NCBI GenBank assembly: GCA_951406725.2
Contig: OX597831.1
Location: 20,398,001-20,462,000, forward strand
DNA length: 64,000 bases
Source of the DNA: Octopus vulgaris
Taxonomy: Eukaryota
Direction: 5' to 3'
This document shows, one piece after another, positions 1 through 64,000 of the stretch. A program made the translations under genes and the position numbers. Below the pieces are notes generated by a model. That model was not told the DNA's origin and ran no database searches. It saw nothing but the letters and a program-made list of their open reading frames with translations. The stretch's first letter is position 1. Each line of letters begins with the position of its first letter.

Positions 1-319
1 ATGACAACAATGTCTGCTTACGACGGAGAAGTTAGTTGCAATGATGATGGTAAAGTACGCTAACGTCGTTTCGCGGTCAACGATAGACAATATCAAAATT
101 TATTTTAACCACCACGCAATCTTATTCAACAAACACACCAAGCAAACTTGTGTAGCTTTTAACGAACAACTCTACACAATGTTTCCTTTTGTTATGCTGA
201 CTCTCATCACATAGTTTTTTCACTAACTTACCTCTTTATCGTTACACACTTAGTATCATTCTTTCTTTCTTTCTTTTCTTTCTTTCTTTGGTCAATTCAT
301 TATCACCTTAATTTGTTTG

Positions 320-527
<208 letters not shown>

Positions 528-575
528 TATATGTACATATGTCCATGTATAAGTACATAAGTATATGCACATATA

Positions 576-815
576 ATCTTGATTCTTTTTGAACAGCTCA
601 GATGTTTTTTTTTGCTTTCTAAAAGCCAATTCAAAACAAAACTTAAACATTAGTGATTGTGAGATTCTCAGAGTTTGAGACTACCAAAGCACAAGACCAC
701 ATATATTTGGTAATTCTCTCTCTTGTTTCGCTTTGATCAATTTCGTATCTACTTTGATGCTTTCTTTTACCGTAAGTTCAATCAGATAAGATAACATTGA
801 AGAATATTATTCTAG
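576..815. repeat. Low-copy local ~240-bp module, copy 1 of 4
   Basis: Shares motifs such as ACCAAAG(C/A)ACAAGA, TTGTTTC(G/A)CTTT and AAGTTCAATCA with 10916-11150 and 14471-14790, and its 3' part with 7524-7625. Confidence 0.85.
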
Positions 816-1012
816 GACATCACTTTATATATGCACCAATATATATATAAATATATACATACGTGCATACATATACATGCATATATACATATATTCATAC
901 ATACATATATACATATACATATGTAAATACATTCATACATACATATACATAAGTACATACAAATACATATCCATACAGATATATATATATATGTATATAT
1001 ATATACACACAT

Positions 1013-1085
<73 letters not shown>

Positions 1086-1289
1086 TATATGTGTGTGTGT
1101 GTGTATGTGTGTATGTACATATATATATATATATATATATACATACATATATACATATATACATACTGTGCACACACACATATGCAACAAAGTTGAAAAT
1201 TGCTTCGTGTTTTTTCCTTGTTTTTTTTTGTCTTTCATCCCCTCTACTACACACACGCATACGTACATGTGCGGGTTTATCTAAGTATG

Positions 1290-1330
<41 letters not shown>

Positions 1331-1348
1331 TATATGTATATATATGTA

Positions 1349-1402
<54 letters not shown>

Positions 1403-1615
1403 CATATATATATGTATATATATGTATATATGTATATATATGTATATATGTATATATATGTATATATGTATATATATGTATATATATGTATATATGTATA
1501 TATGTGTATATATGTGTATATATGTATATATATGTATATATGTATATATGTATATATATGTATATATGCATATATATGTATATATGTTTATATATATAAA
1601 TATATATATATATAT
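1290..1615. repeat. (TA)n / (TATATG)n microsatellite
   Basis: Visible tandem tract. Confidence 0.95.
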
Positions 1616-2140
1616 GGTGTTATATTTCTTTTCGTTGTATATCCCGCTGTCCTTTAGTTCGTTCGTTCTGTGTCTATATTCCCATTGTGACCGACCAGTC
1701 GACCAAGCTAGAAATATGAAATTAAAAAAGAAGACGACGCCATGTCAACTGTTGACTGAGAATTCTTGTTCCCCTCTTTCTTTTTTCTTTGCTTGCTTGT
1801 TTCTTTCTTTCTTTCTTTTCCTGCCTTCATAACAATATTTAGAAGTTGTCGAGGAACGTTAATATTGATTGTGATCAACAATAGTGATTGTTGTTGTTGT
1901 TGTTGTTGTTTTCTACATTGATGATGATGTAATCGTGGTGGTGGTGCTGACGATAATAATGATGATGATGATGATGATGAGGTCGAAGAAGAGGAAGATG
2001 AAGATCATGATGATGATGGTGGTGATTGTGGCGATAGTGGCGCGAATAATAACGATGATGATATTGTTTGCTGTATGTAAATGACGTTCCTGTTAATGTT
2101 GGCACCCTCAAGGTTTAAAAAAAGAAGAAAAAAAACGAGA

Positions 2141-2396
2141 GAATTTGAACTCAGAACGTAACGGCAGACGAAATACCTATTTCTTTACAACCCACAGAGA
2201 GGACAAACAAGGGCAGACATACGGATTAAGTCGATTATATCGACCCCAGTGCCTAACTGGTACTTAATTTATCGACCCCGAAAGGATGAAAGGCAAAGTC
2301 GACCTCGGCGGAATTTGAACTCAGAACGTAGCGACGAGCGAAATACCGCGAAGCACTTCGCCCGGCGCGCTAACGTTTCTGCCAACTCGCCGCCTT
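2141..2396 (-). mobile_element. tRNA-derived SINE family B (AAGGCGGCGAGCTGGCAG head) with partial tandem duplication
   Basis: Near-identical to copies at 13438, 24641, 40583, 47440 and 60284. B-box GAGTTCAAATTCC. Central GTCGACTTTGCCTTTCATCCTTTCGGGGTCGATAAA resembles a Meta/Sauria-type SINE core (from recall). Confidence 0.85.
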
Positions 2397-2750
2397 TGCC
2401 AACTCGTCGCCTTTGCCGACTCGTCGCCTTATATATATGATAAAGGATTTATAAAAACATGTAACATGCTAATAAATATCTGTAAATATAAAAACATCCA
2501 GATTTCTGAGTACCTCATTTCTTGTAATATATACATATATATATTAAAAATTTTTAAAATTTTATTTTATCTAGTTTCAGCTCACGAGCTGTGGCCATGC
2601 TGGGGGTACCACCATTCGGTGTTGCTACATGATTTTACTTCACGAATGCTTTTTAGCAATTGCCATTTGGTGCATGAGAGAGTTCGATGCAGCTGCCCTC
2701 ATCTGCACCTCCTGTCGTGAAGTTGGTTCATCTGGGACACCTGACATCTA

Positions 2751-2995
<245 letters not shown>

Positions 2996-3084
2996 CATAC
3001 ATATACTAAATATTTCATTTATATGAGTATAGAGTGGTAATAAAAATCAAAGCGGTGATACCGAAAAAAAAAACCCCACTTTGG

Positions 3085-3443
3085 AATAAACTTCATTAGC
3101 TTACAGCCGTGTCAACTATAACATGTGGTGGACTCCTGATTGAATAACTGGATAATATCCTATAGTTTCAGCTGAGCCTTGAATATGAAGTGCGCTTTAA
3201 TTGGGAAAGTTACATGTTCAGATCATACAGGCGTTATGAGCGAGGAAGTTTATGTTGATGGTTATTGAAAGTTCTATCCCAGGGTAGGAAAAATACGCCT
3301 GCATGTTCTGAAAATGTAACTTCCCAAATAAAGTCTTCTTCATATTGAACGCTCTGATGAAGCTATAGAATGTTATCCTGGTACTTAACTAAGTGTCCAC
3401 CACATCCTATTGCAGAAACAGTTGTAAGATAATGAAGTTCATT
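3085..3443. mobile_element. MITE with ~50-bp imperfect TIRs (AATRAACTTCATTAGCTTACAG...GTGGTGGAC)
   Basis: 3085-3135 is an imperfect reverse complement of 3393-3443; the same TIR occurs at 7338-7486. Confidence 0.75.
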
Positions 3444-3876
3444 ACACAACATTTGATTTTTACCGATGTCATCTCTTTGTTTTATACAGCAGGCCAAAGG
3501 AAATACTTCTTCTTCCCTCTCCCCTCCCCTTTTTCTCTTTAGCCTTAGATACAAACGCACACACACACACACACATACACACACACATACACACACACAC
3601 ACATACACATACACACATGTTCTCTCTCTCACTTCCTCCTCACCCACCTCACCCTCTTATACTATCTTGTTCCTCCTCACTACTACGAAACTCTATAAAA
3701 TGACCAAATTCCCCACAAAGGAATTGATTTGATTTGAAAACCCCACTGAAATGGGAGAAAGCGCTAATAATCCGAATGATATGATCTGAATGATATGATA
3801 TATATATGTAAAAAATGTAATATATAAATAAATATCTATAAATATGAACCATCCGATCTTCTGATTACCTCATTTC

Positions 3877-3925
<49 letters not shown>

Positions 3926-4717
3926 GAATCAAAGTATAAAAAGAAATTGTGTACAGAACCATTCACGGTTGTCAAAATATACTCTTACCATTATCCAGAT
4001 TACCGCGCTTGCCATTACAACAAAAGTGATCTGGCACGATCCGTCTATATAAATTAACGTAAATATCAGTACGCAAACTATTTTCTATATTAACAATCCA
4101 GTCTGTTACAGAGGAATCCTTGATATTTCGTAGTATTTAACCCAAGGGTGTATAAAGATCATTTCATGTTTTATTTATTTAACATTTAACGTTGCTTTCA
4201 CACTGAAAACTTCTATGCTATTGTAATTTGAAAACACCTACAGCATACTAACGTTAGTGCATGATAAAGTAAATGGTTAAGATTTTTCCATTATAGACAT
4301 TGAAATAAAATTAAAGTAGGCACTTAAGAAGCATGATGTATGTCTATGTATGTATATATGTGTGTGTATGTTTGTGTTAGTATGTATATATATATATATT
4401 TATATACATACATTAGTGTGTATATGCATAAGTAGATATGCGCGTGTCTGTGTATGTGTGTGTGTGTGTGTGTGCCTTTTTACGATATATACAATATATA
4501 TGTACCTGCATTTGTTAAAATGTACGTCTATGTGTAAGGACAAGCGAGATGATGAGAAAGATACACATGTGGGGATTGACGGAGAAGAAGAGTGGCGTCA
4601 TGGAGAGAAAGCAAGAATTGAACAAGAGGAGCAAATTGAACATAAGCAACCAATGATAAATACGAAAAATAGATGGATGGATGGATGGATAGAAGGTGAG
4701 AAAGGATGAGAGAGAAG

Positions 4718-4772
<55 letters not shown>

Positions 4773-5564
4773 ATAGACAGACATATCAGATCAGATAAAC
4801 AGGTCGATAGATAGAAATATAGACAGACAGGCAGACAGATAAGCAGATAAACAAACAGATAGATAATCAGACAGACACATAGAGATAGGCAGACAGATAA
4901 ACAGACAGACAACCAGATAAACAGATAGATTGAAAGATAGATAGATAGGTAAATAGATAGATAGATAGATAACAAAATGATGCAGAGTGGAGTTTTCGTA
5001 AAACTAGAAGACATTAAGAAAAGACCGAGTCTCTGAAGTCACAGAAAGGGGACTGGAAGACCCTCAAGAACAAGGCCCAAATAACATCCACAGGTATGGA
5101 ACAGAGTGTTTCTAATGGTGAACGACGGCATATTTAATGTAAACCTGTTCCCAAAATAGTAAGTAAACAAATACTGAGATCTCTATGCTAACAATAAGTG
5201 ATCACTACGAGGTGACACTTGGTGGTTGATGAGTGATAAAGACCCTGTCAAGAGATCCCTTCATTTCTTTACAATTACGTAACGGCTGTTTCGTTAATAC
5301 TTATATTTTTTTGTGTTTGCTTTTTCATGATTCGTTGTTTTTTTTTTTACTTCTTTTACTTATTAGATTTTATTGCAAAGGAGAGTTTGTGAATATGAAT
5401 GTTGTAGGCTCTTAAATATTAGACAGATCGATGAGACTAATGTTCGATCTGTACTTGCTGAACGACAGTTAATGTTATTTACTGAGTTTATTGCTTTACT
5501 GATCAAAAAATTTCAGCGTCAATATCAAAAACAACAATATCAGCATGAACAAAATCGACAACAA

Positions 5565-5779
5565 ACACCAGCACCACCAGCACCACCACCACCACCAGCA
5601 CCACTAGCACCAGCACCAGAACCTCCACCAGCACCAGCACCAGCACCAGCACCAGTACCAGCACCAGCACCAGCACCAGCACCACCTCCACCACCAGCAC
5701 CACCTCCACCACCAGCACCAGCACCAGCACCATCATCACCACCACAACCACCACCACCACCACCACCACCACCACCACC

Positions 5780-5825
<46 letters not shown>

Positions 5826-5920
5826 GTTTCAACATTAACAGTGATAGCAGCAGCGACAACAACAACAACAACAACAACAATAACAACAAAAATAACTAGA
5901 ACAACATCAGCAGCAACAAC
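5565..5920. repeat. (CCA/GCA/CAA)n trinucleotide tract
   Basis: Visible; explains ORF 5373-6107. Confidence 0.9.
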
Positions 5921-6420
5921 AAAAAAAAATTATGACAATATCAAAGCAAAACAAAATCATCATCATCATTCGCATCACATTAACAAGAACATTGACAAAA
6001 AGCGACTACAATTCCAATCGTACACTGCAGCAGCGAAGACTGGGGAGTGTTGGAGGGGGGGGGGGGGGTTCGTAACTCGCCGAAAAAAAGAAGGAAGCAA
6101 AAGATGAATGAATGACAGTCGATGATTAATTTAAGTTCTATCTGTTTCTCTTGGGGTTTCATTTTCAAGTATTGGTTTTACACCCCACACACACACAACA
6201 CACCTACACATATACGAACACACACATACACGCACACATACACATGGGGCGGTTTCTTCCCCTGTCAGTGTATATGTATACATTTGGTGTTTTCATAAAA
6301 TACAAGGAGTATTTTACTCCTGTTCAAACAATGTTGGAGTCTCGTCACCCTTATTAATATTTCGTGACGATTGAAGTTTCCTTTATGGTATTATATTGCG
6401 TCTAGCTGTTTATATTAATT

Positions 6421-6482
<62 letters not shown>

Positions 6483-6484
<2 letters not shown>

Positions 6485-6584
6485 CGCAGGAGTGGCTGTG
6501 TGGCACCTTGGGCAAGTGTCTTCTTACTATAGCCTCAGGCTATTGTGAATGGTTTTATTGGACGGAAACTGAAAGAAACCCGTC

Positions 6585-6671
<87 letters not shown>

Positions 6672-7154
6672 TGTGCGTGTGTGAGTGTTTTTGCCCCCCA
6701 ACATCGCTTGACAACCGATGATAGTGTATTTACAACCCCGTAACTTAGCGGTTCGCCAAAAAAACAACAACCCGATAGGATAAGTACTAAGCTTACAGAG
6801 AATAAGTTCTGGGGTTGATTTTCTCGACTGAAGGCGGTGCTCCACCATGAGCGCAGTCAAATGACTGAAAGAACTAAAAAAAAGTAAAAGAGGAGTGGCT
6901 GTGTGGTAAGTAGCTTGCTAACCAGCCACATGGTTCCGGGTTCAGGCCCCACTGCGTGGCATCTTGGGCAAGTGTCTTCTGCTATAGCCCCGGGCCGACC
7001 AATGCCTTGTGAGTGGATTTGGTAGACGGAAACTGAAAGAAGCCTGTCGTATATATGTATATATATATATAAGTGTGTGTGTATATGTTTGTGTGTCTGT
7101 GTTTGTCCCCCTAGCATTGCTTGACAACCGATGCTGGTGTGTTTACGTCCCCGT
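6483..7154 (+). mobile_element. Two adjacent SINE family A copies (GGCGCAGGAGTGGCTGTGTGGTAAG head); first internally deleted, second 3'-truncated
   Basis: Match to full copies at 26226, 59812 and 61948. Confidence 0.85.
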
Positions 7155-7337
7155 TACAAGTTGAGGAATAGCGCCGCAACAATGACTTGTAGAGGAAAAT
7201 GTTTGTAATCGAAAATCTCACCTGTTACCGTTTCGTGCTTGGAAATATAACGAACTAAAATATAATTTGATGTAGTTGGTAAGAAAGCTACTTACTACAC
7301 AGCCACTCCTGCCCCTTAAAGGGAAAAACGGTTATGT

Positions 7338-7486
7338 TATGAACTTCATTTGCTTACACGTGTTTCTGCTATGATTTACACCTGATATTCGAGGCTCGTA
7401 TGGAGCTATAAGGTGGTGCTCAGGCACTCAACTATGTGTCCACTGTGTCTTATAGCAGAAACAGTCATAAGCTAATGAAGTTCATA
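7338..7486. mobile_element. Short MITE, same TIR family as 3085-3443
   Basis: TATGAACTTCATTTGCTTA...TAAGCTAATGAAGTTCATA inverted ends. Confidence 0.75.
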
Positions 7487-7504
7487 GGATAATTTTGTAT
7501 TTCT

Positions 7505-8194
7505 TTGGCCGGATTAAGACCCATCTCTTGTTTCGCTTTGATCAATTTCGTATCTACTTTGATGCTTTCTTTTACCGTAAGTTCAATCAGATAGGATAAC
7601 ATTGAAGAATATTATTCTAGGACATCACTTTATATATGTACCAATATATATAAATATATAAATACATACATACATATACATGCATATATACATATATTCA
7701 TACATACATATATACATATACAAATACATTCATACATACATATACATAAGTACATACAAATACATATCCATACAGATATATATATATATAAGACCCTAAG
7801 CACTTAAAAGGTCTTGGTACCTCCATAAAAGATTACGTAATTCAAAATATAAACAATAACAAGCCATAAAATTAATTTTTATTTCTCAAAATGAAACAAA
7901 ACGGTAAGAGGGAAAATAGTGTTTATTTTTGTATACTTCCATTTTATTTATATTTGAAAAGTTTCCTCCTACTTTTTCGAATTGCAAAGTCTTTGATCAG
8001 ATCCTCAAAATTAATCTTAAGTAACACATCTGCATCTGTACCTAGTAGGGATAAAGGCATCCCGAATATCATTTTAGCAAGTTTAAAGTAATTTCTTTTT
8101 GTGCCGTAAACCACTTACCATTTCTGTGGTGCCCCCTCCTTCTCGTGATGCCCTAAGCACATGCTTATCTTGCTTAATGGTTAATCCAGCGCTG
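7505..8194 (-). mobile_element. Degenerate hAT-like non-autonomous element
   Basis: Ends GGCCGGATTAA and TTAATCCAGCGCTG. Minus-strand ~7960-8040 reads INFEDLIKDFAIRKSRRK, like a hAT transposase C-terminus. Confidence 0.55.
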
Positions 8195-8251
8195 CATATA
8201 TATATATATTGATTTCTATACCAGGTTATTAGTCCTGCAATGCCTAAAAGA

Positions 8252-8337
<86 letters not shown>

Positions 8338-8644
8338 CCTATCTATCTATCTATCTATGTGTGTGTATGTGTGTGTGTGTTTGCTTGTGTGTTTGTGTGT
8401 GTGTACAAATATATATATGTATATATTTGTACACACGCACCCACACGCACATATGTATGTAACATAATCACTGATGAAAAAACTACTGTTATGCATTGTG
8501 CTATGAGGTGGCAACCGAAAGGTAATTTAAAATCTCCAAGGGTAAAATTGATGGATGCTGGTTAACTTTAGAAGTATGTGAGAAATAAAAACAAAGCGGG
8601 GGGGGGGGAGGAAAACTGAAAATAACGAATGATACTATAAAATA

Positions 8645-9876
8645 CAGGGTGTTCAAAGAGTTTTTCTGCAGTAAGTATTTTATTGAAAAATAAATATTTA
8701 CAGGATGGTATAAGACTACAAAAGAATATATTAGACTTTTATAAGAGGTGCTGAAGAGTCGTCCTTCATTTTGAATATATAAGTTGACTATTCTACTCAA
8801 GTTTTGAAATACATCTGGAGCGCCTGACGCAGTATGGACCGTATGAAGGTTATGATTGCATCTTTTAGCTCATTAATGGTTTTCGGGCGATTCTTGTTCA
8901 CTGATCCTTTACTTGCTCCTCAGAAAAAAATGTCTGGCGGTTTTAAATCAGGTGATCTTACCGACCAAAGTCCCTTTGAAATAATCCGTTCACCGAAAAA
9001 CTCTTGGAGTAGCGCCATGGTGATGCGTGAAGTATGAACTGTAGCTCCATTTTGCAGAAAGTATGCATTATTAATTTCACTTTCAGGAAGTTGGCCTACA
9101 AATGGATAAACACTATTTGAGCAATATTTCACGGCGTTGATGGTACCTTCAAAAAATATCGGTCTCACAGTACGCTTTTTCGAAATTACTACCCATACTC
9201 CAAATTTTTCGGGATACGGAGGTTGCTCTTGGGTCGCGTGTGGATTCTCAGTGCTCCATAACCTTGTGTTTTGCGAATTTAAATGTCCCTACAGATGAAA
9301 CCAAGTCGGTGCAAAAACACCCATCCAACACTTGTATGCCTTTTTCGGCAACAAAGTTTTGGAACCAATGACAATAATGAAGCCTTTTAGCATGATCCGC
9401 AGTCTCCAATTCTTGAATGGCCAGCACTTTGTATGGAAAGAAATTTAATTTCTTTTTAACTGTCGTGTGAGCACTTCCTAGGCTGATTTCCGTTTCTATG
9501 ACAATTTGCGTAAAAACTTTGATGGGTTTTCCAACAGTTTATCAGAAATACTGGAGAGTGTTTCGTCTGAAAGAACAGTAGGCCTACCGCTTCTTGCTAC
9601 ATCTCCCACTGAGCCTGTGTTTCTAAATTTTCTTATCAAATCCCGCACAGTGTCACGATGTGGAACAGCAGCATTTGGAAAAGTTTCATTGAACTTCTGT
9701 TTCATAGTATTCAACTAAAAACGTACGTTCTTCAATGGTTAGCATGTCGACACGCTGAAAGGTACACGATGACTGAGGGACATTGGCTGACACCCGACCA
9801 CCCACGCAGTGATAGCTAAGTTGCGCATGCGCAGGATGAAAAGCATTCACTGCAGATAGACCTTTTGAACACCCTG
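8645..9876 (-). mobile_element. Full-length decayed Tc1/mariner (ITm) transposon
   Basis: TIRs CAGGGTGTTCAAA / TTTGAACACCCTG with TA on both sides; ~1.23 kb. Confidence 0.92.
8739..9745 (-). pseudogene. Frameshifted DDxD-type transposase
   Basis: HTH-type start MLTIEERTFLVEY...KFRNTGSVGD..RSGRP; catalytic region QNGATVH...WSVRSPDLKPPD (second Asp replaced by Asn; 38 residues to the last D); several frameshifts. Confidence 0.88.
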
Positions 9877-10109
9877 TACAATAGCGGATTAGTTATTATT
9901 TTCAGTCACAGAAAAAGAAATGATAATACCTTGACGTTTAGGACGTAGGCCTTTCTTCAAAAGATCGAGCGAGAGAGAAGTGAAGAAAATAAACGGAAAG
10001 AATATAGAAAAAATATGAAATGGAAGGTAAATGAACGCGTGTATTGCTAAATGAAATCTATTTTGATAAAACCATATACACATAACATACAGAAAGCTGC
10101 CCGAGCTAG

Positions 10110-10200
<91 letters not shown>

Positions 10201-10202
<2 letters not shown>

Positions 10203-10381
10203 TCATCATCATCATTTAGCGTCCGCTTTCCATGCTAGCATGGGTTGGACGGGTCAACTGGGGTCTGTGAAGCTGGAAGGCTTCGTCAGGCCCAGTCAGA
10301 TCTGGCAGTGTTTCTACGGCTGGATGCCTTCCTAACGCCAACCACTCCGCGATTGTAGTGGGTGTTTTTTACGTGACACCT
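10201..10381 (-). mobile_element. SINE 3' portion with (ATG)n tail
   Basis: Minus strand GGCGTTAGGAAGGCATCCAGCCGTAGAAAC resembles a Nin/Deu-type SINE core (from recall); (CAT)n tail on the + strand. Confidence 0.6.
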
Positions 10382-10629
10382 GCATATATATATATATATA
10401 TATATATATACTGTATATATATATATGTTAGTATCACAACACACCACCCACACACCAGCACTGACCAATTCCCATCCTCACATTTTTCACACCTACACAT
10501 GCACACACGCACACGTCAAGACCACCAGCCCTCTCTTATACACACACGCACCTTCGTTCTGGCGGTCATCTTTACTTTGTTATCTCCCCTACTTCTTCGT
10601 TCTCATGTGTGACCCTTCTGTCCGGTAGT

Positions 10630-10825
10630 CACCATGATAGATCGGTAGCCACTACACACATTTTTATTCTCTCCGTGTTTTTTTTTCTGTGTCCCTTTCT
10701 GTAGAAAAGCGTAGGCTCGAAACGTAAATGACTTTTTCTATTCCTGAGCGTTATACTAATACATTTGTTTGTCTTCTACACCACCTGTCTTCGTCTTTTG
10801 TTTTTTTTTTTCGTGAACTCTCCCA
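10630..10825 (+). mobile_element. Penelope-like repeat fragment with degenerate hammerhead motif
   Basis: CTGTAGA-A-AAGC-gtag-GCTC-GAAA-CG-TA at 10699-10726. Confidence 0.5.
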
Positions 10826-10915
10826 TATATGTTAGTATACACTGACATACAATGGGACTGATACATAAGCATACACACATACGCACACATGCACACATAC
10901 ATACACACGTATTCT

Positions 10916-11150
10916 CGATTCTTTCTTAATAGTGCAGATGTGATTTTTGTTTTCAAAAACCCAATTGAAAACAACCTTAAACATTACTGATAGTGAGATT
11001 GTCAAAGATGCAGACGACCAAAGAACAAGAATCACAGATATTTGGTAATTCGCTCTCTTGTTTCACTTTGATCAACTTCGTATCTACTTTGAGGATTTCA
11101 TTTACCAAAAGTTCAATCAATCAGATAACAATGGACAACGTTATTCTATC
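10916..11150. repeat. Low-copy local module, copy 3
   Basis: Diverged match to 576-815. Confidence 0.8.
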
Positions 11151-11189
11151 ATATCGCTATGTATGTGTGTGTATCTATGGAAGTTCGTC

Positions 11190-11245
<56 letters not shown>

Positions 11246-11374
11246 TGTATGTATGCATGTGTGTATGTATATGCATATGTATAAGCACACATATACATAT
11301 ATGAATACATACACTCACATTTATACATATATATTTATATTTACACATGTGCATACATACGTGCATACATACAC

Positions 11375-11476
<102 letters not shown>

Positions 11477-11693
11477 CGATAAGCCACGTTTCTAACAGCA
11501 TAAGTAGGCCTCAGTATCGTTGGAATTAGAAAGATAAATGTAGATAAATGACACTAGCATGGCACACTTACATTGAGAACTCTAAGTTTCTCGACAGTGA
11601 TTTATTCTTGTTTATTTATATTAGTTATTATTCAGCTGATGCAAACATGTTTAATACAGGAGAAAACTGAAATGTAAATATGTCATGCCTATA

Positions 11694-11848
<155 letters not shown>

Positions 11849-12237
11849 CAGTTATGGAGTGGAGTGGAGAAGACCTGGGCTACATATGATTAAAGATATC
11901 CTTGGCCTGAAGAGTAGCCTGCAGTATACACCTCACCTGAATATTTACCACTTCTGAGGTTCCGCTCGCTATGAAATATATGTAGCCCGGATCGTATCTA
12001 CTCTATTCCGTAACTCTTGTAATTTTTAATTTTTAATCTCACACCCGGCAACCTTGGTCGCCTACTGTGGAATATAAAAAGAACTTTTTTCAGTTTATAG
12101 CACTTCGATACGAAAAAATCCCACAACCTTACGTCTCAATAAACCACTGTTGTCCCTGAAAGTTGTTTTTTTAAAAATATTTACTAGGGATTGCTTATAG
12201 CTAACTTTCTTCCTACAGCTCGATCCCTGCATCTTAC

Positions 12238-12291
<54 letters not shown>

Positions 12292-12295
12292 TATA

Positions 12296-12482
12296 CCGTA
12301 TTTGACGGCATATAGGACGCACTTTTTTCCAAAAAATTTGGCTCAAAAAATCGCCCTGCGTCTAATATGCGAAGTCAAGACCCTCCCGTAGGCTAATCTT
12401 CTCCCAGACGCTCACTAACCTAGCTTACGATAAGTATTTCTACCTACGCTAACGCCTTAATGATATTTTCCGTAATATTGCT

Positions 12483-12564
<82 letters not shown>

Positions 12565-12731
12565 GTATTATTACTTTAAAATACGAATTATCGTAAAAAT
12601 CAAAGCAATCTATTGCATATATCTATGCAATATATGCTTAAATACTCTTAAAACATTTTTTCCTGAATTTGACCTGCTGAAATGAGGGTGCGTCTAATAT
12701 GCCAGTGCGTCTAATATGCCATCAAATACGG
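12296..12731. mobile_element. MITE of the Tc1/pogo type
   Basis: TA-CCGTATTTGACGGCATATAGGACGCAC...GTGCGTCTAATATGCCATCAAATACGG-TA; subterminal GCGTCTAATATGC repeats. Confidence 0.88.
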
Positions 12732-12931
12732 TAATCGTCTCCCTGATAGTAAACTGCAGTTTTCTGCGGAATTTTACTCGTTAGCACACGTGGGTGAGTG
12801 AGGAGGAATACGAAATCTCATTCGTCTGTTTGAATTCGGAAGTACTGGTCTTTGGATAGATGCTGTTTGATGACGCTTGGTCAAATACGTATGTTTAATT
12901 ATCAGTGCTCTCAAATTTCAAAATTTGAAAT

Positions 12932-13014
12932 ACTGTACTGATGAAGAGAATGAGTGAGTAGAAATATGATTTTATATTATTCACACCCCTCTAACTCCGA
13001 AATGCGTATACAGT
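12932..13014 (+). ncRNA. Type I minimal hammerhead ribozyme with long stem II
   Basis: Stem I ACTGTA/TACAGT; core CTGATGA 12938-44; stem II GAG/CTC plus GTGAGTA/TATTCAC; GAAA 12999-13002; TGCG loop; GUA cleavage triplet 13006-08. Confidence 0.75.
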
Positions 13015-13243
13015 TAATCAGAGCCAGGTGGATTCGTTATTTTTTTCTCTTTAACTGCGTGAGTTCTTGAGTATTGCTGTCTGGGAGATAACCTTTGGTA
13101 GTTGAATAGTAATTTAACTGCTATTTCTAAATTTCGGTATGTGGTGAAGCAAATTTTGCTGAACCCTAATTATAATTATAGTCATTATTATAGAATATTT
13201 ATATATATGTATACATAGGTATGGTGATGCATACATACATACA

Positions 13244-13323
<80 letters not shown>

Positions 13324-13437
13324 TACACACACAGAACCAATTATGCTGATAAAGAATCTAAATATAACAGCTTCAGTCTAAGTTTGTATCATTTGAGCGC
13401 TACTACACTGAGAATCTTTGGATTTCGTCTGTTGACT

Positions 13438-13655
13438 AGGCGACGAGCTGGCAGAATCGTTAGCACACCGGGCGAAATGGTTAGTGGTATTTCGTCTGCT
13501 ATTACGTTTTGAGTTCAAATTCCGCCGAGGTAGATTTTTGCCTTTCATCCTTTTAGGGTCGATTAAAGAAGTACCAGTTGCACACTGGTCTCGAAGTAAT
13601 CGTCTTAATCCCTTTGCCTGTCCTTGTTTGTCCCCTCTTGTTTGTCCACTGTGAG

Positions 13656-13657
<2 letters not shown>
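13438..13657 (+). mobile_element. SINE family B
   Basis: Match to other family B copies. Confidence 0.85.
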
Positions 13658-13689
<32 letters not shown>

Positions 13690-13859
13690 CTGTAAGTTAG
13701 AAATCAGGACGATAGGACAGGAGGAATCACAAGAAAAAAAAACGAGAGGAAGATGGACGCACAAAACGTGAAAGGGTGAAAGAAACGGTAAAAGGGGAAA
13801 TAGCTCTAATTCTACCTTGTTTTCTGTTTGTCTTTCTGCTTGCTTGTCTGTTTTCTTGT

Positions 13860-14290
<431 letters not shown>

Positions 14291-14470
14291 GCCCTCTCTT
14301 TACAAATTTTATATAATATTCATAATTTCTTTGTTGTTCTTTTCAATTCTTGCTTTCTTCTCACCAACCTGTCTATCTCCCATCAACCTACTCACCCACA
14401 TTTCTCTCATTATTCTTTGTTTAATCCCATCCTCTCTCACCACTCACACATTCACACACATTCACACGGA

Positions 14471-14790
14471 ATCTTGATTCTCAGATGTTTTCTTTTTTTT
14501 ATTTCAAAAGATATTTCAAAATAAAACTTAAGCAAAACTGATAGTGAGCTTCTCAAACATTCAGACTACCAAAGAACAAGAATCACAGAGATTTGATAAT
14601 TCTATCTGCCTCTGTCTCTGACCCAATCTCTTCCCCTTCCTCTTCCTCTCTCTCACGCCCTACGTCCCCCTCTCTCCCCCCTCTCTCTCTATTGTTTCAC
14701 TTTCATCAACTTGGAATCTACTTTGATGTTTTGATTTACCAAAAGTTCAATCAGTCAGATAAGATATCAATGAAGAACATTATTCCAGCG
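14471..14790. repeat. Low-copy local module, copy 4 (with a CT-rich expansion)
   Basis: Diverged match to 576-815. Confidence 0.8.
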
Positions 14791-15035
14791 TACTATTGTA
14801 TACACATACATACATATAATACATACATACATACATACACACGCACATACATATATACATATATACATACATACATACATACATACATACACACATACAT
14901 ACATACACACATACATACATACATAAATACATAGGTACACATATATATATATATACATACAAGCATGCATACATGCACACACATATATATGTATTTATAT
15001 ATGTATATATATGTATTTATGTGTGTATGTATGTG

Positions 15036-15067
<32 letters not shown>

Positions 15068-15073
15068 CATATA

Positions 15074-15152
<79 letters not shown>

Positions 15153-15365
15153 GCATACACACACACACATACATATATATATATGTATACATATAAGTAG
15201 TCTTGTTTTTTTCTATATCCCATTCTCGCCTCGTCTGTTCGTTGTTCTCTCGTCTAAATCCCAATGCGATCAACCAATCCTCCAAAGTATATACATGAAA
15301 CAAAAAAATGATGGACGTAACCTCAACTTTTGTCTGTTTCTTGCTTTCTTTTGTTTATTTTTCAG

Positions 15366-15414
15366 CATCGAGTTTCAGAATCTGGAGCAGAGTGACACCT
15401 GGACGTTATGACCT
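15366..15414 (+). other. Candidate 49-nt internal exon
   Basis: Long pyrimidine tract plus TTTTTCAG acceptor; GTAAGT donor; single open frame (phase 1 to 2) [16 protein letters not shown]. Confidence 0.4.
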
Positions 15415-15423
15415 GTAAGTGAT

Positions 15424-15775
15424 TTCTTCTTCTTCTTCTTCTTCTTCTTCTTCTTCTTCTTCTTCTTCTTCTTCTTCTTCTTCTTCTTCTTCTTCTTCTT
15501 CTTCTTCTTCTTCTTCTTCTTCATCTTCTTCTTCATCTTCTTCTTCTTCTTCTTCTTCTTCTTCTTCTTCTTCTTCTTCCTCGGCTTCTTCTTCTTCTTC
15601 TTCTTCTTCATCTTCTTCTTCTTCTTCTTCTTCTTCTTCTTCTTCTTTTTCTTCTTCTTCTTCTTCCTCGGCTTCTTCTTCTTCTTCTTCTTCTTCTTCT
15701 TCTTCTTCTTCTTCTTCCTTCTTCTTCTTCAGCTACTTCTTCTTCTTCAGCTTCTTCTTCTTCAGCTTCTTCTTT

Positions 15776-15816
<41 letters not shown>

Positions 15817-15875
15817 CTTCTTCTTCTTCTTCTTCTTCTTCTTCTTCCTCCTCCTCCTCCTCCTCCTCCTCCCCC
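15424..15875. repeat. (TTC)n/(TTG)n/(CTC)n tract
   Basis: Visible tract. Confidence 0.97.
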
Positions 15876-16457
15876 TCCCCCTCCTATGGTTCGTATCTTT
15901 GTCTTGGTCTTCTGCTTGTTATCGTTGTTACTAAAAAAAAACAGAAGAAAAACCAAAAACAATATTACTGAATCATTTCAAGTGTCAATTAAGAAGCTCA
16001 GATCGAACGTCGACCATTTCGATCTTCTCCGTGGAGTTCCTCTATCAGTCATGACTTGACTGAGGTTGGTGGTGGCGAGGATAGGGTGTTGTCCCATTTT
16101 TTTCCATCAATTTAATACAACAAAAAAAACAACAAAAAAAACAAAGAAAACCCCAGCAAAAACGCAGAAGAACAAGGAGCCAAACCCCCCCCAAAAAACA
16201 TACCAAAACAAAGACGTCAACGTGTTTATCGTTATGTGATCGACGAAGCTTGTAGAAAAATAGCCGCCGAATCCACCTTAGAAGACACTTCCCTACCATA
16301 TTAGAATTAATAGTAAAACACTGAATTACGTAGATGGACGATGCTTGAAAGAAAAAGGATTATAAAAAAAAAAAAACAGGGATTGTTGCAATTGGTTTGT
16401 CTTTGATCAATGCTTTAATCGACCAGGGATGATTTTGAAGGTATATAAACAACGAGA

Positions 16458-16460
16458 CGA

Positions 16461-16492
<32 letters not shown>

Positions 16493-17170
16493 ATGGTGGT
16501 TTTGGTGATGGTTGTGATGGTTGTGATGGTTGTGATGGTGTTGATGGTGGCGACGTGGATGATCGTCATGTCCACTATAATGAAGAGGGGTGGTGATGAT
16601 GAAGGCAATGGCAATGATGGGGATAATGATGATGATGATCATGTTGGTGGTGATGGTGGTGATAGTGATGGTGGCGGTGGTGGTGATGATGATGGTGGTG
16701 GTGATGGTGGTGGTGATGGTGGTGATGGTAGTGGTGGTGATGATGATAGTGATGGTGATGGTGATGATGATAGTGATGGTGATGGTGATGATGATGAAGA
16801 TGATGATGATGATGATGATGGTCGTGGTGATGGTGGTGGTGATGATGATAGCGGTGATGGTGGTGGTGGTGATGGTGGTGGTGGTGATGATGACGGTGAT
16901 GATGATGGGGATGAGGATGATAGTGGTGGTGTTGGTGTTGAAAGTGATGGTAATGATGATGATGATGATAATGATGATGATGATGGTGGTGGTGATGATA
17001 AGGGTGATGATGATGATGATGATGCGGATTAGAAAGATCGTCACGACCATTATAATGAAGGTGGTAGTGACGATGATCAAGGCGATGCTGCTGCTGCTGA
17101 TGATGATAATGATGATGATGACGGTGATGATGGTGATGACGATGAGAGGATGACGGTGATGATGATGAGG
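16458..17170. repeat. Degenerate (GAT/GGT)n trinucleotide tract
   Basis: Visible tract; open in several frames. Confidence 0.93.
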
Positions 17171-17570
17171 AAGATCTTGATCTCCATAATTCTGAACTGC
17201 AGCAATAACAACGATATTGACAACGAACAACAACAGCAACATTGTAGAAATGTCAAGATTTTCGAAATAGAGAAAATGCTCGAAATACCAATCAAGATAT
17301 AAAGCAAAATAAAAAAAATAAAGTAGGAAAAATAAAATAAAAAAATAAATTAAAAATACATAAAAAAAATATTGCAGACAAAAATGAAATCTTATTCAGA
17401 CGAGCTGTTGTGTCTTTAGGTTTCCATAAAGCTGTATGGCATGGAAACACACAGCATTGATAATAATGATAGCAGCAGCAGTCGCAGCAGCAGTCGCAGC
17501 AGCAGCAGGAGCAACAACACCACCTCCAACAACGACAACAACAGCAGCAGCAGCAGCAACAACAACAACT

Positions 17571-17640
17571 GTGGAGGCGCAATGGCCCAGTGGTTAGGGC
17601 ATCGGACTCGCGGTCGTATGAACGCGGTTTCGATTCCCAT
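17571..17640 (+). mobile_element. SINE family C head (tRNA-like)
   Basis: Matches the 5' end of 30282-30665. Confidence 0.8.
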
Positions 17641-18451
17641 TTCATTGCCAAGGAGGACTATGGTGCGGCAGATAGACTTAATTAATGACGAATTAATAGA
17701 ACAGCTGAACACTGTGCGTAAAAAATTTGGTTTTCTTTGGCACTAGATGAGAACGCTGCACAGTTACTTATCTTTGTCTGTGGAATTGATGAAAATTTCG
17801 TCATCACAGAGGATCTACTTGGTTTGAAAAATACAATCACTGGTCAGGACTTGTTTGAATGTGGATTGTGTGGAGAAAAGTGCTTTGTCATGGAATAGAA
17901 TGGCAAGCATTACAACAGATCGGGCTAGAGCATTTACTGGAAAATATGTGAATATGATTAAACTTTTATAGAACAAGCTAAAAGCAGAACACCCAGACAA
18001 TGATATCTTGCCTTTTCATTGTATTTTGCATCAGGGAACCCTCTGTAAAGCTGCACTGGACCTAAAGCATGTGGTGGATCCTGTAGGGAGCGTAATGAAC
18101 TCAATCTGAACAAGGGTGCTCTACCATCGACAATTTAAATTTCTGCTTGAGGATAATGGAGGCAGAGTATGGAGATGTAATTTACCACAACAGTGTTCGG
18201 TGGTTGAGCCTGGACAAAATTCTAAAATGGGTTTGGGAATTACAGAATGAAATCCTCCCTTTTCTGGACATGAAGAGGCTTTCACGTGATTTTGTTTCCA
18301 AAATGGGATGTGAGGAGTGGAGATATGAGATGATATTTGCAGCTGATATGTTTGAGAAATTAAATGAATTGAATGTGACATTGCAGGGAAAGGGGTTGTT
18401 TGTACATGAAATGTTTAGGCATGTGAAATTATTCAAAACAAAACTACGGCT

Positions 18452-18576
18452 TATTTACATTATTTACATTATTTACATTCGGCGTATATTTGTCCTCGTC
18501 TTGTTTGTTGTTAACACAACGTTTCGTCGAATGTAAATAATGTACATAATTCCTCATCTTTTAAATATAGAACTGT
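18452..18576. mobile_element. Short fold-back retro-insertion with 12-bp TSD
   Basis: AAAACTACGGCT at 18440-51 and 18577-88; internal inverted ATTATTTACATTCGGCG / CGTCGAATGTAAATAAT. Confidence 0.8.
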
Positions 18577-18952
18577 AAAACTACGGCTATTTGCAAGGCA
18601 AGCAAGCGAGGGCAAGTTTTGCCATTTCCCTTTATTAGAAGACAGAAAGTACTAGCACGTGTTTCTTCCAAGATTAGGGATCATTTGCTGAGTTTGGAGG
18701 ATGAGGTCACAAGATTTCAGGATTTTAAGAAAATTCAGCCGGATTTAACTTTGTCATCTTATCCTTTCGCTGCTGATATTGATACAGCAACTGAGGAGGT
18801 GCAACTTGAACTAATTCACATACAATCAGATCACACGCTGAAAGAAATGTTTAATTCTGTGACATTGGTAGAATTTTAAAAATCTCTACTGACAAATTTC
18901 CATGTGTGAAGAAATTTTCTGGTAAAATGTCTTTTAGTTTTGGATCCACATA

Positions 18953-19183
18953 CAGAGTTGGCCAAAAGTCATCCGACAGTAAATCAAAATTCCATAAATA
19001 CTTAATATTCAACCTAATTTATATATTCCAATTATGAATGTTTAATAATGGAATGCTGTGAGTTAAAATCACCATTTTTTTTCAACGTTTGTCTATTTAT
19101 TAGCGAAGTCTCATTCAGTTGTTAAATAAATCTTGGAATTTTATGGTTTTGATTTACTGTCAGGAGACTTTTGACTAAACCTG
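18953..19183. mobile_element. Tc1/mariner MITE inserted in the hAT transposase
   Basis: TA-CAGAGTTGGCCAAAAGTCATCCGACAGTAAATCAAAA...TTTTGATTTACTGTCAGGAGACTTTTGACTAAACCTG-TA; removing it restores FGSTY-TCEQ. Confidence 0.9.
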
Positions 19184-19424
19184 TATACTTGTGAGCAAAG
19201 TTTTTCCTGCATGAAGATCAACAAGAGCAAAAATAGATCCTCTGTGAGTGACATAAACTTGCAGGTAGTGACGAGGATCTCAATAAGCAACCTAGTTTCA
19301 AAAGAATTGTAAATAAGTGTGAAAGATTACATTTGTCTCATTAAATTACTTGTGCTGACTGACGTGTAATTTGCCCATAAATAAATTTAATGAAACCTTT
19401 TCTGTGTACCACAATTGTTTTAGT

Positions 19425-19493
<69 letters not shown>

Positions 19494-21292
19494 GTGATTT
19501 ACACTTCGCATTAAATGGAATGTAATATTAACTAATGAATACGATCAATTATAGAAGGTGCAGCCCTCCGCTAACCATGGACCCTCTCAAAGTGTCCCCA
19601 TGGCAAAAAAGGAGACTTTAGGATCTGGATGTCTTTACAGGTTCCGCCCGACCACTTTTTTTTGGTCAGCTTTGTGCTACTACATATTCGTACTGTTCCA
19701 CAAAAGTAACACCTGTGCTCTGGTCAGTGGTGATGACATCCAAAAACACATCGGCCAAGACTTCCTCGAAAATCCTTCTTCAAGGACATGCAAAATCCAT
19801 TGTTTTTTTTTTGGCAAGACAGAGGTATGCCACCTTCCTCCTCACTCTTTTCTGTATAAATTCGGTGGGCAAGGAAGTACCAGCCTTTGTTACATACATT
19901 GCTCGATCCTTTTCCTAGAGCTGACTTAAGCCCAGCGCCTCCCTTTCTCTCACAACATTTGCAAATTATAGAATGCTATTGTTGCTTTTATCACTGTTGT
20001 TGATATTGTTGTTTCCATTGAAATTAATATTCTGTGTGTCTTGTATCTGTTGTACAAATATGTCGAAAACGGAAGCTCCTTCTATGTGTTTGATTTATTT
20101 TCGCTTGAAATTAATTTGATGGGTAGGGTAGGTCGCGTTTTGTTTACGTTACTACTATTATCGTCACTAAAACGACTCGTTCTTCCTGTCACTACTGAGT
20201 CGGCCATCTTTCCACTAGGCAAACAATATCATCCTCACCACCACCACCACCACCACCACCACCACCACCACCATCATCATCACCACCACCACCACCACCA
20301 CCACCACCACCACCAGCACCACAACCAGCGATTCCACTGCGCCGCCGCCACTGCCCCCACCATTACCACCACCACAACCACCACAACCACCATTATCTTT
20401 GTCATCATCATCATCGTTGTCGTCATCATTCTCCTCATCAACAACAGTTAGCAACAGCAACAACAGCAGCAGCACCACCACCACTACACCCCCCCCCAAC
20501 AACAGCAATACTCATAACAACAACAAAAAGTAATACTAACAGTATCAATAATACTATTCAAATTTTGTTAAACATGTCATATTAACATTTTTTTATTATC
20601 ATTTCCATTATATTTTTTTCTTTCTCTGTATTCTTTTCCACCAAAACTTCAGACTCAGATAATCACAAATACAGAAATGCATAAACAACTCATTTATTTC
20701 ATCGCATATTTTTCTTTGTCTCTTGTTCAAAATCCATATTTGTCTTCAGTTATACAAAATGGAAGCGTAAAAAAAGAGTGAAAACAGAGAAAAGAATACA
20801 CATAGAAACATACTAATACACACAATCACGCACAGAGGTAGACACAAAATTTGCTTTCAAAATCATCTGTAAAACAGTTCAGCTGTGTATTTTCTTATCA
20901 AATATAATTCAATTAAGCAGAAAAGGAAAATAAAAAAAATCATTGGCGGTATGTTTTCTTATAGTTGCAGTCGGCAAGTGTCTTATCTTTGGACGTACTC
21001 TGTGCGCATGCACGGGCGTGTGAGTGTATGTAATTATACGTGTGTGTGAGACGACGACGACGATGACGACGATGATGATGACACACGCACATATGCTCAC
21101 ATACATACAGACACACACACACACACACACATACAGAGACACACACACATATGGAAGTTGAGTTGCATCGAACAAATAAGAGAGTAGTACTCAATACTCA
21201 TTGTAGAGTATATATATGTATATATAAAATTATACGTATACATACATACATACATACATACATACATACATACATACATACAATATATATAC

Positions 21293-21365
<73 letters not shown>

Positions 21366-21397
21366 TTGTATGTATGTACGTATGGATGCATCTATAT

Positions 21398-21760
21398 ACT
21401 CTTTTACGCTTTACTCTTTTACTCGTTTCAGTCATTTGGCTGTGGCCATGTTGGAGCAGCGCCTTTAGTCGAGCACATTGACCCCAGGACTTGTTCTTTG
21501 CAAGCCTAGTACTTATTCTATCGGTTTCTTTTGCCGAACCGCTAAGTTATGAGGACGTAATCACACCAGCATCTGTCGTCAAGCGATGTTGGGAGGACAA
21601 ACACAGACATACAAACATACACACAAACACACAGACACACAGACATACACACACACACACACATTTATATATATATACATACCTGCCCAAAATGCCACGC
21701 AGTGGGACTGAACCCGGAACCATGTAGTTCGTAAGCAAGCTACTTACCACACAGCCATAC
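21398..21760 (-). mobile_element. SINE family A (internally deleted)
   Basis: Reverse match to family A. Confidence 0.85.
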
Positions 21761-22202
21761 ATGCATACACACATATATATATATATATGTTTGTATGTAT
21801 GTACGTATGGGTGCATCTATATATGTATATATAGTTTTATACTGAAATTGAATCGGGGTGTCTGTCTCGGGAATTGAATTTATCAACAGACCATAAACAA
21901 ATTCATAACAACCCCACCTAGAATAGCAAGGGATACCATACCACAGAAATAACTCATGTAATCAATGAAAAACTAATGAATAAAAATAAGCATAAACCCA
22001 CTCATCTACACCAACGGATGTATAAAGTTATCCTACCAATACCATGTTGAAATTGTTTCGCCCCAAGATTGTTGTGGAGAGAAACTCGAGACTAAATCTC
22101 AACTTGAAGTTCAATAAAAAATCATATCCTCTACAGCATATATTAAGCACTCCCAACTCGTTTGTCCTATATATAGTAACGTACACACACACATATACAC
22201 AT

Positions 22203-23117
22203 ACACACACACTCAAATATATATGTATACACATGCACACTCAAATATATATGTATACACACACACACTCAAATATATATGTATACACACGCACACTCAA
22301 ATATACATGTATACACACACACACTCAAATATATATGTATACACACACACACACACACTCAAATATATATGTAAACACTCACACACTCAAATATATATGT
22401 ATACACAAACACACTCAAATATATATGTATACACACGCACACTCAAATATATATGTATACACATACACACTCAAATATATATGTATACACACACACTCAA
22501 ATATATATGTATACACACGCAGACTCAAATATATATGTATACACATACACACTCAAATATATATGTATACACACACACACTCAAATATATATGTATACAC
22601 ACACACACTCAAATATATATGTATACACACGCACACTCAAATATATATGTATACACACGCACACTCAAAAATACATGTATACACACACACACTCAAATAT
22701 ATATGTATACACACACACACTCAACTATATATGTATACACACGCACACTCAAATATATATGTATACACACGCACACTCAAATATATATGTATAGACACAC
22801 ACACTCAAATATATATGTATAGACACACACACTCAAATATATGTGTATACTCACACACACTCAAATATATATGTATACATGCGCACACTCAAATATATAT
22901 GTATACACACACACACTCAAATATATATGTATAGACACACACACACACACTCAAATATATATGTATACACACACACACTCAAATATATATGTATACACAC
23001 GCACACTCAAATATATATGAATACACACGCACACTCAAATATATATGTATACACACACACACTCAAATATATATGTATACACACACACACTCAAATATAT
23101 ATGTATACACACACACA
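22203..23117. repeat. 26-bp minisatellite ACACACACACTCAAATATATATGTAT, ~35 copies
   Basis: Visible periodic TCAAATATATATGTATAC motif. Confidence 0.95.
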
Positions 23118-23635
23118 TGATAAAATAGAATCCATAGAGGCTGGTGTCGGCCTGTGCCAGCACGATATATTATTTAGAAAAATGGACAGAAAATTTCTGT
23201 TAAATTGTCATGGAGAATGAAAAACCCAATGTTTCGAACTGTGCTTCTTTAAGGAAAAGGTGAGTAGAAGCAATTGAAAGAAAAACAGCAGTTTTACATC
23301 CTGTATGTCTGAGAAACTAGCTACGACTGATGAGGAACGCAAGATGACATGACCCTCATATATAAACGCACATACACGAACACTTCTTCATCTTACAAAC
23401 CCGACCCTCTATACTTCTGCCCTTACACACCTCTATAAACATATATACATCCCCGCGAAATATAAACACCATCTCTACCCCTTCTACCTATCTCAAAACA
23501 CTCCTATAACACACACATCCTTTACCCTCTTCTTTTCTTAATTCCCTCAATAGAATCACATTTCCACCTGGCTCTAACCCATTGCCAGCTTTTTCCCTCT
23601 CATCCATTTACCTTTCTTTTTCACCCCTCCTATGT

Positions 23636-23674
23636 ATTTTTCCGATGAAGGATTAATGTCCGAAACATTAAAAT
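23636..23674 (+). ncRNA. Degenerate minimal hammerhead-like motif
   Basis: TTTT-CCGATGA-A-GGA-ttaatg-TCC-GAAA-CA-TT-AAAA. Confidence 0.5.
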
Positions 23675-23889
23675 TCTTTCCCTTCTTTCTTTTATGCATT
23701 AAACTAGTACAATATTTGTTTAAACTTGTCTCCCCTGTGTTGTGCTTACTCCTTTTTGTTTTGTTCATTATATTTCCTACATGCATACATACATGCATGC
23801 ATGCATACATACATACATACATACATACATACATACATACATACATACATACATACACACAGATACATGCATACGTTTATATATATGTA

Positions 23890-24190
23890 AAGTAATCCCT
23901 CGACTATCGCAGGTGTTACGTTCTAAAACTTCCCGCGATAGATGAAAATCCGCGAAGTAGAAACAGTTCTGTACTGTATATTTAAAAAAATTATTATTAT
24001 AATTGTAGGCGTAGGAGTGGCTGTATGATAAGTAGCTTGCTTACGAACCACATGGTTCCGTGTTCAGTTCCACTGCGTGGCACCTTGGGCAAGTGTCTTC
24101 TACTATAGCCGATCAAAGCCTTGTGAGTGAATTTGGTAGACGGAAACTGAGGGCGCGATAGGTAAACCGAGATATGGCGAGTGATTACTG
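23890..24190. mobile_element. Tigger/pogo-like MITE containing a truncated SINE A (24008-24150)
   Basis: Ends AGTAATCCCTCG / CGAGTGATTACTG-TA; subterminal CGCGATAG repeats. Confidence 0.65.
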
Positions 24191-24195
24191 TATAT

Positions 24196-24416
24196 ACTCT
24201 TTTACTCTTTTACTTGTTTCAGTCATTTGACTGCCGCCATGCTGGAGCACCGCCTTTAGTCGAGCACATGGACCCCAGGACTTATTCTTTGTAAGCCTAG
24301 TACTTAATCTATCGGTTTATTTTGCCGAACCGCTAAGTTACGGGGACGTAAACACACCAGCATCGGTTGTCAAGCGATGTTGGGGGTGAGGGGCAAACAT
24401 AGACATACAAACATAT

Positions 24417-24469
<53 letters not shown>

Positions 24470-24627
24470 GGCTTCTTTCAGTTTCCATCTACCAAATCCA
24501 CTCACAAGGCTTTGATCGGCCCGAGGCTATAGGAGAAAACACTTGCCCAAGGTGCCACGCAGTGAGACTGAACCCGGAACCATGTTGTTGGTAAGCAAGC
24601 TACTTATCACACAGCCACTCCGACGCC
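24196..24627 (-). mobile_element. SINE family A, full length
   Basis: Reverse match; (TTTTACTC)n tail. Confidence 0.9.
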
Positions 24628-24640
24628 TATATATATATAT

Positions 24641-24972
<332 letters not shown>

Positions 24973-26090
24973 CACATATATGTACATATATATATATATA
25001 TATATATAATATAATGAAAGTTAGCATCTATGATATGAATACTTTCACTAGTTGATATCCATAAAGTTACGCTCGTTTCGCTGACAATGAAATAGAAAAG
25101 CAATTTATCTTAGTGTATACAAATAATAAATTATTTTATTTCTGTATTAGTGCTTATGTTATAAATTATATGTACTATTGTACAATATATATATATGTAC
25201 ACACGCACACACAAACACACACATACACACACACATGCATATGTGATTTTAAGGAGAAGCTCCTCGATTCGCAACTCTAAATTTCACGTTAGCGATTATC
25301 CAGACGACCGAATAATCGGTGTCGTGAAACCCAGTGTATCAATTCAAGACTCTATCGCTTATACATATACAGAATCAATAGACTTGTTTATTTTTATATT
25401 TAGATCATTTTTACATTTCCATTGATGATACAATATCGTCTGTTGGGACTGTTAGTTTGATTAGATGTCATTTCCTTTCCTGGTTGTCCTTGACAGCAAT
25501 ATTTTTTTTATTGATTACTCTTCATCTTCGTCTGCATGAATTGCCATATGGTAGAGCATTGCTGCTTTGTCAACGTCTGTCAAATTTTCTTGAGTCTGTT
25601 TATACCACATATTTTCTGTTAGAGTTTCATAATGCAATTATAATTTTTTTCTGTATACAAGACAGTGGATTGGCAGAGCCATTACACTTCCCTGCAATAT
25701 TTGTTCCGTAACTTAACGTTCTGAGTTCAAATCCTAGCAAGGCCAACTTTTCCTTTAATGTTTACGAGATCGATAAAATATAATTCTAGGGTAGTTGTAA
25801 TCAACAGTTCCAACCCGCTACACCCCTGGTCTTGTGACTGTGTCAGAAATTATTTTTCGACAGTTTTATGCGAGTTTCTACTTCATCACCAGGTGCACTC
25901 TTTTTTACCTCGAGATGTGCGCAAGCATTCTAGTTTTAGATTCTAGAGCAGTGTTAGTATATTGTAACAGTTTTGCTTTGCTGTACGGTTTGGTTCGTGG
26001 TTTCTGGTGCCATTTTGGTGCTTTCTTTGCTGTATAAAGTATGAGTAATATGTCGTATGGTTTTGCTGAATGGTAATTCTGTAAGAACAG

Positions 26091-26179
<89 letters not shown>

Positions 26180-26225
26180 CCATTACCATCACCACCACCA
26201 CCACCACCACCACCATATATATATA

Positions 26226-26635
26226 GGCGCAGGAGTGGCTGTGTGGTAAGTAGCTTGTTTACCAACCACATGGTTCCGGGTTCAGTCCCACTGTGTGGCA
26301 TCTTGGGCAAGTGTATTCTGCTATAGCCCCGGGCCGACCAATGCCTTTTGAGTGGATTTGGTAGGCGGAAACTGAAAGAAGCCTGTCGTATATATGTATA
26401 TATATATGTGTGTATGTGTGTGTGTTTGTGTGTCTGTGTTTGTCCCCCTAGCATTGCTTGACAACCGATGCTGATGTGTTTACGTCCCCGTCACTTAGCG
26501 GTTCGGCAAAAGAAACCGATAGAATAAGTACTGGGCTTACAAAGAATAAGTCCCGGGGTCGAGTTGCTCGACTAAAGGCGGTGCTCCAGCATGGCCACAG
26601 TCAAATGACTGAAACAAGTAAAATAGTAAAAGAGT
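26226..26635 (+). mobile_element. SINE family A, full length
   Basis: tRNA-like head, CTTGGGCAAGT core, internal (TA)/(TG) tract, (GTAAAAGA)n tail. Confidence 0.92.
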
Positions 26636-27157
26636 AATATATATAATACAAAATGGGACAAGAACGCAAAACATCCGGACAACTAGGTGCTAGAAAAAGG
26701 GACAATAAAACATCGAGATAGACGATACAAAAAAAACAAGGACTGGCCATTCCAATCTTTCCCCAGTCAAGAACCGGATCATCCTCGCAATTTCGGCTGA
26801 TTAATCTTGAGATTGCTCCAATCTGGCCAGCCCCAAGGAAAAACTAAGCTAAGAGCATTAGATTCCTTGGAAGAAAGCATCGAATGTATACGAAAACAAG
26901 GACGGAAAAACAGACGATGTTACACGAATATAAATACAAAATATATAATAATAATACCAGGACATGGTTCCGGGTTCAGTCCCACTGTAAGCCAAATTGG
27001 ACTCGGGCCGACCAAAACCTTGTGAGTGGATTTGGAAGCCCGTCGTGTAATGTACATACACACACACACACTCATATATATATATATATATATTGGTAAA
27101 ACGGTAAGATAGCAAAAGAAAGAGACCTCAATATTATGTAAATAGAGGAAATTTATC

Positions 27158-27533
<376 letters not shown>

Positions 27534-27882
27534 CATCTCACCAGTCTTACTGTAATATAAAAACAGTTTACTTTCAGGTTCGCAATGAATTGAAAGCAAT
27601 GAAACTGCATCTGAAGTGTGATATGATGTTTAAAATGTTTACATTTAATTATAGCTAAAGATAATGTTGGAAATTTAAAAGAAAAGCTAATATAACTTTC
27701 CATTTTATTAAAAGACAATAATGCTTCATATTTACAATAAATACATTTTTGTAAAGTGAAAATAAAAGCTATAACCACCGCAGAATCGAAGCCTTTTAAA
27801 AATCTTTCATAATACAAATATTTATAACTTTGTCAGCAGTTTCTCTCTTTTTCAGTGTAGAATTAATGTTATGAAAGCGTGT

Positions 27883-27919
<37 letters not shown>

Positions 27920-28057
27920 TGCATACATGCATACACGTGCATTTAGTTACAAACATATAAATGCATATGCTGATATTGATATAAACGTATATATATATAT
28001 ACACACACACACAAACATATGACACACACACACAAACGTATAAAATATGTATGTATA

Positions 28058-28217
28058 GGCGCAGGCGTGGCTGTGTGGTAAGAAGCTTGCTTCCCAACCA
28101 CATGGTTCCGGGTTCAGTGCCACTGCATGCCACCTTGACCAAGTGTCTTAGCCTTGGGCCGACCAAAGCCTTGTCAGTGGATTTGGTAGACATAAACTTA
28201 AAGAAGCCCATCATATA

Positions 28218-28308
<91 letters not shown>

Positions 28309-28512
28309 GTATATGTTCGTGTGTCTGTGTTTGTCACACCACCATCGATTGACAACCGATGTTGGTGTTTTACGACCCCGTAACTTAGCGGTTCTGCAAG
28401 AGAATCCGATAGAATAAGTACTAGGCTTCCCAAGAAGTCCTGGGGTCGATTTGCTCCACTAAAGGCGGTGCTCCATCATGGCTGCAGCCAAATGGCTGAA
28501 ACAAATAAAAGA
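28058..28512 (+). mobile_element. SINE family A (diverged)
   Basis: Match to family A. Confidence 0.85.
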
Positions 28513-28569
28513 ATATATAAATATACGTATGTATGTATGTATGTATGTATGTTTGCATGTATGTATGTA

Positions 28570-28617
<48 letters not shown>

Positions 28618-28949
28618 TAACAATAATGACCACATACCGAAAATTTTAGAAATAGCAGCCAAAGGACTACTATTTCCTTTTTCTGCAAAAATATGTCTCC
28701 AAACCCTGTTGCAAACCCTTATTGTTATAATTATATAAGTTTTTACCGAATATGGTCCTTTTCCATACAGAAATACTACTAGGTGAAATTTCTAACTGGG
28801 TCCCACCTGCAAGGGCATGCGCTGTTTATCTAGATATGAGATCAGCATGTTGCCCACATAGGGTAATGATGCCCGTGCCTGGTGTACACTTATCAGGCGG
28901 GTATTCATGATGGGTATATTGAGATTTGTAACCCAGTGCCACTTTGATG

Positions 28950-29712
28950 CCAGTGTAACCACCCCTGCTCTACATAGGCCGGTGTAACCTCTGCGTCTCT
29001 GGGAGGCCTGCGACAAGTTACACAGTGCGAACTTGGCGTTCCAAAGTCTTGGTCGGCAACCAAGTTAGATCTTGTGTTGTATTTGGGTAACCCTTTACAT
29101 GAAAATCGCAAATAAACACACCCGACGAGCAAATCCTGTAAAAAAATCATTCTCATTCTTTGCAATGATGACGATTTCAAACCCAAATAACGGCATGAAC
29201 GGGAAGACTCCCCTGGATGCCCAAGACACCAACCTCCCGCGATCGGCAGGGGCCCCTCAGAGAGCAATGGAGTGGAAGACCAGACTCCACCCGGTCGTTG
29301 TCCTTTTACTGGTCAAAATATGCAACGTGCTCGCATATTTAAGTTGTCTGTCGATATGAACAAGCCTTACTAGACATGATCAATGGAAAATGTAAAGCTG
29401 TCTGAAAAAGATCAAGGAACTTTGGAACCTTCTGGGTATGTTCAAGATTACTGAAAATGGGCTCATGAATCAGATGAGAATAGTTCGGAATGGAGGCTTT
29501 CTTAATGAAGCCGAGATTCAGACAATCAGGAAAAGCCTCCATAGTGATGATAACTTCAAGGAGGATGTCCCCATTGTCACCGAAGCATTGGGTTTAATAC
29601 CATCCAAACCGAAGAAACATCTGGAAACTTTAGAAATACCCTATAATCTAGGTATTGCAAAAATCGGCATTACTTGGAACAGTACGCATATTGCGTAAAG
29701 TACTGTCTGAGG
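28950..29712 (+). mobile_element. R4/Dong-like LINE fragments (putative 5' region, N-terminal piece, endonuclease C-terminal piece)
   Basis: TENGLMNQMRIVRNGGFLNEAEIQTI; VPIVTEALGLIP...QKSALLGT..ILRKVL. Confidence 0.6.
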
Positions 29713-29769
29713 TCTTTATTGTGACTTGACAGACAGTACAAGCCCCCTGCAGACACAGGTGGGAAACTA

Positions 29770-30038
29770 CCACCTGTGTCATCTCTTGTGAAAGGTAGGA
29801 GAGTCCAGTTTGCTGGACATTGTTGTAGAGCTGAAAAAGAGATAATTTCTACTCTTCTCCTCTGGAAGCCATCTACTCGCAGTACCAGAGGGCGCACACT
29901 CTCCTACCTTGATGTAATCTCCAGGGATACAGGCATCCAGCAACAGGACCTCCGTAATGCCATGATGGACCGTGAAGTCTGGCGTAGCATAGTAAATTCC
30001 ATTGTCTCGACCACAGTCGAACAATGATGATGATGATG
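29770..30038 (+). mobile_element. RTE-clade LINE 3' end
   Basis: RRVQFAGHCCRA...NAMMDREVWRSIV followed by a (TGA)n tail. Confidence 0.8.
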
Positions 30039-30281
30039 CAGACACAATATCTTCAATCAACAACATTACGATATTGGATACTTTGCGACGTCTTAAATAT
30101 TAATAATAATAATAATAATAAAGCACAAAGACAAGACAACTTCATACACAGTAACAAAACAGACAAAGAAATATCTAAGTGAATTCCAAATACAACAAAT
30201 CCCAGAATTAGACGTACTGGAAACAAACACAGAAAAAGCTAAGCGTGTGAAAACCCGTGCGAAAACTGCTACCTTAGATAT

Positions 30282-30665
30282 ATGTGGAGGCACAATGGCC
30301 CAGTGATTAGGGCAGCGGACTCGTGGTCGTAGGATCGCGGTTTCGATTCCCAGACCGGGCGTTGTGAGTGTTTATTGAGCGAAAACGCCTAAAGCTCCAC
30401 GAGGCTCCGGCAGGGATGGTGGTGATCCCTGCTGTACTCTTTCACCACAACTTTCTCTCACTCTTACTTCCTGTTTCTGTTGTACCTGTATTTCAAAGGG
30501 CCGGCCTTGTCACTCTCTGTGTCACGCTGAAAATCCCCGAGAAATACGTTAAGGGTACACGTGTCTGTGGAGTGCTCAGCCACTTACACGTTAATTTCAC
30601 GAGCAGGCTGTTCCGTTGATCGGATCAACCGGAACCCTCGTCGTCGTAACTGACGGAGTGCTTCC
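30282..30665 (+). mobile_element. SINE family C, full length with 11-bp TSD
   Basis: A-box TGGCCCAGTG, B-box GGTTTCGATTCCC; TSD ACCTTAGATAT at 30271-81 and 30666-76. Confidence 0.92.
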
Positions 30666-30679
30666 ACCTTAGATATTCT

Positions 30680-31535
30680 TACTGATAAATGGCAAGAAAG
30701 ACTTCTCAATGGCAAATACCCAAAGAGAGCTAATGATGCCGATGTTGAAGTTCTGGCTTAAAATCAGATACAGAAGGAATTGGCTGATGAAAGGAACTCT
30801 TAAAAAAACGAGACCAAGAGCACTCTACTGGCAGCGCATGGCCAAGCTTTGGCAATGAAATGGAGGGTCAACCTTAAAAATGAGCAAGTGTCTCCGCTGT
30901 GTCGCATCTGCAATAGAGTGGATGAAACCATTGCCCACATCACGAACGAATGTTCTAGGCGCCACGACCAGGTAGCGAAAGTGCTACATTGGAAACTGTG
31001 TGAAACGTGGGGGCTATAGAGAGGCAAGACGTGGTATGAGCCCGAACCGCAGAGAGTGGTGGAGTGGGAGACTAGCAAAATCCTCTAGGATTTCCCAATC
31101 CACACAGATCAGGTTTTAGAGCATAACAGACGGGGCCTAGTGGTGGTGGACAAAGTGCACCACATATGCTATATAGTTGATATTGCATGCCCCTTTGACC
31201 TACGAATAATCAAGAAGGAAGGCGAAAAGATAGATAGATACAACATTCTTAAGTACAAAATATCCCAGCTATGGAATATTAGTACCAGTTAGTACCAATT
31301 ATTGTTGTGTCCTTGGGAACAGTATCAGAAGGCATCAAGAGGAATATAAAGGAAATTGGAATAGACTGCCCAGCAGAACTGTCACAAAATATTTGCCTCA
31401 TTGGTACGGCCAGAATAATCAGGAAAATGTTAGATGGCTGAAAAGAACGAATAGTATGGTACCGTAGTCTGCAGGTAGTATGCCCGCTACGCACGCAAGA
31501 CTCTAAGAGCTCTAACAAAACCTGTAATAAAGAGA
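30680..31535 (+). mobile_element. R4/Dong LINE 3' fragments (CCHC plus restriction-like endonuclease)
   Basis: CRIC..VDETIAHITNEC, RHDQVAKVLHWKLC, DFPIHTD, IVDIACPFD; ends in (AAT)n. Confidence 0.85.
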
Positions 31536-32295
31536 AAATAATAATAATGATAATAATAATTACTATTATTATAAACATTATTTCAAAGAACTTTAATTGT
31601 TTTTCCCATTGATGCTGCCAAATAATCTTAACAGCTCTTCTTGTTTAAATCAAAGCAGTTAGCAATTTACGCTTTCGGGCTTCTATATTAATTAATATGT
31701 AGAAATTAATCTTGTCGAAAAATAACTAAAAAAAACGTGGTAGACAATCTAATGTAATTTTATATATTTAAGTAACGAACATTTTTATAGTTTGAAGATA
31801 TACAATCGCACTACGGCTCCAAACTCGACATTCATAAAATAATTGCGTGATAATATTAGCACTATTATATAATATCAAGTGTTTATATCTTAAATAGTAA
31901 TTCTAATTTTAAATATAATTTTACTAAGGCGCCATGCTGTGATCATGTTTCTTTGGCGAATACTTTAGATTAGTTATCCATTTCGAAATTGATTGTAAGA
32001 AAATACCGAGAATTTTAACAGCCATTTGTTTTTTGGTGGCATAAATAAATGGTTAAATATATTTTATTACATTGATAATTGATTGACTGCGTTGGGGAAA
32101 TGAAAAAAGAGCTGCGTCTTTTAGGAGGATCAAATTGTTTGTCTTCGCTCATTTTACTGGAATTGATAAGAGTTGTACAAAATTTTTATTTTTAATTTTA
32201 ACCTGTTTCTTTAATAGCCACAAAGGCTGAAAAATATTTAGGACAATACAAAAAGACAAAAGAATGGTGATGATTTACATAAAAGCTTATATAAC

Positions 32296-32384
<89 letters not shown>

Positions 32385-32386
<2 letters not shown>

Positions 32387-32855
32387 GTATAAAAGATGGG
32401 CTACAGCAAATATTCTGCTCAATACCACAGATTTGCTTGTCAGTTGTTTGACCTTAACCAGTTGAGCATGTCCCTTAGTGGCTGACGATATGTGCATCTC
32501 TGATCACGAGCAGAAGTAGTGGGGGAGCATCATAGCCATGTGTTGAGAGGGATTCTTTGGGGTTTGAATGATTTACCTCTGGAAACATGGGTGGTTCTTT
32601 CAACATCCTTAAACAACCCTTATTCAGGGACCTTTTGAGTGGGATGGGCTACTCAACCTGAAGAAAATTCTAACTGGGCCCCACCTGCAAGGTCATGTGC
32701 TGTTTATCTTGATATGAGATCACCATGTCGCGCACATATGGTTGTGATGCATGTGCCTGGTGTACCTTTATCAGACGGGTAGTCATGATGGGTATAGTGG
32801 GCTTCGTATATTTTACCCCAGTGTCACTTTGATAGCATGCACTGCTCTCTCATTC

Positions 32856-32856
<1 letters not shown>
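32385..32856 (+). mobile_element. (AAT)n-embedded non-autonomous element (family E)
   Basis: Near-identical to 33851, 43454, 44065 and 56876; (AAT)n on both sides. Confidence 0.9.
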
Positions 32857-32908
<52 letters not shown>

Positions 32909-33169
32909 CAACAACAACAATAATAACAATAATAATAAGGATAATAATAATAATGATTTCATTTATTTGCCACGAGGGTGAAAGATGAGAGGGACAATAC
33001 AGAGACAGGCATAAAGTGTGAGAAGCTTACATATAATAACGAAATGACAAAAAACAGTGTATACGCGGCATACATTGGGAAACAGGAGACATATGCACAG
33101 CATACAGAGGTACAAAAAGAAAATCAAAAATAATATTGGTAATGATAATGATTTCAAATTTTTACCCAA

Positions 33170-33560
33170 GCTCAGGAGTGGCTTTATGGTAAGTAGCTTG
33201 CTTAACAACCACATAGTTCCGGGTTCAGTCCCACTGCGTGGCACCTTGGGAAAGTGTCTTCTACTATAGCCTCGGGCCGACCAAAGCCTTGTGAGTGGAT
33301 TTGGTAGACGGAAACTGAAAGAAGCCTGTCGTATATATGTATGTGTGTGTATATATTTGTGCATCTGTGTTTGTCCCTCCAACATCGCTTGACAACCGAT
33401 GGTGGTGTGTTTATTTCCCCGTAACTGAGCGGTTCGACAAAAAAGACCGACAGAATAAGTACTAGGCTTCCAAAGAATAAGTCTTGGGGTCGATTTGCTC
33501 GGCTAAAGGCGGAGCTCCAGCATGGCCGCAGTCAAATGACTGAAACAAGTAAAAGAGTAA
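33170..33560 (+). mobile_element. SINE family A
   Basis: Match to family A. Confidence 0.88.
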
Positions 33561-33850
33561 GGGCAGCTTTGGAGAGGGGATTAAGTCGATTACATCTGGT
33601 ACTTATTTAATCGACTACGAAAGGATGAAAGGCAACGTCGACCTCGGTGGAATTTGAACTCAGAACGTAGCAGCAGACGAAATATCGTTGAGCATTTCTC
33701 CCGGCGTGCTAACGATTATGCCAACCCGGCACCTTTAACAACAACAACACCACCACCACCACCACCACCACCACCACCACCACCACCACCACCACCACCA
33801 CCACCACCACCACCACCACAAACAACAACAACAACAACAACGATAATAAT

Positions 33851-34193
33851 GATCACGAGCAGATGTAGGGGGGAGCATCATAGTCCTGCATTGAGAGGAA
33901 TTCGTTGGGGTTTGGATAATTCACCTTTGGAAACACGGGTGTTTTGTTCAACATCCTTAAACAGCCCTTATTTAGGGACCTTTTGAGCGGGATGGGCTAC
34001 TCGACCTGAAGAAAATTCTAACCGGGCCCCCACCTGCAAGGCCATGCACTGTTCATCTTGATATGAGATCACTCTGTTGCACACATAGTTGTGATGCATG
34101 TGCCTGGTGTACTCTTATCAGGTGGATAGTCATGATGGGCTTCATACATTTTATCTCAGTATCACTTTGATGACATGCACTGCTCTCTCACTC

Positions 34194-34194
<1 letters not shown>
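33851..34194 (+). mobile_element. Family E element, 5'-truncated
   Basis: Same 3' end CTCTCACTCA(ATA)n. Confidence 0.85.
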
Positions 34195-34228
<34 letters not shown>

Positions 34229-34235
34229 TAATAAT

Positions 34236-36215
34236 GACTGAAGTAACAGAATACCTTTACCAAAAAATGAAGACACAAAAATGCCAAAGAACTACCGATT
34301 AGTAACATGTCTCAACACCACCTACAAGATCCTCATATCCATACTGACAGAATATACGTTTCCCTTGAACAGAAGTCTATCTTTTCATAAGCTCAAAAAG
34401 GCTGTAAAAGGAATTCTCATGAGTACAAAGCCAATTACTTATAAGTAAAATGATTGTAGAGAATTATCGGAGCAAAACGAAAAACCCGAGTATGGCATGG
34501 ATAAACATCAGGAAAGCGTTTTATATTGTCCCACATAATTGGCTGCTCAACGCCCTTGAGATATATAAGATCTCTCCTGTCGTTTCTTCAAATTCTTAAA
34601 AGGTAGCAAGTGGAACACTTAAAACGTGGCCAAGTGGAACACACGTCTCCTTCTAAATCATAATAATGGGATGAGCCAATCTAACAACGTCAACATGAAA
34701 CGAGGCATCTTTCAAGGTGACACCCTCTCCGCATTACTCTTTTGCATGGCACTGATCCTACTCTCAAACGAACAAGAAGATGGTATACAACATGCTAGTA
34801 TGAAGGAAAAATTAAGAAAGGAGTGTTATAGGAGAGTAAGACTCATGCTAAAAGCTGAACTCAACGCGAAAAATCGCATCGAAGCCATTAACATCCTGAC
34901 ACTTCCAGTAGCCCAATATAGTTTTGACATCATTAGTTGGAATCTTATAGAGCTCCAACGCCTGGACAGGAAGACAAAAAAAAAACTACTAACATCTAAG
35001 AACATACACCACCCAAAAGCAGACGTTGATCGTCTGTACCTACCTAGAAGTAACGGAGAAAGAGGAATGACGCAGGCAGAACTGTGCTATAAAACCTCCA
35101 CAATAGCAATGAATAGGTACTTATCTAGTACAGAGGGCTAGACGCTTGTGTGCAAACACGAAAGCAGCGAAAAATCACATTCTATTGTCAAGGAAACTTG
35201 CAAATTCGCAAGGGAACTTGGCATTAACCCTGAAATAGTTGAAGAACTTGAAACCACTGTCACAAAACAAGCAAAACGGATCAAGCAGACTTTAAAAAAG
35301 AACGGGCAGAAATAAATTGAGGAGCGGTGGAGCCAGAAGCCTCTGCATGGACAGTATATACTTCGAAGTCGAAATGCTGATGTAGATCAAGAAACAACCC
35401 ATCAGTAGTTTAGAAGTTCAGGACTGAAAGCAGAGAGTGACGGTTTTATATTGGTGGCACAAGATCAAAGATTGCTTACAAAAAAACTACCAGGCTAACG
35501 TTCTTCAAAACGGTTCTGACCCTAAATGCAGATTCTGCGACACATTTGACGAAGCAATAGACAATCTCGTCTCGAGATGTCCGGTGCTGACACCAAACGA
35601 ATAGGAAAATCGTCACTATAGGGTAGGACAGTATTTACAAAGGAAAATATGTAAACATTACAAAATCAGCACTCCTTCTTACTGGTATGAACATCATCCT
35701 GAGCCAGTCGTTGAAGGTTAAAATGCCACTATACTCAGGGATTTTCCAGGCAACACTGACAGAACGATCCAGGCTAATCGACCACAAATGATTATTAAAG
35801 ACAGGGAAGAAAATACTTGTAGACTAATAGATGTAAGTGTTCCAACTGATGAAAATATATCTGTAAAGGAATTTGACAAATTAAATATATATAAGGACTT
35901 GGAAACTGAAATACAAAAGTAGTGACATCTTAAAGCGAGAACTGTTCCTGTTATTGTAGGTGACATAGGTATGATAAAAAAAGAGATGTCAGAAACATCT
36001 AGATAAGATCCCGGGAGAACCATGTCTCGGAGAAAGCCAAAAGATTGTACTGAGCTGACAAGTACTGCCCATATCCTTAGAAAAGCCCTTTCCATTTAGA
36101 TGCATGTGTTGTATTAAATGAAGATATTTCGCTACGTTTCGTATCCTTCACTCACCCCACGACGCTAGGTGTGCCTCGGCAAGTGATTGTAACAAACATG
36201 CAGATTAAAAGTAAA

Positions 36216-36217
<2 letters not shown>
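34236..36217 (+). pseudogene. R4/Dong-clade non-LTR retrotransposon, 5'-truncated and internally deleted
   Basis: NYR..TCLNTTYK; RGIFQGDTLS; HHPKADVDRLYLPR; PLHGQY; AQDQ; CRFC; ANRP; IDVSVP; 3' (AAT)n. The RT YxDD region is missing and there are many stops. Confidence 0.92.
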
Positions 36218-36293
<76 letters not shown>

Positions 36294-37050
36294 CAACAAC
36301 AAAAACAGCACCAACAACGAGGATGATGGTGATGATGATGATGATGACGATGATGATGACGACGACGACGACGATGATGATGATGATGATAATGATGATA
36401 AATGATGTTGATAAACACTGCCTGTCCTTCTGTGCGGTGGACGAGGCTGAAATGATTGAGGAAAGGCATTTTCCTCTTCGGTCAAGTCTTCATCAACTTT
36501 TTCAAGTTGGAAAGGAAAGTGAGGACGAAGAGGGAGTTGCGACCTCCCAGTGAATTTGTGAAAAGATGAGTGACTGTGTCAAAAATGGTTTGAAACGAAT
36601 GTCCATACTCTAAGCATGCACCTGTAGATTGGAGAACAGCACTTGGGTGAGGACTCAGGCCTTTTGGGGTCAGGGTAATCCTGGATCCGTTGGAGTTCCT
36701 TGACTGACACTAGTAGGAGTTTCTCCTGTAAGAGGAGGACTGCATCGTTCAAGTTATCACATACTTTGTACACTATGTATACTTTTATTACGTTTCTCCC
36801 ATCTATTCCCTTATCCTTTATGTAAGCACCTCACAAATTGTAAACTCTTTGTGATATCCATCTCATTTATGCCCCTTTGGTAAATAAAAGAACTCATCAG
36901 CATATTAACCACCACCACGACAACGACCACAACCACCACCAACATCAACAACAATTGTTATTGGTATTGTTATTTGGAATTTTTAATGAATCTGGTTATT
37001 TTATACTTGCTTACTTTTTGTTTATGACAGTCCGTCAAAGGTTATGAACA

Positions 37051-37395
37051 TGCGTGGCATCTTGGGCAAGTGTCTTCTGCTATATCCCCGGGCCGACCAA
37101 TGCCTTGTGAGTGGATTTGGTAGATGGAAACTGAAAGAAGCCTGTCGTATATATGTATATATATATATGTATGTGTGTGTGTGTTTGTGTGTCTGTGTTT
37201 GTCCCCCTAGCATTGCTTGACAACCGATGCTGGTGTGTTTACGTCCCTGTCACTTAGCGGTTCGGTAAAAGAGACCGATAAAATAAGTACTGGGCTTACA
37301 AAGAATAAGTCCCGGGGTCGAGTTGCTCGACTAAAGGCGGTGCTCCAGCATGGCTGCAGTCAAATGACTGAAACAAGTAAAAGAGTAAAAAGAGT
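37051..37395 (+). mobile_element. SINE family A, 5'-truncated
   Basis: Match to family A. Confidence 0.88.
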
Positions 37396-38490
37396 ATGTC
37401 GATCCTGAGCATTCATCCTCCTCCGCCTCCAACACGTTGTTTCTCATGGGAGTAGACGTGGCTGACAAAATAGGCAGATCCTTTAGCAATTGAGGGCACT
37501 GAAAATGATCCCGAACAACAGCCGAAGTGGAGTCGATGACGATGTCTCATCCTCTCTTCATGCAGTATCAAATTCAAAGCCCTCTGCTCAAGCATCAAAA
37601 CACACACACACACTTCCCTATTTTCACAATATTCGTGTAGTAATAATAAAATCAGAAGTTTGATTCATTCAAAATCCGAATTGTAATTTTGGTAAAATAT
37701 TTCTTTTCGTTTAAAGATAATCGTTATTTTTACTAACATTTTAGATCGAATAATTGATAAACCTAAGAGATCAATATAATCTGATCGAACGGCAGTTATC
37801 TTTAGGAGTTTTCATTGTGGTATTATTAATGTCGCATGAAACGTATCCATATTTCTGGATATTGTTGAAATTTAATTATTATATTAGATAAATTTATTAC
37901 TGTTTCTTTTATTACACTCAGTGATTTATTAATAATAATGGAAATTGATATTTCATCTGGGATTACAGCAGATTCTTCTTTATAATTCATCCTTAATAAT
38001 ACTGGGTAGTTGGGTTAGGGGAAGACGCTTACATTTAAATGGAATACAGTAAATTCTCTTCTATATTTATATTTGGTTATTTAATAGAATAATTGCCAAA
38101 AACCAATACAAAATGGGGGAAAAATTCCAAAACAAGAATATTTCTGCAAATAGGGGTAGGCATGGATGTATGGTTAAGAAGGACGGTTTGCAACTATATG
38201 ATTTCAGGTTCAGTCCCATTACGCGGCACTTTGGGCAAGTGTCTTCTACAATAGCAAAGGGATGACCAATGTCACATGAGTGAATTTGGTAGATATGAGT
38301 GAATTTGCATGGAAGCTCGTCGTATAGGTATATATATGTATTAAAGATTGTTTTTATGTTCATTTATAATAAAAACAATTTTGCATTAATCTGATGGGTT
38401 ACTCTATACTTTTATATAGTACAAAATTATTATTCTCATATAAGAATGTTGACAGTGATTTCGAAGATTCAGCCAGCTAAGCTATTATCG

Positions 38491-38537
38491 GGCAGTCCGA
38501 TGATGGCTTAGCTGATCGAAACTTCGAAGTCACTGTC
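38491..38537 (+). ncRNA. Hammerhead-like motif inside an imperfect palindrome
   Basis: Stem I GGCAGT/ACTGTC; CCGATGA; GAAA; palindromic ACTTCGAAGT; GUC triplet; stem II partly mutated. Confidence 0.6.
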
Positions 38538-38980
38538 AATAACATTCTTGTATAAGAATAGTAAATTTATATATATATATATATATAAATATATATATAT
38601 GTATGTATAATTGCAGCATGGAAGATATTTGTAAGCCATTCAAGAAAAGAAATCCGATAGTTTCACTTCAACATTTAATTTTCATTTGTGTCAAAATATT
38701 TTCATCGCTTTGAAACCGCGACCTCTACACTGACAAAACTTGGGGCTGCGTCTGAGAGAGTAACAGTTAGTTTATGATATATATATATATGTGTATGTGT
38801 GTGTGTGTGTGTGTGTGTTTACGTACGTACGTATGCATGTATATATGTATGTATGCATGTACTTGAGCATTTACGCATTTAAATGTGTAAACGTGTCTGT
38901 GTGTGTGCATATGTGTCTGTACATGTAAATGTATGCTTATGTACTGATATGTGTGTCTGCTCAAGTTATATATATATATA

Positions 38981-39063
<83 letters not shown>

Positions 39064-39379
39064 TGATAATAATAATATTAGGGAGTATAACTCAAAACTT
39101 ACAGGGAAAAATTCATATATGTATATATACATATATATATATTCTTTTCACCACCGTCAAAGGGTGAATAGATACAATGTCTTAGATAGATACATGCAAA
39201 TATAAACATACCTATACATATGTACAAGCACACACAATCACATAAACACATACACACACACATATTTATGTATAATCTTACACTATACGCATATATACGT
39301 TTATCCATCTACTCATATATGTATGTCTCTATTTTCACAGACAACGGCAAAACCCAAATACTTTTTTTGTATTTTACAT

Positions 39380-39486
<107 letters not shown>

Positions 39487-39495
39487 TATGTATGT

Positions 39496-39562
<67 letters not shown>

Positions 39563-39636
39563 TATCTCTTCATCGGAGACAGCGTGAGAAAATGGTTAAG
39601 AATTAGTTATATTTATATATATATAAACATGGCTCA

Positions 39637-39975
39637 TGGCGCATGGCTCAGTGGTTAGAGCGTCGAGCTTACGATCGTGAGGTTGTGAGCTCGAATCCCG
39701 GACCGGGCTGCGTGTTGTGTTCTTGAGCAAAACACTTTATTTTCACGTTGCTCCAGTTCACTCAGCTGTAGAAATGAGTTGCGACGTCACAGGTGCCAAG
39801 CTGTATCGACCTTTGTCTTTCCCTTGGATAACACTGGTGGCGTGGAGAGGGGAGGCCGGTATGCATGGGCGACTACTGGTCTTCCATAAAAAAACCTTGC
39901 CCAGACTTGTGCCTCAGAGGGTAACTCTCTGGGTGCAAACCCATGGTCACTCATGACCGAAGGGGGTCTTTACTC

Positions 39976-39978
<3 letters not shown>
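39637..39978 (+). mobile_element. tRNA-derived SINE family D
   Basis: A-box TGGCTCAGTGG, B-box-like GAGCTCGAATCCC, core TTGAGCAAAACACTTTA..CTCAGCTGTA; degenerate relative near 46050-46190. Confidence 0.85.
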
Positions 39979-40037
<59 letters not shown>

Positions 40038-40508
40038 AGTGTGTGTGTATTTATGTGTGAGTGTGTTTGTGTATTTATATGTGTGCATTTGTGTCTATGT
40101 TTGTCCACCACCACCACCACCACCATCGCCTTACAACCGATGCTGGTGTGTTTGCGTCTCCGTAACTTCGCTGTTTGAGAGAAGAACTAATAAAATAAGC
40201 ACTAGGCTTACAGGGAATAAGCCCAGGGGTCGATCTAATCGACTGGCCCTCTCCCCCAAAATTTCTTGCCTTGTGCCTAGAGTAGAAAAGAACTGAGATA
40301 TTTTGGTTTATTATACAGTTATCGGTTTTACACCTCTTTCTATATTCTGTATGTGTCGCAATATAGAAACGTTTCTCATGGTACCAGCACACAATTTACA
40401 GATGTTTACGTAAAATATTTTTAATGTTTCCCGTGAAGTTTACAGAAGTTCGGCTAGTTACTACTACTACTACTACTAATACTACTATTATTATTGTTAT
40501 TATTATTA

Positions 40509-41097
<589 letters not shown>

Positions 41098-41119
41098 ATC
41101 ATCATCATCATCATCATCG

Positions 41120-41150
<31 letters not shown>

Positions 41151-41151
41151 A

Positions 41152-41184
<33 letters not shown>

Positions 41185-41348
41185 TTTATTGGAATTAGGT
41201 ACATTTTTCATTCAATAATTGTCAATAAATATTTGAATTATTTTTTCGTTCTTTGGCTAATTGGATTTTGTTAAATCTGTTAAGAAATGATAATCTTACT
41301 TCTAAATATTTCTTGTACCATCTCTCAAGTCAGGCTTATAAAATCCAT

Positions 41349-41422
<74 letters not shown>

Positions 41423-41479
41423 ACACACACATGTATGTGTATATGTATATACATGTATATCTGTATGTATGTATATATA

Positions 41480-41528
<49 letters not shown>

Positions 41529-42230
41529 GTGTGTGTATGTATGTATATATAGATTCAATTTAATTGATTAAACATCATTAATATTTTCATTAGTTGTGAT
41601 AATTATAATTATAATACTGGAAATAATTACTAACGTGATTTGATCGTAGATCGATTTTTTCACTTTCTACTTTCCCTGTCGTTTACTAAAGAAGAAATTG
41701 ATAAAAAAAAAGGTCCTTAAAGGGGCTAATTTGTGGCATTCTATTGTTCAAACATGCGTTGCTTGGGGGAAATCACACTCTCAGTATAAAATTAAATCAT
41801 ATATACTCAGAGTCTCTAAGAAATATTTCCATTCTTCTTTGCTGTCTTTATTCTTCTATTAACATTATAATATGGATGTTGTGCATTAAAATCAGCTGAA
41901 AATAAAATTATATTTTGGCGTGGAAGTTGATTTTTCAAAGAAATTTTCTAGATTTTATTACCGGTTCTGTACGTTTGGGAGGCAATGAAAGTTTATGAAA
42001 TAAGAAATCTAAATTTCTGATAGAGGTACATGCACGAGCGTGCACACACGCACACACACGTACATATGAACATATATATGTATATATGTATATATATGTA
42101 TACACATACATGCACGTATACACATATATATGTATATATATATGTGTCTGTGTGTGTGTGTATGTACGTCTATATGTATGAATATATATATATATATATA
42201 TACATATACACACATACATACATACATACA

Positions 42231-42266
<36 letters not shown>

Positions 42267-42279
42267 TACATATATATGA

Positions 42280-42566
42280 GTTGTTTGTTCCTTCTCGAGC
42301 TACGCCTGGCTCATCAGGGTCGGTTTCCCGGTTTCCTTGGCGTATAGGTTCCCCCACCTGGACGGGACGCCGGTCCGTCGCAGGTGAGCTGCAAGACGCA
42401 GGAGGAAAGAGTGAGAGAAAGTTATGGGGAAAGAGTGAGCAGAAGTTCGCCATTACCTTCTGTCGGAGCTGTGTGCAGCTTAGGTGTTTCGCTCATAAAT
42501 ACACACATCGCTCGGTTTGAGATTCGAACCCGCTATCCCTCTAACCACTAGGCCATGTACCTCCAC
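42280..42566 (-). mobile_element. SINE related to family C with a V-SINE-like domain
   Basis: Minus-strand head GTGGAGGTACATGGCCTAGTGGTTAG; CCTGCGACGGACCGGCGTCCCGTCCAGG. Confidence 0.75.
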
Positions 42567-42690
42567 CTATATGTATATATATGAGTATTATTTTAATATT
42601 TCACTAAGGCATTGCGATACTAATAAACTCTGTAGAACTCAATATAGGTATGCCTTTGAACGAAGCGTTGAGTATGTATATATATACAAA

Positions 42691-42795
<105 letters not shown>

Positions 42796-42838
42796 ATTTA
42801 AATATATATATATTTATAAGTATTTATATATGTATATG

Positions 42839-42919
<81 letters not shown>

Positions 42920-43137
42920 GTAATCATACATACAGATATTTCTGTGTAAATCCCCACTGCATTTCGTGCTTGTATTGTTAATGTTTTTCACGGTCCTTGC
43001 TTGCAGAGGTCGACATTGTCTTTCATCGTTTCGGGATCGATAAAATAACTGCCAGTCGAGCACTGGGGCTGACGAAATCGATTAGCCCTCTTCCGATATC
43101 TCAGGTCTTGTTCCTATAGTGGAAAGGATTATTACTT

Positions 43138-43345
43138 AGGGCGGTGAACTGGCAGAACAGTTAGCACCTGGGACAAAATTCTTAGGGGAATTTCTTCCGG
43201 CTCACTATGTTCTGAATTCAAATTTCGCTGAGATCGACTTTGCCTTTCATCCTTTCGGAGTCAGTGAATAAATACCAGTTACGTACTGGGATCGATATAA
43301 TCGATTAGGCTCTCCTCAAAATTTCAGGCCTTGTGAGCTTTTAGA
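43138..43345 (+). mobile_element. SINE family B (diverged)
   Basis: Match to family B. Confidence 0.75.
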
Positions 43346-43348
43346 AGC

Positions 43349-43435
<87 letters not shown>

Positions 43436-43453
43436 CATTATTATTATTATTAT

Positions 43454-43904
43454 TGAGTGAGCGAGCAGAGCATGCCATCAAAGTGACACTGGGGTAAAAT
43501 ATACGAAGCCCAGTATACCCATCATGACTACCCGTCTGATAAGGGTACACCAGGCACATGCATCACAACCATATGTGCGCGACATGGTGATCTCATATCA
43601 AGATAAACAGCACATGACCTTGCAGGTGGCGCCCAGTTAGAATTTTCTTCAGATCGAGTAACCCATCCCGCTCAAAAGTCCCTGAATAAGGGTTGTTTAA
43701 GGACGTTGAACGAAACACCCATGTTTCCAGAGGTGAATTATTCAAACTCCAAAGAATCCTTCTCAACACACGGCTATGATGCTCCCCCACTACTTCTGCT
43801 CGTGATCAGAGATGCACATATCGTCAGCCACTAAGGGACATGCTCAACTGGTTAAGGTCAAACAACTGACAAGCAAATCTGTGGTATTGAGCAGAATATT
43901 TGCT

Positions 43905-43907
<3 letters not shown>
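43454..43907 (-). mobile_element. Family E element, 5'-truncated
   Basis: Reverse match; (TTA)n flanks. Confidence 0.9.
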
Positions 43908-44002
<95 letters not shown>

Positions 44003-44006
44003 GTTA

Positions 44007-44064
<58 letters not shown>

Positions 44065-44604
44065 TGAGTGAGAGAGCAGTTCAAGCCATCAAAGTGACAC
44101 TGGGGTAAAATATACGAAGCCCAATATACCCATCATGACTACCCGTCTGATAAGGGTACACCTGGCACATGCATCACAACCATATGTACGCGACATGGTG
44201 ATCTCATATCAAGATAAACAGCGCATGACCTTGCAGGTGGGGCCCAATTTGAATTTTCTTCTGGTCGAGTAGCCCATCCCGCTCAAAATGTCCCTGAATA
44301 AAGATTGTTTAAGGATGTTGAACGAAACACCCAAGTTTCCAAAACCCCAACGAATTCCTCTCAACACATGGCTATGATGCCCTCCTCTACTTCTGCTTGT
44401 GATCAGAGATGCACATATCATCAGCCACTAAGGGACATGCTCAACTGGTTAAGGTCAAACAACTGACAAGCAAATCTGTGGTATTGAGCAGAATATTTGC
44501 TGTAGCCCATCTTTTATACAAAGACAAAACAATGTACATGATAATACTTCCAATCAGTTAAGATCAGAAGCCATGAGAGTCACTGTCTGGTACTGCATCA
44601 GGGC

Positions 44605-44608
<4 letters not shown>
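44065..44608 (-). mobile_element. Family E element, longest copy
   Basis: Reverse match with extra 5' sequence; (TTA)n flanks. Confidence 0.9.
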
Positions 44609-44688
<80 letters not shown>

Positions 44689-44696
44689 CATTATTA

Positions 44697-44778
<82 letters not shown>

Positions 44779-44795
44779 CATTATTATCATTATTA

Positions 44796-44870
<75 letters not shown>

Positions 44871-45599
44871 TTGAACAAAAATAGTGTTCGTTATTGTAAA
44901 TAAACTCTTCGATTTCACTATCTTTCTAATCTCCACTTCGACCGACTTAACCTCGATTAATTAGTGATTCTTCAAAAATGTTTATTTATTAATTCAAATT
45001 AGATGCTTCCACATTTTTATCGATTATTTAGTTTAAATTTATTAATTAAGAATTTTAGCAATCGGAGGTAGAGGTGGTGGTGTTGGCGGTGGAAGATTTG
45101 CGACCTTTTGTCATTATTGTTGATACGTTGAGCTCTTCTTCTAACTATACGATGTGTTCCATGACTTTATGGTCTTTATGAATTCCTACAGGGAAAATTG
45201 GTTTAATTAGCGAACAAACCGCAATTCGTTTTAAAATCTCTACTTTGGTAGCTTTAAATTCTTATTCTTGGTGTTTTGGTTTTGACTTTAATAATTGACT
45301 TTATAATTTTTATGATTTACTTTTATAAACTTCAGATTTATTTCTTTAATTAAAACACCCACGTTACTGTCTCCTGAATGGTACTTCTTTCTAGTGGAGT
45401 ACCATCAAATATAATTGTAAAAGTGATGTGCTGTAGTCGAGTTTGAATAAAGTTGGAAATTATGAGAAGTATAAACTGTTGATTTGGGATCTTTTCCTTG
45501 ATTCGACTGTTCCGTTTAGTGTGTCCTTGGATATTTGACCTCGACTCATGTTACCTGTTGTTAGGGGTCACTCCCACAAAGCACCCATTGACGAAGCTT

Positions 45600-45985
45600 A
45601 TCTGTATATCTAAGATTGTCTTTAAGTGTTATTGCATGACAGAGATCAGTTTGTAACATTATGCAACAGGGTACGTAGCTCGGAGGTCAAGAAATCCCTC
45701 CATCACGAGTCGCTACTTCTCTGCATTGAGATGTCTCACTTCCGGAACTACAGAAATGTGATTAACATGTCGCAGGAAGGAATCGGAAGACGGATTCTTC
45801 AGGACGAGACTAAGAACGAGATGGTTGGATATTTAAACAATCTCAATTGGTCACTTTTGGAAATCCAACGGTATTTCTCATGATAGCTGCTTCTGACAGG
45901 ACCCTATGAAAGAGGTAAGGGCTCTATCCTCTAAGCCAAGACCCAGCCCCAGAAATAATGGACAGAGAAGATGAATGAAGGATGT
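45600..45985 (+). mobile_element. Decayed RTE-like LINE 3' end
   Basis: RVRSSEVKKSL..ESLLLCIE...MSQEGIGRRIL. Confidence 0.55.
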
Positions 45986-46804
45986 TACCATAAAAAAACC
46001 TGGTTAAATTCAGTGAAACATCGTTGCTTTTTATTCAAAGACAAAGACGCGTAGTCTAGTTGTTGGGGGTGTTCGGTCTACGATCATAAGGTTGTGGGAT
46101 CATTTCCTGGACGGGGCAGCACATTGTATTCTTGAATAAGGTACTTTATTTCACGTTGCGTCGGTCTTCTTAGCTGTATATGAGTCTAGTGCTGGGCATT
46201 TCTGTCTCCTTCCATTACACCCTGGGTCAAAGGTGAGGGAACCGAGAGAGTGTATATTTCTGCTTGCAACTACATAAGTGCTTAAAACTATAGTATATAT
46301 AAACCATAGTTTATATATAAACTATAGTATATATAAAACTATAGTATATATAAACCATAGTTTATATTATCAAGTCATACTCGCTCGCAAAGGACCGATG
46401 ACTAATTTTTATTAAAATACTTATTCAAATATTTCATGCACCTAATAAATTCCTGTAAAGTTTGCTGTATTTTTCAAAATTAATTAAATTTGCTAATGAC
46501 TTTAATTTAGTCTGGTGATCATGTTGGTTGATGGTTACCAAAAGTTTATTTTAATTTTATCAATCCTACAGACAGGTCATTGAAACATCTAAGTCAGTTG
46601 TCTGGTTTATATTGTTTATCTAAATTATGATCATCAACCATATAATGAATGGTCATATTTGCGTTATCAATTTGCTTTTAAAAGCTTTGATATTTTCTGC
46701 AGAGTAGGATGATTTCTGTGTCATGACTCCTCCATATTGCCGTAAAGCTGTTTTCAGTTTGCTGAACTATGAATTTGGTACACCGTTGTCAAAACTTTTG
46801 CCTT

Positions 46805-47210
46805 TTATCTTTTATTCGTTTCATTCATTTGACGGCGGCCATGCTGGAGTATCGTCTTGAGGAGTATAGTCGAAAATTCGAAGTCAGTACTTCGTTTTGT
46901 TTGAGGTTTCATTTATTCTAGCTATCATTTTGTCGAACCACTATGTATGTCACGGAGACGTAAAATAAGAACAATACCAGTTGACAAGCGGTAGATGGGG
47001 ACAAAAACAAAGTCACACACTTAGATACATGGGTAGATACACACACACACACAAACACACACACACATCCATGCATGCCCGCCCGCCCGCACACACGCAT
47101 ATTTCGGTATGTATATGGCGATCTTCTTTCTGTTTCTCTCTGCCAAATCCACTCACAAGTCTTTGATCAGACCGGGGCTATAAGAGAAGACATTTGCCCA
47201 AGGTTCCACG
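46805..47210 (-). mobile_element. Old SINE family A copy
   Basis: Diverged reverse match. Confidence 0.7.
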
Positions 47211-47254
47211 AATGTAGAGATATAACGATATTCCCCGGACATTAATATTGATTT

Positions 47255-47664
47255 AAAATTTCGTACAAGGCCAGTAATTTAGGGAACATATTAAATCGAT
47301 TACATCAACCACAGTGATCAACTCGCACTTATTTAATCGACTATGAAAAGCAAAGTCGACTCCGGCGGAATTTGAACTCAGAACGTAACAACAGACTAAA
47401 TGACGCTAAGCATTGTGCCCAGTGTGGTAATGATTCTTATTTCTTTACTGCCCAGAAGGGGCTACACACAGAGGGGACAAACAAGGACAGACAAACGGAT
47501 TAAATCGATTACCCCAGTGCGTAACTGGTACTTAATTTATCGACCCCGAAAAGATGAAAGGCAAAGTCGACCTCGGTGGAATTTGAACTCAGAACGTAGC
47601 GGCAGACGAAATATCGCTTAGTATTTCGCCCGGCGTGCTAACGTTTCTGCCAACTTGCTGCCTT
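47255..47664 (-). mobile_element. Two SINE family B copies
   Basis: Reverse matches. Confidence 0.82.
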
Positions 47665-48345
47665 ATCTGTCTGTCTGTGTATCTGTCTAAAATGAAACAA
47701 ATTTTAAGGGACGTCTAAATATAATAAAACATGAATAAAATTTGATACACATTCGTGTACACTTACAAAAAGAGAGCTGGAAAAGTGAAGCGGTAGTACA
47801 TATAGATCTCTCGTTGATATTAATCCAATCAATGTGCAACAAACTTAGGAGAACGTTGTGAAAAACATGTACAAAATATATACAACGAATCATCCACTGC
47901 ACACAGCGATGTGCACCCTACACTCTATACATATGCACATTCAACAGCTTTCAATATGCATATGCATAGAATGGCATGAAAATATGATGGATGCTGATTC
48001 GAGACGTCGGATGGAGTGAATGCTATCTATCTCTTGCATTTAGGTTTTAAATTCAGCGCTTAAATGTAGATAAATAAAAATAGTTAAACGGTACTATTTT
48101 GATATTTACATTTATTAATGAGACAGTGTGAGTAAGATTGTTTATGATAGAGTTACATAGTTTTATAAATATAATACAAACAAAGAGAAGTCTGAATTGA
48201 AAAATATGATTAAGACAAAACCGTTACAAAAAAGCTCAATATGCTAAGACCAGACTTTTTTCAAATGTTTTGTTATCATTAACGAACAGAGGAGGAAATT
48301 GTTGTGCTCCGGTATTCAAGTAGTTTTCAGTATGTATGTATGGCT

Positions 48346-48548
48346 GTGGAGGCGCAATGAATGGCCCAGTGGTATGTCTGTGTGGAAGGCAGCGGACTCG
48401 CGGTCGGAGGATAGCGGTTTCGTATTCCCAGACCGGGCGTTGTGTGTGTTTATTGAGCGAAAACACCTAAAACTCCACGAGGCTCCAGCAGGGTGGGTGG
48501 GTGGCGACCCCTCTGGTACTCTTTCGCCTCAACTTTCTCTCACTGTTT
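48346..48548 (+). mobile_element. SINE family C, 3'-truncated
   Basis: Match to the 30282 copy. Confidence 0.8.
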
Positions 48549-48647
48549 CTTGAGTAACGCTGCGATGTTTTTGTTAAATATTGATGTTGTTTTTGTTTCT
48601 GTTGAATAACATTTTTTGAAAACAGCTGCAATAATTATGCACCAACC

Positions 48648-48693
<46 letters not shown>

Positions 48694-48786
48694 ATCCAAA
48701 CAAGAAAACACAGAAAAAAACACAGCAACGCGAGGACCTGGAACAATTAAAGTATTATTTGACGCTCAGGAAAGAAGGGAAGGAGG

Positions 48787-48821
48787 GTTTAACGTTTCGA
48801 GCGGAGCTCTTCGTCGGAAAC
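48787..48821 (-). ncRNA. Minimal hammerhead-like motif (U4C variant)
   Basis: Minus strand GTTT-CCGACGA-A-GAGC-tcc-GCTC-GAAA-CG-TT-AAAC; stems I and II perfect. Confidence 0.65.
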
Positions 48822-49099
48822 AAAGGAGAAGGAAAGATCCCGAGAAGGGAAGACAGAGGAAAATATTTTTTTTGCTAGTGGTGCTCAAGAGATCACATGT
48901 TGAATATATATATACGTGTATGTATGTGTGTGTTTGTGTGCGTAACATAGGCCAACAGAAGACGTTTTTTCTCTCTTGTCAAAACATTTCAACATGAATT
49001 AGTGTTTTATTTGACAGAATTTGAAAAGGACACTCATTTATTACTATCACCATGATTTTAAGGATTTTAAAGCATTATTTTTTTCTATAAAACAGCTCA

Positions 49100-49965
49100 T
49101 GAGAAACGAGACATAACGTAAAACTTATGTGACTGTGGAGATTTATGTACAGATTTATGCTGCTATTTGCTACCAACTTTTGAAAGTTCTCCAGCGTGTT
49201 GTCAACTATTTCGGTGTAGTTGGCTGCGTTCTTGTTGCCTAGAAAGTAATTTATGACTATTACAAATTAATTTCATGCAGTTGCCTCAATGAAAATTATT
49301 GAATTTACGACGTTCCCATCTTACATCAATTTTGAGGCTCATTAACTGCTCAATCTGTTATCATTTGATTGCTCTGATCAGGAAATGTGCTGCAGATATG
49401 ACGCGGTGTCAAAAGGTTCTCGGACTAGTTATATTTAATAAAAAAAAAAAAATTTATTTACCTACGTTTTAACATCATGTTCTTTGAAATAGTCGCCTTG
49501 CACAGCAATACACCGGCCCCAGCGTTCCTGCCACTTTTGGAATCCGGCTTGGAAGACGTTTTCTGTGTGCGAATCGAGAACCTTTTGCGATTAGTTCTGG
49601 ATCTCAACAACTGTGTTAAAACGGCGATCTTTGAGCTGTATTTTCCAGTTGGGAAGAGATGGAAGTCCGCATACCGAGAGCATGATCTATCTTTATCCCG
49701 TGCTATAACAAACTGCTTCATAATACCAAGTTCGATATGAAGTGGAGGTAGGATGATTTTTTTTCCCGGTTGAACGAAAGGCTCTTCAACCACATTGAAA
49801 GAACTTAGAATTAATACCCGCTGTGGCAATTCATTGATCACCCAATGTATTTTACCTGACTCTGTTGTCCCACAAACTTAAAAAGCATGGCTATTTAGTG
49901 CTTCTGCATTGCTATTCCAGTCAAAACATTTACCATCTTAAAGACCACATATATCACCCTCTGAT
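49100..49965 (-). pseudogene. DNA transposase remnant, probably Chapaev3 (CMC) type
   Basis: KIILPPLHIELGIMKQFVIA; PCF..LWDNR; FLGNKNAANYTEIV; family name assigned from motif recall. Confidence 0.65.
49398..49670 (-). mobile_element. Mariner 3' end nested in the above
   Basis: ADFHLFP...LKDRRF...FQAGFQKWQERWGRCIAVQGDYF. Confidence 0.8.
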
Positions 49966-50634
49966 GCTTGTGGAGTTTAAGTACCTTAAAAATCTAGACG
50001 TGATGGTAAAAAATGGTTTCCATTCTTGGATTTAGCATATAAAAGAACCTTCAAATCAGGTAAAAAAGTGCTGATAAAAAATAGCTGTTGTATAATGTAA
50101 TCGGATACAGTTTCGAACATGCTTAAAAATGAACCTTATATATATCTATATGTATGTACACATTAACACTCACGCACACCCACACATTTATCTTAGCATG
50201 TAAATACAGAGTAAAAAAGAATTCCTTTTAACAGAAAAGTTTGAGACCATCCTAGGACTGCGAACCCACAGCTCCTATGGAGATAGAAGGCATTCTACTA
50301 TTGCCCCAAAGCAATCAGCTAAAATTTTCGGTACCACTTTGCAAACTTATATTTACCGACGAAACTGCATGTTCTTCACTACATCAAACTTTAGAAAGTT
50401 CATGAGAATGTGAACTGAATATTTTTTGGACTAGTGGATCTCGAAGTAAAAAAAGGTATAAATAATAGCGTGCAAATATTGAGGTGAAAATCCCTTTGGA
50501 TAGAAAAAACTCACAGGCTACCTACGGAACTCGAACCCACAATCGAACATTTAGAGGCTATCATTTATAGCTTTATCTGCTTCGAGGTTCATTGCTCCAA
50601 AAATAATTATTTTATGATCTTACGGAGTTTACAC

Positions 50635-50707
<73 letters not shown>

Positions 50708-50989
50708 CTCTCACACATATATGTATGTATATAGATAATATTACATAAGTATTATATATATATATCGACGTACATTGATATAGACACATATGTATATGAA
50801 TATAGACATATGCTCTTTCATTTACACCTAAATACATATACAAACACAACACACACATACGTGCACACACACATACACTCTATACATATAACAAACGTGC
50901 ATACGTTTACAAATATATACACACATATATGTATATGTATATACATACGTACATGATATCCTGATGTATTTTATTCCGAAGTATTATAT

Positions 50990-51024
50990 ATCCATATATA
51001 CATATCTATACATATATACATACC

Positions 51025-51069
<45 letters not shown>

Positions 51070-51182
51070 ATGTGTATACGTAACATATATATATATGTAT
51101 ATATATATATACACACACACATATATATATATATGCATACGTATATATATATATATATACATGCATATATATATATACATAC

Positions 51183-51233
<51 letters not shown>

Positions 51234-51326
51234 CATATATATACATATATATACCTACATATATGTACATATATATATATATATACCAATATATATATAT
51301 ATATATATATACCTACATATATGTAC

Positions 51327-51358
<32 letters not shown>

Positions 51359-51370
51359 ATACATATTTGT

Positions 51371-51405
<35 letters not shown>

Positions 51406-51418
51406 CATATTTGTATAC

Positions 51419-51505
<87 letters not shown>

Positions 51506-51535
51506 TATATATGTATATGTATGTATATATACATA
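50990..51535. repeat. Degenerate (TA)n tract
   Basis: Visible tract. Confidence 0.95.
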
Positions 51536-52041
51536 TTTTTTTCTATCTATGTTCATTGTTTTTGGTTTTCTTGTTTTACTGTTTCCATGTTGCTGTTGCT
51601 TCAGATAATAAATTACTTCACATCAGAGAAACCTTTCAAACCCACAGCTAATCATCTTTATCATTGCTTTTAACGTCTCTTCCAGGTCATTCCATAGAAA
51701 TTGAATATGTAAGCTCCAATACGCACACAACACCAAAAAAAAAAACATATCTCTTGTATTTTCACTCGCCCTCTCTCTCTCTCTCTCTCTCTCTCTTTGC
51801 TCTCTGTCTGTCTGTCTGTCTTTCTCTTTGACTCTTACTGCATATCTATGTTCATGTATGTATGAATGTATGCATGCGTGAACGTATGTGTGTACGTACG
51901 TATATATATGTATGTATATGTGTGTGTATGTATGAATGTGTGTGTGTGTGTGTGGTTGTACGTATTTATGTATGTGTATGTAAATGTATTTAGCTGTCTC
52001 TCTGTAACTCTCACTCCACCTCTGTATGTATGTGTGTGTAC

Positions 52042-52093
<52 letters not shown>

Positions 52094-52100
52094 TAAACAC

Positions 52101-52181
<81 letters not shown>

Positions 52182-52249
52182 GTTTTCATATATATATACA
52201 TATATATGTACATATATATATGTATATATATATATATTTATGTTTATTA

Positions 52250-52296
<47 letters not shown>

Positions 52297-52345
52297 TATA
52301 TATGCATAAAGTATGCATGTGTAAAATGCACACAGACACACAGAA

Positions 52346-52376
<31 letters not shown>

Positions 52377-52563
52377 CATATATTTATGTATATACTTACG
52401 CTCAGACATATGTATGTATATATATATGATTATACACACACACACATATATATATATGTACACATACGCATGCACAAATATATATATATATCTATGCGCA
52501 GAAATGTATTTATATATATATCTAAGTATGCATTTATACGCATATCTATAAATATGTGCTTGC

Positions 52564-52621
<58 letters not shown>

Positions 52622-52690
52622 TAATGTATATGAAAGCATATCCACGAATATATATATAAATATTACACACACATCAACATGTAATATGCA

Positions 52691-52724
<34 letters not shown>

Positions 52725-52749
52725 CATATATGTATATATATATGTGTGT

Positions 52750-52787
<38 letters not shown>

Positions 52788-53317
52788 TTGTGTGTGTGTG
52801 TGTGTGTAATTAGTGAGTTAAATTGCTAGAAATGCAACACTTTCATTATTTTGTATCCGAATTCCATAATATCAGAATTTTGCATATTTTCTATTCTGTT
52901 ATTTATTGAATATCGGTTTATCAGAATTTAATAACTTAATGAAGAATACAAGCTGTTGCATTGTTTCAGAATAACGGCAAACAACGTATGGATTTATTTT
53001 TGTTTTTATATAAATAGATGAACATATATTCATATACATACAAAGCAAACCCACGCATAGAAACAAACGTTCACCCGCACATAAACTTATATTATGCTGT
53101 TCCATGTTCTTATGCCGCTGGGATCGGTGTCACTGACGTTTCGGATTGACTCTTTCATCGGGAAAATAATCATTCTGTCTCACGAGGTATTTTCCGTCAG
53201 CTTTATTGTTGATATTCCCAATAATTGATATTGATATTTTTATATCTATTTCTCGTTTTTTCTCTCTTTTTGCTTGTCTCTCTATTCCTGTATCAATACA
53301 CACATACACACCAACAC

Positions 53318-53364
<47 letters not shown>

Positions 53365-53384
53365 AACACACGCGTCTGCGGACA

Positions 53385-53870
53385 TGTCTGATAAATCTGG
53401 ATGGACTCAGGAAACTTTTTGTATTGTTGGGAGCTATAAGACTGTGTTCCTAATCACCAGTCCATGTTGGGAGAGTTAGAAGAGAGGATGGCCATAGGCG
53501 TTCATGTTCCAAATACCATGATGAACAATAATGCCGGGCCAGACAAGATGATTTTGACCGGCTCTGGCATCGAAATCTCCGAGCAGAATGATCTTGTCAG
53601 ACTTGGGTATTTTCGGATGACATTGTCCAAGTACTTGTAGAACCTGTCCTTGGCTTACTCAGGAGAGTCCTAGGTGGTTGGATAGGCATTGATGATGGTG
53701 GCGTATTGGCCTTTGGAGTGATCGAGCTGCTGCAGGATGAGACGCTCATGCTGCTCGATGGGGAAGTTCTGCCATCCTTTTTTACAATGGAGGTCTTCAC
53801 AGCAAAGACTACTCCATGAGTTCTGTCGTTGCCATCGGGGACACCCTTCCAGTAGAAAGTGTATCACTCT
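53385..53870 (-). pseudogene. RTE-clade LINE AP-endonuclease fragment
   Basis: YATIINAYPTT...DKIILLGDFDARAG...WPGII...ITNT. Confidence 0.8.
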
Positions 53871-54004
53871 TCCTGTTTAGTGAGAAAGCCCTACACACAC
53901 ACGCGCGCGCACACACACACACACGCACACACAAACCCACACATATTCATAAGCGCATCTGTCTGTCGACTAATCTCATCTCTAGTTACCTATCAGTGTA
54001 AGTA

Positions 54005-54035
<31 letters not shown>

Positions 54036-54040
54036 TTGTG

Positions 54041-54076
<36 letters not shown>

Positions 54077-54223
54077 GTACAAAGACGGACAGATAGGGAA
54101 AGACGAGATAAATACATACATACATACATACATACATACATAGATAGATAGATAGAAAGACAGAGAGACGCGCTTGTTTGTCGGTGTATATCTTTCTCAT
54201 TTACATTATGGACACGGCCACAC

Positions 54224-54288
<65 letters not shown>

Positions 54289-54760
54289 ATCTCAAGAAGA
54301 GATAGACTAGTAACATATACTAAACAGCAAAGCGAGTAGCCACATCAAAGTGGCAGTTGAATGTTACTACTAGTTTAACCCCAGGCGGATTCGCCGTCAG
54401 CTGGTTTTCGGTGCAAGCTTAGCACCCTTTATATACAATACAGCGATAGCAGGGGGATCGAACCCCTACTACCATCCAGAGGCTAACAGGATCGCGGGAC
54501 AGGCCCAGTCTCGAGGTATTTGGTTCATCCTCATATACATACATACATACATACATACATACATACATACATACATACGTACACACATACATACATACAT
54601 ACATACGTACATACATACATACATACATACATACATACATACATACATACATACACATAAGTGGGAATAAATATTACCTCTTAATATACCTGTGTATGTG
54701 TATATACGTATTCGTGTGTCTATAATGAGAGTGAGAAGTATATACATAAACAAAGAAGCA

Positions 54761-54841
<81 letters not shown>

Positions 54842-54863
54842 CATCTCTACTTATCCGTCCGTC

Positions 54864-54899
<36 letters not shown>

Positions 54900-54994
54900 T
54901 ACACTCGCTCACAGATACATAGAGACGGATAGGCAACTAGAGATGAGATAGGTCGACAGGTATGCGTTTATGAATATATATATATATTTATTTA

Positions 54995-55042
<48 letters not shown>

Positions 55043-56044
55043 TGTGTGTGGATGTGTGTGTCCATTTCTCCATTTCTCTATAATACTAACTATATACACA
55101 TATACGCATACACCTATACAGATACACAATCATAGAAACACATAAACAGTAGATATATGGAACGATGGAGTAAACCTCCACCTTCTCCTCTCTTCTTCCT
55201 TCTCTCCCACTACGCCACCAACTTCAAAAATCCACTTATCTTCTCCTTATCTCTTTACAATATTTACCCACAATACACTATGATAAGCAAACACAGATTC
55301 GTAGCGTTCTTTCACTTTGAAGAAATTACTTACCTTCTCAGAATTCTTTCTTCTATTTTTATGATTGCAAAAGGAAAAATAATTACCATTTTTCAGACGG
55401 GTTTCTTGAATTGTTAATTAAACAATTCATTTCGCATCTGCTACTTTCCCAGTCGTTGTTGTTGGAACAGATGATCCTGGCCCAGTCGATATCTCAGACA
55501 AAGCCTGCCTGGCCTCTGGATGTGTCGTTCGTTCTCTTACTCCTCTCTCGGCGTCTCCTATTGTCCCATGGATAAAGGCACTTCATTGTTTCCTATTCCC
55601 TCCTTCTTATATTTTTGTTAAACCTAATCGTTAACTTCTCGATAATGAATATGTAATAATAGAAACTTCTCTCTATCGCTGTCTCACTCTCCGTCTCTCT
55701 CTGTCTGTCTGTCTGTCTCTTTTCTCGCACTAGTATCTTGATGTGCTGAGGTCTTGGAATACCGTATCTAATGTTGCATAAGCTTCCGTAGAAATAACTA
55801 AATGGTGAACGATTGTGACCGCTCGTTGAGCATAACGTCCCACGGTTCGTTTCTGTTTCTCTGACGGAGCTGCAAACAAAAGACTAGGCCAAACAAAAGC
55901 CAAGGTTAGATGCCTGGTACCTGGAATGGTATCGAGCACTTGCAAATTTCTATCAATTGGTGGTATGTCAACCCTTGTATTACGTGGATGATTTGAGGGA
56001 AGCAAGAACAACGACATACTCGGAGAGACCGAAGGGTAAAGAAA

Positions 56045-56857
56045 AGAATGCCTGGACAATTTCATGGGGATGTTGAAGATAAGACAGACAGAGAAAAAAG
56101 ATGGCTGTGGATGACTAAAAATGATCTAAAACCGGAAACGGAGGCTCTAATCTGTTCTACTCAAGAGCAAGCACCAAGAACAAGCTACATAAAATACAGA
56201 ATAAACAACACATCAGAAACTGATAAGTGCAGAATTTGTGCACAAAATGGTAAGGCCCTATTGAATATTACCAGCAAATGGACGCCACTAGCCCAGAAGG
56301 AATATAAGAGAGGCCATGACAATATAGCAAGGCTGGTCAATTGGACACTTTGCAACTAGTATGGACTTGACAGAGCAAAAAAATTGTTACGACCACAAAC
56401 CCGAAGATATCATGTGAGATTTTATGATTCAGTGCGACCATGAGGTAGAGAATAGGAAGCCAGACATAGTCTTAATTGAGAAAGAAAGCAAACTATGCTG
56501 GATCATAGATATAGCATGCCCAGCTGACAACAAAGTATGCCATAAGGAAGAAAGAAAAGTCAATTGATATGACAGGTTAACTTGGGAGGTTGAGTAGTTG
56601 TGGTAGCACCAATAAAAAAAGTGTAGTAGCACCAATAATTGTCGGAGCCCTGGGAACAGTGTGTAAAAATCTTGAGAAGTACATGGAACAAATAGGGGCT
56701 GCAATAAGGTTAGAGCACTTGCAGAAAACAACACTGCTTGGAACCGCTCGAATTCTCCGGAAGGTGTTCGAAAAATAAGAGGTGTTACCTTAGTTCACTG
56801 GTAGTGAACAGCTGACACCGTAGTGCATCTCCAGCGTTAGAAGCTGTGCAAAGCGAT
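56045..56857 (+). mobile_element. R4/Dong LINE 3' fragment
   Basis: GQF...LKPETEALICSTQEQA...CRIC...KPDIVL...IDIACP...PIIVGALG...LQKTTLLGTARILRKV; (AAT)n tail. Confidence 0.9.
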
Positions 56858-56875
56858 AATAATAATAATAATAAT

Positions 56876-57285
56876 TGTTTTGTCTTGGATGGGTTACAGC
56901 AAATATTCTGCTCAATACCACAGATTTGCTTGTCGGTTGCTTAACTTTAACTAGTTGTTCATGTTTCTTAGTGGCTGACGATATGTACATCTCTAATCAC
57001 GAGCAGAAGTAGTGTGGGAGCATCATAGCCATGTATTGAGAGAAATTCTTTGAGGTTTGGATAATTCACCTTTGGAAACAAAGTTGTTTTGTTCAACATC
57101 CTAAAACAACCCTTATTAGAAAAATTCATACTGGGACTCACCTGCAAGGCCATGCGCTTTTTATTTTGATATGAGATCACTGTGTCGCGTACATATGGTT
57201 GTGATGCATGTGCCTGGTGTACTCTTATCAAATGGGTAGTCATGATGGATATACTGGGCTTCGTATATTTTGCCCCAGTGTCACG
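56876..57285 (+). mobile_element. Family E element (diverged)
   Basis: Match to the 32385 copy; directly after the Dong (AAT)n tail. Confidence 0.85.
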
Positions 57286-57362
57286 TTGGCGCCATGCAAA
57301 CACAATAATAATAATAGTTGTGTCTATATCTAAGTATGTGTGTTGGGATATATATATATATA

Positions 57363-57951
57363 TGTAGCTGCCGGTCAAGTAGTGTGGAGCGACTGACCTC
57401 CCTTGTTCGAAGGTTATATGGATACAGTTTGTGTATCAAATAAGCTAACTTAAGGCGATGGCCTCATGGAGCTAATAAGCGGACAGCTTTATTCTTATTT
57501 TTATAAGAATGCCATATTAGTATGGCGATAACTATTATTTTCCGGGAACGCTGCCGTTGTTCTCTTTTAGAGAGACTTAGTAATTTTAATATTTCTATTA
57601 TTGAAAACAAGTGGATGTATTCCACCGAATCTAGGTAAATAAAACCTTCGAACAGAGATTGTCAGAAGCGACACCTACTGGTCTGGCAACGCTGCATTGA
57701 AAAGGGGCAATACCCCGAAACGCGTCTGTAGCTGCCGGTCAAGTAGTGTGGAGCGACTGACCTCCCTTGTTCGAAGGTTATATGGATACAGTTTGTGTAT
57801 CAAATAGCTAACTTAAGGCGATGGCCTCATGGAGCTAATAAGCGGACAGCTTTATTCTTATTTTTATAAGAATGCCATATTAGTATGGCGATAACTATTA
57901 TTTTCCGGGAACGCTGCCGTTGTTCTCTTTTAGAGAGACTTAGTAATTTTA

Positions 57952-57957
<6 letters not shown>
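57363..57957 (+). mobile_element. Retrozyme-like / Penelope-type tandem element (364-nt monomer x1.6) in (TA)n
   Basis: 57727-57957 repeats 57363-57594 with a 1-nt indel; HHR at the junction. Confidence 0.85.
57691..57732 (+). ncRNA. Type I minimal hammerhead ribozyme, U3-A8 core
   Basis: Stem I GCTGCA/TGTAGC; core TTGAAAA; stem II GGGG-caata-CCCC; GAAA; palindromic ACGCGT; GUC cleavage after 57726. Confidence 0.85.
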
Positions 57958-57993
<36 letters not shown>

Positions 57994-58043
57994 TATATGT
58001 ATATGTCTCTCTCTTCCCCCCTCTCTCTCTCTCTCTCTCTCTC

Positions 58044-58082
<39 letters not shown>

Positions 58083-58679
58083 CGTATTCATATATATAAT
58101 ACGTATTCATATATAATACGTATATATCATATGTATATGTATGTAGATAGATAGATAGATAGATATGTTAGCTGAGAAAAGAACGAAAGCAAGCGCACTC
58201 AATGCCAGTGGTAGAGTTCAGTCAGTCAACCGAAACTAGTTAAAACTACCACGAGACTAACTGAATGAATCTATTTCCAGTCATCCGTCTTGATACTAAA
58301 GGTTGACTGAACATACAGACTTTCGGTAGGCCATGTTGAGTATGGCAGCAGTTTTAGCTAATCTGTTATTTTGGTTGATCAAATTGAATTTCATGCATCT
58401 ATGTATATATATGTGTAGGTATATGCTTGTCTCTGGCTATATATAGTACATACACATATATATAAATATATGTATATATATATATGTATATATATTTATA
58501 TATATATATAAATGCATATATATGTGTGTGCATACATATGTATGTATTTATGTATATATATGCATATAAGTTTATACACACATATATATGTACATATCCG
58601 TATACATATATATTTTGTGTATACGCTTATATATGTAGTTATATATACATATATATATATGCACTTGAATGTCTATATA

Positions 58680-58737
<58 letters not shown>

Positions 58738-59184
58738 AAATTTATATATGCATATGCGTACGTGAGTATGTATGGATAGATGCGTACACATTCCACACAA
58801 ACACATATAAATAGGAGTCGTGCGTGCGTGTGTTGTCTTTGAGGGGGCGTGAATGTTGTATGCTTGTATCTGTCTATGACTGCGTATATGAGTGCATACA
58901 AACTCTAATCCCATAGACTTGTGTGTGTGTGTGTGTGTATGTGTGCATGTGCGCTGTTCAGCCGCATTTGAATAGATAATTACATTTTTTTATCTTAATT
59001 TAAACCAGCTCCAACAATTAAGTATGTCTTCGAGAATAAATTAGGATGTTAGCCGAGCGTTTTACCGTGTATATTCATACTTTACACACAGGTATACTAA
59101 AGACTCAAATGCATGAATGTGTATAAACAGATACTCACACACCACACAATTGTACACACACATACCAACACACACACATATATA

Positions 59185-59242
<58 letters not shown>

Positions 59243-59350
59243 ATACATATATATATTTTATTAAATTAAACATTTGTATGACTTACCAATTTACATTCAA
59301 GTTATATATGTGTATACGGCTATTTATTGAGTAGGTGTTTAAATGCCGAG

Positions 59351-59381
<31 letters not shown>

Positions 59382-59811
59382 GTAGACACACACGCGTGTA
59401 GAGATAATAAGCACATATCCTTCAGTTTACAGACGCCCACACACACGTACACACTTACACAAAGTACAGACATATTTATGAAATGTGTGTGTGTGTGTGT
59501 GTGTGTGTGTTTGTGTGTGTGTGTGCTTGTGTGTGTGCGTGTGTGTGTGTGTTTGTGTGTGTTCGTGCGTGTATTCATAAATCAATTTAAACGCTAAAGT
59601 TATTTCTGAAAATTTTGTTGTGAAAAATATCCTATGATGCAGTAATGAAGATCACGTCACGGAAATTGCGATATCATAATTTGTTAACCTAATAATCAGA
59701 ATGCGGAATTTATTTTCTCATTTATCAACAATGCATTACGGAAGAATAATAAACCAATCTGAACACGTTTGGCGCATTTTGAAAAGGAAAAAAAAAAAAA
59801 AATCAAATAAA

Positions 59812-60226
59812 GGCGCAGGAGTGGCTGTGTGGTAAGTAGCTTGCTAACCAGCCACATGGTTCCGGGTTCAGTCCCACTGCGTGGCATCTTGGGCAAGTGT
59901 CTTCTGCTATAGCCCCGGGCCGACCAATGCCTTGTGAGTGGATTTGGTAGACGGAAACTGAAAGAAGCCTGTCGTATATATGCATATATATATGAGTGTG
60001 TGTGTGTATATGTTTGTGTGTCTGTGTTTGTCCCCCTAGCATTGCTTGACAACCGATGCTGGTGTGTGTTTACGTCCCCGTCACTTAGCGGTTCGGCAAA
60101 AGAGACCGATAGAATAAGTACTGGGCTTACAAAGAATAAGTCCCGGGGTCGATTTGCTCGACTAAATGTGGTGCTCCAGCATGGCCGCAGTCAAATGACT
60201 GAAACAAGTTAAAGAGTAAAGAGTAA
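59812..60226 (+). mobile_element. SINE family A, full length, young
   Basis: Near-identical to 61948-62360 (inverted). Confidence 0.92.
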
Positions 60227-60283
60227 ATATGCTACGTGTACACACATACACGCACACATGCACAACAGACATAAATATAAATA

Positions 60284-60698
60284 TATTTCTTTATTGCCCT
60301 CAAGGAGCTAAACAGAGGGGACGAACAAGAACATACAAACGGATTAAGTCGATTATATCGACCCCAGTACGTAACTGGTACTTATTTAATCGACCCCGAG
60401 AGGATGAAAGGCAAAGTCGACCTCGGCGGAATTTGAACTCAGAACCTAACGACAGACGAAATACCTATTTCGTTACTACCCATAAGGGGCTAAACACAGA
60501 GAGGACAAACAAGGACAGACAAAGGGATTAAATCGATTATATCGACCCCAGTGCCTAACTGGTACTTAATTTATCAACCCCGAAAGGATGAAAGGCAAAG
60601 TGGACCTCGGCGGAATTTGAACTCAGAACGTAACGACAGACGAAATACCGCTAAGCATTTCGCCCGGCGCGCTAACATTTCTGCCAGCTCGCCGCCTT
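60284..60698 (-). mobile_element. SINE family B with tandemly duplicated body
   Basis: Two consecutive bodies; junction GAAATACCTATTTC. Confidence 0.88.
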
Positions 60699-61904
60699 GT
60701 AGACATAAATATATAACTACATACACGAACGTACACGAACGCATACACTTACACACTCGCATATTTATATATTCATGAATATATACAATATGTATATATA
60801 TATACTTTTATTTATGAATAACAACCATTTGAAGCTGTTGAATTGGTTCCACTGTATATGATTTACTTTCAAAATCATTCGATACGGGCTCTAAATTATT
60901 CGACACGGCCTGGAGTTGTTCTTTTTAATTTTGTATTCGAAAGCTAATTTTACTGTTTCCTTCCTCCGATAATGCTCAACCAATGTTTTTTTTTATGTTC
61001 GTAATTCCGGTGATCAAATTAAATTTTCTCCTTTTTTCTCACTGGTAAATCTAATCTCTACATAAAATACGCTGTGTTTCATCAATACAGATGTTTGATA
61101 CGCTATATATAATTGTATTTACACTTATTCCCCTATTCTACTTCATGTGGTGTTCTATTCTATATTCCATTCTTCTCCTTTATATTCAGCATACTGAGAG
61201 GTACCATGTCGTTAACGTCTTTTGTCATTTGCCTCCATGTATTTTTGATTTAAGCAGAGCAAAATACAGAAATAATATGAAATCGAATATGAAAAATTCA
61301 TAAGGCCAGGGTTTGTTGATGCCTCCTCATATCTATACAAGATGAAAAGTCTTTCAGGAACCTTTGCAGTGAATGCGAATAATAATGCTTATTATTTACA
61401 TTTGAAGCTTTTGCACGGAATGTGTCTCAAATATGTTGTAAAGCCGCAGGTTTTGCATTAGCTAGACCTGTTGTCCCTTGAAAACCTTTATAATATGGAT
61501 GTAACTTGTTTATAAGATCATGTACTTATGTGTAAATGTGAATATAATTTGGCTGTATTGAATACATACACATGTGCGACATTTATAAAATTTGGCAGAA
61601 CATTTCTTGTAGAAAATATCATAATGTAGAATAACGAATTAATCACTGACAACAACATGTTGTACATATTACAGGAAATCAAACCAGCATATTTGAGGAG
61701 CGATTAATATAATTATATTATTTTCCGGTTATTTTGACATTGTTGTTTACATTCTCATACATCAATTAGCAATTTTTATCACGTAATTTTTCAAGAATAC
61801 CTTCAATTGGAAAAATCACATAATTCATACTACAAACCAAAATGTTGCAATTATCATAAAGCTTAGTAAAACATCTGCCGTCGTTACTGACGGCTCGGAT
61901 ACTC

Positions 61905-61935
<31 letters not shown>

Positions 61936-61947
61936 TATGTATATATC

Positions 61948-62360
61948 TCTTTCTCTTTTCTCTTTTACTTGTTTCAGTCATTTGACTGCGGCTATGCTGG
62001 AGCACCACATTTAGTCGAGCAAATCGACCCCGGGACTTATTCTTTGTAAGCCCAGTACTTATTCTATCGGTCTCTTTTGCCGAACCGCTAAGTGACGGGG
62101 ACGTAAACACACCAGCATCGGTTGTCAAGCAATGCTAGAGGGACAAACACAGACACGCAAACATATACACACACACTTATATATATATACATATATACGA
62201 CAGGCTTCTTTCAGTTTCCGTCTACCAAATCCACTCACAAGGCATTGGTCGGCCCGGGGCTATAGCAGAAGACACTTGCCCAAGATGCCACGCAGTGGGA
62301 CTGAACCCGGAACCATGTGGTTGGTTAGCAATCTACTTACCACACAGCCACTCCTGCGCC
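61948..62360 (-). mobile_element. SINE family A, full length, young
   Basis: Reverse match. Confidence 0.92.
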
Positions 62361-62393
62361 TATATATAAATATATCTGTATATATGTATATAC

Positions 62394-62546
<153 letters not shown>

Positions 62547-62934
62547 ATTTGCCAACATAATATGGCTGTCCTGGATGGGACGATTGTTGCTGTTGTTTAT
62601 CCCCAGGAAGCATCGTTTCCAGCTGGCTATACAACACAATATCTGTGTCCTTATATTTTCGAATAGGGAGCCCAGCACCCCCATCCAGCACAAAGCAACA
62701 TCTGCGGACCAGTTTCTGGGTTATTGCACCTTATCAGCACAGAGTAGCTGCTTGGCTAGGTGGTGTTGCTGAATTCCCATCCGAAAATATATAATTTTCA
62801 AAGTGATATTTTTCAAGCACAGTATTGTCCTAACCAAATGTTAACCACCCTGGTGTTACTTGGTCGGCATTTAACAAGGTGTTGAATTGCGCAGCTATTC
62901 GTGCATGACATTCACCAAATGATCCAGTAGCCTT

Positions 62935-63330
62935 GGACTCTATCTGGTCCCGAGCCCTTCTATTTGCTCATTTTTTTACAACGAGGCGCTGTTTCAGTTC
63001 CTCCATTACCAGTTTCAGGCCCTTTCTTTCAATATTATACTTCCTTTTCAGTGCCCTGTATTTTTGTTCGCTTTTAAGCACCCTTTTCTCTTTCCGGTCT
63101 TTCGAGAGCATATCTAACTCTGCCTGGATTCTTCTTTTCCACCACGGATCTTTTCTTTTGTCACTCCCTTTATATTTCTTTTTTTTGAATCAACATCCAC
63201 GTTTTCTGCTACAACAGTACTTGCTGCATTGATCAAATTATTTGTTTTTGTGATGTTGTTTGTTCTGATGTATTTCAGAATTTCATTGACATTTTTCGTT
63301 TCTTGGTTCAATCTCCATCAATCAACCTTT
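62935..63330 (-). mobile_element. R4/Dong LINE N-terminal fragment
   Basis: NEILKYIRTNNITKTNNLINAASTVVAE...PWWKRRI (frameshifted). Confidence 0.7.
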
Positions 63331-63434
63331 TAAAGGTTGCAAATAATGTCGCTATCGTTCTCCTATAGTCTTGCCTTTATTCTGTCGTAGATTGCATTTG
63401 TTCATCTGACATATCGCTTTTAGTTTTATCTTCT

Positions 63435-63539
<105 letters not shown>

Positions 63540-63540
63540 C

Positions 63541-63578
<38 letters not shown>

Positions 63579-63589
63579 TCTTTTTTTTC

Positions 63590-63800
63590 TTTTACTTGTT
63601 TCAGTCATTTTCATTGTGGCCATACTGGAGCACCGCCTTGAAGGGTTTTTAGTTGAACAAATCGACCCCAGGACTTATTGTTTTAAAGTCTAGTACTTGT
63701 TCCATCGTTCTCTTTTGCTGAATCGCTAAGTTACGAGGACGTGAACACACCAACACTGGTTGTCAAGCAATTATGGGTGGACAGACGCAAATACAAAGAC
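63590..63800 (-). mobile_element. SINE family A 3' half
   Basis: Reverse match. Confidence 0.8.
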
Positions 63801-64000
63801 ACACACACACACACGCACACACACACACACACGCACACACACACACACACACGCACACACACACACACACACGCACACACACACACAGAGACAGAGTGAT
63901 TACAAAATCTTTCCCTGATAATAAACTTTTATTGAACAAAAACTTTTCAAGACACAAAAGCAGTGTTTGGTGTTCTTATAGCGTCTGCTTAGAAGTTTTT

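Follow-up and report, generated by a model that had tools for sequence, protein, structure and literature searches.

The sequence at positions 57363-57957 of the window (the whole 64-kb stretch of Octopus vulgaris DNA analysed here) comprises 1.64 copies of a structured unit that lacks an ORF and carries a type I hammerhead, and belongs to a family which, known here from sequence alone, adds a new member to an established class, the non-LTR retrozymes. A Neptune-like Penelope element resident in the same genome likely supplies the enzyme that copies this family into (TA)n, with a circular 363-nt RNA as the probable template. The components of this reading differ in strength: copying by a Penelope-like element (PLE) is almost certain, the Neptune-like family that we sampled is, judging from its sequence features, very probably the source of the enzyme, and the template RNA is probably circular.

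A tandem unit bounded by predicted hammerhead cut sites

The first-pass annotation of this DNA had described a tandem repeat with a period of 364 nt, and the unit start is indeed present at 57363 and 57727 only; over unit positions 1-232 the second copy carries a single 1-nt deletion, the one difference between copies that had been noticed. As described, (TA)n tracts precede 57363 and succeed 57957, and the hammerhead at 57691-57732 is complete, its GUC ending at 57726, the unit boundary (Table 1). The claim that the unit has no ORF was upheld as well, since stop-to-stop frames in a natural 4-mer reach at most 65 aa. The usual unit of the family is 363 nt; relative to the column majority, unit 1 of the window has one extra A and two substitutions. 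GC is low in the 1-kb bin of the element (0.38). We infer that the 3′ end of the partial second unit, at 57957, marks the start of reverse transcription. A search of the unit for tRNA genes found none, ruling out a tRNA-derived SINE, and an ORF rolling through the 363-nt unit was likewise ruled out, none being present.

Table 1. Features of the window element, its hammerhead and the loci compared with it
Feature	Position	Strand	Remark
Left (TA)n remnant of target	57347..57362	.	sequence
Full retrozyme unit, between consecutive predicted hammerhead cut sites	57363..57726	+	364 nt; usual length 363
5′ arm of predicted long rod	57363..57414	+	pairs with ~57642-57696; hammerhead closes rod (circle or junction)
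Site A, unit ~176 (...AACTATTAT)	57528..57538	+	read through in window copy
Site B, unit ~239 (...TTCTATTAT)	57590..57601	+	positions 177-239 equivalent to Penelope 'tail'
Type I hammerhead	57691..57732	+	predicted cut after C57726
Stem I GCUGCA/UGUAGC	57691-57696/57727-57732	+	P>=0.94 in circular fold
Core UUGAAAA (U3-A8 variant)	57697-57703	+	sequence
Stem II GGGG/CCCC	57704-57707/57713-57716	+	P>=0.94 in circular fold
GAAA	57717-57720	+	sequence
Stem III, palindromic ACGCGU	57720-57725	+	self-complementary hexamer
Partial second unit, positions 1-232	57727..57957	+	3′ end 7 nt before fixed end B (~239)
Right (TA)n target	57958..57987	.	sequence; primer side by inference
A6-to-G hammerheads	L008:1828-1870, 2191-2233; L011:1465-1507, 1828-1870		core change
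Young two-frame Penelope family	L134:244-5460 (G000:C6, about 133.343-133.348 Mb) and L131-L146		apparently intact

Structure of the unit RNA

In hammerhead position numbering, the window core UUGAAAA is the U3-A8 covariant of CUGANGA, a feature absent from the first-pass description. Rfam returned nothing in the 64-kb window at the gathering threshold, and the hammerhead family was absent among the 13 hits at E<=10 over 57200-58100. The strict hammerhead pattern is intact in 137 of 156 motifs, and U3-A8 is invariant across 22 full units. The intermolecular duplex of stem III is predicted at -8.9 kcal/mol; since this stem is a self-complementary hexamer, cleavage would need a dimer, as established for such motifs (PMC7229834).

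The monomer had also been described as self-complementary, and folded as a circle it reached -119.7 kcal/mol (z = -6.1), below 200/200 shuffles. An 87-pair structure is paired in 98.4% of cells over 22 hand-picked full units, whereas slid controls are only 31-44% paired. Eight of the 87 pairs change on both sides in the 22 sequences, including pairs of stems I and II and of the palindrome (ACGCGU vs ACAUGU), which supports maintenance of the RNA structure through compensatory changes; the count of covarying pairs is not above that of shuffles (107/500 reach it), the changes representing few events.

A young, dispersed family in the octopus genome

The proposal of a young, multi-copy, non-coding tandem element in (TA)n was borne out. 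In the microsatellite-rich genome searched (2.8 Gb, 227 contigs), an exact 29-nt hammerhead pattern had 893 matches, rather than a single one, and a relaxed pattern including older subfamilies had 1,936, with 0 matches for either reversed-pattern control. After removal of 17 duplicate loci we parsed 83 distinct loci, comprising 26 top search hits plus 17 and 40 loci from pattern matches, the 40 coming from the first 100 pattern matches listed. L123 (another subfamily), L031 (N gap) and L099 (extending beyond the fetched stretch) were left out of the end counts, leaving 80 loci.

Copies are dispersed over many contigs in arrays of up to about six units, and arms cross up to 5 junctions, or about five and a half units. 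Young units diverge by 1.4% from the column majority, while at least four older subfamilies (L157-L236), about 80-88% identical, have U, C or G at core N7 and ACAUGU or ACGCGU as palindrome. Most loci are flanked by (TA)n, masking any target-site duplication (>4 bp in retrozymes when present). L026 and L099, on different contigs, have a common 5′ flank and a near-identical 5′ junction, and so may be non-independent insertions. At least half of the element's words occur in each of 20 runs (11 studies, six organism labels), and the family may therefore be common to related species.

Two fixed 3′ ends and paired inverted arms

The 3′ ends of the arms are fixed. Among 137 arms in the 80 loci, 131 end at A (~176) or B (~239), with 66 at A (42 exactly at 176), 65 at B (44 exactly at 239) and 6 elsewhere. 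TA-like sequence follows 113 of the 131 A/B ends, both sites end in CTATTAT, and the older subfamilies (L157-L236) have the same two ends. Inverted two-armed insertions account for 55 of the 80 loci (49 AB, 2 BB, 0 AA and 4 with one unclassed end), giving AB pairing in 49 of 51 classifiable inverted loci (P = 6e-13); one of the two BB loci relies on a 22-nt match. The older-subfamily set, 30 of whose 64 loci were found using a B-ending query, has 35 inverted loci (25 AB, 2 BB, 0 AA and 8 unclassed). At the inversion junctions, the arms overlap by 2-12 nt in 40 of 54 cases, and one-armed retrozymes comprise 14 A and 11 B. The features expected of copying in the Penelope manner are all present, namely a tail delimited by two fixed internal 3′ ends, truncation at the 5′ side, inverted arms and a microsatellite as target.

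A 5′ end at the cut site, which the first-pass annotation had reported, was confirmed for the window copy but rejected as a rule for the family: 17 of 131 arms begin near the cut site (-10..+8) and 2 of 131 exactly there, most arms starting elsewhere with the junction read through. In a bias-reduced set (54 loci, 89 arms), 10 ends fall at the cut site against 3.3 expected (about 3-fold, P about 0.002), and a stronger hotspot lies at unit positions 37-52 (15 vs 3.6 expected). The cut site is thus a real, second-rank 5′ stop, and this excess together with the motif suggests that the unit RNA may cleave itself.

Tandem 363-nt units and 5′-truncated pieces might also arise as truncated pseudo-LTRs left by an autonomous element that has escaped notice, or from a minisatellite amplified as DNA. 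However, position 364 leads to position 1 in the 83 loci and in none of them to an ORF; no unit directly adjoins RT-coding sequence; and dispersed arrays of up to about six units have fixed 3′ ends. These results largely refute such an origin, which we regard as extremely improbable. They also answer the first-pass suggestion to look for linkage to an RT ORF: with no contiguous RT frame in 83 loci, the element is not an ordinary Penelope pseudo-LTR. No LTR pair was found in the 83 loci either.

One haplotype per insertion

Two units of the same arm differ by 0.79% and units from different arms of a locus by 0.85%, against 2.19% for units of different loci, and rare variants are shared in 118/315, 42/191 and 144/45,477 cases, respectively, showing that all units of a locus represent one haplotype. 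The family comprises several haplotype lineages and therefore has many sources. The one-haplotype data fit a monomer circle or a homogeneous linear multimer, and rolling-circle copying of the circle fits as well. Pattern-anchored junctions are exact in 151/151, a count in which altered junctions would escape the pattern. One assembled contig from a presumed RNA run crosses the junction and is equally compatible with a circle, a multimer or DNA.

Some observations favour a linear multimer in some cases. Where at least three units per locus cover a variant, 226 variants were scored, of which 87 occur in every unit, 122 in a single unit and 17 in a subset; the subset variants are not predicted by one monomer circle, and CpG decay is ruled out as their sole cause, 12 of the 17 being non-CpG. 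An identical A6-to-G core change was found in two loci on different contigs, in 2/3 and 2/2 of their hammerheads (Table 1). A change at A6 is expected to impair hammerhead cleavage, so a probably impaired ribozyme got copied.

It is nonetheless unlikely, in our estimate, that the Penelope enzyme copies a linear, uncleaved read-through multimer derived from existing arrays, with the hammerhead a passenger or rare cutter and no circle formed. Besides the subset variants and the copied core change, such a template would suit the 158 of 175 junction arrivals that pass through the hammerhead junction, and the anole element, in which hammerhead mutants were without effect on insertion in vitro, provides a precedent for dispensable cleavage (PMC11167929). 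Counting against our own reading, 8/9 predicted Xenopus retrozyme dimers were uncleaved in vitro (bioRxiv 2026.07.22.740005). On the other hand, subfamilies about 80-88% identical still contain arms of more than one unit, and because internal priming and 5′ truncation would shorten arrays at each cycle, something must regenerate multimers. Variants present in all units (87) also outnumber those in subsets (17), the core, stems and palindrome are maintained across subfamilies, and 5′ ends are enriched at the cut site. Copying from a circle is the reading that we prefer.

A Neptune-like Penelope element as candidate partner

A GIY-YIG search gave at least 148 matches, from 150 scored among 6,136 candidates, and several Penelope (GIY-YIG) families are present in the genome. 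One young family (16 copies, median identity 99.3%) has a 781-aa frame comprising RT, CX4CX2C and GIY-YIG (YLDD at 425, CX4CX2C at residue 647, GIY-YIG at 685-772), overlapped by an upstream frame (ORF1, up to 479 aa). A CX2-5CxxC linker between RT and the GIY-YIG at the C terminus is a Neptune/Nematis feature (PMC8557442), and the linker points to this affiliation for the putative partner. The terminus of the Penelope element carries a U3-A8 hammerhead (UUGAUAA..GAAACAUGU; 1,501 matches), with a core (UUGAUAA) and palindrome (ACAUGU) identical to those of older retrozyme subfamilies; stem I of the young Penelope hammerhead looks weak. The element has two TA-primed ends, 68 and 106 nt past its cut site, and a 38-nt tail, and all eight of its inverted loci are A+B (among 60 loci fetched; one read from BLAST ends).

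BLAST of the monomer against Penelope termini (50 GIY-YIG loci) found nothing beyond the hammerhead motif and CTATTAT near end B, and the partner is therefore assigned by pattern, age and motif. This lack of extended homology to the sampled termini, the difference in tail length (63 nt in the retrozyme vs 38 nt) and the several GIY-YIG families of the genome could instead reflect an enzyme from a different Penelope family, of which we sampled others through 30 GIY-YIG loci, or from a LINE. We think this highly improbable: the sampled family is young (99.3%, against a 1.4% divergence of retrozyme units from the column majority), it has the same core variant, target and A+B rule, and two fixed internal ends are described as specific to PLEs (PMC11167929). 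One-armed Penelope copies (L237-L276) are mostly A (30/34), as against the 14 A and 11 B of the retrozyme, which counts against our reading.

No clean retrozyme-Penelope chimera was found in the 83 loci. The young Penelope element lies near one of the 83, with 155 bp of another repeat between (L014/L147); this candidate chimera was rejected since the spacer represents the 3′ terminus of a third repeat family, at best 94% like its other copies. L258 and L263 were rejected too, being neighbours via a shared TA tract. The third TA-inserting repeat (L147:2441-2595; L152-L156) ends in ...ATTTATTAAT followed by (TA)n, has short inverted arms and yielded 1,336 first-look candidates; it is probably another Penelope-type element or passenger.

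Comparison with known elements

The family combines tandem units of 363/364 nt (within the 150-450 bp of the class), a type I hammerhead per unit and a highly self-paired predicted circle with non-coding sequence, low GC and no LTR arrangement, features by which non-LTR retrozymes are recognised. It resembles the animal non-LTR retrozymes of Cervera and de la Pena (2020, PMC7229834), with units of 350-390 bp in mussel and 330/350 bp in axolotl, in its similar-size tandem non-coding units with one type I hammerhead each, its low GC, its lack of LTR features, its self-paired predicted circle and its weak palindromic stem III. Unlike them, it shows the U3-A8 core, and its short arrays are scattered, with inverted A+B arms inserted in (TA)n. 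Two fixed 3′ ends are absent from the results and discussion of that paper, which name no cephalopods, and circles and cleavage were shown there, whereas the octopus family was read from genomic DNA. We found no cephalopod retrozyme in the literature (Repbase, Dfam and key supplements, outside this search, may list the family), and the main text of an octopus repeat annotation (PMC13282606) has 0 matches for 'ribozyme' or 'hammerhead'.

Vertebrate retrozymes (Li, Clavereau and Pollet, bioRxiv 10.64898/2026.07.22.740005) likewise co-occur with PLEs; non-autonomous use of a Penelope-like enzyme was proposed for them, and 24/57 Xenopus families matched Repbase elements, nearly all PLEs. The vertebrate link consists of co-occurrence and pLTR homology, whereas the octopus link lies in the insertion pattern, without extended homology.

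Among PLEs, anole Poseidon has two internal RT starts that delimit the tail, both strands being cut and extended by a predicted dimer (PMC11167929), and Penelope elements (Neptune, Naiad) show inverted copies, a tail often at one end and TA targets (PMC8557442). The octopus family is like these elements in having a hammerhead upstream of two internal RT starts that flank a tail; it has 5′ truncation and partial tandems as they do, as well as inverted arms, a one-end tail and (TA)n targets. It is unlike PLEs with endonuclease in that its unit lacks an ORF and its tail is 63 nt rather than 30-40 nt. At A and B the sequence is TA-like and matches the target; the anole start, by contrast, is described as non-homologous. 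The two strands showed no difference in start sites in the anole element, a point against the priming proposed below (PMC11167929). Near-strict one-A-one-B pairing is quantified in the octopus family, unlike in the PLE descriptions, and beyond the text of PMC11167929 and PMC8557442 we found no account of one-site-per-strand pairing in the literature.

The minimal hammerheads of the Schistosoma PLE Cercyon (PMC4209133) show the same U3-A8 core covariation, but they are mostly single and heterogeneous, whereas each octopus unit carries a single one and the tandem arrays are homogeneous; a 6-bp stem I and a 4-bp stem II also set the octopus motif apart from Cercyon. MRC1 and other non-autonomous Chlamys elements are, like the octopus units, non-autonomous Penelope passengers with head-to-tail insertions; unlike them, the Chlamys elements generally have 3′ sequence in common with an autonomous family, and most are described as lacking a hammerhead (PMC8557442).

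Possible dimer priming on a single circle

We give even weight, for and against, to a more specific mechanism in which the copies record a PLE dimer that used two different fixed sites of one viroid-like circle to prime the two strands of a break, each protomer rolling round the circle. In the preferred reading, dimeric hammerheads, pairing via the palindromic stem III, would cut multimer transcripts, and the cut monomers would be ligated to circles, as has been shown in retrozymes of coral, mussel and axolotl (PMC7229834). The Penelope RT/GIY-YIG protein, acting as a dimer, would cut each strand of a TA tract, and its two protomers would prime on one and the same RNA, the first at A and the second at B; the cDNA of each would extend round the template for a mean of about 360 nt, and overlaps of 2-12 nt (microhomology) would join the pair. 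On this reading the window copy is one-armed and of B type, with a cDNA that ended at the cut site.

For animal retrozymes, the return to the genome and the enzyme responsible have been hypothesised, not shown (PMC7229834; bioRxiv 2026.07.22.740005), and the origin of the inverted arms and tails of Penelope has been called open (PMC8557442). The octopus family is young and numerous enough for A+B pairing, the haplotype per insertion and read-through of the ribozyme junction to be counted, and since an apparently intact candidate enzyme is present in the same genome, both questions could be tested in vitro with the 363-nt RNA. If true, dimer priming on one circle would account together for Penelope tails, for inverted arms and for retrozyme multimers, and would identify a live enzyme-template pair within one genome. 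As the class is already known, the value of the family lies mainly in its being a testable record of mechanism.

Other repeats in the window

A very high-copy repeat, probably a SINE, lies just upstream of the element at 57150-57290 and is deep in 4/4 runs. At 34623-35141 and 55997-56359 there are broken frames that we take to resemble pieces of LINE reverse transcriptase and endonuclease, and a 28-bp minisatellite of about 32 copies occupies 22203-23117.
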